From the NCBI GenBank assembly GCA_025594325.1, contig JANHCV010000001.1, positions 2,356,001 to 2,420,000 on the forward strand: a DNA stretch of 64,000 nucleotides, in the 5' to 3' direction. Origin of the DNA: Blastocladiella emersonii ATCC 22665. Taxonomy: Eukaryota; Fungi; Blastocladiomycota. Positions 1 through 64,000 of the stretch are shown one piece after another (position 1 is the first letter of the stretch; every line of letters starts with the position of its first letter). Under the pieces are notes generated by a model. That model worked only from the letters and a program-made list of their open reading frames with translations, made no database searches and had not been told where the DNA came from. Made by a program: the position numbers and the translations under genes.

Positions 1-530
1 TCCGAGGCCCATCTTCACTGGGCTTTCCGTTTCTCACGCCGGGCTCGCTCTGGCCGTAATTCTCTCGGCCGACCGCGACGGGCGAGACGCGCGCGCGCGA
101 GTGGAACGGTCGAGTTCACGCTCACGCGTGTCCTCCTGGAACCGCTCCATCACCCATGCATCGGACAACCGCTACATGTTGTTAACTACGCGAGCAGGAC
201 CTCGCGCAATACCCTGACCTGTGGCGCCCCGCTCGGAAACCCGGCCTGCCCCACCCGCGTCGCGTGCCCGGCCTCGGCCCATGACTCGGCGTTCGGGGAA
301 ACCGCGATTTCCTCGGCACATGTATCGAACCTCGCACTCTACCTGTCAACCCTCGGCCACCACACCCTCCCGCGCCATCTAGCGCGTGCACGTGCCCCGT
401 CGAGCACGCTGTCGACCACGTCTCCGCACCGTCCTCGCCACCTCCTCGCGCGCCGCAACCCCGTCGTTCCACCGTCGCGCCGCCGCACCACCCGCTCGAC
501 TGCCCGCTCCCGCTCGCGACCGCGCCCGTC

Positions 531-2091
531 ATGGCGCCGGACTCTCGAAGCGAGCTGCGGGTCCCCTTGCTCATCGCATGGAACGTGCTCGCGCTCGGGT
601 CGCTGCTGGCCTTCACCTACCTCGCCTACGGCCTGCGCGAAGATGTGATCGTGCGGCGCATGCCGCACCTCATGATCGTGTGCAGCGTCGCGCTCATCTT
701 CCTCGTCAACTGCGGGATCCAGACCCTGTTCGCACACCCCGACGCGCCCGCGCTCAACGACAACCTGACCCGGTTTATCGCCATCGCGTTTGGCATCCCG
801 CTCTGGATTGTACGTCGCGGACCCGCCGCCGCCGCCGCGCGTCGTCGCCGGTCGCATACTCATATCCACTCGTCGTGTAGTGCGCCTACCTCCTGCGCGC
901 CTTTGTGCTCCTCGCCGACCACTTTCTGAACGTGCAGCTGCTCCACGAGTCGTCGACCAACGAGTCGTTTGACTGGCGGATCCACCTCAACTGGAGCGAG
1001 CGGCTGTGCGTGCGCATGCACTGGTGGAGCTTCCCCTTCTTCTTCCGCGAGGAGGACATTGTCTCGGGCCGGTGGTACCGCGGCATGGCGATCCCCGTGT
1101 GCATCTTCGCGACACTCGTCTTCTCGGGCCTCGTCCTCGCGCCGCTCGGCCTGCTGTGGGGCGAGTGCTTCACGCCGGCCAAGGGCGGGTTCCCCGCGTG
1201 CATGTGGGACGGCAAGTACTCGAACCTGTACACGATGCCGTTGCTGCTGGTCATGGTCGGGTGGACGCTGTTCATGGCCTTCATCCTCGTCGTCCTCACC
1301 CGCGTCAAGGACCAGCTGTACCTCCGCATGGAGCTGACCGCGCAGTTCCTCCTCGTCATCACCATGTTCGCCGTCGGGTTCGGCATCCAGCTCGCGCCGA
1401 TCAAAGACCCGTCCGTCGACCCGGGCACCGCCACGGTCCTCGCTGTCATCGCGTGCGTCTTCCTCATCGCCATCACGTTCCCCGTCGCGGCGTGGGGCAT
1501 CCAGCGGATACGAACGCTCGTGACGGGCGGCGCGCAGCCCATGCAGCACACGACCGAGTCGTTCCAGCGATTGCTCGCGGTGCGTCTACATCCGACCTTG
1601 CCGCGTGCGTGGCGACGGGCTGACACTCTCGCCCGCGTGTAGGACAAGGAGCTGTTCGCGCAGTTCAAGAAAGTGCTCGCCGAGCACTTCAGTCTCGAGA
1701 ACGGCCTGTTCTGGTACGTCGCCACGGTCGCCCGGGTACTCGTGTGTGCTCCAACTGACGATGCGCGCGCTAATGTAGGGACGACTTTCGGGAAGTCGAA
1801 GTGCTGGTGTCGACGAAAAAGGGCGACGACGGGATCAAGGCCGCGCTCAACAAGCTGTACCTGCTGTACGTGCCGCCGGGGGCGCCGCGCGAGCTCAACC
1901 TGATGAGCAGCACGCGCGAGTCGGTGATCCGCGACTTCAATGGCGGGCGGCTGTCGCTGCGGTCGTTCGAGCCCGTCAAGAAGGAGGTGTTCGACATGAT
2001 GTACTCGCACTCGCTCCCGCAGTTCCTGCAGCAGTACCGCGCAAGGAACGGGAGTCTCGCTGCGGCGCCGACCACGGCGCACCTCGTCTAA
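531..2091 (+). CDS. 7TM membrane protein with C-terminal RGS domain (GprK/RGS1-like architecture); 4 exons: 531-809, 881-1579, 1643-1713, 1779-2091
   Basis: Seven hydrophobic segments across exons 1-2, then RGS motifs FKKVLAEHFSLENGLFW, YVPPGAPRELNL, FEPVKKEVFDMMYSHSLPQFL. All three introns are GT..AG and keep frame. Confidence 0.88.
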
Positions 2092-2588
2092 ACCTTCTTC
2101 CCGTCTTCCATTTTGTCCACGCCCTCCCCCTACCCTGCCTTTCTCCCGTCTCTCTGCGTCCAGTATCTGTATCATAACTCCTTGTTTCCATGAATCGCTG
2201 GCAGCGGCAAGAGCAGGAGTGAGCGGACCCTGCGAGCGACTGTGGGACAAAAGTCGGAGCGCCCTGTGCATTGCGCCACTCCACTTGGGTCACCTGATGC
2301 GAAAACGCCACACCCTCGAGCCTGCCGTTACGTCGGCCGATCGCCGCTTGAAGCGCTACCCCTCCGTACCACACGCAAGAGTCAGTACCTCACATGTAAC
2401 AAACGACGCAAACCGAGCGAGCGAGCGAACACCGCCGTCGCAGCGCATTTCCCGGCGGCCACGACGCCCGCGGTGACCGATCGCCCTGACGCCGCCACGC
2501 ACCAAACCGCCGTCGCCACGCCCGACCATCCACCCGCCAACGCCGCTACGCCGCTCGAACACCCCGCATTTTCGACGTTCCGTTCGCC

Positions 2589-2923
2589 GTAACGTCGAGG
2601 GCTGCATCAAAGACCCCTGCAGAAACTCTGCGCGTCCGTTTCGCTGCGGCGAGGTCGGCGGAATGGCCTCGGGGTGTCCTGGCGGACGCGGCACCGTGGC
2701 GGAGGTGGAGACTGTCGTTTCGCTGTCGGCGTGACGGAGGTGTCGTCCGTGTGCTGGTCGTCGCGGCGGTATCGTTGTCGTGGTCCTGCTCGAATTGCTC
2801 AATTTTGGTCACCGGGGAACTCTGCGCGGCCGGTCTGCTCGTTTGCCCGCTCGCTCGCCCGCTTTGCGTCTTGATCCCGCTGCAGAACGTGTCGCTGACT
2901 TGACGCCGATCCCGCCCTCGCAG
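2589..2923 (+). other. Putative 5'-UTR (leader) intron of RPL29
   Basis: Branch GCTGAC 2894-2899 and acceptor CAG 2921-2923 lie 22 nt before the ATG; the donor GTAACG at 2589 is a guess. Confidence 0.45.
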
Positions 2924-2945
2924 ACTTGTGTAACGAACCTCCAAA

Positions 2946-3201
2946 ATGGCCAAGTCGAAGAACCACACCAACCACAACCAGAACAAGAAGGCCCACCGCA
3001 ACGGTATCAAGAAGGTCAAGACCCACTCGCACCGTTCGTCCAAGGGTGTCGACCCCAAGTTCCTCCGCAACCAGCGTTTCGCTAAGCGCGGTACCCTCGT
3101 ACGTTTGGCTGCTGTCGCTGCGATGCTGGGACAGGACGCGACGCTGACCTGTTCTCGTTGTCCGCCGCTGCTAGGCCGCCAACAAGGCCAAGAAGGAGTA
3201 A
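2946..3201 (+). CDS. RPL29: 60S ribosomal protein L29 (eL29); exons 2946-3098, 3175-3201
   Basis: [23 protein letters not shown]...[15 protein letters not shown]; intron GTACGT..CTAG; spliced end AANKAKKE*. Confidence 0.97.
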
Positions 3202-3684
3202 GGTCGTCCGCGACAAGGCTCTGGTCTGCCAGGTTGTCTTCTGATTTGCCTGAATGGAACGATTCTGTTGACCTGGCCCCTCATCAATCCTTGCTGCTGT
3301 CCGACGCGTGTTTGCAGTCCCCCCACGGGACCACGGTCGTGGCCATGGCCGCGGTGACCCCGCTGCTCGAGACGCTGGCGCCGTCGAGATCACTACTGCA
3401 GTGCACTCCGCGCGCTTCAACGTCGCGCGACTTTGAACTGGACCATGTCGAACTTTAAACTGTACCATAAACCACCTCATTCTGCTAAAAATTAAAGCTG
3501 GACAGCGCGGCAACGGTCCACGTGCCGTGTGTGAGTTGAGTCGCACGCAGCCGAGCGACCGTCGTGCGCCGGGTCGGCGGGTGGCTGGGCGGCGCGGTGC
3601 TGAGCAAGGCCTCGCCGCCGCGAAGGGGTTCCCTTGCGAACGCGCAGTTTTTTCAACGTAACACTTGACGCATTCCCCAGCACG

Positions 3685-4243
3685 ATGCCCAAGAACAAGG
3701 GAAAGGGTGGCAAGACTCGCCGGAGGGGAAAGAACGAGGGCGACGGCGTCAAGCGTGAGCTCGTCTTCAAGGAGGACGGCCAGGGTACGGCTCGCTTCGC
3801 ACAACGTCGCTCGTGCCTCGACCTACGACTGATCCCGTCTCCGCCCTGCCGCACCCGTCTAGAGTACGCCCAGGTCCTCAAGATGCTCGGCAACGGCCGC
3901 CTCGAGGCGCAGTGCTTTGACGGCATCAAGCGCCTCGGCACGATCCGCGGCAAGATGCGCAAGAAGGTGTGGATCAACGTCGGCGACATTGTCCTGATCG
4001 GCCTGCGCGAGTTCCAGGACGAGAAGTGCGACGTGATCCTCAAGTACTCGGCCGACGAGGCCCGCAACCTCAAGGCGTACGGCGAGCTCCCCGACACGGC
4101 CAAGATCAACGAGACGGACGGGCCCGAGGAGGGCGACGATATCGACTTCGAGTTCGACGTCGACGAGGTACGGTGTTCGCGGCGTGGCTCGGTTGCGGGG
4201 ACCCGGACTAACTTGCACTCCTCCTCGTCACTTCTAGATCTAA
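3685..4243 (+). CDS. TIF11: Translation initiation factor eIF1A; exons 3685-3784, 3863-4167, 4238-4243
   Basis: [10 protein letters not shown]..., [41 protein letters not shown], acidic tail ending DVDEI*. Confidence 0.97.
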
Positions 4244-4465
4244 ATCGACCTCTTCTCTCGCTCCAGCGCGCGCACCGCGTCGCGGCCGAGTCGGCAACGA
4301 CTTGTCCGTCGCGCGGGTGCCCCGGTTGTTGTCACCGTTTTGTAATAGGGATACATGTTCCAACACAGACGGACCCCCCTCTCGCCTCTCTGGTGCCTCG
4401 CCGTACGCTCGGGGTCAAAAATGATCAGCTATGTATTGAGATGTATGGTGCGCCCCTCGACCCGA

Positions 4466-6865
4466 CTAGTGCGCGTGCGGGTGCGCATGGGAATGCGAGT
4501 GACTGTGGCCATGGTCGTGGCCGTGCGAGCAGCTGCCGTGGTCGTGGTGGTGGTGATGATGATGACCATGGCCATGGCCATGGCCGTGACCATGATCGTG
4601 CGCGTGGTGGTGATGGTGGTGATCGTGCCCTGCCGCTGCTCCGACAGGCACGAACCCGGCCGCCGCCGCGACGGCCGCGGGCGCCGCGTACGCCAGCTGC
4701 TGCTGGGGCGCGTACGCTCCCACGGCGCCGGTCGGGTACACAAACTCGATGGTGACCTTGTTGATCCCGCGGGCAGCGAGCGCGCCGCGCGCCGCGTCGA
4801 GGTACATCTGCTCGTCGACGTTGGGCGGTGGTGGTGCGGCGAGGGAGATGCGGAAGGCGGCGTGGATATCGCTTCCGCCGTCGTTGCTCCAGATGCGGTG
4901 GTCGATGTGGGTGGCGTTGCCCGCGAGGGCGCGGCGCAGGTCGTCGTGGATGCCGGGCAGCGCGTTGGCGAACCGGCGTGGGACCGTGTTCATGAGGACC
5001 GACAACGAGTAGGAGAGGAGCGGGATGGTCGATGCGAAGATGAGGATGGCGATGAGCAGCGACGCGAGCGGGTCGAACCCGGTCCACCCGAACTGGTAGA
5101 TGAGCAGCGTCGAGATGATCACGCCCACGGACCCGAGCGCGTCGGCGAGGATGTGCAGGAACACGCCCTGCATGTTGGCGTTGTCGTGGTGGTGGTCGCA
5201 CCCGCCGCCATCGCCGCCGCCATGGCCGTGGTGGTGGTGGTCGTGGAACGAGAAGAGACCGACCATGTTGACGGCGAACCCGACCGTGGCCACGATCAGC
5301 AGCCGCTCCGTGTTCATCTCGGGCGGGTGGATGACGCGCTCGATGCCCTCGATCAGAATGTACAGCGAGATGAACACGAGGAAGATGCCGTTGCCGAACC
5401 CGGACAGCGTCTCGACGCGGTTGTACCCGAAGGTGAAGGTGGAGCTGGCGCCCCACTTGGCCATGAGGGCGGCAAACAGGCCGACGGCGAGCGCGATGCA
5501 GTCAAAGAACATGTGGATCGCGTCCGAGATGAGCCCGAGCGAGTTGGTCCACACCCCGTAGGCCAGCTGCACGAACATGTAGCTGAGGTTGATGCACAGG
5601 AAGATGAAGATGGACCGCGAGTCCTTGCTCTCCCAGATGGGCTTCACGTAGTTGCGCCAGTACACGCCGAGCCCGTGGCGCTGCGCGCCGCCGCCGCCGC
5701 CGGGCCCCATGGCGAGCGCGCCGCCGAGCAGCGACGAGGTGCCCGCGAGCCCAGCCCCGCCGCCCGCGGGCGCCCACGCGGCGGCGAGGACGTGCGGGGC
5801 GCTCTTGGTCAGCGAGTCGATGGCCGAGTAGAAAAGCACGGCGCCGGCGATCTCGAACAGGGTCGGGAAGCGGTGGAAGGCGGCGAGCCCCGCGGCGCAC
5901 GCGACGGCGGTGCGCCACCCGTGGGTCGCGATGCGCTGCAGCGGGGCGCCCTGGACCATGGCCGAGTGGTTGCCGAGCGCGTCGAGCGCGACGAGGGTGG
6001 TGCCGAGGAGCACCATCCACAGGGTCAGGTGGGCGAGCGTGTGCGACTCGAGCGCGGTGCTCGAGTGGCCGAACAGCGCGTAGGGGACGACCGACATGGC
6101 GCACGCGAGCGGCGTCGAGGCGGCGAACAGCGACAGGTTGTCGTGCGAGGCGGCGTCGTTGCCCGCGACGAGCGTCTGCTTGACGCGCGCCTGCAGGATC
6201 GCGGTGACGATGGCGCACCCAATGAAGGTCCACGCGGCCGCGGTGAAGGAGACCTCGGCGGAGGTGAAGCCGAAGTCGTTGGCGAACTCGAGCGCGACGG
6301 CGCCCAGCAGCGCGAGCGTGCCGAGGTGCTTGGCGCGCGTCTGGTCGCTGCGGCCCTTGGTCTCGGCGAGCACGGTCGGCAGCCAGAGGCCGACGTACTC
6401 GGTGAACATGAGCACGCTACACGATGTGTGAGATGGGATCGAGGGCGTGTACGGCGAGTGGGGGAAGCACGCACCGCAGGACCGAGGCATGCTTGGTGGC
6501 CTCGAGCGTGAACCACAGGCGCAGCCAGGAGAAGAAGGCGAAGGTGAGCAGCTTGGGCCACTGCTGGCGCGAGACGCGGGTCCACGGGAAGCGGGCGACG
6601 GCGGCGGCGATGAGCGAGGCGACGGTCAGGGCCCAGAAGACGAGCCCCGCGACCGAGAACGAGTACTCGCGGATCAGGTCCTGCGCCGTGACGAGGCCCA
6701 GCACCTTGGCGGCCTTGGCGACGTGCAGCCACACCAGGGACGGATTCCTTGGCAGCTTGCGCGATGACCTGCGGGGCGATGGCCGTAGCGGCAGGGGCGG
6801 TCAGGGCGCTGCGGGTCGCTCGGCGGGGCGTTGATTGCATGACATGGTAGGGACCTGTGATTCAT
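4466..6865 (-). CDS. CDF zinc transporter, ZnT5/Msc2/Cis4-like, with extra N-terminal TM domain and His-rich tail; introns 6417-6474 and probably 6769-6854
   Basis: CDF motifs [46 protein letters not shown]; His-rich loop; C-terminal His-rich tail. The start exon (MNHR, donor GTCCCT) is less certain. Confidence 0.88.
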
Positions 6866-7067
6866 GGTGGCGTTGGGCGAGAGCGTTGAAGAGGAGGGAG
6901 AGAGGGGGGATTCGGCAAAAGAGCGACTGCAGATCCCGGCCCAAAACGTGTCGCGCGACTCGGGGCGGTGTGGCGCGCGACGCTGCACGCAACGTGAGCG
7001 CGCTGAAAGCCGAAATCCGGGCGGATCCCGCATCAGCTGAGCGCACGCGGCGTTTCCGACGCGTGGT

Positions 7068-7084
7068 GAGACGCGTTGCGCCGA
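7068..7084 (+). promoter_or_regulatory. Shared promoter motif GAGACGCGTTGCGCCGA (ZnT/DENN divergent promoter)
   Basis: Identical 17-mer at 16120-16136; 13-mer at 40641-40653. Confidence 0.55.
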
Positions 7085-7283
7085 GTCTCCAATGTCTCCA
7101 CGCTCGCCCGCGCCCGTGCAACGCCGCGATTCTCTGCAACGCTGTGTGTGGGACAGCCCCTCGCCCTCTCGCACAACACCTTGACTGAATGAAACTTGAT
7201 GGATTTGCTCGCGACTTGACTCCACACCACCGACTGCCTGAACCGCGCCACCCTTGCGCCACTCCGCACATCCACCACGCACC

Positions 7284-10200
7284 ATGGCCGCCGCGCCCGA
7301 CGCCGCCGCCTCCGGTGGGCCGCCGCGCCTGCGGCTCGTCGAGCAGTTCGTCCAGATCGGCTTCCCGCGCGACGGCGCCAGCCTCGTCCGCCTGCGCGTC
7401 CCGCCGCGGTGGACCGCCGAGGAGATGCGGATCCGCGTCCTCAACGCCGACCCGGGACCCGACTCGGGCGCCACCGCATGGTCCAACCTGCCCACGTCGC
7501 CCGAACCCGACGGCGCCCCAAGCCAGGCCACGCTGCGCGGGCACTTGCGCGCCGAGTCGTCGGCTACGACGTCGGCTGGACCGGGCATGACCGAGGGGCC
7601 CGTCACGGAGGCCGTCGTCACGCCGGCTGCTGCCGCGCCGCTCCTCATCACCCCGGACGCAGCCGAGCCGCCACTCGTCGCAGGAGACGACGCTGCGGGC
7701 ACAATTCGCGCGCGCCGGCCGTCGTCGGGGCTCGCACCGGTCGAGGTCGCCGCGTGCGTCCCGCTGCCGCCATCGCCGGCTCCCTCGGTGCTTCCCGGGC
7801 CTCCGACCACCGTGCAGGACCCGCCACCGGCTGAGGTCGCCCCGGCCGCGACCGAGCCTTCGGTGGCCGGCACGATTACCGGCCCTGAGCCAGCGAAACC
7901 ACAACCAGACGATGCCGCCGCACCACCGCCACCACGGACTGCTGAACCGACGGCCACGCAAGCTGCTGCTGAGCCACCCGCGGCGCAGGATGCGGCACCG
8001 ACCTCCCCTTCCGCACCGGCACCATCGTCCCCCTCCCTCCCCGAACCGTCCGCGCGAGCCGTCAACAAGAAGACGCCGCACCCCGTCGAGTACTCGTACC
8101 TGGCCTCGATCGTCGACAGCTACCCGGCGCTCTCTACCGAGCAGCTGCAGAACGACTACCTCCAGCACCTCCCGCTCTTTGCCTTCCCCGACCACATGCG
8201 CATCGTTGAGAGCCCCGGCGCGCCGCCGCCGACGACCAACCACTCGTTCGTACGTTACCCTCCGCGCCCCCGCTCGACACAAACGAACTGACCCTGGGGC
8301 GCGTTTAGGTCATCACGAAAGAGGACGGGACCAAGCTGCACTGCGTCGCGCTGACCTTCTGGGAGAAGCCGACGGGCCAGCTGGCGCTTGCGCTCAAGTA
8401 CCACTGCCGCGCCTGGTACGTCAAGAACATCAACGAGAGCGACCTCGAGTACCTGCACCACGTGCGCAAGCAGATCCAGGAGCAAAGGTCGCTGCTCGCG
8501 CACGGCGGCCTCGACCCGGACGAGCAGCACATAGTCGAGGACAAGCTGCGGTTGTTCACGGACCTCATGGCGCCCTTCACCACCAACGCGTGCGTCGACG
8601 TCGACGCCCTGTACGTGCCGCGCGCCCTGTGCCTGCTCTCGCCGTGGCCCGTCTACGACCTCATGGAGGACTACCTCAAGTGCGTCTTCTGGGGTATCTC
8701 CAACAACAACGGGTCGGCGCTCTCGCTCGACGCGTGCCTCATCAACCTCATCCACGAGGTCCCGATCCCGCCGCCCGGGAGAAAGGAGATTGCCATTCGC
8801 GCGCACTCGCACGACCTCTACTTTGCGCGGCCGGCCGTCAACGAGATCACGGCCATGAAGAATGTACGCTCGCTCGTGGGTTGTGGTCGTGATCGAGCCT
8901 GTGATGCTGACCTTTGCTCGTGTAGATCTCGTTCTACCCGCTGTTTCGCGCGCTGACTGTTGAGCAGGTCGTGTACCTTGTCGAATGGTACGACCCATGA
9001 CCGCAATCGGATAGACTGAGGCTGACGCACTCGCACCATGTAGCATGCTCAACGAGAAGCGGCTGCTGTTCGTGTCCAAGCACCTCGGCATGCTCAACTC
9101 GACCATCCAGGCCCTGATCCTATTCATGTTCCCGTTCGGCTGGTTCCATGTCGTGATTCCAGTCCTTCCCGTCAAGTACGCTTCGCAACCCTCACCCCGC
9201 CCTCCCGCCACTCACTCCCCACCGCCCGCCGTAGCCTACTCTCGTACATCGAGGCGCCCGTCCCGTACCTGATCGGGATCCACGCAGCGCACCTGTCGTG
9301 CCTCGAGACCCCGCTCGACGACATGGTGGTGGTGCACCTGGACGAGGGCACCGTGACCAGCACGCTCAAGGCCGCGCCCGTCCCGCTCCCGCCGCGCCGC
9401 CGCGGCAAGCTCCTCGCGCGCCTGCGCAGCAGCTGCCAGCTGTACGCGGCGGGCCCGCCGCTCCAGGTCGCCGAGAGCTTCCCGCTCGGCAAGCTGTGCT
9501 GCCGCACCACGGTCCCGACGGCCGCGGTCCCGCCGCACCAGCGCGGCCAGTTCTCGGCTGACCCGGACCTCGTGTCGCCCATCTCGCCCGGCGGCCACCA
9601 CCACGGAGCGGGCGGCGGTGGGACGCCGGGGAACGCGTCGCCCGCGTCGATCCAGTCGACGCCGTCGCTGTTCGGGCGCAATGGGTCAACCTTCTCGCTC
9701 GGCGACCGCTCTGGTGCGCCGCCGTCGCCCTCGGTGCACACGTTCGCGTCGACGACAACGACCGCCAACAACAACAACAGCCCGTCCTCGGCCTCGTCAC
9801 GCCTCGCGATGCTCCTGCGCCGCACGAGCCAGCCGCAGGCGCTCTCCCCGGCCGCCGTCGCCCCGCGGTCCGCGTCGTCCATCAAGTCGCCGTCGCTCGC
9901 GGACATGACGGCCACGACGTCGGCCGCGTCCAGCGTCATGGGCCAGCCGCTCCGCACGGCCTCGGGGTCGCCGCTCACGGGGATCCCGTCGCCCGGCGGC
10001 GGCGCGGCGTCGTCCAAGAAGATCATCGAGGGCCACGTCCTATCCGAGGTCCCGGCCACCGGCGCCCCGACGGCGGGGCTCCGGCGCGGCTCGTCGCCGC
10101 TGTCCCCCGGCCACGCGGCGGGCGCGTGCGACCAGTGCGGCAGCAGCGGGAGCGACGCTGCGGACGCGCGCCCCGTGTGGCGGTGCGAGGGGTGTGGGAT

Positions 10201-11530
10201 GTGCGTGCACGCGGGCGAGTGTTCAGCGCGGGTCCTGGTGTGGTGTCCCGCGGCGCTCGACGAGGCACGGATCCGGCGCGCGTGGCTCAAGTGCTGGGTG
10301 TCGCTGATGCGCGGGTACCGCGGGTACCTGATCGGCGGCGCGGCGCACGACGAGGCCAAGGCGAAGCAGCGGTGGCTCGCGGACGGGTGCGACGCGGACG
10401 CCCGGTGGTTCATGACGGCGTTCGCCGAGACGCAGGCGTTTGCGCAGTTTGTCCAGGACCGGTCGGCGTCGCCCTCCGACGCGTCGTCCTCGAGCGACGC
10501 GGACGCCGAGATCATCTTCTTCGACGAGGCCATCAAGGCGAAGCGCGGGAAACTCGCGTCGTTCACGCGCCCGTCGAGCGACGCCGCGGCCTTCTTCCGC
10601 GACACGGCCTTCGCCGTGGCCACGGTGCACCGGTGCGTGCTGCCCGTCGCGGGCGACCGCGCCATAGTCCACACCACGTTCCCGTACACGGACCCGGCGG
10701 CCGCCAACCACTTGCTCCCGCCGCGCCCGCTCGACCCGCTCATCACGCCGCAGGAGGAGCTCATGCTGTCGCTGTACACGGCCAAGATGATCCGGCAGGC
10801 GGCTGCGAAGCGGGCCACGGCGGCCACGGCAACAACGGCCGCGACCGGCGCGGGCGGGTCCAGCAGCGCGCTCGTCTCCGCGGCGGGCGGCCGGTGGAAC
10901 CCGAACGAGTGGTTCAAGCGGACGTCCGTATCCCTCGCGCTGAAGCCGGGCGGGCCCGCGACCCCGACCTCGTCGCTCCCGTCGCTCCTCGTGTCTCCGC
11001 AGAGCCGCTCCGCCTCGCTCGTCCCCGGCACGGCGGCCGCCGCCGCGTCGTCCATCGACGCACACTTATCCGCGGCATGGGAAACCCTGAAAGACCCCGG
11101 CTTCAGCTCGCCGCTCCGCTCGCGCGCCGAGTACGCCGCGCGGCACGCCGCCCTCGCACGGATCGCGGACACGCTGCACGGTCTGGTGGCCGCGACCGCC
11201 GACGAGCGCGACGTGGACGACGTGGTGCGAATCGCGGCGCACGTGGACCGGCGGCTGGCGGCGCTCGAGGCCGAGTTTCGGTCCGTGTTCGTCGACGCGG
11301 CGGTGCTCGACGATGTCGCGAAGCGGCCGCCGCCGCAGCTGTCGCTGCACGACCTGCCGTCGCTCGAGCTCGGGTTTGGGGAGGGCGAAGGGATGCTCGA
11401 GGCGGTCGTGGGCGGTAGTGGTGGTGGGGCGGCGACGGGCCCGTGGGCGTCCCGCACGTCGTCGTCGTCGGCGGTCACGGTTTCGGGCAAGGCCGCGGCG
11501 CGGGTCCCGGTCGGGACGCAGCTTGTGTGA
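7284..11530 (+). CDS. DENN-domain Rab GEF (uDENN-cDENN-C1-dDENN); exons 7284-8249, 8309-8863, 8926-8987, 9044-9175, 9235-11530
   Basis: LPLFAFPD, HSFVITKEDGTKLHCVALTFW, RALCLLSPWP, NEKRLLFVS, YIEAPVPYLIGI, FAETQAFAQFV; Cys/His C1-like motif CDQC..CEGCGMCVHAGEC..C. Confidence 0.88.
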
Positions 11531-11707
11531 CGATGGGACGCGTGTTTGTATACCGTAATTCTACTCAGGACTTTCTTCCTCACGAGAGATGCAGACGAGC
11601 GAGTTGAAACAAGCAGCAGCAGCACATGTTGGTGGGGGGTGGGGGGGATCAGAGACAAGACGAGAGGCGAAGCGCGAGCAACGCTAGGGGAGGAAGGAAA
11701 AAGGGAT

Positions 11708-12769
11708 TTACTTGGTGGCGGCCTGGAGGGCGGTGTACACCTCGACCTCGACCTTGGCCTCAGCGATGGCCTCGGCGTCCTTGGCGGAGCCGGCCTTGCG
11801 GTTGGCCTCCTCGAGACCGGCGCGGATGGCCTAGACACGCGCGAGGGCGGAGTGAGCATCGCGTGGACGAGAAGAGAGTAGACCGAGAGTGAAGCCGTAC
11901 CTCCTTGTCGAACGAGTCGAGGGGGAAGGCCTCGACGGCGTTGATGTTGAGCGACGAGTCGGGGTGGACAACGGCGAAGCCGCCCGAGACTAGACGCACA
12001 GGTCAGTCAGCAAACCTGCTGACGCGTGTCGGTGCGAGCAGCGCGTACCGAAGAACTTGTTCTTTTTGCCGTCCTTCTCAATGACCTCGACGACACCGGG
12101 CTTGAGCTGCTCGATGATGGGGACGTGGTTGGCGAGGATACCAATGTCGCCGTTGGCGCCCGACAGGTTGACCTGCTGGACCTCCTTCTTGGTGTACAGG
12201 GCCTGCGGAGAGGGGAGGGGAGGGGTGGGTTAGATCGACGTGATCCACGACGGGTCCGCAACGGCGGCAGCGGCGGCGGTGCGGGCATGGGGCAGGCGGG
12301 CGCAACCATGTCGCGCGGCCTCGGGTACAAGCAGGCGGAGCGAGCAGCGGGTCGGCGATCGATAAGCGAGGGCGGCGACGCGACGTGGTACGAGTCGGCG
12401 GTCGCGGTCAAGCGGATCCGAAGCACGTAGGCACGCCCACGGCGATCTCGCCGACACATGGTCCGCGCGAGCACATGCGACGCAGGTCGGCAGCATGGTT
12501 CCCAGCGCGGGTAGTCGCAGATCAGCCCTCTGCTCGCTCTGCAGCGCCGCGAAACTTGCCCGGCGCGACATGGTTGCGCCCACCCCACACCCACACACCC
12601 CACACACCGCGCGTGCGCGTTGGTTGCAGCATGTGCGGGCGGGCAGCGCACACACCTGGTGGGGCATGACCAGGTTGAGGGTCAGCTTGTTGGCCGTGGC
12701 GGCAGCCTCAGTGGCGTAGGCGCGGCGGGCGACGGTGCGCAGGACGGAGGCGGTGGCGGAGCGGAACAT
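11708..12769 (-). CDS. ATP16: Mitochondrial F1 ATP synthase subunit delta; introns 11831-11900, 11990-12048, 12203-12655
   Basis: Presequence MFRSATASVLRTVARRAYA, KLTLNLVMPHQ|ALY, QVNLSGANGDIGILANHVPIIEQLKPGVVEV, VSGGFAVVHPDSSLNINAVEAFPLDSFD. Confidence 0.96.
12276..12610 (-). other. Long intramolecular RNA stem inside ATP16 intron 1
   Basis: Perfect 19-bp inverted repeat 12298-12316/12563-12581, perfect 10-bp 12338-12347/12530-12539, plus outer arms that pair only with G-U on the minus (transcribed) strand. Confidence 0.7.
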
Positions 12770-13115
12770 GGTAGCGGCGCGTGCGTGCGTGCGGTCGGTG
12801 CGTTGCGAGGCGGGCGAGGCGACGAGGGTGTAGCAAGGGCCGGCTCGTTCGCGGCGACGGCGACGGCCGCTGCGAGGCTGCGAGCGAGCAAGGGCCGAAA
12901 ATCGCTGTGTTGAGCTGCAGGGTGATGACACATGACCCGCCTGCCACCCCGCTCGGCGCGTCCCGAACGCGTCTTCGTCGCTGGCGTCGTGCCCGAGTCC
13001 CTCGTAGCACGATCCTGCCACAAGTACGCAGATATGACAAGGGGTTAATGTATAGACAAAGACTCGTTCACCAAAAAGCCCGACCGACGACCCGCCCGCC
13101 CGCCCTGCGCGGACC

Positions 13116-14651
13116 TCAGATCTTGACGTCCGACATGCTCGTATCAATGTTGGGCAGCCGGAGAAACACGTCGCACCCGTGCCCGTACAGGCTGACCATG
13201 CGGAGCGACCCGCCAAAGTACCGCGCGTAGACGGAAGCCGTGCCGAGCCCGTACCCGAGCCCGGCGATCGGCCCGCCGATCCCCTGCTGCATCATGGCCT
13301 CGGCCGAGTACCCGAGCATGTCGCCGGGGTCGGACCCGGACGCCGTGTCGAGGGCGGCGTTCGGGTCGCGCTTCTTGACCGTCGTGTACGCGTACTCGAA
13401 GATCTTCTGCAGGCTGTCATACGGCACGCCGCCGCCCTCGTCGCGGATCCGCAGCACCACGTCCTGCGGCGACTTGGCCACCGTGAGCCGGATCGCGGGT
13501 AACGGCACATTCGAGTTGGCAGCGCCGGCCAGCAGACCCCCGCCACCGCCGGTCCCGTGCTGGCCGGCGCCGAGCCGCGACTCGACCGTTGCGCGGATGC
13601 TGTTTTTCAGGAGCTCGGCGAGGATGTACTCGATGTGGACGGGGATGTACGCGAGCGTCTCGTCGACCATGCCGTCAATCACGAGCTCGGTCGCCACGCC
13701 GTAGTGGAACTCGGCCACCTCGCTCACGTAGTCGAAGACCTGGCGCGCGACGCGTGCCGGCGATAGCTGCGTGTTGACGATGCCGATGAACGACGGGTGC
13801 GGCGTGTGCAGGGCGAGGTGGTGTTCGGCTACACTTGGTGGTGGTGCGGCGCTCAGTCAGTCAGCCCGGAACCACGTCGTTCCCGCGCAACCCGTACCCA
13901 GCACGCGCACGCCGATGCGAGCCATGATCAGGCGGTCGAGGAACGCGCCAATATCGGCGGCGGGCATGTACTTGCGGCACTCGAGGAACCCCTGGCTGAC
14001 GGTCGGGATCACGTCCGTGTGGGCGTCGACGAGGCTCGCGAGCATCGAGCTGTACTCGGTCTCGTCGGCCGCCGTCTCGATGGGCCGGAACCCCATGAGC
14101 TTGTCGAGCGACTCGAGGTAGAGATTGTACGTCTGCTGGATGTGCGGGTTGATCCCGACAATGAACGGCAGCTCCTCGAACGCCTTGCACCGCCGTGCGA
14201 GACGGACGGGCAGCTCGGCCTGCAGGAACTGCGCGTTGCGCACCAGCGCCTGTACGTGCGGCGGAACGTCGGTCCCCGCTCCCGCCACGGGCGCCGCAGG
14301 CTTCTCGGGCGGCGGCATCGCGGCGCGCCCGATGCGCAGCAGCTCGGGCAGCGTCACGGGCGTCAGCTGCCGGCGGCACAGCAGGTGCACGATGCCCTGG
14401 AGCCGCGTCACGTTGCCCGACGCCCCGCCGCCGATGGCGCCGCCCGACGGGTCGCCGAGCGCGCTCAGGTTGGCGTCGTCGAAGCCGTGGTTGGTCGCCG
14501 CGGGTTCGGTCGCCGAGGCGCGGCGGAGGCCCGAGTGCCAGCACGCCCGGGGCACGGCGGTGCGCGTGGCGGAAGCGACGCGCAGCAGGGACACGGGACG
14601 GTGCAGCCGCGCGCCGAGGCGGAGGGCGCTGGATCGTGCATGGGTATACAT
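13116..14651 (-). CDS. Mitochondrial alpha-ketoacid dehydrogenase kinase (PDK/BCKDK family, Pkp2-like); intron 13829-13897
   Basis: LQAELPVRLARR, IGVRVLAEHHLAL, AELLKNSIRAT (N box), RIRDEGGG (G1), AGLGYGLGTASVYARYFGGSL (G2). Confidence 0.92.
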
Positions 14652-14886
14652 GGTTGCCGTTGCGCGCGGTTCGGAGTGCCGAGGGATGAGGGGAGAGAGG
14701 AAGGATGGGAGCCGCGGGCGGTCGTGAGAGCGGAACGGCAGCGCGGCTGCGGCGTGACGCCAAACGCGTGCGCGCCTGCATGACCCGCAGCTGCCGCCCT
14801 GCGCGACGCGGATTCGATCAAAAGTGGGTGTATTGTCGACCGATGGGGAAAATATGTACAGGTGGCCAGGTATCAAACAGAGCGTG

Positions 14887-15969
14887 CTACTCGGCAAACG
14901 CGACGAGTGCGTCGTAGTGCGCGCCGTGGTGCCAGAGGCGGACGAGGACGGGCTGCTCGCCGGGCCCTGGCGCGTACAGCGGGCACTGCGCCGGGTCGAC
15001 GGGGTTGACGGAGCCGTCCGTCTCGTAGACGTGGACGACCATGTTGGCGGCGCACGCGAGCGCGAGCAGCTCGACGTGGTTGGCAAACGTCTGTGCGCCG
15101 CCGCGCAGCTGCGACTTGCGCGCGAGGTACGCGTCAAAGTCCCCCTCGGCGAACGGCGCGAAATACTCGCGGTTCTCAGCCAGGAACACCATGGCGACCT
15201 GGTGCATGGTCTCGGCCGAGTGGCCCAGCACCGTGCCGACCGCGTGGTACAGGCACGCGCCGTCCGACGGCGACGCGACCACGGCCAGCCCGTTCGTCAG
15301 CATCGCCTCCTCGAACTCGAGCTCCTTGGCCTCCACGTCCGGGTCCGCCCAGTACGCCAGAGCCTGGCTCTCGCCGTCACGCAGGCTGCCCGCCAACGAC
15401 CCGTCGGCTGAGGAGCCCGCGCCAAAGCTGTCGCCGCGCCCGTACTGGCTGTTGAGGCTCGACCCGCTCCCGCCGCCCGTCGTGCCGCGAGCGAGGCGGT
15501 CCACGGCCTTGTGGCGCATGAGGCGGGCACCGCCGCCGCTGCCGCTGCCGCTGCCGGGGGTCTCCCACTTGCCCATCACAAAGTTGGGGCTGCCGCCGAA
15601 CGGCGAGAAGCGGTTGCCCTGGTGTGGGCTGTTGCCGCCGAACGGGGAGAAGCCGTGCGGGCTGTTACCCGCGTAGGGCGAGAAGTTTCCCGCATACCCC
15701 GAGGCCGTGGCCGCAGCGGTGCGGACCGGCGTGGCCACGGGCGTCGACCGCTGCTGCGACGGGCCGGCGCGGTGCGAGTACTCGCCCAGCGTGCCGTTAA
15801 GCCACTGCACGACGCGAGGGTCCGAGAGGTCTGAGCCGGTGGGGGCGGTGCGAGGTTCCGTCGATGCAGCGGCCGCGGTGGGTGCAGCAGCGGGAACGGC
15901 GCCCGGTCCGTTGCCGTTCTGGAGCAGGGCCGCGCTCAGGAGCGAAGTCTTCTTGGTCGTCGTTGACAT
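14887..15969 (-). CDS. OTU-family deubiquitinase (OTUD5-like), single exon
   Basis: Cys loop SDGACLYHAV, NHVELLAL, His loop HYDAL; S/G-rich disordered N-terminus. Confidence 0.85.
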   Translation of the reverse strand: MSTTTKKTSLLSAALLQNGNGPGAVPAAAPTAAAASTEPRTAPTGSDLSDPRVVQWLNGTLGEYSHRAGPSQQRSTPVATPVRTAAATASGYAGNFSPYAGNSPHGFSPFGGNSPHQGNRFSPFGGSPNFVMGKWETPGSGSGSGGGARLMRHKAVDRLARGTTGGGSGSSLNSQYGRGDSFGAGSSADGSLAGSLRDGESQALAYWADPDVEAKELEFEEAMLTNGLAVVASPSDGACLYHAVGTVLGHSAETMHQVAMVFLAENREYFAPFAEGDFDAYLARKSQLRGGAQTFANHVELLALACAANMVVHVYETDGSVNPVDPAQCPLYAPGPGEQPVLVRLWHHGAHYDALVAFAE

Positions 15970-16119
15970 TGCAATGTGTGCGATAGTTCGTTGCGTTGCG
16001 AGTTCTAGGGAGAGCAAGCGCGCACTCGACGAGCGAGGATTCACGGGCCCGAGCGAACGGGTGGCTCAGCACGAGATGACTGGTGGCGGAGGCGCGTGCA
16101 TTTATCACGTGGGGCGTGC

Positions 16120-16136
16120 GAGACGCGTTGCGCCGA
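16120..16136 (+). promoter_or_regulatory. Shared promoter motif GAGACGCGTTGCGCCGA (OTU/NIPSNAP divergent promoter)
   Basis: Identical 17-mer at 7068-7084. Confidence 0.55.
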
Positions 16137-16385
16137 TCCTTTTTCGGGTGGGTTGCCGTTGCACTTGCCTGGCTGGTTCAACCTGGCGTGAAAGCCGGGC
16201 GCGGGCGAACAAACGCGAAAGCAAGTCGTGGCCATGTGGCCCGGGCAGCAATTTCGCGCGTCGTGCGCAGCAGCACCGGCCGGCGAACGAACGAATAGGG
16301 ACCGCTGCCGCGTCGACGGAGCGTTCGCTCGACCTCGCTCCTCCTCCTCCCGGCTTCCATTGCACACACACAAGACGAAATCACC

Positions 16386-17511
16386 ATGCAATCGACCATG
16401 CTCGCCCTGCGCCGCCATCTCACGGCCGGTACACCGCGCTCGCTGTCGTCGTGGTCGGCGACGCGTCCGCTCCTCGCGCCGGCGACGCGCGCCACGGCCA
16501 TGCTCAGCCACCTGCTGCACGGCAACGAGGAGGTGCGCGCCGAGGTCGAGCGCACCCACTCGGTCCAGCTCGCGCACGACCAGAGCGCGACGCAGTTCCA
16601 GTGTACGCGTTTCTGCTGCGGGGTTGGCGTTCATGACGTGGACTGACACGAGCGAGAGCGTGCAGTCCACCACCTCAAGCCCGGCACCGCCGACGAGTAC
16701 GTCAAGCACTGGACCGAGTACGCGGCGCGCCGCCGCGAGCAGTCGCCGCCCTACTCGTTCCACGCGAGCTTCATCACGCTGATTGGGAACCTCGACACTG
16801 TTGGTACGGCTTCTCGCTGCCTCCACTCCGACCTCCATCCAACTCACGCCACCACGCCGTAGTCCACATCACCACGTACCCGTCGTACCAGGCCCTCGAG
16901 ACGGCGCTGCTGCAGGAAATGGACACGGCCGACGCGGCGCTGACGCGTGCCCTGACGTCCTCGGTCGAGAAGCGCACGAGCCACGTGTGCCGCGAGTTTG
17001 CCTTCTGGCTGCCCGAGGACGTCGAGCCGTCGGCCCACGGCATCTACGAGCTTCGGTCGTACCTGCTGCGCCCGGGTAAGCTCCTCGAGTGGGGCCAGGA
17101 GTGGTGCGTGTTGGAGGGGAGGTAGTGTGGGCCGGATCGGACACTAACGCGAAAGTGTAGGCGCAAGGGCGTCGAGGCGCGGCGCAACTACTGCACCCCG
17201 ATCGGCGCGTGGTTCTCGCAGCTCGGCGAGCTCAACCGCGTTCACCACCTGTGGTTCTACCAGTACGTGTGCATATCACCGTGCGACGCGTCGTGGCGGC
17301 GGTGCACTCACTGCTGGATCGCACAGGAACCTCGAGGAGCGCCGCATCTCGCGCGAGCGCGCCTGGGAGCTCAACGCCTGGGCCAACGCGGTCACTCGCA
17401 CCGGTACGTTTCGCGGGTCTGTGCCAAGAGGCTCTGAACTTACTGCTCGTACACGGTCTAGTCCCGCTCCTCGACCACCTTGAGACGTCGATTCTCCGCC
17501 GCATCGGGTAG
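16386..17511 (+). CDS. NIPSNAP family mitochondrial protein; 6 exons
   Basis: GIYELRSYLLRPGKLLEWGQEW, GAWFSQLGELNRVHHLWFYQNLEERRISRERAW; five canonical introns keep frame. Confidence 0.92.
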
Positions 17512-17835
17512 ACGGCCGCGGCGCACGTCGGGTGAACACCAGCAGCAAGGCAAGACAAGCAGCAGAGCAGCAGATCATCAAGTTGTACATATTTTCTCTC
17601 ACACCGCGTGGTGGAGAAGTGAAGTGAAAGTGGCGAGTCGCGTCGCGTTTCAAGCTGAACACGCTTTTTTTCTCCAGCCACGATTCACGGGCAGCAACGG
17701 GTCAGGTGATGGCAGCTGGCCTCAGTCGCGCGCGCGCGCCACCTCGCGACAGCCGGCCAGCGATGGGATCGCGTCGCGAGAACGCCACTCCCTCAACCCG
17801 CCACGTCCATGTAACTCCACACGCACACACACGCC

Positions 17836-18764
17836 ATGACAAAACAGCGCAAGAAGATTACCCGCAAACCGCCCACAACGACGAGCGCGGCGCTCCTCGC
17901 GTCCGAGTCGAACGCGTCCCCGGCAGCGGCTTCCGCAGCGGCGGCCGGCGTCCCTGCGCCGTTTGTGATCCCGCAAACGTCGTCGGTCCCCGCGTTCAAG
18001 CCGGCGATTGCGCCGCTGGCGCCCAACACGAGCTGTACGCGGTGACGGGAGGCTTGTGACGGGAGCGCGCTGACGCGATGACGCGCGCGCGGTGTAGTGC
18101 TGTCGCGGCTCGAGTCGTTCCTGCCGCAGATGCAGAGGGCGAACCAGGAGCTGCAGTCGGCGATCCTGACGCAGGGCCGTGCGGCGTTTGACCTCGAGAC
18201 GGTGACGCCTGGGCAGGACCGCGTGATTCAGATGGTGCGTCGCTGTGCGCGCTCTGCCGGTTGTATGAACCGTTGGTTGACGCGCCAGGTGCCCGCATGT
18301 AGAAACTTGGACTCGGTGTGTTCGAGGGGAAGCCCAACGCCGACGACGCGGCAACTTCCGCGGACGCGTCATCCTCTTCAACCGCAGAAGCGCTGCCGCC
18401 ACTGCGCATGCCCGGTGCACCAGCACACCCGGCGCGGCGGCCACGCGTGTCGGAGCTGTGCGGCGAGGTGGGCGCCATGGACGTGGACGATGAGCCCGAG
18501 GCGGAGGAGGAGCAGGACGACGCGTCGGCGCCGCCGGCGACGCTCGAGGAGATGGTGATGCAGTTCTACGGCGAGCCGCTGCTCCCCGTGTACGGCAACA
18601 GCGACTCGAGCGACGAGGAAGACGAGGAGGTGTCAGAGGGCGCGTCGGGAAGCGGCGACGGCGACTCGGAGATGGGCGAGGCGGGCGCGCGGCCCATGGT
18701 GGTCGAGATTCCGTCCTCGTCGTCGGCGTCGAGTGGGAGTGGTGGTGGCGGCAACGCAGAGTAG
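17836..18764 (+). CDS. DUF4598/NOPCHAP1-like protein; exons 17836-18034, 18098-18234, 18303-18764
   Basis: LLSRLESFLPQMQRANQEL...FDLETV...IQM|KLGLGVFE followed by an acidic tail. Confidence 0.8.
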
Positions 18765-18817
18765 CTAGGTAGCTGTACAAATCAAAATCGGTACATTGCA
18801 CACACGACGCGACGCGG

Positions 18818-19365
18818 TCATGGCTGACTCGACTCGACGAGGCGCACGCGCAGCTGGCGCTCGACCCACGCGGGGAGCATGTCGTTGGCCTCGTCGAGCG
18901 CGTACGAGACGAAGATCTGGTGGCCGGGGAGGCGCGTCGCTAAACGTGGGGAGAGGATGAGTGTGAGTGGTGGTCGGGCGGAAGGGTTGGGTGGAGGGGC
19001 GCGTACCGAGACGACGCGCGATGCCCTCGCCAATGGCCGAGACGGTGCCGCCAAGGAGCGTGGATGCGGACGTCGAGCTGGAACCCTACCAAGAGCGCGC
19101 GCGGGGTGAGGGCGCGTCGAGGGAGGAACAGCGCCGACGTAAGCCGTACCAGCTGCAGCGCGACCGAGAGGTTGGGCAGCGTCGCGTCGCCGGCAGTCGC
19201 GGTGCCGACCCAGATCCACAGGGTGCGGTCCATGCGCAGGATCGAGAAGCCGACGGGCTCGTCGAGGAACTTGGCGACGAAGCGGTCGACGGGGAACGGC
19301 GCGGGGCCCGCCTTGTCGGTGGTGGCGGCCGTGGTCGGCGCGGCGGTCGTCGCTGGCGCGGTCAT
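18818..19365 (-). CDS. Proteasome assembly chaperone 4 (PAC4/PSMG4)-like; introns 18940-19006, 19086-19149; alternative start 19395
   Basis: TLWIWVG, LPNLSVAL, STLLG, IASRLATRLPGHQIFVSYAL. Confidence 0.75.
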
Positions 19366-20034
19366 GGTTGCAGCAAGTTCGGGCGAGTGATTCATGGACG
19401 GGTGCGGGACGTGTGAGACAGAGATCGACGCGCGTGGTCGGCGTGGTGGGAGAAAGCCGCGACACGAGGTGATTGGGTGATGCGAGTGACAGGTCGCGGC
19501 GAGCTCTCCCCTGTGGGTCGCCGCCCTGGCTGGCTGCGCGCGCTCTGACCGGCTGGCGCGGCCGCGCAGATTTGCGAGCGCTGCTTCCCGGCACGCATCG
19601 CCCGCCCATCGCCCCGGAACCACACGCAATCCCGCGCCCGCGCCGCCCGATTTCGCCCCGCGCGCGTCTCCTGCCCCGCCCCAGCCGTCGTGTGTCATCG
19701 CCCTGCCGCGCCTGGGGGACACGCGCGCTTCCGTTCCCACCGCCCATCCATCCTGCCGCTGCGCCGCCATCGGCCCTCCTGCGCGCCGCGCCCCGCCCCC
19801 GCCGCCCCCCGCCGCTTGCCCTCGCCCTGCCGCTCGCGCGGCCCCCGCTTTTTCCCGCGCCCCGCCCAGTGTGCGCGCTGCCCGCGGCCCTCGATCGCGT
19901 GGCTCAGCTAGTCGGCCCTGGTACGCGCTCGCTCTCGGACCCGACCATCCTCGCGCGCGCTCACTCGCCATGGATCCCCTCACGCAGTATAGTACCTCCG
20001 CCCGCCCGCACCCGTGCCCACGGCCATCGCCGCC

Positions 20035-23000
20035 ATGGACCAGCCCAACCTCGCGCAGCTGTACCAGCAGCAGCAGCAGCGGCTCTTCGAGGCCCGCCAG
20101 CAGCAGCTCCAGCAGCAGCAGCAGATCCAGCTCCAGCAGCTCCAGCAGCACCAGGGCTCCATGAACCAGCAGCAACAGCCGCAACAGCAGCAGCAGCCGG
20201 CCTTCATCGTGCCCCAGCAGCAACAACAACAGCAGCAGCAGCAGCAGATGCAGGCCCAGCACCTCCAACAGCTCCAGCAGTTGCAGCAGGCCCAGCAGAT
20301 GCAGCAGCTGCAGCAGTTCCAACAGTTCCAACAGTTCCAGCTCCAGCAGCAGCAGAACCAGAACCAGAACCAGTCGCACCAGGGCCAGATCGCGCCCCAG
20401 CTGCAGCAGCAGCAGGGCCCTGGCCTCGTCCAGCCGATCCGCGCCGCCCAGTCGCAGCTGCCGCTCCAGCAGCCCGCGGGTCTCGGCGCCGCGGCCGTCG
20501 GCGGCGCGCCCGTGTCCATGGCCATGGCCTCCGGCGCGCCGTTCGCCGCCGTCATGGGCACGCCGGCCATGCAGGGGTTCCAGCAATCGCAGCCGCAGAT
20601 GCAGCCGCCCCAGCAGCAGCCGCAGCAGCCCGCGGTCGGCCCTGGACCCGGCACCGCCGGCGTCTTTGCGCCCACGGCCAACACCACGCCCGTGATGACG
20701 CCCGCCCAGCTCGCCATCAACACGGCCTCGCCCGTGTCCGTTACGGTCCCCGCCGTCGTCGAGCCCGCCGTCCCCGCCGAGACCCCCGGCACGAGTCCCG
20801 CCTCGGCCACGCCGGCGCCCGGCAGCGATCCATCGACGCCCGCGCCCGACGCGTCGTCTTCGACGACGCCGGCCGCCGCCGCCGCCGCCGCTACGAGCGG
20901 CAGCAAAAAGGCGCGCACCGGCTCGCACACGGGGGGCGTGTCGGCGGCGCAGGCTGCGGAGCGCGAGCTCATGGCGTCGGACCCGTTCTACGCGGACCTG
21001 ATCCCGCTGCTGCGCAAGAACAACGTCACGTTCCGGTCGTCCAACATGTGCGGCGTGCCACTCAACCACAAGGCTCTGTGGGACGCGGTCCAGGCGCTCG
21101 GCGGATGGGACCAGCTCAACTCGTCCAAGCACTGGCGCGAGATCGGCAACTCGCTCGGGTACCCGACCTCCAACTCCAACATCCCCTCGTTCCTCAAACG
21201 TCACTACCTCACCATGCTCCTCCCGCTCGAGGAGCTCCGCGGCATCCGACCGCCTGGCGCTGTCGGGTCCACCGCGCACCACGGTGCCGCTGGCGCCTCG
21301 GACGATGCGGACGCGGGAGGGGCCGCGGCGGGTGCCAACGGTGACGACGGCGGCGACAAGGCCAAGGCCACCGCCAAGCCGCGCGACCGGTCCAAGAAGG
21401 GCAAGGCCGCGCGCGAGCGGTCCGTGCGCATCAAGGAGGAGAAGGGCAAGGGCGCCGCCGCTGACCACGACGCACCGACCGCGTCGCCCCACCTCGCCGC
21501 TTCCGCAGACCACCGCGAGCGCAGCATGTCGCTCTCGCACCCGTCCGCCGCCGCCCTGCAGCAGCCGATCCAGCTCGCCATGGACGGTAACATTGCCGTC
21601 GGCGCGCCGCCGCCCGCCGCCGCCATGTTCCCCGCGGCCGGGTTCGCTGCCGGTGCACCGCTCGCACGGTCGTCGCCCGCGAGCTTCCCCGGCAACGCGG
21701 CCCAGCACCAGCAGCTGGCTCGTCCGTCGTATCCCGGCGAGATGGGTAAGGGCGGCGCCCTGAACCGCGTCACGAGTACCAGTTCTAACGGCAGGGTACG
21801 TTTTCGCCGTGCTTCGCGAGAAGTTTGCGAGCTCACCTTTCTCCCGTTGATTGTGTAGCCGCTCAGCCGCTCGACGTCGGAGCACGCGCTGTCGCAAGCC
21901 CTGCAGCCGCTCATCCCCGACGGCTTCAAGTTGCTCGGCGAGGACGCGGCGGAGCCGGCCGTCGAGTACCCCGACACCGTGTACGAGTACAAGCGGTTCA
22001 CGCCGCGCGTGTACGCGCGCGACAGCACGCTGGCGGGCGGCGTCGATCTGACGGCCATCGACAACTACCTGCGCGTGCTCCACGGCGGGCTCGACCGCAG
22101 CATCATCGAGCGGTGGCGGCACGCCGTGACGCGCACGCCGCAGATCATGCCGACGCTCGAGCGCGACATCCACGTCCTCGACCTCGGCATCCTCCAGTGC
22201 CAGCTCGCGTCCCGCCTCACTCACGAAATGACCGCCGCGCTCAACATGCTCCTCGTCATGTCCGTCAACGAGGCCGTCAACCTGCCCCTTCGCGAGTGCA
22301 CGTCGCTCGTCCGCACGCTCTGTGGGGTCATTGCGCGCGACCTCGACGCGCTCGAGAAGGTGCTCGAGTCGCCCGACGTCGCGGATCGCGGCGACGCGGC
22401 GGCGGTGGCGGCGAGTAAGTGCGCCGTGCCAAATCGCGACGAGGACGTCGAGGACGACGTGCTCCTCGAGCTCCTCGCGCCGCACGAGCCCGAGCGCGCA
22501 GCCGCGATGGCGCCCGGGTACACGGCGCTACTCCTCGAGCGCGTGCACACGGCGACGCTGATCCTGCGCAACTGGAGCTTCCAGAACGACGCGATCCCGA
22601 CGCTCGGCAGCCAGCGGCGCGTGCACCAGGCCGTGCACCGCGTCACGGGCGTGTTCCTGCGCATCGCGCGCACCGTCGCCGACCCGCACCACCCGTTCTT
22701 GACGCCGCTACGCCCCGCGGGCGCCGCCGCCTGGGTCTCGCCGCTCCTCCGCACCCAGCCCGTCCTCGACACCACGGCCAACGTGCTCCACCACATGCTC
22801 GTGATCTTGTCCAACACGTCCATGTACCTCGACTTTGCGCAGGTCGACCCCGCCGAAGTCGAGCCCATGCTCGCCGCGGTCGGCGACCTGTGCACCTTCT
22901 TCATCGGGTGGCACCACCACTGGCGCCCGCGCATCACGGCCGCTGTCGCGGACCACCTCGGTCCCGCGGACGACGCGAACGCCGACTACCTCGCCATGGC

Positions 23001-24075
23001 CGTGCTCACCAACACCATGGTCCGGACCGAGTTCCAGCCGACGTGGCTCGCGCTCATGTCCCCGCCATCCGTGGGTGACAAGTCGGCGCCAGCAGCAGCG
23101 GCGGTCGACGACCGCCGGCTCGTGTGGCTCCTCCTCCTGTCGCGCGTCATCACCATGATCGGCGCCGACGACGCGGCCGGGCTCACGGTCGGGTCGATCG
23201 CGCCCGACGTGGCGTACCTCGACATGGGCATGATCCTCTTGCGGCACCTCCTCCGCATCGAGCAGTTTGTCGCCGCGGCTCTCGGGGCGTGGGAGGACGG
23301 GTACCGCGGGTGGATCGCGGCTTCATCTTCGGCGGCGGTGGCGGAACCGATCTCGCCGCTCTCGCCCACGGGCATCCAGGTCAAGTCCGAGCCGCCAAGG
23401 CACCCGCTCAAGCGCTCGCACGCGGACATGGACGCCAGCGGTACTCCGTTCTCGCCCAAGTCAACGTTCCCGCGGCCACCCGTCCCATCGGACCTCGCAC
23501 CGCCGCCGCCGCCGCCGTTGCCGCACGTCGTGTCGCCCGTCAACCAGCTCGTGTTCACGCTGCTGCGGTCGCTCGAGCGCAACCCGGTCGCCATGGCGCG
23601 CAAGGCCGCCGAGCTGCTCAGCGAGGTGCTCCCGGCCATCCTCGCGTACCAGTCGACGGGCACGCGCCGCGCACGATCCGGCAGTATCTCGGGCGGGTCG
23701 GGCGGCGCGGGCGCTGCCAAGCGGCGACGCACGATGATCGGCGACGGCGGTGGGAAGGCCGTGCCCGCGCCGCTCTCCCCGCTCTCGCCGCCACCACCAC
23801 CACTGTTGCGTTCCGCGGAGGAGCGCGTGCGCGACCTGTACGAGCGGCACCGCGACCGGTGGGCCGAGCTCGGGCTCCCTTTCGCGCGCGCTCCCGAGAC
23901 AGCGGTAGCGGCGTGGTCGTCTTCATCCGCGCAGCAGCACGCGCCGCCGCTCGTCTACTGGCGCGCGGCGTACGAGCGGCTGACGGGGCTCGCGGTGCGC
24001 ACCGACCTCGACGTGTTCGTCCGCGAGTACTCGTACCGCGCGTTCGTGATGCTCGGCGAGGCCGGGGTCGCGTAG
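20035..24075 (+). CDS. SWI1: SWI/SNF ARID subunit (Swi1/Sol1/ARID1-like); intron 21796-21858
   Basis: PolyQ N-terminus; ARID domain LNHKALWDAVQALGGWDQLNSSKHWREIGNSLG..LKRHYLTMLLPLE; C-terminal region LDLGILQCQLASRLTHEMTAALNMLLVMS. Confidence 0.85.
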
Positions 24076-24364
24076 CGCCTAGCGCGTAGCGTGTGGTTCG
24101 TGGCCGCCGTGCCGTGGAGTTGTAAGTATATAATCTGGCTGGTTGTGGTGGATCTGACTTGTCTCCGAGATGTGTGTGAGCGGCGCGTCTCGCGCGTGGT
24201 GGCGTCGGCGGTGGCGCGGCCGCGAGTTCTCTTAGCCCGCTCGCCGCGCTGCTCTCTCCCCTCAACTAACGACCCGCCCTGGGTCGAATGCAACTGTAAC
24301 TGGCCGCAAGCGCCTCCATGTATCTCTGCCGAGCCATCGACGCGTGAACTTATCCCCCGAGAGA

Positions 24365-25610
24365 ATGAGGTGGCCAGCATCCTGGTCCAAGGACCGCAAG
24401 CGGCTCGCGCGCAACGGCCTCGCGCTCGCGTCGTGGTACCTCACGTCGACGCTGCTGAGGTACCATGCTGTATCAACGCCACGTACCCCTCGGTGTTGAC
24501 GCGTACGGCCGCAGTCTATACAACAAGCGCCTGTTTGGCGAAAAGTACCTCAACTTCCGCGCGCCCGCGGCGGCCAGCGCCGTGCACAACCTGATGCAGT
24601 TCTCCTTCTCGGCGCTCCTCATCCACGGCGTGTGGCGGAACAAGTACGCGGCGTTCCGCGAAAAGTTCTCCTTCTTCGACTGGCGCAGCGGGTACCTCGC
24701 GTACGTCGTGCCGACGGCTATCTGCACGGCTGCGGGTGCGTACCCAATGACTTGCGGCGTCGCGCGCGTCCCCGCTGACCTCGCAGCGGCCCGGCTAGGG
24801 TAGACGTGGCGCTGTCGAACACGTCGCTCAAGTACATCTCGATCGCGACGTACGTCATGGTGAAGAACAGCACGCCCATCTTCGTGCTCTTTTTCTCGTG
24901 GCTGCTCGGCCTCGAGCGGATCACGCCGCGCCTGCTGCTCATCCTGTCCATTATCCTGACGGGCGTGTGCATCGCCGTCGAGGGCGAGGTCTCGTACACG
25001 CCGTACGGGTTCGTCTGCGTCACGCTCGCGTCCGCCTTCAGCGGGCTCAGGTGGGCGCTCACGCAGTTCCTGATGCGGTGGCACGCGACGCGCGGGTCGA
25101 CGGCGGGCGGCGCGCTCGCGACGATGTATACCCTCACGCCGTTCTCGTCGCTCGTCCTCGCCGTCGCGTCGGCTGCGCTCGAGCCCAGGGATACAAGGAT
25201 CCTCGAGGGCGACGCGCAGCTGCTCTCGGTGCTCATCGCCACGGGGTTCCTCTCGTTTGCCATGATCCTGTCCGAGTTTCTCCTCATCCACGGGTCCTCG
25301 GTCCTCGCGCTGTCCGTCGCCGGTACGCTACACGGCATCGCTCCCCCACTGAACCACGCTGACTCTCTATATGCCAGGCCTCGCCAAGGAAATCGTGCTC
25401 ATCTCCGCGAGCATGCTGGTCTTCGGCGACCACCTGTCGGTCAACAACGTGGTCGGCCTGCTCGTCACTATGGGCGGCATCGCGTGGTTCAACCAGTACC
25501 GGTCAACGTCCGCCGGCAAGGCCGCCGCCGCTGCGGGCGAGATCACGTCGCGGCCCGGGTCGCCCGCGTACGCCATGGTCGCGACCAAGCCCGTCGAGGC
25601 TGAGCTCTAG
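24365..25610 (+). CDS. Triose-phosphate transporter family / SLC35C2-like nucleotide-sugar transporter; introns 24460-24514, 24736-24803, 25323-25377
   Basis: SLYNKRLF, DVALSNTSLKYISIATYVMVKNSTPIFVLFFS, SGLRWALTQFL, LSVAGLAKEI. Confidence 0.9.
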
Positions 25611-25738
25611 AGACACGCGTTGGTCATACATGATAGCTTGAACTTGCCGCCATGGATCTCTCGGACTTGATGCAACGTACTGGCCTCGGCGAAGATGGTG
25701 TGGACGACGCGAACTGAAACCGAGTGCGACGCGACGCG

Positions 25739-26912
25739 ATGAGGGTAGAGTGGCGCGACGAGCCGGCGCCCGCGGTCCTGTTCGTCGGCGGCGCGTACTT
25801 CGACCAGGTGCTGTACGTCGCCGAGTACCCCAAAGAGGACGACAAGCTGCGCGCGCTCGACGTCGCCAAGCGGCCGGGCGGGAACTCGATGAACTCGGCC
25901 GTCGTCCTGTCGCAGCTGCTCGACCCCACCACCGCGGCCGACGGCGGCCGGTGCGGGATCCTGACGGCGGTCGGGGGCCGGTCTTCGGACGTCCAGGAGT
26001 ACGCCGTCTTCCCCTTCCTCTGCTCGCTGTACCCGCCCTAACGCGTCGTTCCCCTCGTAGCGTTCTCGTCGCCACGGCGCGCGCACACGGCATCAGCTGG
26101 TACCCGGTCCCGCACGCCGCGCACTTCCACCCGACCGCGTGGATCCTGACGTCGCGCGCGACCGCCTCGCGCACCATCATCAACCATAACACGCTGCCGC
26201 AGCTGACCGCCGCCGAGATGCTCGCGTGTATCGCCGCGGCGCGGCCCAGAGTGCGCTGGATCCACTTTGAGGGCCGCACCAACACGGGCGACCTGCGCGA
26301 GGCCATGGCCGCGGTGGCGGAGGGGAAGGGGAAGGGGAAGGGGAAGGGGGACATGACGACGTCGCTCGAGCTCGAACGGCCCAACCGCGAGGGGCTCGAC
26401 GCCCTGATCGCGCTCGCGGACGTGGTGTTTGTCAGCAACGAGTTTGCGCGGTTCCACGGACGCGACGGCGATGTGCCGGTCGCCCAGGTCGAGCAGGTTG
26501 CGGACCCGAAGGGCATGGAGATGGCCGACGCGGACGCGGACCTCGTACGCCGCTCCGTCGCGTGGGTGGCCCGCTGGATGGTGCCGCGGATGCGCGCTGG
26601 GTACGTTCCCCGTCATTCCCGCCAGGGACTCTAGCTGACTCGCCCAACTGTTGTAGCGCGACCGCGTTCCTGACCCTCGGCAGCCACGGTGCCATCGCGG
26701 TGCACGCCGGCCGCGCGTACCACGCGCCAGTGCGCCGCGGGATCACGCCCGTGGACACGATCGGCGCGGGCGACTCGTTCAACGCGGGCGCGATTGCGGG
26801 ACTGCTGCGCGGTCTGTCGGTGCCCGACGCGCTCCGGTTCGCGGTGACCGTGGCCGGGGTCAAGGTCGCGCGCGACGGGTTCGAGGGGATCGGAGAGGCG
26901 GTCAAGGAATGA
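25739..26912 (+). CDS. PfkB-family sugar kinase, ketohexokinase-like; introns 25999-26060, 26601-26656
   Basis: YPKEDDKLRA, GGNSMNSAVVLSQL, RWIHFEGR, PfkB signature VDTIGAGDSFNAG. Confidence 0.9.
26322..26350 (+). repeat. (GGGGAA)n hexamer repeat coding GKGKGKGKG
   Basis: Five G4-5 runs separated by AA, read directly. Confidence 0.9.
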
Positions 26913-26940
26913 TTTGGTATATAATATATTGTCTGTCATG

Positions 26941-29658
26941 TCACCCTTTGGGAATCTCGAGCACGACGCGCGTCGCACACCGCGCACACCCGGCCATCCC
27001 GACGTGTACCGACTCGAGGAGCGCGCGGCGCGCGGTGCGCGGGACGGCGACCTGTACGACCACGGCTCCACCCGCATCCTCTTCCTCTTCGTCATGCTCG
27101 TGGTGCGAGTCGACCACCCGGATCACAACTCTTTGCCCACCGGCGTCGCCCGCAGCGAGCCAGTGGACCAGCTCGTGCACGGCGTGCGGCGCAGGCACCT
27201 CGTCGCTCCCCCACGCGTCGCCGGCGTCGCGCGGGAGGACGTCGATCTCGACGACCGCGAGCCCGGCGAGCGGCACGGGGACCGCCGCCGTCAGCGCGCA
27301 CCAGACCACGGCGCCCGTGCTCGGCCGCCACGCGAGACGCAGCCACCGCGGCGTCGGGAGGTGGGTCGCGACGGCGGGCGGCGGCGGGTTGTTAGCGGAG
27401 GCTGCCCCGGCGGCGGGTGGCCCGGGCGCGGGCAGCTCGCCAGGAAACTGCGACTCGGGCGCGACCGGCGCAGGGCTCGGTGCAGCGCCGAGCGTGGTCC
27501 CTGCGAGCGCTCCCATCGCGAACGGTCCCGCATCCGCGGGTCTCGGGGGCGGGAGCCCACCGGGGTGCCACGCGGCGGGGATCGACGAGGTGACGGCGTT
27601 ACACCCGAAGGCGTGTCCGATAGCGCACGCGCGGAGCCCGCGGATGCGCGAGATCCAGTCGACGGCGACGGGGTCGAGCACGCGCGCCGCGGTGCTGCCC
27701 TGGATGCGGAGCTTGGCGATCGCGACTTGGTCCGGGTCGAGCGCGCGGTGGAACGGCGGCCACGAGCCCGGGATGAGGACGGCGCCGGGCGGCGGCGCGC
27801 GCGGCGGGTCGGGTGTGCCGGGCCCGCTGCCGTTGGTGGCACTGGATGCGGCGCTCGGGCTCGTCACGGACGCGTCGTCGGGCGGCGGGCGGCATAGCGG
27901 GACCACGACCGTCAGCGCGTTGATGGTGCCGGTCGCGGTCACCGAGACCATCTCGGCGAGCGTCTCGGCGAGGAGCAGGCACCGGACCCCCGCGCCGAGC
28001 CGGACGCGCGGCGGGAGCGTGGTGGGCGAGACGACCGCGAGACTCGTCAGCCGGTCGGCGTGCCGTAGCCGCGCGATGACGGCGCGGCTCCCATCCTCGA
28101 CGTTGATGGCGAGGCTGACCCAGGTTGGCCAGCCCAGCGACGGGAGGACGAGCCGTGACACGGCGCCCATGACGCGCGACGCGCACCCGACGATCTGCAC
28201 GCGCAGGACGCTCGGCAGGGAGTATTTCCCGAGCCACGCGGCGAGCGGCGCGTTGATCGACAGGTCCGTGAGCACCGGGAACACGATGTCGCCCGGCGCC
28301 GGGTCGGCCGTCGGCGGCGCGCCCGCGGGCTCGAACAGCTCCATGGACGCGTCGAGTGTCGTCAGGTTCGGCAGCGCCGCGAGTGTTAGGATCTGCGCGC
28401 GGTGCAGGAACACTTCGGTGGTGCGGCCGCGCAGCGAGACCGAGGTCAGCGCCGCAAGCGAGACGGCTGCCGGGACGGGCGGCGGGTACGGGTGCGGAGG
28501 GCCTGGTTCCGCGCCCGGCGCCGCGGTCCCGTTCGCCGTCGCGCTCGGCGGCGCGGGCCCAAAGTGCGCGACGCGGTGGTGCTCGCGGTTGGCGGCAAAC
28601 GGCGACGCGGGAGCATCGAGGGCGAGGTGCAGCAGCCGGGGCGTGCGCGTGTACCCGACGACGCGGTTCCACAGGACGACATTCGTCAGAAGTCGGACGA
28701 GCGTCGAGAGCGTGGTGGGGAGGGACGCGGGCGGGAGCCACGACGGCTGTGCGGCGAGCGCGCTCGGGTACACGGCGAGGACGCGCAGGTTGCTGGCGGT
28801 CAGGTGCAGCAGGTAGTGCAGGACGCGCTCGTTGACGTCCACGTCGCGCGGCAGGACCAGCTCGCGCAGGCGCGGCATGCACGGCAGCTCCTCGAGGGTG
28901 CCGCGCGGCGTCAGGGCCGCCGGGAAGAAGGTGGCGTCGGCGCTCGCGGGCGGGGTCTCGACGACGTGCAGGCGCTCGAGCGCAGGGAACTCGAGGCGGT
29001 CGGTTTCGGTCGGCCCGCCGCCGACGTGCGCGTTGGCGAGGTGCAGGAAGGCGATGGACCGCACCACGAGGAACTTGAGGGTGCCGACAACCGTGGCGGG
29101 CGGGCGGAAGATGGCGTCGAGCGAGGCCTCGATGTCGACGTGCAGCTCGAGGCGCGTCAGGCGCGGCGTCGGCGGCAGCGCGGCGAAGAAGCGGGTGACG
29201 GCGGCGGCGGTGCGGGCGGGGATCAGCTCGGCGCGGTGCTCGGGGTCGTGCACGGCGAGGCGGCGGACGTAGCCGGCGGGCAGGCGGCGCGCGGCCTCGT
29301 CGGGCGGGCGCGCGCGGCCGCGCGGCAGCACCGAGACGTGCAGCTCCGAGGCGCCCGTGGCCGCGACCAGCGTCGGGTGCACGGCGACGTCGACCGTCTC
29401 CCACAGCACCACCTTGGCCGCGGCGCGCAGGCTGCGGCACGTCCGGCCCAGCTGCACCAGCGTGCGCCGGCGCGTCTCGGTCGCGGCGCGCGCCACGTGC
29501 CGCGCCACCATCACCAGCACCTCCTGCGGCAGCCGCGCCGTCAGGTACGTGCCGCACGGCGCGCCCGGCGGCACGGGCGCCAGCGGCGGGAGCCGGGGCG
29601 GGAGGCGGACCGTGTACGGCATGCTGCTGGGGGTGCTCGCCGCGAGTCGGTCATGCAT
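26941..29658 (-). CDS. Intronless F-box-like protein with degenerate LRR-like repeats
   Basis: LPQEVLVMVARHV..TLVQLGRTCRSLRAAAKVVLWETV, then FPALERLHV, PRLRELVL, LPNLTTLD, FPVLTDLSI segments. Confidence 0.7.
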   Translation of the reverse strand: MHDRLAASTPSSMPYTVRLPPRLPPLAPVPPGAPCGTYLTARLPQEVLVMVARHVARAATETRRRTLVQLGRTCRSLRAAAKVVLWETVDVAVHPTLVAATGASELHVSVLPRGRARPPDEAARRLPAGYVRRLAVHDPEHRAELIPARTAAAVTRFFAALPPTPRLTRLELHVDIEASLDAIFRPPATVVGTLKFLVVRSIAFLHLANAHVGGGPTETDRLEFPALERLHVVETPPASADATFFPAALTPRGTLEELPCMPRLRELVLPRDVDVNERVLHYLLHLTASNLRVLAVYPSALAAQPSWLPPASLPTTLSTLVRLLTNVVLWNRVVGYTRTPRLLHLALDAPASPFAANREHHRVAHFGPAPPSATANGTAAPGAEPGPPHPYPPPVPAAVSLAALTSVSLRGRTTEVFLHRAQILTLAALPNLTTLDASMELFEPAGAPPTADPAPGDIVFPVLTDLSINAPLAAWLGKYSLPSVLRVQIVGCASRVMGAVSRLVLPSLGWPTWVSLAINVEDGSRAVIARLRHADRLTSLAVVSPTTLPPRVRLGAGVRCLLLAETLAEMVSVTATGTINALTVVVPLCRPPPDDASVTSPSAASSATNGSGPGTPDPPRAPPPGAVLIPGSWPPFHRALDPDQVAIAKLRIQGSTAARVLDPVAVDWISRIRGLRACAIGHAFGCNAVTSSIPAAWHPGGLPPPRPADAGPFAMGALAGTTLGAAPSPAPVAPESQFPGELPAPGPPAAGAASANNPPPPAVATHLPTPRWLRLAWRPSTGAVVWCALTAAVPVPLAGLAVVEIDVLPRDAGDAWGSDEVPAPHAVHELVHWLAAGDAGGQRVVIRVVDSHHEHDEEEEDAGGAVVVQVAVPRTARRALLESVHVGMAGCARCATRVVLEIPKG

Positions 29659-29975
29659 GCGCTTCGTTCGCTCGTTGCGTTGCGGTGGGTGATCCGTGCG
29701 TGGGGATTCCGGGAGAGAGAGAGCGCGGTTCTGAGGGCGGGGGCGGTCGGCCGGTCGCCGCGCACAGGCATCAGGCATCGCACGGCACCCGAATCTGTCA
29801 CCACGCGTTAGTCATGCTGCTCCCTGCGAAGCATCGCGCGCGTTGGGCAACGCGCTCTCCTCGCTCGCTCGACGGGTGGTGGTGTGCTCCTCATTACACT
29901 TGGTTTGATTAGTTCGAGACGCGCTAGGATGAGAGTAGACTAGAGTGGGACAACAACGACGACAACACCATTCCA

Positions 29976-31447
29976 CTACTGGGCCTTCTTCTTGTCCTGG
30001 CCCTGCGGGTGCTTGATCGTCAGGCACCAGATATCGAGCTCGTCGCAGATATCGCCGATCACGCCGAGCGCGAACCGCGCGTACACGGTCATGGAGAAGC
30101 CGACCGACACCCACAGCAGCAGGCCGTCGTACTCGGCCGGCACCAGGCGCTCGCCGCCGCCCAGCAGCCACCCGGACGCCACGTTGCCGAGCGCCAGCAC
30201 CGCCGGGATCCAGTTGACGTTGCCGTACGGGTACGGCGCCTTGATGACGTGCGCCGTGATGATGCGCCCGACAAGGTGCCCGAAGAAGAAGGTCACGTAC
30301 AGCGTCAGCGGCACCAGGTGGTCGGCGATGATGGCCGGGTTCGACGCCGCCCACAGGTACACGAGCACCACGCTGATCGCGAACGGCGCCAGACCCGCCA
30401 GTGCCGCCGCGGGCGACGCGCCCTGCTCGCCGCGCAGCTTGCTAGCGCGCACCACGTTCACCGCCGAGTTGAAGATGTTGAGCCCGATCACCGCGAGGCC
30501 GAGCACCATGGTCGCCTCCATGAGCGTCACCGCGCCGTTCGACCCGGGCACCGCCTGCTGCCAGAACTCGGGCCCAAAGTAGCCCGTCACGAAGAAGGTC
30601 GCCACCACCATCAGGATCCCCTCGACCGGGCCAGAGAAGAAGCCGAGGTACAGCACGCCCGTGTGGTACTCTTCCCACGTCGTCAGGAAGAAGTTGGCGA
30701 GCGCTACGCGGGGGACATGGGTTAGATCGGGTTTCGCGTGCGAGTGGTAGGATGAGCGTACTCGAGGCCATGCTGAGGAGCATCCACCACGACTTGCCGT
30801 AGCCGAGCGCGGGCGCAACCGTGAGGACCGTGAGCTACAGGCCGTGCACGTTAGGCTGCTGCTGGGCGCCTCGAAGTAGTCCGCGCGATCGTACAGTGGT
30901 GTTGAGAGCATCGCAACCTGGCGTCGAAACAATCCGTTAGCAGCTGAGCACGCTCGCATAGCGGGGAGTAACGCGTACCGTGGTCAAAGAGCTCGCCGAG
31001 GGGACCCGACTGGCCGGTGCGGCGGGCCTGCTTGCCGTCGACTACGCGCGGACAAGGACGTCAGCATGAGGTCGCCGATGCCGTCGCTGCAGCATGTACG
31101 CACTGGCATCCAGACTCTGGTACATGAAGAGACCGAAGCCAAACCTACGCCTGAGAGGGTCAGGATACGGCCTTCTCACCCGAACTCACGCCAACGTACA
31201 GGTAGTAGCACCAGCTCGGCAGCGGCGTGACCAGGTCGGGCGAGAAGAAGAGCGTGAGGGCCACGTTCAGCAGGATGAACGAGAAGCCGATCAGCGTGAC
31301 GAGGTTGGGCGCCATCCACATGGGCACCAGCGTCACCAGCCAGTTCCAGTACGGCTGCAGCACGTAGCGCGACACGAGCGAGTGGTCGGCACCCGCGTAC
31401 TTGTACTTGCGCAGGTTGCCCCGCAGCTCGGCCGGAATGTACGCCAT
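29976..31447 (-). CDS. Choline/ethanolamine phosphotransferase (CPT1/EPT1 family); 6 exons
   Basis: YKYAGADHSLVSRYVLQPYW, MAPNLVTLIG, CDP-alcohol motif split by introns YQSLDA|VDGKQARRTGQSGPLGELFDH|GCDALNT, TWEEYHTG. Confidence 0.95.
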
Positions 31448-31700
31448 GGTCGTCGGTCGGTCGGCGTGGTTGGACTACTGTTTGCAATGAGCGAGCGATC
31501 CCGCGGGAGTGCGTTGCGTGAGGTTGCGTGGTGTTGATGCTTCGTGGCAGTTGGTGCGACTGGGCGACGAGAGAAGGGAGGGCGGCAGGCCTAGGTCGGC
31601 GGCGAATCCGCAAACGCGAGCAACGGAACGCCAGCGCCACACACGATGAAGTGGCAGAAATACCGCGCCGATCCTCGGCACGTGGGTCACATGTTTTCGG

Positions 31701-31710
31701 AACGCGTCTC
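31701..31710 (-). promoter_or_regulatory. Shared promoter motif GAGACGCGTT (EPT1/LPMO divergent promoter)
   Basis: Plus strand AACGCGTCTC. Confidence 0.4.
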
Positions 31711-32613
31711 CACTTTTCCGTCTCCTCGGTGGTGCAGCCAACGTCTCGTATCAAGCGCGACGACTCCTTGGCTAAGCCTCAGTTCATGCCGCCATGGCCG
31801 CGACGGCAGAGCCTCAGCTCGCGCCTCGATGGCCGCGGAGTGCTCGCCCGTGAAGCGCCTGGTGGCGACCAACGGAAGGATCAGCGGCCGATTCGTGGGT
31901 TTGGGCCGTTTGAGACGGCGCGAGCCGGCCACGCTGGAAGCAACCGCCGACGAGAAGCGAGGGATGCGACAACACAGGAGTCCTCAAAGGCCGCCGACCA
32001 CGCCGAGGTTGATGCCGTGGGTACATGAGGCGTCCGTCGCCGTGACGGGCTCCCTGACTGCCGCCTGGACGCTTGGACGGACACTTTCGCCCCAAAACGC
32101 GTCGAGGACTCCCGCGACATGACTTGACGTCAGCGAGGGACGCCGGTCGTGGCACGTTTACGCGACGAATATGGCATGGCGAAATCCCGCAGTTTCACGT
32201 TCCTAGAGAAGTACATTGAACCGCGTGCGGTCAAATGACCTAGAGACGACCGTCCTGCGGCCTGCGACGCGGCGCCCCGTTTCAAGTTCAGTGAGACAAC
32301 CTGCGTAGCTCTTGCACGACCTGGGATGAAGCATCGGAGAGATTTTATTCGTCGAACCCTAGACTCGCGCTAAGCCCGGCGCCCCGTCACAAATCGAGAA
32401 TAGCTTGAACAACGGACCACTATCCGCGGGGGCGGGGAGGGCGCGGCCAACGCGCCGTGGCCGTCCACGGACGTACAAATACCAGGCCTCCCCCCGGTCC
32501 TTGAAAGAGATTTTCTCAACCAAGACTCGCAAGCTAGACCGTAGACCGGACGCTGCCTCCTCACCGTCAATCGTAGACCGATTTCCTCCACCACCATCAC
32601 CTTCTCCATCACC

Positions 32614-33697
32614 ATGACCACCACCACCTACTCGTCGATTGTCGTCCTCCTCGCGCTGGTCGCGCTGGCCAACGGACACATGATGATGAGCGACCCCGCC
32701 CCGTGGGCCTCCAAGTTCAGCCCCGGTCCCAAGGGCCAGATCGACTACTCGTACACGTCGCCGCTCGGCAAGTTCCCGTGCAAGGGCTACGCGCCCCAGG
32801 CCTCGGTCAAGACCGTCAAGGCCGGCTCGTCCCTGCCCGTCACCATCATCGGCGGCGCGACCCACGACGGCGGTCACTGCCAGTTCGCGCTGTCGTACGA
32901 CAACCAGAAGACGTGGGTCGTTCTCGACACGATCATCCGCGACTGCCTCCGCCCCGGCACCGGCCCCTTCACCTACAACATTCCCATCCCTGCGAGCGCT
33001 CCTGGAGGCGACGCCTCGATCGCGTGGGCGTGGATCAACGCCGTGGGTACGTTATTTCGCGCGCTAGACGCGCGTACGGACCGTCTCTAACGATCCGGCG
33101 CGCGGAACAGGCAACCGCGAGTACTACATGTCGTGCTCGACGATCACGATCGACGGTCCCAAGGACGGCTCGATCACCGGCCCCGAGCTCCTCGTCGCTA
33201 ACCTCCCCGGCTTCCCGCTCCGCTTCCCCGAGTTCGGCGGCAAGGGCGACGACAAGCGCGAGCTGTTCGACCAGCGCAAGATCATCACCGTGCGCGGCAA
33301 CGGCTCCGTTGCGCCCGGCCCCGGCCCCGCTCCCCGCCCGACCTCGACCGCCACGACCGGCCCCCGCCCGACCTCGACCTCGGCTGCCCCCAAGCCCACC
33401 CGCACCGTCAACCCGCCCAAGCCGACCTCGACCTCGGTCGCTCCCCGCCCCACCCGCACCGTGAACCCGCCCCCGTACACTCGCTCGACCTCGTCGGCGG
33501 CTCCCAAGCCGACCACCAACCCCGGCAAGGGCCAGGTTGACGACGGCAAGGCCTGCACCGAGGGCCAGATGCGCTGCACCACTGACGGCAAGAAGATCGG
33601 CATGTGCAACCGCGGCAAGTGGATTGACATGGACGTGCCCGCTGGCGCTGCCTGCAAGACCGGCGGCGACGGCCAGGCCTTCATCGGCTTCGCCTAA
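32614..33697 (+). CDS. Secreted AA11-type lytic polysaccharide monooxygenase with P/T linker and 4-Cys X278-like module; intron 33047-33110
   Basis: Signal peptide ending ALANG then His1; HDGGHCQFALSYD; WINAV|GNREYYMSC; C-terminal CTEGQMRC..C.RGKW..VPAGAAC. Confidence 0.85.
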
Positions 33698-34839
33698 GTT
33701 TTCTCTCTCCGTACGCGGTTGATCCGCACGGATTTTAGTTCTACTCAGTAATGAATACCTTTTGCTTTTCAATCTCATGCTTGCGACCTGCTCTGAATGC
33801 CCAACGAGCGAGCGACGACCTGAGCGAGAGTTCGTCGTTCGCGTAGTGATACGACGTTAAGCAGGCCCGTGAACCTCGACGTTCATTAAATATCGCCTGG
33901 ACTGCGAACTGTCGGTTCAATGCCTCGAACATCAACGGAGAACAGAGCCCGCGTCGCTCACTCTTTGTGACGCAGCGGACCGATTCCAACATGGAGTCCA
34001 TGCACCGTATCCTAGCCACGAGTCGGGGAACGATTTTCTCAGCTAGCTCAGTCATATCGTGGAATCACGACCAGGACAACGCCTGTGATGCGCTGGTGTC
34101 GAGCTCGCTGCCCTGGGCCAGCTACCGTGCCCCGCGTCAGCGTGATCGTTGGAGTGATCCGCGACGATGCGCGGACTTTCCGTTGCAAAACCCGTCTGAT
34201 CATCGTTTAACTGCATCTCTACAAAGGTGACGCTGAGTGTTTACCTCGACGTACCTCGCCATGTAGCCCGTCCGTGGACTCGAAGTTGGATGGATCACTT
34301 GAAGCTCGCCGTCGCAGCTCCAACTGCGTCTGGGTGATCCCCTCGAGAACTGTTCCGGATCAACATAATTGGGCTGTCCCCGACACAAACTACGACGGTT
34401 AGTGACGAGATTTGATCAGGAACGTGGGCTCCGTGCTTCCACGCGCCGCGGCGACTTCGGTGGCCGGGGTCCTCGTGGGGCTCATGTCGGCGTTGGCGCC
34501 GCCGCCACTCGTGCGCCACCTTTTTAACAACTTCTCTCCCCGCCGAGCTGGAACCACTCGCTTCGACCTGCCCTCCAGACCGCGTAGCAACCTCAACTAC
34601 TTGCTGCAACTGCTACGCGACATCCGCGGTCGCCTGAATTCGGTCCAGTCTCGTCGCCGGCGGCGCCGGATACTCTTGCGGGCTGCGCTCGCCTCCTTCC
34701 TCGACCTCATACCCCTCCTCGTCGCTCCTCGGCGAAGCTTGCGTTTCCTCTGCAGTTGATCTGCCCCAGCACTCCCGCCCGAGCCTCGACGCCGCCTCCG
34801 TGACCGACACTACGCCACCCTCCCCGCGCCACCCACGCT

Positions 34840-37800
34840 ATGCCACCACTACAACGCCGCGTGCGGGCCATCATCGCCAAGGCGCAGCTCAAGACGCTCG
34901 CACTGGCTGGCCGCGCTGCCGTACTCGACTCGGACCGAGTACGTCTCGCTGCGGCCGTGATCCCTGGTCGGGAGGCCCACTTACGCCGTCCTCGCGCACG
35001 CATGTAGCGGCTACCACCGAGCCCGATCGAGGCAAGTAAAGCGACGCCCAAGGAGCTCCTCGAGTATCTTCGGCGGCACGGCGTCGTGACGGCAAGGAGG
35101 CCAGATGAGGTCTCCGACCCTGCTGCTGCCGAGCTCCAGGATGCCGCACAGATCCTGCTTCTGCTGTACGCACGCGATTCCCCCTTCCCCTGAGCCGTTC
35201 CTGGTTTGCTGACCTGGTTGTGTCTCCTCATGTAGCGCGTTCATTCACGAGGCGGCCAAGCAGTCGGTTCGGGTGGACGCCGAGGTCGCTCGCCACGGTC
35301 AGCGGGCACCTGGGAGCGCGCATGTCGACGAGAAACTGGATCAGGTACGACAGTTCCTGCTCAAGAGTCTGCCATGGTCGCTGACACTGCTCTGGTCCAT
35401 GTAGATCCTCGCCGCCATCGCGTCCCTGACCGGTTCGGTCACGGTGCTTCAGTCTCAAGTCGGAGCGCTCACGGGTGCGGCCGTCCCGTCGCCCGCGACA
35501 CCTAAGCCAACAAGCGCATCTGCACCACCACCGGTCCCGCTCAAGGACGCAACATCCGCCTCGGTTCCGCATGATGCCGCGTCCGAGCCGTCCTCGAGTG
35601 CAGCCGCGGCCACGGACAAGCACAAGCAGCGCACCCTCGACGCGCTCCACGGCTTCCGGCACCCACGCCGTGACTCGGCCGCGTCCATTTCGTCGAATGC
35701 CACGACCACGGATCTCGGTGACCTCGCCACGGCGTACCGGCGCCTGGTCCTGTCGTCGACCTCCCTGCCGCATCGCGACTCGGCCGTGTCCGTGGCATCG
35801 TCGTCGCGCACCATCGGACGCGACTCGGCGTGTTTTGCCGACACGGACACCGAGTCCGAGGCCGGCGGCTCCGGTGCTGGGCTCGAAAAGTCTCGCCGAC
35901 GCGTCACGATCGACATTTCGCCTACGCAAGTCCTCGCCATGAACGCGGCTGCTCCCGTCACGGCCATGACCTCGACACTCGATCTCGCGTCGGAGAGCGC
36001 GCCGCGTCTCGCCGGCGCGTCCAAGCTCATCCCAACGCCCACGTCGTCGCCGGCACCTCGCTCATCGACCCCCGCACCCGCCGAGGTCGCCGAGGAGAAG
36101 GCCAGCGTGCCCGAGTCGGCATCATCACCCGTGCCTGTTGCGCCCGTCCCGCGCAAGGCCGTCGGCGCCGTCGCGCGCCTGATCCACCAGTTCGAGTCCA
36201 ACAAGTCGCCCGCGCCTGCACCGCCATCTCCGGCGGCCCGGCCCGCGCCGGCTCGTCGTTCCTCGGCTGTTCTCAAGGCGGCTGCGTCGATCCTCGGCAC
36301 TTCGCCCTCCTCGCCCTCGCCCTCGCCCTCGCCCTCGTCCTCGCCAAGCCCGGCTCCTGCCAAGACCGAGCCCAAGTCGGCCCCGGCTTCCTCGAGTGTC
36401 GCGTTCAAGCCGCTGCCACGGACACCGACGCCGACGCTGGCCGCCAAGCCCGCGATGCGCATGCTCCCGCGCCGCCCGCTTCGTTCCTCGCTGTCGTCGT
36501 CCCCGAGCAGCAGCACCACCACGATCGGCGGCGCCTCGTCCGAGGACGACTCGGCTTACGAGTCCTCGTCAACCCTCTCGACACCGTCCTTTTCCTCGCC
36601 CGTGTCGCGTCTCCTCGCCGCCGACGACCACACCCTCGCGCCGCCCGTCCGCACCTCGAGCCCGTTCGACCTCGTCGCTGCAGGGCACGCGCTCTCGGGC
36701 TACCGCGCCTCGCCGCTCGCGACGGGGTCCGTGACCTCCCTCAACCCGATCATGGAGGAGGAGGAGGTCGACGACCGCGAGGCCGAGGAGGCTGAGGAGG
36801 AGGTGGTTGTCGTCCAGGAGGTCAAGGAGATTGTGGCGCCCGACATGGTCGATGACGACGAGCTCGAGCTGATCCTCGAGCGCGCGTATCTCGACGAGCT
36901 CCTCGACATGCAGCGGTTCGCGCTCTCGGATATTGAAGGGCTCGTGACCGAGCTTGACGATGATGACGACGAGGAGGAGGAGGTGGACGCGGACACGAGC
37001 GATTTCGACGAGGAGGAGGGTGCCGTCGACTCGGACGACGACTTCAGCGACGCCATGTCTGTGCTGTCCGACTCGCCCGACCGCGACGACCAGGTGCACA
37101 TCCTCGCACACGAGCCCGAGCTGCTGCACATTGGCGACAGCGACGACGCCATGGACGGGCCGTCGCCGATCCCGGCCTCGATGCAGCCCGCGCACGCGCA
37201 CTCGCATGCCCGCGTCCGGCCCGCTGCTGTTGCCGAGCCCTCGCCGCGCCCCACGTCGTGGTACCTGTCCGAGCAGGCCACCGAGGCGCGCAAGGGCCTC
37301 CCGCTCGACGAGTCGCGCGGCGAGGCGTACCCGTGGCACGTGCACCCGCTCGAGCGCGGCAACGAGTGCTGCAACATGCACTCGCAGATCATGTCGCACC
37401 GCCTGCCCGTGTCGCCGTTCGCCACAAAGTACCAGATCGCCGGCAAGCGCACGCTGCCGCTCCCCGAATCGCCGTCGTCGCCGCGCGTCAACTCGGCGGC
37501 CAAGGGCACCGGTGGCTCGAAGAGTGTACCGGCGTCGGGCCGCGGGAACCGGGCCAGCACCATGAGCACGCAGAGCGCGCCGTCCGGTTCCGCGGCAGCG
37601 CGTGGTTCGGACAAGGGGTTCGGTACCGCTGCAACCGCCAAGGACGGGCCTGCTGCGCGTGGACCCGGCCGTCGGCCGTGGTCGACGATGAGCGCGCCCG
37701 TCACGCCGCCTCGGTCGTCGGCACCTACGCCGCAGCAGCAGTCGTCGTCGCCATCACCTCGCTCTTCGACCATTCAGCCCTCGCCCCCTGCCTCAACCTC

Positions 37801-38365
37801 GCCTTCAACGCCACGCCGCGGCCGCCGCCCTCGCTCCGCCATGGGCCCGTCGACGCCGCCGGCACCCATCGAGCCACGCGCGCGCACCACGCTGCTCTCA
37901 GCGCCGCTCCTCCCCTCCATGGCCTCGGCCGCGACCGCCAACATGTACACGCCAGCGGCTGGGCCGCTCATTTCCGGTGCGTCGGTCGCCACCGCCCACG
38001 CGCACCTGGTCGCCGACTCGGTCTCTGGTCCCGCGCGGCGCGGGTCTGCCATGGCACCAACCCGTGCCGCCGCGGGCGAGTCGGGTGTGATGCCCGCCGG
38101 TCGGAGCAGCGGGGCCGGGTACTCGGCGGCGACGGCGACAAGTTCCGCGTCCGTGGCCGCACTCCTCGGCGGCGGCAACGGAAACGACTCGCAGCCAAGC
38201 GTCCCGCGGCGCACGTCGGTCAGCTCGTACGGAGCGTACCGCCACGTCGCGAGCGTTGCCGTGTCGCCAACAGCGGGCTCACCGCGCTCAGCCGTCGACC
38301 CAAGTGCCGGCGCCGCCGCGCTCGCGGGTCGCGCCGCGCCCACGGTCACGGTCCGCTGCCGATGA
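34840..38365 (+). CDS. Hypothetical low-complexity protein of about 1100 aa; exons 34840-34938, 35008-35165, 35236-35344, 35405-38365
   Basis: Three canonical introns (GTACG..CATGTAG) join in frame to the 973-codon ORF; helical N-terminus, S/P-rich body, D/E tract. Confidence 0.75.
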
Positions 38366-38489
38366 TCCCCCTTCTCCCTCAGTTGTAGATTTGCCTTTTC
38401 TACCCCCTCCGCCGGCCTCGCGCGCCGCCGGGTTTTGAGACCATACCATGTACACATTTTTACATATTACAGTAGTCTATTCGAACATC

Positions 38490-40571
38490 TCATGGCGGCG
38501 GCGCGTCCCGTTGCGCCTGCAGCTCCTCGAGCGAGCGCAACCTCGCCTCCCACTCGTCGGCGAGCTGTGCGTCGGGCTCACCGCCGTCCCATCCGCTGCG
38601 CAGGTGCTCGACGAGCTTGCGCGTCGCCTCGACGTGGCCCATCCACGCGGCGCGGTAATAGTACGACACGGCCGCGCTCAGCGAGGCGGGGATCGACAGC
38701 GCGCTGGCCGCCGTCGCGGGCATGCTGGTCGCCCACCCGCGCGAGCCTGCAGCGGGCGCCGGGTCGCCCTGAACCGCGGGCCACGGCGCTGGTTCCTCGT
38801 CCTGCGCATCGCCAGCGTCTCCGTCTGCCGAGTCCGGGAGCCGCGGCGGGAACGGCGGCGGCGCAAGGACCGCGGGCACGACGGGTCCCTCGAGCCCCGT
38901 CTCGTACACGGTTCCGATATGGAACAGCGCGTCAGCGCTGGCCGGGACCTGCGCAGCGGCCGCGTGCCACGCGTGCCACGCGTCGGCGTACCGGCCCATG
39001 GTCCACCACACGTACCCGAGGTTCGCAAGCGCATGGACGTCCCCGCGCGCGGCGGCCGCGCGGTACCACGTCATGGCGAGCACCCAGTCCCTCGGCACGC
39101 CGCGGCCCATCTCGTAGCACGCGCCGAGCGAGTTCATCGCCCTCGCCGACCCAGCCCGCGCCGCCGTCGCCCACATCGCCGCCGCGGCCTCCCAGTCGCC
39201 ACGCACGCGCGCGCGGTTCGCCATGGCGGTGCGCGCCGTCGCGCACCCGCGCCGCGCCGCCTCGGCGTACCACTCGTCGGCGCGCTTCGTGTTCCCGCTG
39301 CGGTCCGCGAGCGCCGCGAGCGCCGTCATGGCCGGGACGTGCCCGGCGCGAGACGCCGCGAGGAACAGGTCCGCGGCGCGCCGCGTGTCCCGCGCGACAA
39401 CGCGGCCGCGCGCGTACATGAGCGCGAGCGCCGTCATGGCCTCTGCGCTCGGGGTCGCGGGTTTCGGCGCGGTCTCGCCGGCAGCGCGTCGGTAGCACGC
39501 GAGGGCCGCGGGCAGGTCGATGGCGGTGCCGAGCCCGCGCTCGTGCAGCGTGCCGAGCAGGTGCCACGAGGGTGCGTGTGGCGGGTTGACTTGCGCAGCG
39601 TCGGAGAGCAGCTGGAACGCGGTCGCGTTGCAGTGCGGGACGCCGAGGCCGTGCAGGTACCGCTCGGCGAGCGCGTACAGCCGCCCCGCGTCGTTGAGCG
39701 CGTGCTCGTTCCGTGCGCTCGAGGCGTCGGGCGAGGAGGCGCGTGAGTCGTCCTTGCGCTTGCCGCCGCGGAGATGCATCGCGGCCAGTTTGGCGGACAG
39801 GAGCTGGTCGAGGTCGACGGCGGGCGTCTGCGCGGGACTCTTCTCGCGCGCCTCGGCCATGGCGATCGAGAGCACTGACAGCTACACAAAGAGAGTGGCG
39901 TTAGAGAGACTCGATGGAGAGGCATTGGGTGTGAGAAGACAACGTACGACATCTCGAAGCGTCGCTCGCGCCGAGTGAGCAAGAGTAGCCAACTTGTTGC
40001 GTCGGGACCCGGGGAACAGCTTGGCCGTGATGGGCTGGTTAGCGCCCGTGATGCGGCGGAGACTGAACTCGAGCCGGAGCAGCGCGAGGTGGTGCTCGTA
40101 GAGGGCGCACTCGAGGGGACCACCGCCCGCGTCTTTGCCACACCGAAACAGCTGCGAGGGACCGTAGCCGGCGGTCTCGCTGACCGTCTTGAGTGCGGCG
40201 CCGAGCGGGTCGACGATGCTGTCCAGCGTCGACTACGAGATGGGCGATTAGCTTAAGGCCGAGACGGAGCAAAGCACCGATCGTACTCTCAGGTAGACGA
40301 GCGACGCGCGAATCGGCTCCCACGGCGCATCCTTGGGAAGCCGCTCCGTCTCGGCCCCGATGGCCGACATGATGGTGATAGTTTCGCCGAGCTCGAGGAC
40401 CCCGCCGGCGAGTCGGACCCTCTGTGTGAAAGCAGAGTCGCGCGTCGGGCTGTACAGTGGCGACGGGACCGCCGTCTGCGCGGTCATGGGCGTTTTGAGT
40501 TCATTTTGCTGCTGGGCAATTGGCGCCGAGATTTGGATTGCAGGAGGTCGCTGATGCGTTGGGACAGGCAT
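38490..40571 (-). CDS. Sel1-like repeat protein; introns 39882-39947, 40233-40286; start codon uncertain
   Basis: LAERYLHGLGV, LLGTLHERGLGTAIDLPAALACY, AMNSLGACYEMGRGVPRDWVLAMTWYRAAA, LFHIGTVYETG. Confidence 0.85.
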
Positions 40572-40631
40572 TTCATTGCTTGGCGATGGTCAAGGGTTGA
40601 CCGCGGACTTGAGGTGGCGCAGCGAAAAGCG

Positions 40632-40649
40632 ACGCGTCTCGAGACGCGT
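40632..40649. promoter_or_regulatory. Perfect 18-bp palindrome ACGCGTCTCGAGACGCGT (two inverted GAGACGCGT half-sites)
   Basis: Read directly; lies in the divergent Sel1 / TM-G-alpha promoter. Confidence 0.55.
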
Positions 40650-40924
40650 TGCGGGTGCGAGACAGTTCGCACGTGCGGGTCAGGTGATTGCGACGCGCGA
40701 CGCGTCTCGCCTCGTTTCCACTCGCGCGCGCGCGTCCGCGCCGTGATCGGGATCCAGCGGGACGGGCGGTGCACGGCCGCAGGTGGCGCGAGACACGCCG
40801 CGTCTGGTGGAGCGGCCCGCGTCTCGTCTCGTATTCCAGGCCTCGCTGCATTGGAGACATTTGACCAGTCCTCGCGCGCGCACGCACGCTGTGTGCGACA
40901 CATCCACCACCACCCGGCGCGGCC

Positions 40925-40950
40925 GCACGCACGCACGCACGCACGCACGC
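40925..40950 (+). repeat. (GCAC)6 microsatellite
   Basis: Read directly. Confidence 0.9.
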
Positions 40951-41588
40951 CAATACTACTGCTGCGGCGTGAGCACGCGCGCGTCCCACTGCACTGCATA
41001 CTGCACTACTCGCCGCCGACCCCTCACGGCGCAAACTTTGCCCAAGCACGAGCACGCCGGGGCTCATCCTGGGGCCGCGCCACGAACGAGGTAGTGTGAT
41101 CACGCTTGCTGCCTCGATACGATCCACACGGGGGGAGCTGGGCTGCCGACTTTCGGCGGACCCCTGCGTGTGCGATACTCTGCCACCCGCTCGCCCGCCC
41201 GCGCACACATTGCAACTCACACCCCTCGCATCGCTCCCCTTGGTCGTCCAGGTCGCACCCGTCACTCGTACCTGATCAGAGATCATCATCTTGCACCATT
41301 ATCGCGCCGCCGGTCGGCCATCTCGCTCGCTCGCCCGCCCTGTGGGCTCGATCGCCGCTCTACGACGGCGCTCCCTACTCGCTGCACGTCTCGCCGCGCG
41401 CCACCGCCGCGCTCGCGACTCAGCGCCGCGCAGACCCATCGTACTTCTCGACGCCGACTCGACGATCCGCCTCGCTCTACGCTGGGCGTGGGGCCCGCCT
41501 CATCGTCGTCGTCCACGAGCGTCCCGCTACTCGAAACCACACCTGCTCCTGTCCGTGACACGGGCCAGATCCTCGCTCGCGCATCGCC

Positions 41589-44500
41589 ATGTCCGAGCCC
41601 GACACAACACCACCACCCGAGGCCTCGCCCGAAAGGGTCGACGGTTCTCCCTCGCCCCCTCCTCCACCTCGAGCAGCCTCCGCCTCGTCCGTGACCCGCC
41701 CGCGCTCCGAGGTGGAGCTGACGCCGTCGGACCCGCACGCTGTCGCCATTTCCTCCTCTACCACCGCGTCCGATGCACCAACACCACAACCGACCGCGCC
41801 GCCACCACCCGGCCCTCCCGAGGCCGTCGTGACCATCATCTCCTCGGACGGCCCTGACGGCGCAGCAGTCGGCCGAGGCGGCAGTGGCGGTGGAATACCT
41901 GCGCTGCACACGAACGGGGTCCCGGTCGGCGGCGGCGAGTCGGCTGCTGCGCCACCAGAACCGCCCTCGCCAACGACGACGAACGCCGGCGACCCCGACG
42001 CGCCGTCCGAGGCGGCCAGCACGAGCCCGCTCATCACGGCCGGCAGCGTCGCGCTGTCGCTCCCGCTCACCTCGGTCAACGCCGGCGGAGGGTCGGCCAT
42101 CACCGTCGACGGCCTGTACGAGCAGGCCCTGGCCGGCGCCGGCGCCTCGTTCGCGTCGGGCGACGGCGCGGGACCTAACGGCGGCGCGACCGCGCTCGAT
42201 ACCGACATTCCGCCAACGCCGACGTCGGACGCCGGGTCCAAACCGCGTCGACCGGGCGGCAGTACCGCAGCAGGTGCCGGACCCGGTGGGGCGGGCGGGG
42301 GCGGGGGCGGCGCGGGCGGCGGTGGGGGCGGCGACAAGGACGACCCGATCATGATGAACAACCACCACCGGCGACCGGCGGTCGCGGACATGAAGGCGGG
42401 TCTGCCGAACCTGCTCGAGGTGGACGACGAGAAGGAGAGCGCGCTGGCGCGGCTGCAGCGGCGGGTCGAGGAGCGGCGCGCGCACCTCGAGAAGATCCCG
42501 GTCAGCCAGCGGTATCTCGGCGAGACGTCGTGGTGGCACTTTTCGACGTCCATCATCTTCGCGGGGCTCGCCATGCTCAACTTCGGCATCAACATCCGCA
42601 TCATCCTGTCGGACGTGCCGACGGTGCTCGCGCTGCCGCCGTCGGACCGGCGATACGAGCTCCTGACGCCCAACATCCGCGCGCTGCTCGAGATCTTCAA
42701 CGCCATCCTCCTGTACGGGCTCGTCAAGGACGCGGGCCGCGGGCTCATCTTCATTATCCTCGTCGCCACGAGCAACATGAACTGGGCCATGCTCAAGTGG
42801 GGCTACGCCTTTATCGCGCACTCGCCCTTCTTGCTACCCCTCTTCCTCTCGACGACGCACCGCGCCAAGATGATCCCCGCGCTCTCGCTCATCAACCACC
42901 CGAAGAGTACGTCGTCTCGGTCTCTTCCTTGTTCGCGCCGAGCTAACCACCGCGTGTAGTCGTGTTCTGGGACATTTTCTTCGGCGATGTGCCGTCGGCG
43001 ATCCTGTCGTTTCTCGTCAACTACGGGCAGTGGAACGCGATTGTGCCGATTCTCACCATCGCAGCCATTTTCTTCACGACGCTGTCGCGCCTCACGCGGT
43101 TCCTGTGGATTGCCCTGCTCATGATGAACGAGTACGGCCAGAAGCGCGCGCGGTCGCTCCGCCTGCTCAAGCACCTGTACCTCTGGGGTCGCGGGCTCGA
43201 GTACTACATTGTGTTTCTCGGTACGTTCACGCGTCTTGACTCGTGGTTTGTGGCCGTGCTGACCTTCGACTCGTGCGTGTAGGCGATGATGCGGACAAGC
43301 AAAAGCTCATGTGCGCCGATCCGGGAACCGTGGTGGCGCAGCAACCCCCTCGCTGACGCGTCGCCGCCGCCACACGTGTGTGTAGCCAACACGTCAAGTC
43401 GCGGGTGCAAGAGTTCCAGGAGATGAAGGCCAAGCACATCCAGGACGCGTGGGCGCGCGGGTTCAAGTCGATCATCATCCTCAACACGCTGCAGACCGTG
43501 GTCAGCCTGCTCAGCGGCATCTACCGGTTCCAGCTCGACAAGGCGCCCGACGTGTCCAAGGATCTGGCCGAGGTGCGCGGTTCACCGTAATGCTGCTTGC
43601 AAGGGAAAACTGACCACCAAGCCGTGTAGTTTGAGCGGATCGTGCGCGAGTACGAGCCCGAGCTGATCGCGCTGCGCAACAAGGAGCTGTGGAAGCTGAG
43701 CATCAAGGACCGGCACATTGACGTGATCAACCAGCTTTGGAAGTGCGAGCTAGTCAAGGCGTCGCTGAAAAAGTTCCAGACCACGCACGCCGACAAGTGG
43801 CAGGAGCGCCGCTTCTCGCGTCTGCTCGGCGTCAAGGACATTCTCGACGACCCGCACCAGATCACCTCGCTGCTGAGTTCGTCGCTCGCCGTCGACGAGT
43901 AGTACGTTGCGCGCTGCCTTCCACGGGATCTTCTCGGAGCTCACGGCAAACAACGACCCCGTGTGTAGCTGCCTGTCGAACGCAAGCCGGATCTTGCAAA
44001 ACGACTACGAGCCGACGCCCGAGGACCTGTCGCACATGCCCATCAGTCTGACGGAGCTGCTCTTCACCGAGCTGTGCAAGTCGGTCTCGTACCACGTCAA
44101 GGACAAGGTGCTGGCCAACAACATTTGCATCCTCGACGTGCCCAAGGGTTTCTCGCGGACCAAGCTGCAGGCGCTGGTACGCTCACTCTCATCGCTCCTC
44201 CAGTCCATGGCCACGGACTCACACCTCGCTCATCCGCGCAACCACAGATTCCCTTCTGCCAGACGCTGATCCTGTTCCTCGACATGAACAAGTTCGACGA
44301 GATGGTGATGCTGGCCAAGCCCAAGAGCAAGCACCCGCACGGCGGCCACCACGCGGGCGGCGGCGGCCATGGCCTCGCGAGCCTGTCGCCCGTCAGCATC
44401 GTGCAGCACGGCGGGCCCGATGTCGTCGAGCTGTCGGCCATGGACCTGCCCATGGGCGGCACGCAGTCGGGCGCGAACCTCGGGACCACGTCGAGCGAGC

Positions 44501-44997
44501 TGCCGAACCCGAACGGGACGGCGGCCGGCGGTGGCGCGGGCGCCGGTGGGGCCACGGCCACGAACGGGCGCGACGGGTCAGCAGCAGGCGGCGGAGCGGC
44601 CCCCGGCGGCGGCGGGTCGGGCGGTGTGCTCAAGCCAAGGTTGCAGGTGGAGCTCGAGTTCTTTGAGCGGATCTGCAACGCCAAGGACAAGAACAACATG
44701 GTGACGGGGATCCTGGTGTTCTGGAAGAACTACAGCGTGTTCAAGTCGCGCGTCAACACGCCGGGCACGCTCGACAACTTCACCAAGCTGTACCCGGACT
44801 ACAACGAGCGAAGTCACGGCACGCTCAACGGGCCCAACGTGATCCGCTACTTCAAGCGCCGCATCCTGCGCGCCGCCAACCCGGGCGACCGCTACGTGTC
44901 CATCATCCCCGACTGGGAGCTCAACCGCCGCTTCGACCTGTTCGCCACGCTCAACGAGGTCATCTTCGACCACTATGTCGTGCACCGTGTGACCTAA
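41589..44997 (+). CDS. Multi-pass membrane protein fused to a degenerate heterotrimeric G-protein alpha domain (1007 aa); exons 41589-42906, 42960-43220, 43283-43310, 43386-43572, 43630-43901, 43969-44176, 44248-44997
   Basis: Exon lengths sum to 3024 nt (1007 aa plus stop) with all introns GT..AG. The C-terminal half is collinear with G-alpha: YIVFLGDDADKQKLIQHVK, GFKSIIILNTLQTVVSLL, INQLWKC, EYCLSNASRILQNDYEPTPEDL, ICILDVPKG, LILFLDMNKFDE, FFERICN, ILVFWKNYSVFKSRV, FTKLYPDY. Confidence 0.85.
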
Positions 44998-45240
44998 CCC
45001 CCCTCTCTAGACCAACGGACGGGGCGGGCGGGGGCAGCGGCGGGTTCTCGGCGGCGTTGTGTGTGATCCGTTCGTTGTTGACTGTCCTGTCCTCCCTCAT
45101 TCCGTTACCAACCACAGTAAACACGCGCGCGCGAAAGTTTTGGAATCGGGATTGATTGATTCGCGAGGGAACGAACGGACTGAGAGAGCTCGGCAAAGGG
45201 AGGAAGAATATACATAGGGAACGACACTCGCGACGCGGGA

Positions 45241-47920
45241 TCACGTCGCCTGGGACTGCATGCGGCTGTGGAGGTACCACCGCAGCGCGCGGATCGCGTG
45301 GATGTGGTGCACCTTGCGCTGGACCGCGGGCGACGGCGTCGGTGCTGCTGGCCGCGGCGGCGGCGGCTGCGCGCCGCGGAGCGACATGCCGGCCATGGAC
45401 CCGGCGAGCGCGTCGGGGTCGTGCGAGCTCGATCGGCGCGGCGGGAGCGCCGGTGCCGCCATCGGTTTCGACTGCTGCTGCTGCGACGGGTGCGCTCGTG
45501 GCTGTGCGGGCGGCGGCCGCGCGGCAGCGACGGGTGCGGGCGCGGGCTGCTTCTGCGCCACCGAGTCCTTTTTGCTCTTGTCCTTGCCCTTGCCCTTCTT
45601 CCCCTGGACCCCCGCGGCGCCAGCCTTCTGCTCGTCGGCGGCCGCGATATCCGCGGTGCCGACGCTGCGGAACTCGAAGACGGGGAGGATCTCGCGCTCG
45701 AGCTCCTTCTGGCGGCGGCGCTCTTCCTTGGCGCGGCGCTTGGCCTCCTTCTGCTCGAGCCGCAGCTTGCGGTACGCGGACGTCGAAATGTTCGAGTAGT
45801 AGGCGTGCACGGGCTGTTCCTCGGGGAGCGGCACGTTGCCGGCCGACGACGCGGGCGGGGTCGGGAGCAGCGGCGCGGAGCTCACGCCGGAGCCCGAGCC
45901 GGGGACGAGGAACGGGTCCGAGCCCGTCGCGCGCATGCCGGGCGGCAGACTCGAGGACGAGGACGGCGAGGACATGCCGATAGCGGCGCCGAGCGAGTGC
46001 GACGACGCGGACGCCGTGGACGCGACGGACATGGGCGGCGGGACGAAGCTGAACTGGCCGTACGGGTCCGGGGTGGCCGAGGTGGTCGAGGGGGGCGCCG
46101 AGGTCGCGAGCGCCTCGAGGAAGAAGGCCACGTCCGGGTCCGTGGCGCACATGTTGGTCTCGAGCTGGTCGAGGTACCCGAGAATGGTGCGCGAGTCGAT
46201 GTCGGGCATGGTTGACAAAATGGGCGTCGCGAGCAGGTTGCCCGAGACGAGGCCGGGCGCGAGGTGGTCGAGCGACGCGGCCACGTTGGCGTCGTACGTC
46301 GGCGCGAGCCGCTGCTTCTTGACCTCCTCGAGGAACAGGTCGAGCTCGTCGAGGTCGTCGAGCGCGCGTTTCGGCGGCGCCGTGGTCCGCGTTGCAGGCG
46401 CCGGCCCCGCCGCCGCCTGGAAGTCAGGCGGGAGGAGCTGCGGGAGCGCCTGCTGCTGCTGCTGCTGCTGCTGGAGCTGGAGCTGCATCATCATCTGCGC
46501 GTGCTGCTGCTGCTGGTGCACCACGTCGCCGGAGAGCGCGCCTGAGAAGTTGGACTGATAGGCTACAAATCGGAGGTAAGAAAACGAGTCAAATCAAGGC
46601 GACATCACACAGCATGCGCAGGCCGCGATGCGTACAGGTGCCGTTGCCGACGGCCGAGTCGGGCGTGGGCGGGAAGGTGAGCGGCGACGGGTGGCGGCCG
46701 GCCATGCCCTGCACGGCGAGGGGCGAGGGCGTCTGCAGCAGCGGGTCGTACGGCGCCATGTTGGGGCTCACGTAGTGGGCCTGCTGTTGCTGCTGGTACG
46801 GCGGCGCGAGGCCGGGGTGCATCGGCATGGCGTAGTGCGGCGCCGAGCACGTCGACGAGACGCGTGGCGGCGCGACGACGGCGGGCGGCGTGGTCGCGTA
46901 CGCGGGCGAGGGAGGCGCGGCTGCTGCAGCCGAGGCGGCGGCGAGGGCCGATCCGGGCGGGCCGGCGACGACGGTGCCCTGCGGGGTCTGGAAGTAGGCG
47001 GCGTTGTTGGGTCCGGCACCGATGAGGACCGAGCCGGGCGGGATGCCGGGCGGGAGCGATCCAGAGGCCGAGGGCGGCATGTGGGGGGCAGCAGGACCCG
47101 CCGTGTACACGGGCGCCGAGGCCACGGCGGCCGAGGGCCTTGGCACGGCGTGCTGCAGCCGCTGCTGGACGACAGGTGCCGAGGCGGCAGGTGCGGCGGC
47201 GACAGCAGCTCCATTCACCGGACTCGGGCCGGGCGCAGCAGCGGCGCCGTCGGGCGAGAGCGGGAGATGGACGCGCTCGTGCTTCTTGAGGTCCTGCGGG
47301 CGCTTGAAGCGCTTGCTGCAGGCGGTGCAGACGTGCGGCTTGAGCGGGACGTGGACGCGCAGGTGCGACGTGATGTGGTCGCGCTTCTGCTTCTCGATGC
47401 CGCACTCGGACTTGCCGTCGGGCAGGATCCACGCGCACCGCAGGCACAGGTTGCCCGACGTCTTGCGGCCAATGTGGTCGTTGGTCAGGTGCGAGAAGAG
47501 CGCCTCGGGCTCGAGGAACACCTGCTCGCACCCGCGCCAAAGGCACGCGAAGGGCCCGTCGTCGTCGTCCTCGTCCTCGTCGCTCGCGTGCGCGCTGGCA
47601 CCGCGGGCCTTGGGCGGCGGCGCAGGCGCGGAGGAGGCGGGCGGGTGCTGCAGCGGCTGCTGCGACACGGCGGGCATCGGCATGGACATGGGAGTCGGGA
47701 CCGGCATCGCCATGGGCATCGACATGGGCTGCATTGGCTGCTGGTGCTGCGGATACTGCTGCTGCTGGTACGACATGAAGTGGCGCGGGTCGTCCTGCGG
47801 CGGCGAGTAGTAGGCGCGCGACGCGGCGGCCATGTCGGCGGGCGTGGGCGGCAGCGGGCGGACCGAGCGGGGAGGCGCGGGCGCGGCGGCGGGCGCGGCG
47901 TGCGCGTACGACGAGGACAT
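45241..47920 (-). CDS. pacC: PacC/Rim101 pH-response C2H2 zinc-finger transcription factor; intron 46563-46635
   Basis: [70 protein letters not shown]; downstream block [17 protein letters not shown]. Confidence 0.93.
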
Positions 47921-48175
47921 GGTGGTGGCGGTTGCTGAGATGGTAGGGTGGCGTTCGTGTGCCGACCAGGGCGGGACACGAGTGGAGCGAAGGTGGAGAG
48001 AGGCGATTTCACCCGGCGGTGCCTCGTTGAGGGATCCCGCGGCCAGCCAGCGTGGACGGGGGCACGATGCGGGCGCGATGCAGCGAGTCGGAACGCTTCG
48101 TTGAGCAAGCGTGCGGGGGCACGAGGGAGGGGAGCGACAAAAGCGGCCGCGGCAGCGCGGGAGGGAGGAGCCCGG

Positions 48176-48184
48176 TTCTTGGCA
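48176..48184 (-). promoter_or_regulatory. Candidate PacC/Rim101 binding site TGCCAAGAA upstream of pacC
   Basis: Plus strand TTCTTGGCA, 256 nt upstream of the pacC ATG; further GCCARG at 48265-48270 and 48525-48530. Confidence 0.3.
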
Positions 48185-48719
48185 AATCACCTGACGCGAA
48201 CAGTCGCGACACGCCTCGCCAGCGGGTGCCTCTCTCGCTCGTCGTTTGCTGGCTCGCTCGCACGCTTGGCGAGGGCGCAACAACAATGAACTGCTGCGGC
48301 CGTAGGGCTGGCCGTAGGGTCCCTGCTGCGGCTCACGGTGACGACACGGTTAGGGCTCGGGTTAGGACTCGGCGCGAACGCGCGAACGTGGCCGTCCGCG
48401 ACCACTTCGTGATGCGAGCCTGATCCACCTAGGAAACCGTGGTCGCTGAGCGGGAAACAACCATGGCCGTGGTGCCATCTCTCGTGTCGAGATCTGGTCC
48501 GCGCGCTGATCTTGTGCGCGTGCACCTGGCAACGAAGAGTGTGAGCATCACGTTGGCGGCGCCTCAGCCACTGATGGTGCCGCACGTCGCCGGCCCGATC
48601 CCGATCCGCCCCCCTGGACCGCTCTGCGCCACGGACCACGGCGGTCAACAACGACAACGGATCTTCTCTCTTCCGCCTCGAACGCGACTATCGTCTCGAT
48701 CCCGTTACGCATCAACACC

Positions 48720-49721
48720 ATGTCGTCGTCGTCGTCGGCCCCTGTCCCCGCCTCGCCCGCCAAGGCCGTGCGCCCGCGCGACGAGCCCGCGTCGCCCGCG
48801 GCCGCCGCCGCGACCAAGAAGGCCAAGGCCGATCTCGCGCACCCGAACATCAAGGACGGGTGGTTCCGCGAGACCACGGCCATGTGGCCCGGGCAGGCCA
48901 TGTCGCTGCAGGTCGAGGAGATTCTGCACGTCGAGCGGTCGCAGTACCAGGACGTGCTCGTGTTCCGCAGCGCCACGTACGGCAACGTGCTGGTGCTCGA
49001 CGGCGTGATCCAGGTCACGGAGCGCGACGAGTGCGCGTACCAGGAGATGATCGCCATGCTGCCGCTCAACGCCCACCCGAACCCCAAGAAGGTGCTGGTC
49101 GTCGGCGGCGGCGACGGCGGCGTGCTGCGCGAGGTCGTCAAGCACCCGTCGGTCGAGTCGGTCACGCTGTGCGAGATCGACGAGGCCGTGCCGCGCGTCT
49201 CCAAGCTGTACCTGCCCAAGCTCGCCGCGGGCTTCGACCATCCCAAGGTCACGGTCCACATTGGCGACGGCTTCGAGTTCCTCAAGGACAAGCAGGGCGT
49301 CTACGACGTGATCATCACCGACTCGTCCGACCCCGTCGGCCCCGCCGAGGCCCTGTTCCAGGACTCGTTCTTCTCGCTGCTGCACACGGCCCTCACCCCG
49401 AACGGCATTATGTGCTCGCAGGGCGAGTGCTACTGGCTGCACCTCCAGCTCATCGCCGACGTGCTCACCACCACCCGCACCATCTTCCCCTCCACGGCCT
49501 ACGCCACCGTCTCGATCCCGACCTACCCCTGTGGGACGATCGGCTTCATCCTCTCGTCCAAGGAGGCCAACAAGGACTTTGGCAACCCGATCCACGCCAT
49601 TTCCGCCGCCGAAGAGAACGAGCTGTACCGCTTCTACAACGCCGACCTGCACAAGGCCGCCTTCCAGGTCCCGACGTTCGTGCGCAAGGCCATCGAGGGC
49701 GCCATCAACAAGAAGGAGTAG
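48720..49721 (+). CDS. SPE3: Spermidine synthase, single exon
   Basis: [63 protein letters not shown]. Confidence 0.98.
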
Positions 49722-49765
49722 GCGTAGTGGTTCGCTAGCTATCATAAATACATGTATCTATCCGA

Positions 49766-50608
49766 CTAGCGCTCCGAGTCTAGATCGTTCGGGTCCACGG
49801 CCGCGCGCTCGTGGAACGGCACGTAGCCCGGCCGCGCCAGGTTGGTCCGCGTCCACCCGCACGCCATGCACTGGTACACGACGCGCGGCGCCGTCGAGCC
49901 CGTCATGCGCTTCCACGCCGGTTCCGCTGCTGTCGCTGGTTCGGACTCGGCGGTCTTGGCGGTCTCGGCGTTCTTGGGCTCGGCGGGATCTACGAAGTAG
50001 CGGTCAGTGATGCGTTCGGTGTGAGCACGCTGAGAACGCGTACCAGTCACGTCAATGTCGCACGTCGCACCCGGGACCATGAACGTGGAGCACCGCCGGC
50101 ACACCGAGTGCTTGACGCTCGGGTCACTACACGTCGATCCAGTAAGAACAACCCCCACGCCGATCAACTCCACGCCAGCGTACATCTTGAGCGAGCTCTT
50201 GCGCGCCGTCGCCATCATCTCGCGCGCGAGGTGCCGGCCCAGCGCCGTGAGCCCCGGTAGCTGCTCGTGCGGCGCGTGCTTCCGCCGCGATTTGCGCTTG
50301 CCCTTCACATCCTTCTTCTCGACGCGACCCGAAGGCGCCGGTGCCGACTGCGGCAGCGACACGAGGTGCGCGGCCTGCATCAGAAAGTTGAGCCGCCGGT
50401 AGAGCTCCGAGCCCTCGCCCGGACCCACAATGTCGCGGCGCGCGGCTTTGACGGCCTTCTTGGACTGTTTCTGCTGCTGCTTCTGAGCCTGCTTCGGCTG
50501 CTGTGGCTTCTTGCCGCCCCTGCCCGCCGGCGTCGGTGCCCCCGCGTCGCTGGCCGCGTCGGGTCTCACCTCCGGCGCGACGGTCGTTGATTCATGTGTA
50601 GACTCCAT
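49766..50608 (-). CDS. RPR2: RNase P subunit Rpr2/RPP21; introns 49990-50043, 50127-50183
   Basis: RLNFLMQAA, IDPSVKHSVCRRC, VYQCMACG (Zn ribbon). Confidence 0.85.
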   Translation of the reverse strand: MESTHESTTVAPEVRPDAASDAGAPTPAGRGGKKPQQPKQAQKQQQKQSKKAVKAARRDIVGPGEGSELYRRLNFLMQAAHLVSLPQSAPAPSGRVEKKDVKGKRKSRRKHAPHEQLPGLTALGRHLAREMMATARKSSLKMYAGVELIGVGVVLTGSTCSDPSVKHSVCRRCSTFMVPGATCDIDVTGTRSQRAHTERITDRYFVDPAEPKNAETAKTAESEPATAAEPAWKRMTGSTAPRVVYQCMACGWTRTNLARPGYVPFHERAAVDPNDLDSER

Positions 50609-50896
50609 TGCAACGAGTGAGCGGTTGATCGTCCGTGGAACAGGAGCGAAGCCGATGGATCACGCGACGGTGGTGCTTGCTCGCGAAGTGTCCGCTTCGA
50701 GTCGAAGCGAGCGGCTCGGCTCGGTCTCTCCCGCGCCCCGTGCTTCGCGCCGCGACGACATGTAAAATGCAGCGCCCTGCCTGCGACGCTCGCTCCCCTT
50801 TGTCGCTGCAGCCCGTCGTGTCCGAGCCGCATCCGACCGTTCGCACTTGGTGCACTCTGCCTGCCCGTCTCCCTCGTGAACCTTGAACCGTGAACC

Positions 50897-52037
50897 ATGT
50901 CGACGACGTCCGCGCTGAACGCGGCCAACAAGGCGTCCAAGGAGGAGCTGTACCGCAGCGTGCAGCCGCAGGACGCCGAGGACGCCAAGTACGCGCAGAC
51001 GACGCAGGTGCAGCAGCAGGACCTGAACGTGCGTCTCGTGTGCACGTACTGCAAAAAGGACCCGCCCAACGTCATCGAGGACTTCAAGCAGGGGGACCTG
51101 GTGTGCGCCGACTGCGGCACCGTATTCAAGGACCGCATCATCGACACGCGGTCCGAGTGGCGCACCTTCTCGGCCGACGAGGGCGGCGACGACCCGTCGC
51201 GCGTCGGGTCCACGGAGAACGCCCTCATGGGGTCCATGAACATGGAGACCACCATCAACGACGCGCGCGGCGGCACCTCGGGCCCAGGAAAGGACCTGTC
51301 CAAGGCCCACGCCAAGACCTCGTCGATCCGCGACCACAAGGTCGTCCTCCAGGGGTTCAAGGAGGTCGGCACCCTCGGCGAGAAGCTCGGCCTGCCGAAA
51401 AACTACATTGACACGGCCAAGCAGTACTTCCGCACCGCCGTCGAAAAGGACCTCAACGTCCAGAAGCGCGTCGCCCACTACGCCGGCGCCTGCCTCCTCC
51501 TCGGCTGCCGTAAGCACGGCGTCACGCGCACCATTGACGAGTTTGCCCGCATGCTCGGCATCAAGAAGCACGGTACGTTGACTCGGTTCGTCGCTCGTTC
51601 GCCGTGGGCCAACTGACCTTGCACACATCCTTTTCGCGGGAACAGAGTTCGGCCGCCTGCTCCTGCAGGTCAACAAGACGGTGGCGAACCTGGCGCGCCA
51701 GGAGACCATCGACACGGGCGCACGCCTGTGCGACGCGCTGGACCTCCCCGCGTCGTCGGCGCAGCTGGTGACCGAGGTGTCGCGCAACGCGCGCGACATT
51801 GACGAGCTGGCGAGTCGCGTCCCCGGCACGATCCAGGGCGCGGCCGCGCTGTTCGTGTCGCAGCTGATCGGCATGCCGCGCAGCGTCAAGGACATCTCGG
51901 TCAAGGTCGACGTCGCCGAGACCACCATCAAGGTCGCGTTCCGCCTCATGCTCCAGCACCGCGACCGCATGCTGTCCAAGGACAACGCGGCAAAGTACGC
52001 GACCCAGCTCGCTGCCCTGTACGACATTACGGCCTGA
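50897..52037 (+). CDS. SUA7: Transcription initiation factor TFIIB (divergent core); intron 51573-51645
   Basis: Zn ribbon CTYC..VCADCG, B-reader IDTRSEWRTFS..DPSRVG, two cyclin-like repeats. Confidence 0.88.
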
Positions 52038-52106
52038 GAGGCGCGGCGGCGCGGACTGTAACCGATCATTATAAAAAACGTGTGTGACTTTTTCAAAATT
52101 TGCTCC

Positions 52107-53116
52107 TCACGACAGCAGCGTCATGAGCTCGGCCGCGCGCGTCTGCGCTAGCGCAATGTACGACTTGAGGTCCGCGAGCGGCACGGCCGCGCCGCCCATC
52201 TTGTGCATGCCGAGCAGCGGGCCCGTCGGGTTCAGACCGTCGACGATCACGGTCGTCGCCTGCTCCTGCAGGTCCTCTTCCTCGGCCGTCGGGTCGGCGA
52301 GGATACGGCTACACACGTCGCGCGGGGTTAGTCTGGGGTGGATCTGATTTGGGAGCGCGAGCGAGCGTACCCGTCAAACGTCGCGAGCGTGCTCGCCAGC
52401 GGGATGCGCTCCACGGTGAGCTCGACCGACCGGTCCGCGGGATCGGCGCGCACCGAGCCCTCCTCCTCGTTGAACACGGCCTTGGGCAACCGAACTAGAC
52501 ACACAGCACAATCAGTTGATGGGTCACAGCTCGAATGAGCCGAAACCACGCACCGTCCTTGAGCGCAGCAGCAAGCGCCAGGAGCGCCGCGTCGAGCACG
52601 TTGCCGTCGTAGCACAGGCACGACATGTCGGCGTACAGGACCCACGCGGCCATGCCGGACTCGATGCACAGGGCGTCCATGTCGATCATGGGCGCGCTAC
52701 AGAGTCGCACACTCACCGCGTCAGATCTTGGTCGCGCCAGTCACACCTCAATCGCGATATACCCACCGCGTGTGCAGATCCGCAATCAGCTGCGACAGCG
52801 TCTGCGCCTGGGGCGCGGGCGGGCCGGGCCGGAACGCGGACGACGCCATGGGCGGGAGGTCGACGTTGAGCACGAGGTAACCCTGGTCGGGCGTGGCTAG
52901 CGCGGGCGCGGCCACCTCGGCCTTGATCCCGCAGATCACCTTGGTCTCGCCGAGCGTCACGAGCGCGCTGCCCGCGGCCGACGGGATCACGCCCACGGCC
53001 ACCTCGGCCGACCGGAACTGCGCCAGCTGCCGCGCGTCCGGCCGCACACCCTCCACGACGAACCGGCGCAGGTACTCGCGCGGGTGCAGGCGTTTGATGG
53101 ATTCGTTGGATAGCAT
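52107..53116 (-). CDS. RRP43: Exosome complex subunit Rrp43 (RNase PH family); 4 exons
   Basis: HPREYLRRFVVEGVRPDAR, GSALVTLGETKVICGIKAE, LCIESGMAAWVLYADMSCLCYDGNVLDA, LADPTAEEE. Confidence 0.92.
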
Positions 53117-53430
53117 GGCGTCGTTACGTTGCGATTGGTCAAGCGGGGTCAACGAGGCGGAGTGAAGGCAAACGGCGCGACGAGAGCGAAGGGAGAGCGA
53201 TTCGCGACGAGGTCACCTGACGCTGCATGACCGGCTGCTACACCGCGTCGACGCGTCGTGTCTCACGCGCGAGACATCGCGACCCGTGCGCGAGACACTC
53301 GCACGCAATCCACAGGTAAAGGGTCAAAACGGCTTGTATTGTCTCGTGCGCGAGAGTGGGCGCGGACGCGAGCGCGGGCAGCCCAGCACCGCTGAGCAGG
53401 TTTGCGAGGGAAGTGCGCGGTCCACCCAAC

Positions 53431-56400
53431 TTACTGCGTGCCCCATCCCTGCTGTTGCTGCTGCTGCTGCTGCTGCTGCGACGGCGGCTGCGTGTGGTAC
53501 TGGAACTGCGACGGGTGGAGCGCCTGGGGCTGGTACAGCGGGACCTCGGCGGTGTCGTAGGCGCGGCGCGGCGGCGGCGGCTGCGTGCGGAACTCGAACT
53601 GCCCGCCGCTGCCGGGGTACTGGGGCTGGCGCTGCTGCTGCTGGTGGTAGAACGGGTGCTGCGGGTCGACGGGCAGCTGCTCGGGACTCGGCCGGTACGC
53701 GAGCCCCGTCAGGACCGGGTTCACGACGGATCCGGATCGCGCGAACGCGTCCCCGTGCATCTGGCCCATCGACTGCGGCGGTGTCGTGAGCTGCGTCGGC
53801 GCCGCGGCCGTCGTGAAGTACATGGGCATGCTCGCGCGGCCCCCACCCCCGCTGCCAGACCCGCTGCTGTGGCCTAGCGCGTCTGCGAGGTTGCCCGTCA
53901 TCCCGGCCCCACTGCCGCCCGGATCCAAGCTCATCATCCACGATCCGTCGGGCGGCGTCGCGCGCCCCGCTGCCGCGGCCGCCGCCGCGGGATGCGAGAG
54001 CCCAAAATGCGCGGGCGCGCCGCTGCCCGAGTGCTGCGAGAACGTCGTGAGCGCGCCCTCGAGCGCGCCCGTAACGCCCACGACGGCCGCCGTGTTGAAC
54101 GACGACCCGGACCCGCCCGACGAGTGCGACGCGTTGCTACTGGACCCGATCGGGTGGAACGCGAGCGAGCTGGCGGCACCGGCCCCCGCACCCGCGCCGT
54201 GGTGCGTGTTCGAGTTGGAGTTGGACCGCGACCCCGTCAGCGAGCGGCGCAGGAGGGACGGCGACCCGGGTATCGAGGCGCCGCTCGCTGCCGCCGAGGG
54301 GAGCTGCAGGGATCCGGTGCTGGCGGACGCGCCGGTGCCCGTGGTGATGCGGAACTGGTGGTGCCCGGCGGACGACGCCACGCTGCTGGTCAGCGAGGTC
54401 TGCTGCTGTTGCTGCTGCGGCGGAGTAGATGCGGATGCCGCCGCAGCGACCACGGCGGCTGCGGGCGCAACCGACGCCGCGTCGCGTTTCCGGGCGACCG
54501 GCTGCCCGGCGCGCACCTTGCGACGGGGCTGGTACTTGTAGTCCGGGTACTTGGACTCGTGCTCCTGCTTGGCGAGGATCGCGAGCTCCTTGTAGTGGCT
54601 ACGCAGCGCGCGGTCGCAGTGTTAGCCGACGCCGACGCGATGAGACGGAACGAAACGAGAAAACGTACTTGCGGACCGACGCCGACTCGTTGCGCCACAT
54701 GTCGGAGATGACCTTGGACAGGTTCGGGTTCGACAGCTCCGGGTGCGCCGCCTTGGCCGCCTGGTACACGGACCGCCGGTACAAAAAGAACGAGTTCTCG
54801 GGCCGCGGGATCTTGCCCGCCTTGCCGCTCTTGGTCCCGGACAGCGACGCGGACGCCGCCCCCGTCGACGACGACGACGCAGCAGCACCGGCGGCGCTCG
54901 CGGCACTCGCGCTGGTCGCGAAACTCGCCGCGAAACTGGTATCGTGGCGGAGCGCGGGGCTCCCGCTCGCCTGCGTCGCGGTATCAAAGTCGCCTGCAAC
55001 CGAGCCCATGTACGGCGACGCGTGCGCTGGCGCTGATGGACCGCTCGGGAGCGGAGCCGAGGCCGCAAACTGGTGGTGCTGGTGCGACGTGTGGCTGTAC
55101 ACGACGGACGGCGCGCGGCCGACGACGGAGCTCGCGTCGTCGCCCTGGATCGATGACGCGGGCGTGTGCCGCGACGCGCGCGAGGGCGATGCCGAGAGTC
55201 CGCGGTGCGGTACCCCGCCCGCCGTCTGCGTGGTGGGCGGGAGCCCGTTCGGCCCGTACACGCCGTAGATGGCGGCCTGGATCGTCGCGAGCGCGAGCGG
55301 CTGCCCGGTTGCCGCGTCGAGTGGGTACCCGGACACCGGGTCGACGGGGCAGTGCGCGAGGCGAATGTACTCGGTCACTTCGGGCGGCACGGTCCGCGCT
55401 GCCGCGTGAATCGCGTCGGCCGACGACCAGTGCGACTGCTGCGAGAGCGGGCTCGGGCCGACGGACCTGCCGAGCTGCGCATTGGCCGAGCCCGAAAGCG
55501 CCGGGATCGCGCCCGTCGACCCGCTCTTGACGCGGCCGGGGCCCGCGGAGCCCGTCGAGTGGTGGAACGACGGCGACGCGCCGTACGGCAGCGAGGACCC
55601 GGTGCTCAGCGGGTGCTGCTGCATCAGCGTGTCGTAGCCCGTCGAGAACTCGTATGCCGGCTGCTGCTGCTGCGTGGTGGTGGCGCGCTGCGGTTCGGGC
55701 ACGCGCGGCGACCCGCCGAGCCCGCCGACCGCAGCCATGCGCGCTGCGACCTCGTCGGCCTGTGCGTAGTGCTGCTGGCCCGACAGCCCGCTCTGCATGG
55801 ACGAGAGCCCCGAGGCGATCTGCGACTGGCTCCCAAATATGGACGACGAGAAGCTCGCAGACGAGAAATCGAGCGAGCCCATGGACGGCGACTGGAACTG
55901 GTCGAACGACCCAAGCGCGCCGAGCATCAGGCGGCCGGAGCCCAGCTGGCTGCTGAGCGCGCCGTTGCCGTTGCCCGTTACGCTCGACTGCTGCTGCTGC
56001 TGGTAGTGGTCGAACGAGGACTGTGCGGCGGGCAGCGGCTGCGGTTGTGGCGGCACGCTGCCGGTTGTCCATGACCGCGACGCGTCGTAGCGCGGGAGCT
56101 GCTGCGGCTGCTGGAATGATGATGGTGGTGGTGGTGGCGGCGGTTGCTGCTGGATGGGCTGAGCGACCGAACCGCCAATCGCGCGCAGGTAGTCCTGGTG
56201 GAGCTGGTCGGCGGCCATGGAGTACGACGCCGGGTCGGCGTAGTCGACGGACGGCTGCGACGAGACGCCGGTGCCGTTGAGGGCGGCGAGGAGCGGGTTC
56301 ACCGAGCCGCCGCCGCCGTACGACGCGTCGAACGACTGCTGCTGCTGCTGTTGCTGCTGTTGCTGAAGTCGCTGGAGCTGCTGCTGTTGTTGTAGTTGCT

Positions 56401-57997
56401 GCTGTAGCTGGTGCTCCTGCAGCTGGTACTGGTGCGACGAGAGCTCGGGCGGGTACGACATCTGCTGCTGCATCTGCGACTGGTCGAGGTGCTGCGCCAT
56501 GGACACGGCCGGCTGCTGCTGCTGCTGCTGCCGAAACGCGGGCTGCGCCTGGGCCGAGAAGGGTTGCGATGGCTGCATCATGGACTGGCGCGAGTCGGGC
56601 CGCGCGCGCGAACCCGCTCCCGTTGCAAACTCGGGCATCAGGCCCGCGTCGAAGCCGAGCAGCTCGGTCTCGATGGGCGCGCCCGAGGCGAACAGGTTCG
56701 AGTTCTGCAGCGCCTGCGAGATGCTCGGCGGGAGCGTGAGCGGCTGCGCGTCGGCCGCGAGCAGCGACCGCGTGCCGGGCGGGACGGAGCCGGCGCCGTG
56801 CGGGACGGGCGTCGAGGAGGCCGAGATCGGGGCGGCGGCCTGCGGCAGGCGCGAGAGGGCCGCAGTGAGCGCCGCGGGATCGACGCTGCCGGCCGATGAG
56901 GAGGGTGGCCGCTGCAGGTGCGGATGCGGGTGCGGGTGCGGGTGCTGCATCCGCTGGCGCTTCTGCTCCTGGTCGACCGCGGCGGCGGATACAGCGGTCT
57001 GGGTGTTACCGCCGAGCAGCATCATGGGGTCGACGAACGCGCACTCGTGGCTGCTGCTGCCGCCGGCGGGCTCGAAGCCGGGCAGGGCGGGCCCGTCGAG
57101 CGGGAGCATGGGCACATTGGCGAGGCTCGCGTCGTGCTCGGGGAAGAGGAGCGGTGACGCGTTGGGCGAGACGGAGCGCGAGGCCGTCGACACGGACGCG
57201 GTCGAGGCGAGCGGGGTGATCTCGCGCTCCTCCATGACAATGTCGTCGCCCGCGCCGGCGGCGGCGGCCGAGTCGTCGGGCTGGCGGCCGTCGTCGTCGA
57301 CGTTCATGCCGGTCGCGGCGGTGAACATGGCGGCGGCCGAGGCGGCAGCGGCGGCGGCGGCGGCGTCGGGCATGGACGCGTAGAGGTGGGTGGCGGAAGC
57401 GGAAGTCGGGTGCTGGTGCTGGTTGTGTTGCAAATGTTGCGGGAGCGTCGCGTCGTTCATCCGTTGCTGCTGCTGCTGCGGCAGTGGCGGCTGTTGTGGC
57501 GGCGGCTGATACTGCTGCTGCTGTTGCTGATAGTACTGCTGTTGCTGCTGAAACTGCTGTTGTTGCTGGTACTGCTGCTGGTACTGCTGGTACAGCTGGT
57601 GCTCGGCCTGCATCTGGGCCTGCTGCTGCTGTTGCTGGTGTTGCGCGAAGATCGAGTCGAGCGAGAGCGGGAGCAGGCCGTAGCCCGCGTTCGCCAGGGC
57701 GTCGTTGGCGAACGAGGCGGACGTCGGCTGGCCGAGCGCGTAGTCGATCGTCTGGTGGCCCTGCTGCAGCTGCACGGCGGACGGGTTGGACCCGCCCGTG
57801 TAGAAGGCCGAGGACGCCGAGGCGTTGGACGCGGAGCTCGACGCATGCTGCTGCTGCTGAGGTGGTGGCGGCTGCTGCGCGAGGAGCGGGCGGCCGGCCA
57901 TGGACACGCCGGCGGCGGCGGCCGCAGCGGCCGCGGCATCACTCGCGGTGCTGCGAAACGAGCCGGCGCCCGAGCTGAGCGTCGGATGCCATGACAT
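53431..57997 (-). CDS. Q-rich HMG-box transcription factor (MATA_HMG/Sox-type box), about 1500 aa; intron 54599-54668
   Basis: KIPRPENSFFLYRR..HPELSNPNLSKVISDMWRNESASVR|NHYKELAILAKQEHESKYPDYKYQPRRK. Confidence 0.9.
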
Positions 57998-59196
57998 GGC
58001 CTCGTTGGCGGGGCCCAGCGACGGGACGTGGGCGAGAAGAGTCGATGGCGAGCGAGGCGGCGCGAGACCGGAAAGTGCGGGTCCCTACGCGTCGGCGCGA
58101 TCGGGGCGGGCGAGTGAGCATGGACCCGCATACAGTGGTCGCCGGGGGCAAGTCGGCCGGGTCTCGAGCGGGGTCTCGCGGGGGTTCCGGCACACCGTGG
58201 CGCGGCGCGAGCGGGGCGACGCGGCGGGCGGGCTGACGGACCTGGCAGCGTGGCCGGGCGGAGCTCGATGCGTTGCAGGAGGTCGAGAGGGGGGCACCCG
58301 AGGCAAGTGGGGAGGGCATGGACGTCAGGAAGCGCTGGGCCTCGGACGCGCCGCCCCGCACCGGCCCGCGCCGCGCCTCGGGTCCCCGCGTGCTCGCCCG
58401 TGCATGCCCTCGCGTTCGCGACGCGTCCACCGTGACGTCGCTGCGCTCCTCCACGCCGCGCTCCCTGCCCCTTGCGAAGAGGCCCAACTTGCCGCAACGA
58501 GATGTATCGCGTACCGCTGGATGGCGACGGCGGCTGTGGTCAGTTCCGCGGCGCTGTCGCTGGCGCTCGGCTGGTCGGTCGAGGAGCGCAGACTGCGCGC
58601 GCAGGCCGATCGGATGGCCTGGCAGATGAGCGGTGACTCGCCGTGGGAAACTAACCGCACGATGCGATGAGGATGGATGGCCGGCAGGCTTGCGTTGTGA
58701 CCCGCCGATGGGCGGCAACGTTGTCGCTGCTTCTGGCGCAGCCGCCGTTCCTGTTGCTGTGTGCTGCTGCGTGGGGACCCTGTCCGCCGACCACCACCGT
58801 TTGCGTGCCGGCCAGGCCACGCGACGGTGCCGCCTGTGCCATCGGGGGTCCGCTCGCGCCGCGCCAGCGCCTGATCGCCATGACAAAAGGCGCCGGGGCG
58901 CTGGGTCCCGGGCGCTGGCCCGAGCGCCAAGCGTTGCAAGTGGCGGCGCTACATCTTCACCGCGTCGTCGGGACAGTCCTTGCGCCGGTCATGGTGGGAA
59001 GGATGAGGAGAGGGAGTGCCGACTGAGAGCGCCTCCCGCGCTTCCTCTCGTCGCCGCCGCCGTCACCGCCTCCCGCTCTTCCTCTCCTTGCTCTGACGAT
59101 CGATCGATCATCCGACGGCGACATCCCGCAAACATCACACATCACGCACGCGCACACGCCCGACGCTCCGACACGCTCGCTCTCCACCAACCCACC

Positions 59197-59595
59197 ATGT
59201 CAACTACCGCCATGCCCCAGTTCCTCTCCGCCGCGCGCTTCGTCGTCGTTGGCGCCTCGGCCAGCCGCGAAAAGTTCGGCAACCGTGTCCTACGCTGGTA
59301 CCAGCAGCACGGCCTCGAGGTCGTCCCCGTCAACCCGCGCGAGAAGGAGATTGAGGGCGTCGCCGCCGTGCCGTCGCTCGCCGAGGTGCCCGGCAACCCC
59401 GCCGACTACAGCGTCTCGGTCATCACGCCGCCCGCCGCCACCGCCGCCGTCATCAAGCTCGGCGTCGAGCGCGGCTTCACCCGCTTCTGGCTGCAGCCCG
59501 GTGCCGAGTTCCCCGGCTGGGAGGCCTTTGCCAAGGACCACGGCGTCGCCATCATCGGCGGCGGCGCGTGCATCCTCCGCGACGCCAAGCTGTAA
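59197..59595 (+). CDS. Small CoA-binding domain protein (YccU-like), single exon
   Basis: FVVVGASASREKFGNRVLRWY..VVPVNP..SVITPP..FWLQPGAE..CIL. Confidence 0.9.
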   Translation: MSTTAMPQFLSAARFVVVGASASREKFGNRVLRWYQQHGLEVVPVNPREKEIEGVAAVPSLAEVPGNPADYSVSVITPPAATAAVIKLGVERGFTRFWLQPGAEFPGWEAFAKDHGVAIIGGGACILRDAKL

Positions 59596-60279
59596 GGCTT
59601 CCTCTCTCGTCCGCCTCCTTCCTCTCTGTACATTTTCTGTATAAATTCTTCCCAACCAACCCTGTGAGCTCGCCATCGGGTCGAATCCGTGTGAGGTCGC
59701 TCGCAAAACCCTCGCGTCGCGTCACACTTGTCCGTCCGCTCACTCCGACATTGCCCTCTCACAACTCTTGCGCAATCTCGCCTATTTCGCATCTCACTTA
59801 TCGCAATGGATTCATGGATCATGCTCGTATGAAGGGCCGTCGAGCTTTTGCCGTGGTCGCCCGCTTCGACTTTGGCGTATCGCGCGCGCCTTGTCCGGAT
59901 CTCCTCGCGCTCGACGAAAGGCTCAAAATCGCAGCACGGTTGACCTTCGCATGGTTTATTGCGACCATGTCCTCATGCGGCCGCGACTGGAGCTCACCCC
60001 GCGACGTGTTCTCAAAACGGCATCCTTGACCAGGCTTCCGGTTCTGCTGGGCAAGTCAACGTTGTCATGTGAAGGCGTCGCGGCAATCGAAAAGCGCTTC
60101 TCGAGCACAGCTGCTGCTGTTGACGTACTCGCGTCTGACACGAGACTTTCACAACGTTCTAACAAACGAAACTCATAACACCGCACTCATCGTTGCTGAT
60201 CCACCTCACCAAGGCCGAGCTTCCTTGGTACACGACCGCTCCATGGCATTCTCGGACAACGTTCATCTTGGCACGGCTA

Positions 60280-60323
60280 CTCGTCATTGTTGGACCGCTC
60301 GTCATTGTTGGACCGCTCGTCAT
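60280..60323 (+). repeat. 18-bp tandem repeat (CTCGTCATTGTTGGACCG) x2.4
   Basis: Read directly; intergenic. Confidence 0.9.
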
Positions 60324-60879
60324 CACGGACACGGACTTCGCTGTCTCGCCTCACCGACTTGGCGCGGCAACGGCTCACACTCAGGAGCATAACCTTGCCG
60401 CCAAAGGCCGATAAGTTGTATTTAGTCAACGTACATGATAATCGTTCAATGATTAATCCTGCCATGTGCTGGAAATGTGAGAACGGGCGCGCGCCGCGCG
60501 GCGCAAAAGCAAGGGAACTTGGCGAAAGCGCGAGACAAACACGTCTCACACCGTCCACGTGGACGAGTTTCGCAATACCCTTATCGCTTTCGCTTCGCCG
60601 CCCTCGCCACCTCTCCCCGCCTCAGTCCGAATCGAGTCACAACTTACCGCAATGCCAAGGGCACCACGTAACGAATGAAACCGTCTCCCTTGTTTTTGAG
60701 ACATGGCCTCCGAATCGAGTCAGCACCCGGGTCCGGTGGCGAGTGCGCAGCGAGCCGAATTCTCTCGCCCGACTACAAAAGGGGCGGCCGCCCGCCGACG
60801 CCCTCCCTCTCTCCCATCTCTGCTGTAATAGAGAGGCTGTGGATCCTGCGCATCACCACGCTTGCGTCGCTCGACCAAG

Positions 60880-63800
60880 ATGGTTTTTTGCTCTCCGAGT
60901 GCGGGCGGCACCGCCGTGCTCGACCCTCGTGTTTTGGACTTTACACCCTGCTTCCAGCAGGCCGTGCTGCTCAACGTCCCGACCGCCGTCATGCTCCTGC
61001 TCGGCGGTCCGCGACTCTTCTTCCTGGCAAACCGCAAGTCGCGGTTCCCGCCGTCGAATCGGCTGTACCTTGAGCTGCTGTTGCTCTTGGGGGCGGTTGT
61101 GCTCGCCGTGATCACGGTGGTGGCGTCCGACGAGGACATGGACGCGAGTGTTCTCGTCGCTCAGATTGGCTCTGTGGTTGCACTTGTAAGTTATCCTGCG
61201 CGTCGTGTCAGCAGCTCGTGAACTGACCGTCAGAGTTGTTGTGGTAGCTCTCCGCGTCGCCGATCGTCTGGCTTGAGCACACCAAGCTGCCCGCGCCGTC
61301 GTCGCTCATCTCGGTGTTCTGGCTCCTGCGCACCATCGCGGGCGGTCTCGCTCTCCGCACCTACGTCCGCCTCGGCACGGTTACTACCAGCCCGACCTAC
61401 TTCTACCTCTTCCTCGCCTCCACTCTCGTGTCGCTGGCCGCGACGCTTGTCGGTGCTGTTCCGACTTGCGCTCGCCGCGATGCGCTCAACACGTCGCCCG
61501 AGCACACGGCCTCCGTCTTCTCGCGCATCACCTTTTCGTGGCTCTTCCCGCTCCTCCGTACCGCCAACCGCAAGACCATCACCATCGACGACGTCTACGA
61601 GACGCCCCGCTTCCTCGCCACGGGCCGCCTCGAGCCGCTGTACCAGGAGCTGGCCGCGACCGCCGAGTCCAAGACGGCGATCAACCAGCTTACGTTCGGC
61701 GTCGTCGCGCGGTTCTGGACCACGTTCGCGCTCGTCATGCTCGGCAACGCGGCGTATCTCGTGTTCAACTTTGCCACGCCGGCCTTCCTCAACGGGCTCA
61801 TCGGCTTTGTCGAGGCGAGCGCGCCGTCGTCCGTCGCGACTCCGCCCATCGGTGACGGCCTCATCTTCGCCATTGGCCTGTTCCTGTCCACCAACTTCTC
61901 CACCATCAGCAACAACTACGCGCTGCAGCTCGTGACCAAGCTCCAGCTGCGCATGCGCACCGTCCTCATGACGGCCATCTACCGCAAGGCGCTGGTCCTC
62001 TCGCTCGGCGAGCGCGGCAAGTCGTCGGTCGGCGAAATTGTAACCCGCATGTCGGTCGACACGGGCCACGTCGTCGCGTTCCTCGTGCAGGTGAACGAGG
62101 TGTGGATGGTCCCGATCACGGCCGCGCTCTCGCTCAATTTCCTGTGGGATCTCCTCGGCCCCGCGGCGCTCAGCGGGCTCCTCGTCATGGCCGTCATTTC
62201 GCCGATCGTGCGCTGGTCCACGGGTATCTACATGCGCGAGAACAAGATCAAGCTCGACACCATGGACATCCGCATCAAGCTCGTCAACGAGGTGATCGCC
62301 GGCATCAAGACCGTGCGCCTGTACGGCCTCGAGGAGTACTTTACGGCCAAGCTCATCGCGCTGCGCGACACGGAGCAGGCCGCGCTGCGCCGCCGGTGGA
62401 AGGCCTTCTCGTTCGTCGTGGGCGTCAACAACTCGAGCCAGATCATGATCATTTTGGTCACGTTCGGCTTCGCGTCGCTCCTCGCCGCCGACAAGCCGCT
62501 GACGCCGCAGCGCGTCTTTGTCTCGCTCTCGTACCTCAACCTGTTCCTCAACACGCTCGGGTCCATCTTCAACATGATCGGGACGGGCGGGACCGCGCTC
62601 GTGTCGTACCGCCGCATCGGCCAGTTCCTCGACGCCCAGGAGATTGACGCGGCCGCCGTCGACCGGTCCACGGACGCGTCTGGCCCCGTTGCGATCCGCA
62701 TCTGCGACGGGCGCTTCCAGTGGGCCACCGCCGCTGACGACGACGCGGACGAGACGGCCCCCGCCGCCACGTTCGAGCTCAAGGGCATCAACTTCACGCT
62801 CGGGCGCGGCAAGCTGACGGCCGTGATCGGCCGCGTGGCCGAGGGCAAGTCAGCGCTGCTGCACGCGATCCTCGGCGAGATGCGCAAGCTCGACGGGTCC
62901 GTCACCGTCCGCGGCTCGATCGCGTACGTGCCGCAGTCGGCGTGGATCTTCAACGGCACGCTCCGCGAGAACATCGTCCACTGCTCGCCCTATGATGAGG
63001 CGTGGTACCACCGCGTGGTCGAGGCGTGCGCGCTGGTGCCCGACGTTCGCGCCATGGCCAACGGACACGACACGCTCATTGGCGATCGCGGGGTCACGGT
63101 ACGTTTGTTTTGATTCCGCCAAACTGGAGGGCATCGCTGACTCGACCTCGCTACGCGTAGTGCTCGGGCGGCCAGCAGGCGCGCATTTCGCTCGCGCGCG
63201 CCGTGTACGCGAACCGCGACATCTACCTCATCGACTCGGCCCTGGCCGCCGTCGACAGCATGGTCAGCACGCACATCTTCACCCACGTCTTTGGTCCGCG
63301 CGGCCTGCTTCGCGGCAAGTCGATCGTCTTCGTCACGCACGGCGTCCATCATCTCGCCCAGTGCGACGAGGTCGTGCTGCTCAAGGACGGCGCGATCGTC
63401 GAGAGCGGCTCGTTTGACGACCTCATGGACCGCCGCGGCGACGTGTACGCGCTCGTCACCGAGTTCTCGGCCGTGGACCGCTCGTCGCCGAGCGGCGACG
63501 CCGCTGATCCGGCGCTGTCGACCGCGGACTCGGCGCTCACCATCGCCGAACCGGAGCAGGTCGACGACAAGTGCACATTGTCGCCGCCCGCCACCGCCCA
63601 GCAGCAGGACGACGACTCGCTGACGGGCACCGTCACGTTCGCCGTGTACGCCGCGTACCTCCGCGCGTGCGGTACCTACGGCCTCGCCCTCTTCATCCCC
63701 GCCTTCCTCATCGGCAACGGCATCACGTCGCTCCACAGCTACTGGCTGAACGTCATGTCGACGGCCGTCAACGCGGCCACGCCCGACCGGCCCGTCGACC

Positions 63801-64000
63801 TCGGCTACTACCTCGGCGTGTACGGCGGGCTCACGGCGCTCAACGTCGTCGCCATGTGGCTCGTCGCGCACGCGTCGCTCACGGTCATGTCCGTCACGGC
63901 GTCGCGCGTGCTCCACGCGAACCTGATCGCGCGGGTCATGCGCGCGCCGCTGTCATGGTTCACCGTGGTCCCTGCCGGCCGCATTGTGAACCGGTTCAGC
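60880..64000 (+). CDS. ABCC/MRP (Ycf1-like) ABC transporter, truncated by the window end; introns 61186-61247, 63100-63160
   Basis: TMD0 DFTPCFQQAVL; ASVFSRITFSWL; Walker A GRVAEGKS; signature SGGQQARISLARAVY; TMD2 start GTVTFAVYAAYL; GRIVNRFS at the edge. Confidence 0.93.

What the first reader, a model, noticed from the sequence alone, without database searches (positions are those of the whole stretch)
41589..44997. Multi-pass membrane domain fused in frame to a whole G-alpha domain
Seen: 7 exons with canonical splice sites give one 1007-aa ORF: about 300 aa of disordered P/S/G-rich sequence, about 5-6 hydrophobic segments (STSIIFAGLAMLNFGINIRIIL ... ILTIAAIFFTTLSRLTRFLWIALLMM), then about 500 aa collinear with G-alpha from beta1 to the C-terminal helix. 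The last TM segment and the G-alpha beta1 strand (YIVFL) share exon 2, so the fusion is not produced by joining two genes with an intron. Established: canonical G-alpha is soluble, anchored by N-terminal lipidation, and encoded separately from its receptor. Inference: a receptor/channel-G-alpha fusion with the N-terminal helix and lipid anchor replaced by TM helices. I know of no characterised natural protein like this, but cannot search. The six-frame ORFs break it into fragments that would be easy to miss.
Basis: partly seen in the sequence, partly recalled or inferred. Interest (0 to 1): 0.92.

Follow-up and report, generated by a model that had tools for sequence, protein, structure and literature searches.

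The report
Membrane-embedded dead G-alpha fusion protein
A water mould-like fungus (Blastocladiella emersonii) and its whole phylum carry one conserved gene that welds a six-helix membrane domain of unknown kind directly onto a complete G-protein alpha-subunit fold that has lost every GTP-binding motif, an uncharacterised architecture for this famous signalling protein.

Summary
Seven GT-AG exons (41589-44997, +) give a 1007-aa protein. It equals GenBank's "hypothetical protein" H9P43_000890 of Blastocladiella emersonii, apart from a 3-nt donor choice.

The fusion is real:
- The same architecture occurs in seven Blastocladiomycota proteins from six species and in one metagenome contig.
- The last membrane helix and beta1 share an exon in every gene mapped.
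- A Sel1-repeat neighbour is shared.
- Purifying selection is strong (omega 0.03-0.06 in both modules).

- The alphaN helix is not replaced. It continues the last membrane helix.
- All five G boxes are destroyed in every member, so this is a pseudo-GTPase, not a receptor-driven GTP switch.

The membrane module has six hydrophobic segments and matches no GPCR or other known family by sequence or fold.

My best reading is a permanently membrane-embedded, nucleotide-independent G-alpha-like adaptor. The partners and the signal are unknown.

I found no paper on it. The scan noted this stretch twice, and a similar "membrane protein fused to dead G-alpha" on another piece of this genome, which I could not read. 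No RNA data were available.

The parts
41589..42398 (+). Exon 1, N-terminal disordered P/S/G/A-rich region (aa 1-270). It has no cysteine and no signal peptide.
   Evidence: Translation. The in-frame GC3 of 0.80 is higher than in the shifted frames. Orthologues also carry 150-270 aa disordered N-termini. Omega is 0.13.
42399..42527 (+). Conserved acidic/basic helix ahead of the first membrane segment (LPNLLE..EEKES..L..RRVEERR, then SWWH).
   Evidence: Conserved in all members, including the unannotated upstream part of the Catenaria gene. It is helical in the AlphaFold model.
42528..42906 (+). Membrane module, part 1. Hydrophobic segments H1 (aa 318-340), H2 (363-379), the invariant K-[DE]-A-x-[RK] turn, H3 (386-402), H4 (404-423) and the conserved basic loop HRxK..NHPK (424-439).
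   Evidence: Hydropathy and charge counts. Alignment A4. Segment conservation.
42960..43126 (+). Exon 2, membrane module part 2. H5 (WDIFFxDxP, with two invariant Asp) and H6 (the last membrane helix, with an R/K-x-x-R-F motif).
   Evidence: Helices H143-164 and H172-221 of model m0d3ed865eaac.
43127..43220 (+). Same exon 2: alphaN-equivalent helix (K/R-rich, unbroken continuation of H6), then the beta1 strand (YYIVFL).
   Evidence: One 51-residue helix in the model (H198-248), followed by strand E252-257. VIA-align pairs Gi residues 3-353 with model residues 207-737.
43283..43310 (+). Exon 3, a 28-nt micro-exon that encodes the degenerate P-loop (G-DDADKQK in place of GxxxxGK[ST]).
   Evidence: The micro-exon is conserved in both Allomyces copies and in Sorochytrium, and is merged with exon 2 in three other genomes.
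43386..43901 (+). Exons 4 and 5 (43386-43572, 43630-43901): end of alpha1 and the all-helical domain.
   Evidence: Pfam PF00503 stretch 544-719 matches profile positions 39-174. The PDB profile match to helix alphaA of Gi. All-helical in the model.
43969..44176 (+). Exon 6: linker 2 and switch I remnant (YEPTxxD..MPISLTE), beta2-beta3, and the G3 remnant (DVPKG).
   Evidence: HMMER alignment to Gi residues 150-198. A weak PF00503 hit on this exon alone. Motif table.
44248..44340 (+). Exon 7 start: switch II/alpha2 remnant and beta4 (IPFCQTLILFLDMNKFDE).
   Evidence: Alignment A3. Strands E494-500 and E507-510 in the model.
44341..44625 (+). Disordered G/A/S-rich insert of about 95 aa at the position of switch III (between beta4 and alpha3). 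Its length varies across members, up to several hundred aa in Sorochytrium.
   Evidence: pLDDT below 50 for model residues 514-613. Alignment A3. Omega is 0.14.
44626..44997 (+). C-terminal half of the Ras-like domain: alpha3, beta5 with WKNY in place of NKxD, alphaG, alpha4, beta6 with IIPDW in place of TCAT, alpha5 (..NEVIFDHYVVH), and the stop codon at 44995-44997.
   Evidence: PF00503 profile positions 231-302. HMMER alignment to Gi residues 236-291. This is the best conserved part of the protein. It was the query that found the family.

Best explanation
This is one real gene, B. emersonii H9P43_000890, present across the phylum Blastocladiomycota. It encodes an integral membrane protein with four parts: a disordered cytosolic N-terminus, an orphan membrane module of six hydrophobic segments, one long helix, and a complete G-alpha fold. 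The topology is probably N-in/C-in. The long helix is both the last membrane span and the G-alpha alphaN helix. The G-alpha fold (Ras-like domain plus helical domain) has lost all five guanine-nucleotide motifs and has a long disordered insert in place of switch III.

It therefore most likely does not cycle GTP. It probably acts as a permanently membrane-embedded, nucleotide-independent G-alpha-like adaptor. In this reading the conserved cytosolic face of the membrane module (H4, basic loop, H5) sits against the alpha4/beta6/alpha5 face, which in normal G-alpha faces the receptor. The rigid H6-alphaN helix couples the two modules. Output would be by protein binding, possibly modulated by whatever the membrane module senses.

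Shown: the gene model by homology, the fusion, the fold, the loss of motifs, and selection. Inferred: topology, lack of nucleotide binding, the intramolecular docking, and an adaptor role.
For: Fusion is real:
- The same architecture occurs in seven proteins from six Blastocladiomycota species and in one metagenome contig.
- Two apparent exceptions are annotation errors.
- The last membrane helix and beta1 share an exon in all seven genes mapped.
- A divergent Sel1 neighbour is shared.
- DNA contigs span the junction without differences.
- Omega between the two Allomyces copies is 0.060 for the membrane module, and 0.054 and 0.027 for the G-alpha parts, against 0.13-0.14 for the disordered parts.

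G-alpha fold:
- Pfam PF00503 scores 34.9 bits for this protein and 50.2 bits (above threshold) for the Paraphysoderma orthologue.
- The family profile finds only G-alpha among its best 60 PDB matches, E 3e-5, in three collinear stretches.
- Foldseek against PDB gives E 1.5e-8.
- The top 30 Swiss-Prot model matches are all G-alpha.
- Language-model neighbours are G-alpha.

Dead motifs:
- HMMER alignments put Pro at the catalytic Arg178, Leu at Thr181, and K-N-x-S at N-K-x-D.
- G1, G3 and G5 read GDDxDKQ, DVPKG and IIPDW, and they vary further in basal members.

Topology: K+R counts fit six spans with both ends inside.

Conservation: it peaks in beta6/G5, alpha4, alpha5, H4, H5 and the inner loop, and is lowest in the outer loops.
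Against: - No transcript evidence could be obtained.
- Nucleotide binding was not measured.
- The G1, G3 and G5 registers rest on ungapped alignment from conserved anchors and on a model built from only 8 sequences (pLDDT 69, pTM 0.53).
- AlphaFold draws H2-turn-H3 as one helix, which would give five spans and opposite-side termini.
- The last 8 residues of alpha5 have pLDDT below 50, so the proposed docking of alpha5 on the membrane module is not seen in the model.
- Switch II residues that bind G-beta in Gi (such as Trp211) are not kept, so a G-beta-gamma partner is doubtful.
- No partner, ligand or phenotype is known.
Confidence: 0.55

Rival explanations
1. The membrane module is itself the working part, for example a small transporter, channel or lipid scramblase-like protein. 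The dead G-alpha fold is then its cytosolic regulatory or gating domain. FeoB's G domain on an iron transporter and the cytosolic enzyme on the voltage-sensor protein Ci-VSP are comparable cases (my own knowledge).
For: Invariant charged residues lie in or next to the hydrophobic segments: K-[DE] between H2 and H3, two Asp in H5 (WDIFFxDxP), and R/K-x-x-R in H6. H4 and H5 are as conserved as the G-alpha core. Weak, convergent leads point to small XK-related-like membrane proteins. The language-model search gave 45 and 44 of 100 neighbours. One AlphaFold DB cluster named XK-related matched at probability 0.95, TM 0.36.
Confidence: 0.22
2. It is a decoy or scaffold for canonical G-protein partners, like plant XLG2. 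The membrane-fixed pseudo-G-alpha would bind G-beta-gamma and/or a membrane RGS independently of nucleotide and so tune the ordinary G-protein pathway.
For: XLG2 lacks the nucleotide-binding residues yet binds G-beta-gamma and AtRGS1 (bioRxiv 10.1101/795088). The alphaN helix, one of the two G-beta contact sites, is retained. Thr182 of switch I appears kept (ISLTE). An RGS domain preceded by a hydrophobic, membrane-like stretch lies 40 kb upstream in this window.
Against: Switch II is rewritten and differs between members (DVPKGFSRTKLQ against DIPDSADPKALK). Glu sits at the Gly183 position, where substitution makes Gi RGS-insensitive (my own knowledge). Switch III is replaced by a disordered insert. 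There is no sequence relationship to XLGs beyond the shared G-alpha fold, and XLGs are absent from the top structural matches.
Confidence: 0.15
3. It is a true self-contained receptor-G-alpha switch. The membrane module would act as receptor and exchange factor, and the fused G-alpha would bind and hydrolyse GTP with unorthodox motifs.
For: The order (membrane domain, then alphaN, then G-alpha) is the one used in engineered GPCR-G-alpha fusions that do signal (PMC9721090, listed). The whole fold, including the helical domain and alpha5, is kept under strong selection.
Against: The P-loop Lys/Ser, switch I Arg/Thr, the DxxGQ Gly/Gln, the NKxD Asn/Asp and TCAT are all lost. The replacements are not even conserved between members (GDDADKQ, GDEPDQI, GDPEERG, GEEADRK). 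The module has six hydrophobic segments and no GPCR similarity.
Confidence: 0.06
4. It is an artefact: two neighbouring genes joined by gene prediction or by mis-assembly.
For: No RNA evidence was available.
Against: The junction lies inside one exon, with no intron, in seven genes from six species. Contigs from separate runs cross it. The joining helix is continuous and conserved.
Confidence: 0.02

Closest known systems
Canonical heterotrimeric G-protein alpha subunits (Pfam PF00503; Gi/o/t and fungal group I are the best structural matches)
   Same: Full fold in the same order: alphaN, beta1, alpha1, inserted all-helical domain, linker 2, beta2-beta6, alpha5 at the C-terminus. Conserved landmarks are kept, such as xPTxxD in linker 2, the alpha3 pattern and YP[DE]Y.
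   Different: No N-terminal lipidation. AlphaN is welded to a membrane helix. All five G boxes are lost. Switch III is replaced by a disordered insert of variable length. The Pfam score is below the gathering threshold for this protein.
Plant extra-large G proteins (XLG1-3; XLG2 as a 'decoy G-alpha', bioRxiv 10.1101/795088)
   Same: A G-alpha-like domain lacking the residues needed for nucleotide binding, placed C-terminal to a long unrelated N-terminal region. It is thought to work without nucleotide.
   Different: The XLG N-terminus is soluble (nuclear localisation signal and Cys-rich region; my own knowledge), not a membrane domain. XLGs are plant-specific and were not retrieved by any search here. 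This points to independent origins.
Engineered GPCR-G-alpha fusion proteins (for example beta2-adrenoceptor-G-alpha-s, PMC9721090)
   Same: Same topology: the C-terminal end of a membrane domain is joined to the N-terminus of G-alpha in one polypeptide.
   Different: Those are artificial, use a 7TM receptor and an active G-alpha, and are joined by a flexible tail rather than a continuous helix.
Natural fusions of signalling modules to membrane domains: 7TM-RGS (plant AtRGS1; a TM-RGS also lies in this window), oomycete GPCR-bigrams (PMC6033456), and B. emersonii rhodopsin-guanylyl cyclase BeGC1 (PMC4046227). PMC9730499 describes the general trend in this genome.
   Same: A cytosolic signalling domain is tied covalently to a multi-pass membrane domain. 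The B. emersonii genome paper notes this as a recurrent theme.
   Different: None of the described cases has G-alpha as the fused domain. In those cases the membrane part is a recognisable 7TM or rhodopsin.
Membrane-anchored GTPases outside the G-alpha family: SR-beta (an Arf-like GTPase with an N-terminal anchor) and FeoB (a G domain on a transporter). From my own knowledge, not tested here.
   Same: A P-loop GTPase fold on the same chain as membrane helices.
   Different: Those are active GTPases of other families. FeoB has the opposite domain order.

Membership tests
Heterotrimeric G-alpha (PF00503) | Ras-like domain with an all-helical domain inserted between alpha1 and beta2, plus alphaN and a C-terminal alpha5 | tested here: met
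Heterotrimeric G-alpha (PF00503) | Pfam PF00503 score at or above the gathering threshold (48.8 bits) | tested here: not met
   The window's protein scores 34.9 bits, E 1.2e-8. Orthologues score 29.9, 28.3, 31.7 and none. Only Paraphysoderma passes, at 50.2 bits.
Heterotrimeric G-alpha (PF00503) | G1 P-loop GxxxxGK[ST] | tested here: not met
   After beta1 the members read GDDADKQK, GDEPDQIR, GDPEERGD and GEEADRKK. The register is ungapped from the conserved Gly, and the model shows a shortened loop.
Heterotrimeric G-alpha (PF00503) | G2/switch I catalytic Arg and Mg-binding Thr (RxxTxG) | tested here: not met
   The HMMER alignment to Gi puts Pro at Arg178 and Leu at Thr181 (..MPISLTE..).
Heterotrimeric G-alpha (PF00503) | G3 DxxGQ with catalytic Gln | tested here: not met
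   The motif reads DVPKG, DLPRD or DIPDS, and SVPTE in the metagenome member.
Heterotrimeric G-alpha (PF00503) | G4 NKxD and G5 TCAT guanine-recognition motifs | tested here: not met
   The HMMER alignment puts W-K-N-Y-S over L-N-K-K-D. G5 is IIPDW in all members.
Heterotrimeric G-alpha (PF00503) | N-terminal myristoylation/palmitoylation as the membrane anchor | tested here: not met
   The protein starts MSEPD, and the G-alpha fold begins near residue 496, after six hydrophobic segments.
Heterotrimeric G-alpha (PF00503) | Binds guanine nucleotide and G-beta-gamma | not testable with these tools
   This needs biochemistry. Sequence argues against nucleotide binding.
Plant extra-large G proteins (XLG) | G-alpha-like C-terminal domain lacking key nucleotide-binding residues | tested here: met
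   Same property here. The XLG2 property is taken from bioRxiv 10.1101/795088.
Plant extra-large G proteins (XLG) | Soluble N-terminal extension with a Cys-rich region, and plant orthology | tested here: not met
   The N-terminal 300 aa contain no Cys and are followed by membrane segments. Every homologue with a named source organism is from Blastocladiomycota, plus one unassigned metagenome contig.
G-protein-coupled receptors (7TM) | Seven membrane helices and a sequence or fold match to a GPCR family | tested here: not met
XK-related proteins (PF09815) | Sequence match to PF09815, or fold match to XK-related proteins | tested here: inconclusive
   No Pfam or PDB sequence match. Language-model neighbours score 0.79-0.82. 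One AlphaFold DB cluster matches at probability 0.95 but TM only 0.36.

The most novel reading that the evidence does not exclude
The protein is a single-chain, nucleotide-free 'receptor-G-alpha complex'. The orphan six-helix module would sense a signal (ligand, lipid or voltage). It would pass a conformational change down the continuous H6-alphaN helix, and through a docked alpha5, to a G-alpha fold that switches partners without GTP. That would be a new, nucleotide-independent mode of G-protein-like transmembrane signalling, invented in zoosporic fungi. Consistent hints: the best structural matches are receptor-bound, nucleotide-free Gi/Gs with an open helical domain (rmsd about 9 A, against about 17 A for closed forms). 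Conservation also peaks on the receptor-facing elements and on the inner face of the membrane module.
Probability: 0.2. Interest if true: 0.85.

Novelty: new variant of a known kind. Interest (0 to 1): 0.64.

Why it matters
G-alpha is one of the most studied signalling proteins. It is textbook knowledge that G-alpha is a soluble, lipid-anchored GTP switch encoded apart from its receptor.

Here a whole fungal phylum keeps, under strong purifying selection, a G-alpha fold that is built into the membrane through its own alphaN helix and cannot plausibly bind GTP. Together with plant XLGs, this would be a second, independent case of a G-alpha fold reused without nucleotide. It would also be the first natural case I could find of G-alpha fused to a multi-pass membrane domain.

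It offers three things:
- a natural experiment on what the G-alpha scaffold can do without its nucleotide;
- a rigid, natural geometry for a membrane-domain/G-alpha junction;
- an orphan membrane module whose function is open.

Blastocladiomycota zoospores are models for chemotaxis and phototaxis, and B. emersonii has already yielded an optogenetic tool from a comparable fusion (BeGC1).

The limits are a narrow lineage, no functional data, and the fact that the proteins already sit in public databases as 'hypothetical protein'.

Tried and rejected
- RNA evidence: none was listed for the gene. A second search returned only DNA runs from one sample. Laying those contigs confirmed the DNA only.
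- Pfam on single exons gave only two weak collinear G-alpha hits.
- Homologues of the membrane module alone: none among proteins of 241-768 aa or of about 126-400 aa. No PDB sequence match and no Pfam match for any of 7 members.
- Internal 3+3 repeat in the membrane module: hhalign probability below 1%.
- Sub-profiles of the G-alpha part and a single-sequence PDB search were too weak to fix the G1, G3 and G5 registers objectively.
- The metagenome scan with the family profile found nothing new.
- A family tree was uninformative because of long branches.
- Hits P0006 and P0007 of the library search are repeat or low-complexity proteins, not relatives.
- No canonical G-alpha sequences could be obtained, so I made no phylogeny against G-alpha subfamilies.
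Full report
**Observation**

The + strand of 41589-44997 holds six short introns with GT..AG ends (53-75 nt). Donors are GTACGT, GTGCGC or GTACGC, and five of the six acceptors end in GTGTAG. Removing them gives a single 1007-aa frame. An in-frame stop lies 11 codons before the ATG.

The public databases already hold this gene. Protein P0009, [quoted passage not shown], has 1006 aa and is encoded at exactly this span of contig JANHCV010000001.1. The acceptor at 44247, rather than 44262, is likewise supported by the conserved IPFCQT.

**The family**

I searched 1.84 billion representative proteins with the last 123 residues. That gave five relatives and two hits that proved unrelated. A profile search added three more.

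| Protein | Species | Length (aa) |
|---|---|---|
| P0009 | B. emersonii | 1006 |
| P0002 | B. britannica | 928 |
| P0001 | Catenaria anguillulae | 616 |
| P0010 | Allomyces macrogynus | 1001 |
| P0011 | Allomyces macrogynus | 995 |
| P0003 | Sorochytrium milnesiophthora | 1021 |
| P0004 | Paraphysoderma sedebokerense | 832 |
| P0005 | JGI metagenome (fragment) | 154 |

The named sources all call the protein 'hypothetical' or 'uncharacterized'. The family spans both classes of the phylum listed in the taxonomy. Nothing outside it was found.

**Is the fusion real?**

Yes, on five grounds.

1. Every full-length member has the same order: disordered N-terminus, conserved helix, membrane module, G-alpha-like domain.
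2. The two apparent exceptions are annotation errors.
   - The Catenaria model starts at an internal Met. The disordered region, the LPNLLEEE..KES helix and the first two hydrophobic segments are encoded in frame directly upstream (L005).
   - The Sorochytrium model lacks 33 aa only because a 234-nt 'intron' hides an exon reading ..HREKAIFALSISNHPY (L004 2778-3011).
3. Exact mapping of seven proteins onto their loci shows that the last membrane helix and beta1 always share one exon. The 28-nt P-loop micro-exon is conserved in B. emersonii, both Allomyces copies and Sorochytrium.
4. A divergently transcribed Sel1-repeat gene sits upstream in the window, B. britannica, Sorochytrium and one Allomyces copy.
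5. The metagenome contig L007 (GC 38%) encodes a further member, with part of the membrane module and the whole G-alpha-like domain across introns.

Contigs from separate DNA runs cross the junction with no differences, although they may come from the sample that gave the assembly.

Nei-Gojobori omega between the two Allomyces copies:

| Region | Omega |
|---|---|
| Membrane module | 0.060 |
| N-terminal half of the G-alpha part | 0.054 |
| C-terminal half of the G-alpha part | 0.027 |
| Disordered N-terminus | 0.13 |
| Disordered insert | 0.14 |

Both modules are therefore functional and constrained.

**The G-alpha fold**

- Sequence evidence is moderate but consistent.
  - Pfam PF00503 scores 34.9 bits (E 1.2e-8) for this protein, below the 48.8-bit cut-off. 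The Paraphysoderma orthologue scores 50.2 bits.
  - A family profile against all PDB sequences lists only G-alpha among its best 60, at E about 3e-5. It matches three collinear stretches: helix alphaA, linker 2/switch I, and alpha3-beta5-alphaG.
- A protein-language-model search of exon 7 gives G-alpha clusters first.
- Structural evidence is strong.
  - The AlphaFold2 model of residues 270-1006 has pLDDT 69 and pTM 0.53. The disordered insert accounts for most of the low-confidence residues.
  - Foldseek against PDB finds only G-alpha in its top 50, E 1.5e-8.
  - Foldseek against Swiss-Prot models finds only G-alpha in its top 30, covering hit residues about 9-347.

That range includes alphaN. 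In the model one 51-residue helix (H198-248, protein residues 467-517) runs from the last membrane span straight into the alphaN position, followed by beta1. So alphaN is kept and fused, not replaced. The variable G/A/S-rich insert lies between beta4 and alpha3, where switch III should be.

**A dead nucleotide site**

- HMMER's own alignment to Gi puts Pro at Arg178 and Leu at Thr181.
- It also puts K, N and S at the N, K and D of NKxD.
- Counting without gaps from the conserved Gly after beta1, GAGESGKS becomes GDDADKQK. The other members read GDEPDQIR, GDPEERGD and GEEADRKK.
- DVGGQ becomes DVPKG, DLPRD, DIPDS or SVPTE.
- TCAT becomes IIPDW.

The replacements at G1 and G3 differ between members, which argues against an alternative nucleotide site. 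By contrast, W-[KR]-N and IIPDW are invariant family signatures. I infer a pseudo-GTPase since the common ancestor of the phylum. This has not been measured.

**The membrane module**

- There are six hydrophobic segments at residues 318-340, 363-379, 386-402, 404-423, 440-461 and 467-495.
- K+R counts in all members fit six spans with both ends inside. The pre-H1 region, the K-[DE]-A-x-[RK] turn, the HRxK..NHPK loop and the alphaN-like helix carry 2-8 positive charges each. The putative outer loops carry 0-2.
- AlphaFold instead draws H2-turn-H3 as one helix, so the parity is not settled.
- No relative was found by word-seeded profile search, Pfam or PDB sequences.
- No convincing fold match was found in PDB, AlphaFold DB clusters or the ESM Atlas.
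- GPCRs appear only in the noise.
- The one recurring lead is small 'XK-related'-annotated membrane proteins. It comes from the language-model search and from one AlphaFold DB cluster at TM 0.36. It is unsupported by sequence, and I treat it as unproven.

**How it probably works**

Conservation across the deepest splits is highest in beta6/G5 (0.74), alpha4 and alpha5 (0.61), H4 and H5 (0.60-0.61) and the inner basic loop (0.54). It is lowest in the outer loops (0.10-0.26) and the insert (0.20).

In ordinary G-alpha, alphaN, alpha4-beta6 and alpha5 face the receptor. Here alphaN is physically part of the membrane module. The simplest reading is a fixed intramolecular unit in which the cytosolic face of the module packs on that face of the dead G-alpha fold. 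The protein would then act by binding partners at the membrane rather than by a GTP cycle.

The best VIA matches are receptor-bound, nucleotide-free G-alpha with an open helical domain (rmsd about 9 A against about 17 A for closed states). That fits, but the domain orientation in an 8-sequence model is weak evidence. The last residues of alpha5 are modelled with low confidence.

Rival readings are given separately with their odds: a regulatory domain of a transporter-like module, an XLG-like decoy for G-beta-gamma or RGS, a true GTP switch, and an artefact.

**Comparison and novelty**

- The nearest concept is plant XLG2, a G-alpha-like protein with negligible nucleotide binding that still binds partners. 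XLGs have a soluble N-terminus and are unrelated beyond the shared fold.
- Engineered GPCR-G-alpha fusions have the same domain order.
- B. emersonii is known for tying signalling domains to membrane domains (BeGC1; PMC9730499). That paper does not mention G-alpha.
- The surveys I checked do not describe such an architecture either: PMC3971589, PMC12716839 and PMC6033456.
- None of the four locus tags I searched appears in the searchable literature.

I class this as a new variant of a known kind: a G-alpha-derived pseudo-GTPase with an unprecedented membrane-integrated architecture.

The scan's other readers noted the dead G boxes and the non-GPCR look of the module on this same stretch; I tested both and agree. 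They also noted a similar 'membrane protein fused to dead G-alpha' on another piece of this genome, which I could not reach.

**Limits**

- No transcript data.
- No biochemistry.
- Models rest on shallow alignments.
- No access to model coordinates.

Noticed in passing
window 43899-43902: There are tandem splice donors 3 nt apart at intron 5. GenBank's model uses GTAGTA at 43899 (AVDDCLS). The donor GTACGT at 43902 gives AVDEYCLS, which matches all orthologues. This is either an annotation slip or alternative splicing.
   Followed up: partly
window 44247 / 44262: Two in-frame acceptors exist for intron 6, giving 1007 or 1002 aa. The conserved IPFCQT in orthologues favours 44247.
   Followed up: partly
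L004 2778-3011 (Sorochytrium milnesiophthora): The annotated 234-nt intron is 3-4 times longer than the gene's other introns. It hides an exon encoding the H4/inner-loop segment (..HREKAIFALSISNHPY), so the public protein KAL7747520.1 lacks about 33 aa.
   Followed up: yes
L005 about 3560-4000 (Catenaria anguillulae): The public protein ORZ32246.1 starts at an internal Met. The disordered region, the pre-membrane helix and the first two hydrophobic segments are encoded in frame just upstream.
   Followed up: yes
window 38493-39875 (-): A Sel1-repeat gene (PF08238, 67 bits) is transcribed divergently from the fusion gene. The same neighbour occurs in B. britannica, Sorochytrium and one Allomyces copy, so the synteny is conserved across the phylum.
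   Followed up: partly
window 1774-2088 (+), with 881-1639 (+): An RGS domain (PF00615, 29.9 bits, above threshold) is preceded by a frame rich in hydrophobic segments. That would make a membrane-tethered RGS 40 kb upstream of the membrane-tethered pseudo-G-alpha. I did not test whether the two interact.
   Followed up: partly
L007 (JGI metagenome 3300047125, contig end): An AT-rich (GC 38%) contig encodes a further family member that is cut at the contig end. A 407-aa disordered ORF on the opposite strand (3288-4511) ends in the family's PNLLxEEEEKE pre-membrane motif. It may be an inverted partial duplicate or a mis-join.
   Followed up: partly
same genome, another piece (scan note s1-076277): Another reader noted a 'membrane protein fused to a catalytically dead heterotrimeric G-alpha domain' elsewhere in this genome. 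My protein searches found only one B. emersonii member, so it would be a divergent paralogue or an unannotated gene.
   Followed up: no
window 43921: One contig of DNA run X3 lacks one base here, inside intron 5. The other runs agree with the window.
   Followed up: no
P0006 (3694 aa): A giant repeat protein scored E 1.7e-9, through 16 short stretches, against the 123-aa query. Its Pfam hits are a scatter of unrelated families typical of low-complexity repeats. It is not a relative.
   Followed up: partly

Follow-up and report, generated by a model that had tools for sequence, protein, structure and literature searches.

A predicted membrane-anchored pseudo-G-alpha protein of Blastocladiella emersonii conserved in the Blastocladiomycota

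The water mould Blastocladiella emersonii ATCC 22665 carries an intact gene for a membrane protein whose cytosolic C-terminal half probably represents a complete G-alpha fold with a rebuilt nucleotide pocket and without GTP cycling. Using sequence comparisons and predicted models, we establish the exon structure of the gene for this membrane-anchored pseudo-G-alpha and show its homology and fold, the disappearance of all nucleotide motifs, its conservation throughout the lineage and the purifying selection acting on it. The gene is located at positions 41589-44997 on the + strand of the stretch of 64,000 nt which was analysed as a whole and is called the window in the following. Its neighbour, arranged head-to-head with it, is a Sel1-repeat gene.

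Gene structure and orthologues

Modelling of open reading frames and splice sites resulted in seven exons on the + strand, which code for a protein of 1007 amino acids with a frame open throughout and 99.8% identity to the annotated protein H9P43_000890 (P0006). All residue numbers refer to the 1007-aa model; past residue 688, they correspond to the P0006 number plus one. The introns are 53-75 nt long, all of the GT..AG type, and each contains a branch-like site, CT[ACG]AC. The protein begins with a disordered region, continues with an orphan membrane domain of the multi-pass type and ends with the G-alpha-like domain; these parts are distributed over the exons as follows.

41589-42906, + strand: exon 1, based on the ORF and splice model, the match to P0006 and orthologue conservation; low-complexity N-terminus (residues 1 to about 284), conserved amphipathic helix and start of the membrane domain at residue 313 (nt 42525)
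42960-43220, + strand: exon 2, 261 nt, with a 261-nt exon also in Allomyces; the last two of the long membrane helices, ending at residue 496 (nt 43129), and at 43130-43219 an alpha-N-like helix with beta1; the final base is the first of the Gly527 codon
43283-43310, + strand: exon 3, a micro-exon of 28 nt required for the frame; (G)DDADKQKL(I), the P-loop remnant
43386-43572, + strand: exon 4, 187 nt; remainder of alpha1, linker and helix alpha-A with an invariant TLQ motif
43630-43901, + strand: exon 5, 272 nt; all-helical domain together with its extension (about 40 residues, fixed in length)
43969-44176, + strand: exon 6, 208 nt; linker 2 (YEPTPEDL), PISL, beta2-beta3, DVPKG and the switch II helix
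44248-44997, + strand: exon 7; beta4, switch III insert, alpha3 (FFERICN), beta5 with KNYS, LYPDY and, in the last part, beta6 with IIPDW, alpha5 and the stop codon

The assignment of exon 4 is based on an HMMER alignment to residues 67-96 of Gi alpha-1 and on the conservation of its size in the orthologues, that of exon 6 on the alignment to residues 152-189, the model topology and the family alignment. The donor of exon 5 was set to GTACGT at 43902, yielding the sequence VDEYC which matches the orthologues; the donor of the deposited model lies 3 nt upstream.

The family set comprises the window protein and six full-length orthologues, namely two Allomyces copies and those of Sorochytrium, B. 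britannica, Catenaria and Paraphysoderma. All relatives found belong to the Blastocladiomycota, and the family is confined to this phylum. Word-index searches for further relatives or paralogues returned five close proteins only and missed two distant orthologues, so they reveal little on remote paralogues.

An earlier note, made from the window sequence alone, had placed the P-loop on its own 28-nt micro-exon, and this was borne out by the need for this exon to keep the frame and by the 28-nt exons of Allomyces and Sorochytrium. An intron interrupts the Gly codon of G1, which has one base at 43220 and two at 43283-84, and 43285-43305 encode the remaining seven residues of GDDADKQK. Both Allomyces copies and Sorochytrium contain a 28-nt exon at the corresponding place; in B. 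britannica and Catenaria, which lack the upstream intron, the P-loop remnant is part of the preceding exon. In animal Gi-class genes, the P-loop is probably carried by a small exon of about 43 nt. Judged from these gene structures, the micro-exon is real and old. Alternative splicing restoring GxxxxGK[ST] or DxxGQ, which would have refuted the reading of the same note, was not found in any variant or frame, and two orthologues encode the remnant without an upstream intron.

Homology to G-alpha and predicted fold

The Pfam profile for G-alpha (PF00503) matched the full-length window protein with an E-value of 1.2e-8 and its isolated domain with 9.3e-10. At 34.9 bits, the window protein does not reach the curated cut-off (48.8 bits), which is surpassed by the Paraphysoderma orthologue with 50.2 bits. 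Searching Pfam and the PDB exon by exon resulted in weak matches only; the homology became clear with the full-length orthologues and the family profile. This profile identified Gi alpha-1 in the PDB with an E-value of 5e-5 in three colinear stretches, and at E-values up to 1, the best 60 of 143 distinct sequences were essentially all Gi alpha-1. Language-model features of the C-terminal 125 residues pointed to G-alpha clusters in 34 of 60 matches.

The AlphaFold model of the domain, with pLDDT values of 70-92 in the core, shows a Ras-like domain with an inserted all-helical domain. All of the top 50 Foldseek matches were G-alpha proteins (E 6e-10), and VIA yielded Z-scores of 16-19 with up to 336 aligned residues, the best matches being receptor-bound open states. 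Because the folding alignment contained seven sequences only (pTM of the model, 0.61), the domain orientation is weak evidence for such an "open" state. Taken at the level of sequences and models, the homology to G-alpha is real and the predicted fold is firm.

The HMMER alignment further shows YEPTPEDL, FFERICN and LYPDY to be colinear with Gi alpha-1, and together with the Foldseek and VIA matches it agrees with the earlier claim that the scaffold is kept, including the helical domain. The extra material in the helical domain, previously described as an insert of about 35 aa, is present and amounts to about 40 residues; because its length is fixed in all orthologues, it is to be regarded as a conserved extension and not as a loose insert. 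The proposed insert of about 100 aa at switch III was likewise recovered, covering residues ~783-885 (44320-44628). These 103 residues, including 31 Gly and 14 Ala, are predicted to be disordered, and the length of the insert varies from 77 to 299 residues across the family.

The nucleotide pocket

Neither the window protein nor any of the six full-length orthologues (six Blastocladiomycota species) has a canonical sequence at any of the five G-boxes. At G1, beta1 (EYYIVFL) is followed by GDDADKQK instead of GxxxxGK[ST], and the orthologues contain GDDxDKQK, GEDADKQK, GDEPDQIR or GDPEERGD. In switch I (G2), the alignment to Gi alpha-1 sets PISL (44039-44050) in the place of RVKT, with loss of the catalytic Arg and the Mg-binding Thr; PISL is found in six of the seven family proteins and CVSM in Sorochytrium. 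The G3 position at the end of beta3, as taken from the topology of the predicted model, is occupied by DVPKG (44135-44149), and by DVPKK, DVPKR, DLPRD or DIPDS in orthologues, so DxxGQ with its catalytic Gln is absent. At G4, KNYS (44725-44736) replaces NKKD in the HMMER alignment, and at G5, IIPDW (44902-44916) is present in the beta6-alpha5 loop where TCAT is expected. A scan of all + strand frames of 41000-45200 yielded neither GxxxxGK[ST] nor DxxGQ, and the sole NKxD in these frames, NKFD at 44287, lies in beta4 and not at G4. Switch II is conserved across the family and looks non-canonical in a by-eye alignment.

The earlier note had arrived at the same replacements by eye, and they were upheld by different lines of evidence: GDDADKQK at G1 with seven of eight residues inside the 28-nt exon, the changes of RVKT to PISL and NKxD to KNYS by the alignment to Gi alpha-1, that of DVGGQ to DVPKG by topology, and the unrecognisable TCAT by the position of IIPDW. 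In searches against the PDB, the sub-profiles of the G1 and G3 regions recovered no G-alpha, and that of the C-terminal region gave marginal G-alpha matches only. Because of the former result, G1 and G3 were placed by topology and eye, not by sequence statistics. The best match of the G1-region sub-profile was BCL10, which we took as chance.

The replacement residues are fixed throughout the phylum: G1 contains G-D/E, G3 D-x-P, G4 W-K/R-N and G5 IIPDW. The invariant pocket positions (G527, D745, P747, W917, N919 and IIPDW 977-981) would suit a new binding site, and the domain might then still bind guanine nucleotides, other nucleotides or a different ligand in a rebuilt, non-canonical pocket and act as a slow switch. 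Plant XLG proteins retain weak nucleotide binding despite degenerate boxes (PMC13185490). We consider such a slow switch distinctly unlikely, as all five boxes were lost together, including the Lys and Ser/Thr of the P-loop, the Mg-binding Thr and the two residues by which NKxD confers guanine specificity. Moreover, the acidic P-loop remnant should repel phosphates, and the beta1-alpha1 loop consists of just two residues in the predicted model. Based on sequences and models, GTP binding is thus very probably absent from the G-alpha-like domain.

Membrane domain and selection

The membrane domain is predicted to contain four long helices plus short ones, and a Pfam search with this part returned no family. 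Its Atlas feature scores reached at most 0.84, with unnamed clusters, and structure searches yielded generic helical bundles only, with a Z-score of 10.7 to a four-helix iron-binding protein; the Z-score to designed GPCR-like folds was about 7, and the Atlas TM-scores were below 0.5. We therefore rejected an identity as a GPCR (7TM) from the four long helices, the missing Pfam family and the generic bundle matches. Three charged residues within the predicted membrane helices, K380, D444 and D449, are invariant, and the alpha-N helix of the G-alpha-like domain is continuous with the last membrane helix. This weld, the confinement to Blastocladiomycota and the invariant replacement residues had all been missed in the first reading of the sequence.

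The G-alpha-like domain exhibited dN/dS values of 0.03-0.07, the lowest of all parts of the protein. The two Allomyces copies yielded 0.036 (dS 0.29), and the comparison of B. emersonii with B. britannica and Catenaria 0.068 and 0.032, respectively; dS is saturated in between-genus pairs, so the Allomyces pair alone provides a clean ratio. Higher values were obtained for the membrane domain (0.077), the N-terminus (0.10) and the switch III insert (0.15-1.2). The earlier note had named a dN/dS near 1 as a sign of decay; the values found indicate instead that the pseudo-G-alpha is kept by selection. The gene is not a decaying pseudogene, and its G-alpha-like domain is under purifying selection.

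The same data bear on the possibility that the functional unit is the membrane domain, e.g., as a transporter or channel subunit, and that the G-alpha-like part is a structural leftover without signalling role, whose sole use would be as a folded cap in the cytosol or for assembly. The invariant K380, D444 and D449 and the dN/dS of 0.077 of the membrane domain fit this explanation, as does the lack of a known partner. We still regard it as improbable, because no other part of the protein is as constrained as the G-alpha-like domain (dN/dS 0.03-0.04) and because the register with canonical G-alpha is maintained in the helical domain, in linker 2 and in alpha5 right to the C-terminal end, a degree of conservation which should exceed the needs of a passive cap. 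It is hardly credible that the locus represents a pseudogene in decay, a wrongly spliced model or a chance resemblance to G-alpha: the score of the window protein alone is below the Pfam cut-off (34.9 vs. 48.8 bits), but the seven-exon open frame equals the deposited annotation, exon sizes are conserved across genera, dN/dS is 0.03-0.07, the structural matches reach Z-scores of 16-19, and one orthologue exceeds the cut-off.

Possible mode of action

Because all GTP-holding sites are lost, the protein probably acts in signalling or scaffolding without a nucleotide switch. The pocket has been rebuilt rather than left to degenerate, with the P-loop, the Arg and Thr of switch I, the Gly-Gln of G3, NKxD and TCAT all replaced, and the domain would represent a permanently nucleotide-free G-alpha-like module which has lost GTP cycling. 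The alpha-N helix running on from the last membrane helix may substitute for the usual lipid anchor, and this weld would keep the receptor-facing side of the module (alpha5 and the alpha4-beta6 loop) apposed to the membrane domain on its cytosolic surface. Instead of a nucleotide, it might then be the membrane domain or bound partners that determine the state of the module.

The module may dock on its own membrane domain or serve as a platform for binding partners, which we consider somewhat less likely than not. G-beta-gamma is an unlikely partner, and the roles as a scaffold, G-beta-gamma sink or RGS decoy put forward in the earlier note are guesses. It is also rather doubtful that the protein is a self-contained receptor-transducer, in which a small sensing membrane domain is permanently coupled to the nucleotide-free module. 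The coupling would then use the same geometry of alpha-N and alpha5 as in GPCRs, and conformational changes of the dead G-alpha would be passed to G-beta-gamma or effectors without a GTP cycle. If true, this would constitute a signalling principle specific for Blastocladiomycota.

Comparison with known systems

The Blastocladiella protein shares with canonical G-alpha (PF00503, Gi alpha-1) the two-domain fold, the colinear alpha-A, linker 2, alpha3-beta5 and alpha5, and a C-terminus directly after alpha5. It differs by the loss of G1-G5 and of a free N-terminus for lipid modification, and the Blastocladiomycota family by about 40 extra residues in the helical domain and the disordered switch III insert.

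PseudoGTPases are GTPase folds which no longer bind nucleotide, e.g., CENP-M or the pseudoGTPase domains of p190RhoGAP. The Blastocladiella protein resembles them in exhibiting a GTPase fold under selection with lost nucleotide motifs, its presumed lack of binding being deduced from sequences and models, whereas these known examples are small Ras-like or related domains, unlike its G-alpha-class fold. Descriptions of heterotrimeric-G-alpha-class pseudoGTPases with a helical domain, or of any fused to a membrane domain, did not turn up in our literature search, nor, with locus tags included, did a description of the family reported here.

A parallel in domain architecture is provided by plant XLG1-3, in which the nucleotide dependence of the G-alpha-like domain is weakened or lost and a large extra N-terminal region is fused to it. 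Whether XLGs act as slow switches was long debated. They are reported to work with G-beta-gamma independently of nucleotide cycling (PMC13185490, citing Lou et al. 2020). XLGs are soluble, plant-specific proteins with a Cys-rich region, a nuclear localisation signal and partly kept G-boxes, whereas the Blastocladiomycota protein contains a multi-pass membrane extension and has lost all boxes. An XLG-type Cys-rich region and nuclear localisation signal were not found in its N-terminal part, which consists of the low-complexity region and the membrane domain, and its origin looks independent of that of XLGs.

As in engineered GPCR-G-alpha fusions and in BeGC1, the natural rhodopsin-guanylyl cyclase membrane-domain fusion of B. 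emersonii, a signalling domain is covalently linked to a membrane domain at its C-terminal end on the cytosolic side. Many membrane-domain fusions of this kind were stressed in the B. emersonii genome paper (PMC9730499). Unlike the GPCR-G-alpha fusions, the membrane part is not a recognisable 7TM receptor, and the fused G-alpha is apparently dead.

Significance

G-alpha subunits are the textbook case of a nucleotide switch. The predicted protein presents a G-alpha fold without all five nucleotide motifs, welded to a membrane domain and very strongly selected across a whole fungal phylum, and may thus offer a natural, clean test of what this fold is capable of without GTP, a question posed by the plant XLGs. 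The invariant replacement residues in the old pocket provide a concrete structural target. B. emersonii is already a model for sensory signalling because of its unusual receptor fusions, and a membrane-anchored pseudo-G-alpha would add an unrecognised component to the sensory signalling of zoosporic fungi.

Gene model and protein layout

In the GC-rich, eukaryotic DNA of the window, whose introns are short, an open frame of 1007 codons (41589-44997, + strand) was obtained by joining seven exons of the following splice model:

41589-42906, + strand, exon 1
42960-43220, + strand, exon 2
43283-43310, + strand, exon 3 (micro-exon)
43386-43572, + strand, exon 4
43630-43901, + strand, exon 5
43969-44176, + strand, exon 6
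44248-44997, + strand, exon 7

All six introns (53-75 nt) start with GT[AG]CG, contain a CT[ACG]AC branch-like site and end with AG. The translated protein shares 99.8% identity with H9P43_000890, the deposited protein of Blastocladiella emersonii ATCC 22665 (P0006, 1006 aa), and differs from it solely at the exon 5/6 junction (window 43897-43907). The deposited protein is spliced from a GT at 43899 and has VDD-C at the junction, while the GTACGT donor 3 nt downstream, at 43902, yields VDEYC, with an added Tyr-Cys found in 6/6 orthologues; the two donors could also be used alternatively. The B. emersonii genome assembly consists of 21 contigs (PMC9730499). The encoded protein is laid out as follows:

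Residues 1 to ~284, low-complexity N-terminus
Residues ~313-496, multi-pass membrane domain
Residues 497-1007, G-alpha-like domain

A family confined to Blastocladiomycota

With exon 7 as the query, phmmer was run exhaustively against 1.84 billion representative proteins and matched only five of them; the family list was compiled from this search together with word-index searches and cluster look-ups. It comprises proteins of B. emersonii, B. britannica, Catenaria anguillulae, Sorochytrium milnesiophthora and Paraphysoderma sedebokerense, two copies from Allomyces macrogynus, and one metagenomic fragment. All named members belong to the Blastocladiomycota, share the layout of a membrane domain followed by a G-alpha-like domain, and are deposited as 'hypothetical protein'. 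The fragment (P0005, 154 aa, from a 37-kb JGI metagenome contig) carries the C-terminal motifs of the family, VLVFWKNYNAFKVRVN...LYSDY, which indicates that uncultured relatives exist.

Two deposited models look odd, which is, judging by the DNA, an annotation fault only. The Catenaria model is N-terminally short, with LPNLLE...TSWW encoded upstream of the annotated start (locus L004, 3698-3900), and in the Sorochytrium model the first 'intron' (234 nt; locus L006, 4779-5012) holds the conserved in-frame HRxK...NHP segment of a membrane loop, which the model skips.

Homology and predicted fold of the G-alpha-like domain

The homology to G-alpha is weak exon by exon, where a Pfam search gave two colinear matches with E values of ~0.06-0.08, but becomes firm once the complete protein is used together with its relatives. 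The Pfam G-alpha E values were 1.2e-8 for the whole protein and 9.3e-10 for the domain alone, both with scores below the curated cut-off of 48.8 bits, which the Paraphysoderma orthologue exceeded (50.2 bits). At a limit of E = 1, a profile of the seven-member family matched 143 distinct PDB sequences; the best 60 of these were essentially all Gi alpha-1 (E from 5e-5), matched in three colinear stretches covering helix alpha-A, linker 2 with switch I, and alpha3 to beta5. The AlphaFold model of residues 497-1007 showed a core with pLDDT values of 70-92 and one disordered stretch of 100 residues. With this model, the top 50 PDB matches of Foldseek were G-alpha without exception (50/50, E from 6e-10), and VIA-align superposed up to 336 residues on G-alpha with Z scores of 16-19. 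For the last 125 residues, language-model features retrieved G-alpha in 34/60 matches.

Loss of the nucleotide-binding boxes

An earlier note had listed all G-boxes as degenerate from an alignment by eye, and this list proved right, with switch I and G4 placed by HMMER alignment and G1, G3 and G5 by the topology of the predicted model. RVKT (switch I) and NKKD (G4) of Gi alpha-1 stand opposite PISL and KNYS. In the model, GDDADKQK takes the place of G1 after beta1 (EYYIVFL), with alpha1 beginning two residues past the Gly, DVPKG (G3) forms the end of beta3 directly ahead of the switch II helix, and IIPDW (G5) the end of beta6 directly ahead of alpha5. A sub-profile of the G1 region and one of the G3 region both found no G-alpha match in the PDB, and these regions have, at the level of sequence, diverged past recognition. 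All five boxes are missing in 7/7 proteins, and what replaces them is itself conserved. G1 always has Gly and, directly after it, Asp or Glu, while G3 reads D-x-P, G4 reads W-[KR]-N and G5 reads IIPDW. Also conserved is alpha5 (N-E-x-I-F-D-H).

The two inserts noted earlier are present as well. The one in the helical domain measures ~40 residues rather than 35 and has the same length in all orthologues, while that at switch III, put at about 100 aa, has 103 residues here (31 Gly and 14 Ala) and varies from 77 to 299 across species.

The micro-exon and alternative splicing

Exon chains of the orthologues were rebuilt to translate exactly into the deposited proteins.

Table. Exon sizes (nt) across the start of the G-alpha-like domain
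B. emersonii: 261, 28, 187, 272, 208
Allomyces, both copies: 261, 28, 187, 272, 208
Sorochytrium: 264, 28, 184, 272, 208
B. britannica: 289, 187, 272, 208 (28 nt merged into the upstream exon)
Catenaria: 310, 187, 272, 208 (28 nt merged into the upstream exon)

The reported location of the P-loop remnant on its own 28-nt exon is thus borne out by both Allomyces copies and Sorochytrium, and the matching sizes indicate that the micro-exon is ancient. Alternative splicing that restores a P-loop is ruled out, because B. britannica and Catenaria encode the same degenerate P-loop without the upstream intron; in addition, neither GxxxxGK[ST] nor DxxGQ occurs in any + strand frame of 41000-45200, and the only NKxD in these frames (NKFD) lies in beta4, away from G4. 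The intron between 43220 and 43283 is in phase 1 and splits the first Gly codon of the remnant. In animal Gi-class G-alpha genes, the P-loop lies on a small exon of ~43 nt, preceded by a phase-1 intron that interrupts the codon of the P-loop Gly. If this likeness holds, the micro-exon may have been inherited with the structure of G-alpha genes and be no oddity of this one.

Selection on the G-alpha-like domain

Pairwise dN/dS values (Nei-Gojobori, codon alignment, domain without the insert) were 0.036 for the two Allomyces copies (dS 0.29, unsaturated) and, as approximate values due to saturated dS, 0.068 for B. emersonii vs. B. britannica and 0.032 for B. emersonii vs. Catenaria. A decaying pseudogene, for which values near 1 had been proposed as the sign, is rejected on this range of 0.03-0.07. 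Elsewhere in the Allomyces pair, dN/dS was 0.077 for the membrane domain, 0.10 for the N-terminus and 0.15 for the insert, and the insert came near 1 in other pairs. Having the lowest dN/dS, the dead G-alpha is under tighter constraint than any other part of the protein. Together, the predicted structure and these values show a G-alpha fold that is complete and strongly selected, but from which all canonical nucleotide-binding residues are gone.

The membrane domain

No Pfam family matched over the membrane domain, and its Atlas features fell only into unnamed clusters (scores of 0.84 or lower). AlphaFold predicted four long helices plus short ones (pLDDT 74), for which structure searches returned generic bundles only, with a Z score of 10.7 for a four-helix iron-binding protein and ~7 for others, and with Atlas TM-scores < 0.5. 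On these grounds, we rejected a recognisable GPCR. Three charged residues within the predicted helices are invariant, K380 (42726-42728), D444 (42971-42973) and D449 (42986-42988), suggesting that the domain is more than an anchor. The Lys and the two Asp, within the motif W-D-I-F-F-x-D-x-P, could pair in a salt bridge inside the membrane or make up a binding site for an ion or ligand.

A head-to-head neighbour

A Sel1-repeat gene lies head-to-head upstream (window 38868-39893, - strand, extending up to ~41289). The distance between the two start codons may be as little as ~300 nt, provided that the Sel1-repeat gene has the ATG ORF ending at 41289 as its first exon. The pair recurs in B. emersonii, B. 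britannica, one Allomyces copy and Sorochytrium (tblastn E 1e-18 to 1e-28), with Sel1-repeat regions at 1-2133 (L001), 1196-2698 (L003) and 976-3556 (L006) of the orthologue loci, and its conservation hints at a common regulation or function.

Proposed mode of action

From sequence and model, we infer that the domain lacks canonical GTP binding and hydrolysis. The P-loop is acidic and shortened, and two invariant Trp occupy the former guanine site, which points to a closed or self-filled pocket. In the model, the last long membrane helix runs unbroken into an alpha-N-like helix, which thereby joins the G-alpha-like domain to the membrane, and alpha5, the best conserved element, ends exactly at the canonical G-alpha end. 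With alpha-N fixed and alpha5 conserved to its end, the receptor-facing side would be turned towards the membrane domain at its cytosolic surface.

Our literature search, which included the locus tags, found no description of this family. We prefer to read the module as a permanently 'empty-state' G-alpha-like signalling platform that would take its conformation from its own membrane domain or from partners, with G-beta-gamma, an RGS protein or another protein as candidates. Receptor-bound open G-alpha states fit the model better in VIA-align (pTM 0.61, seven-sequence alignment), which is weakly consistent with such a module. Plant XLG proteins show that a G-alpha can work with G-beta-gamma independently of nucleotide (PMC13185490). 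The gene would represent a membrane-fused pseudoGTPase of the G-alpha class, limited to a single phylum.
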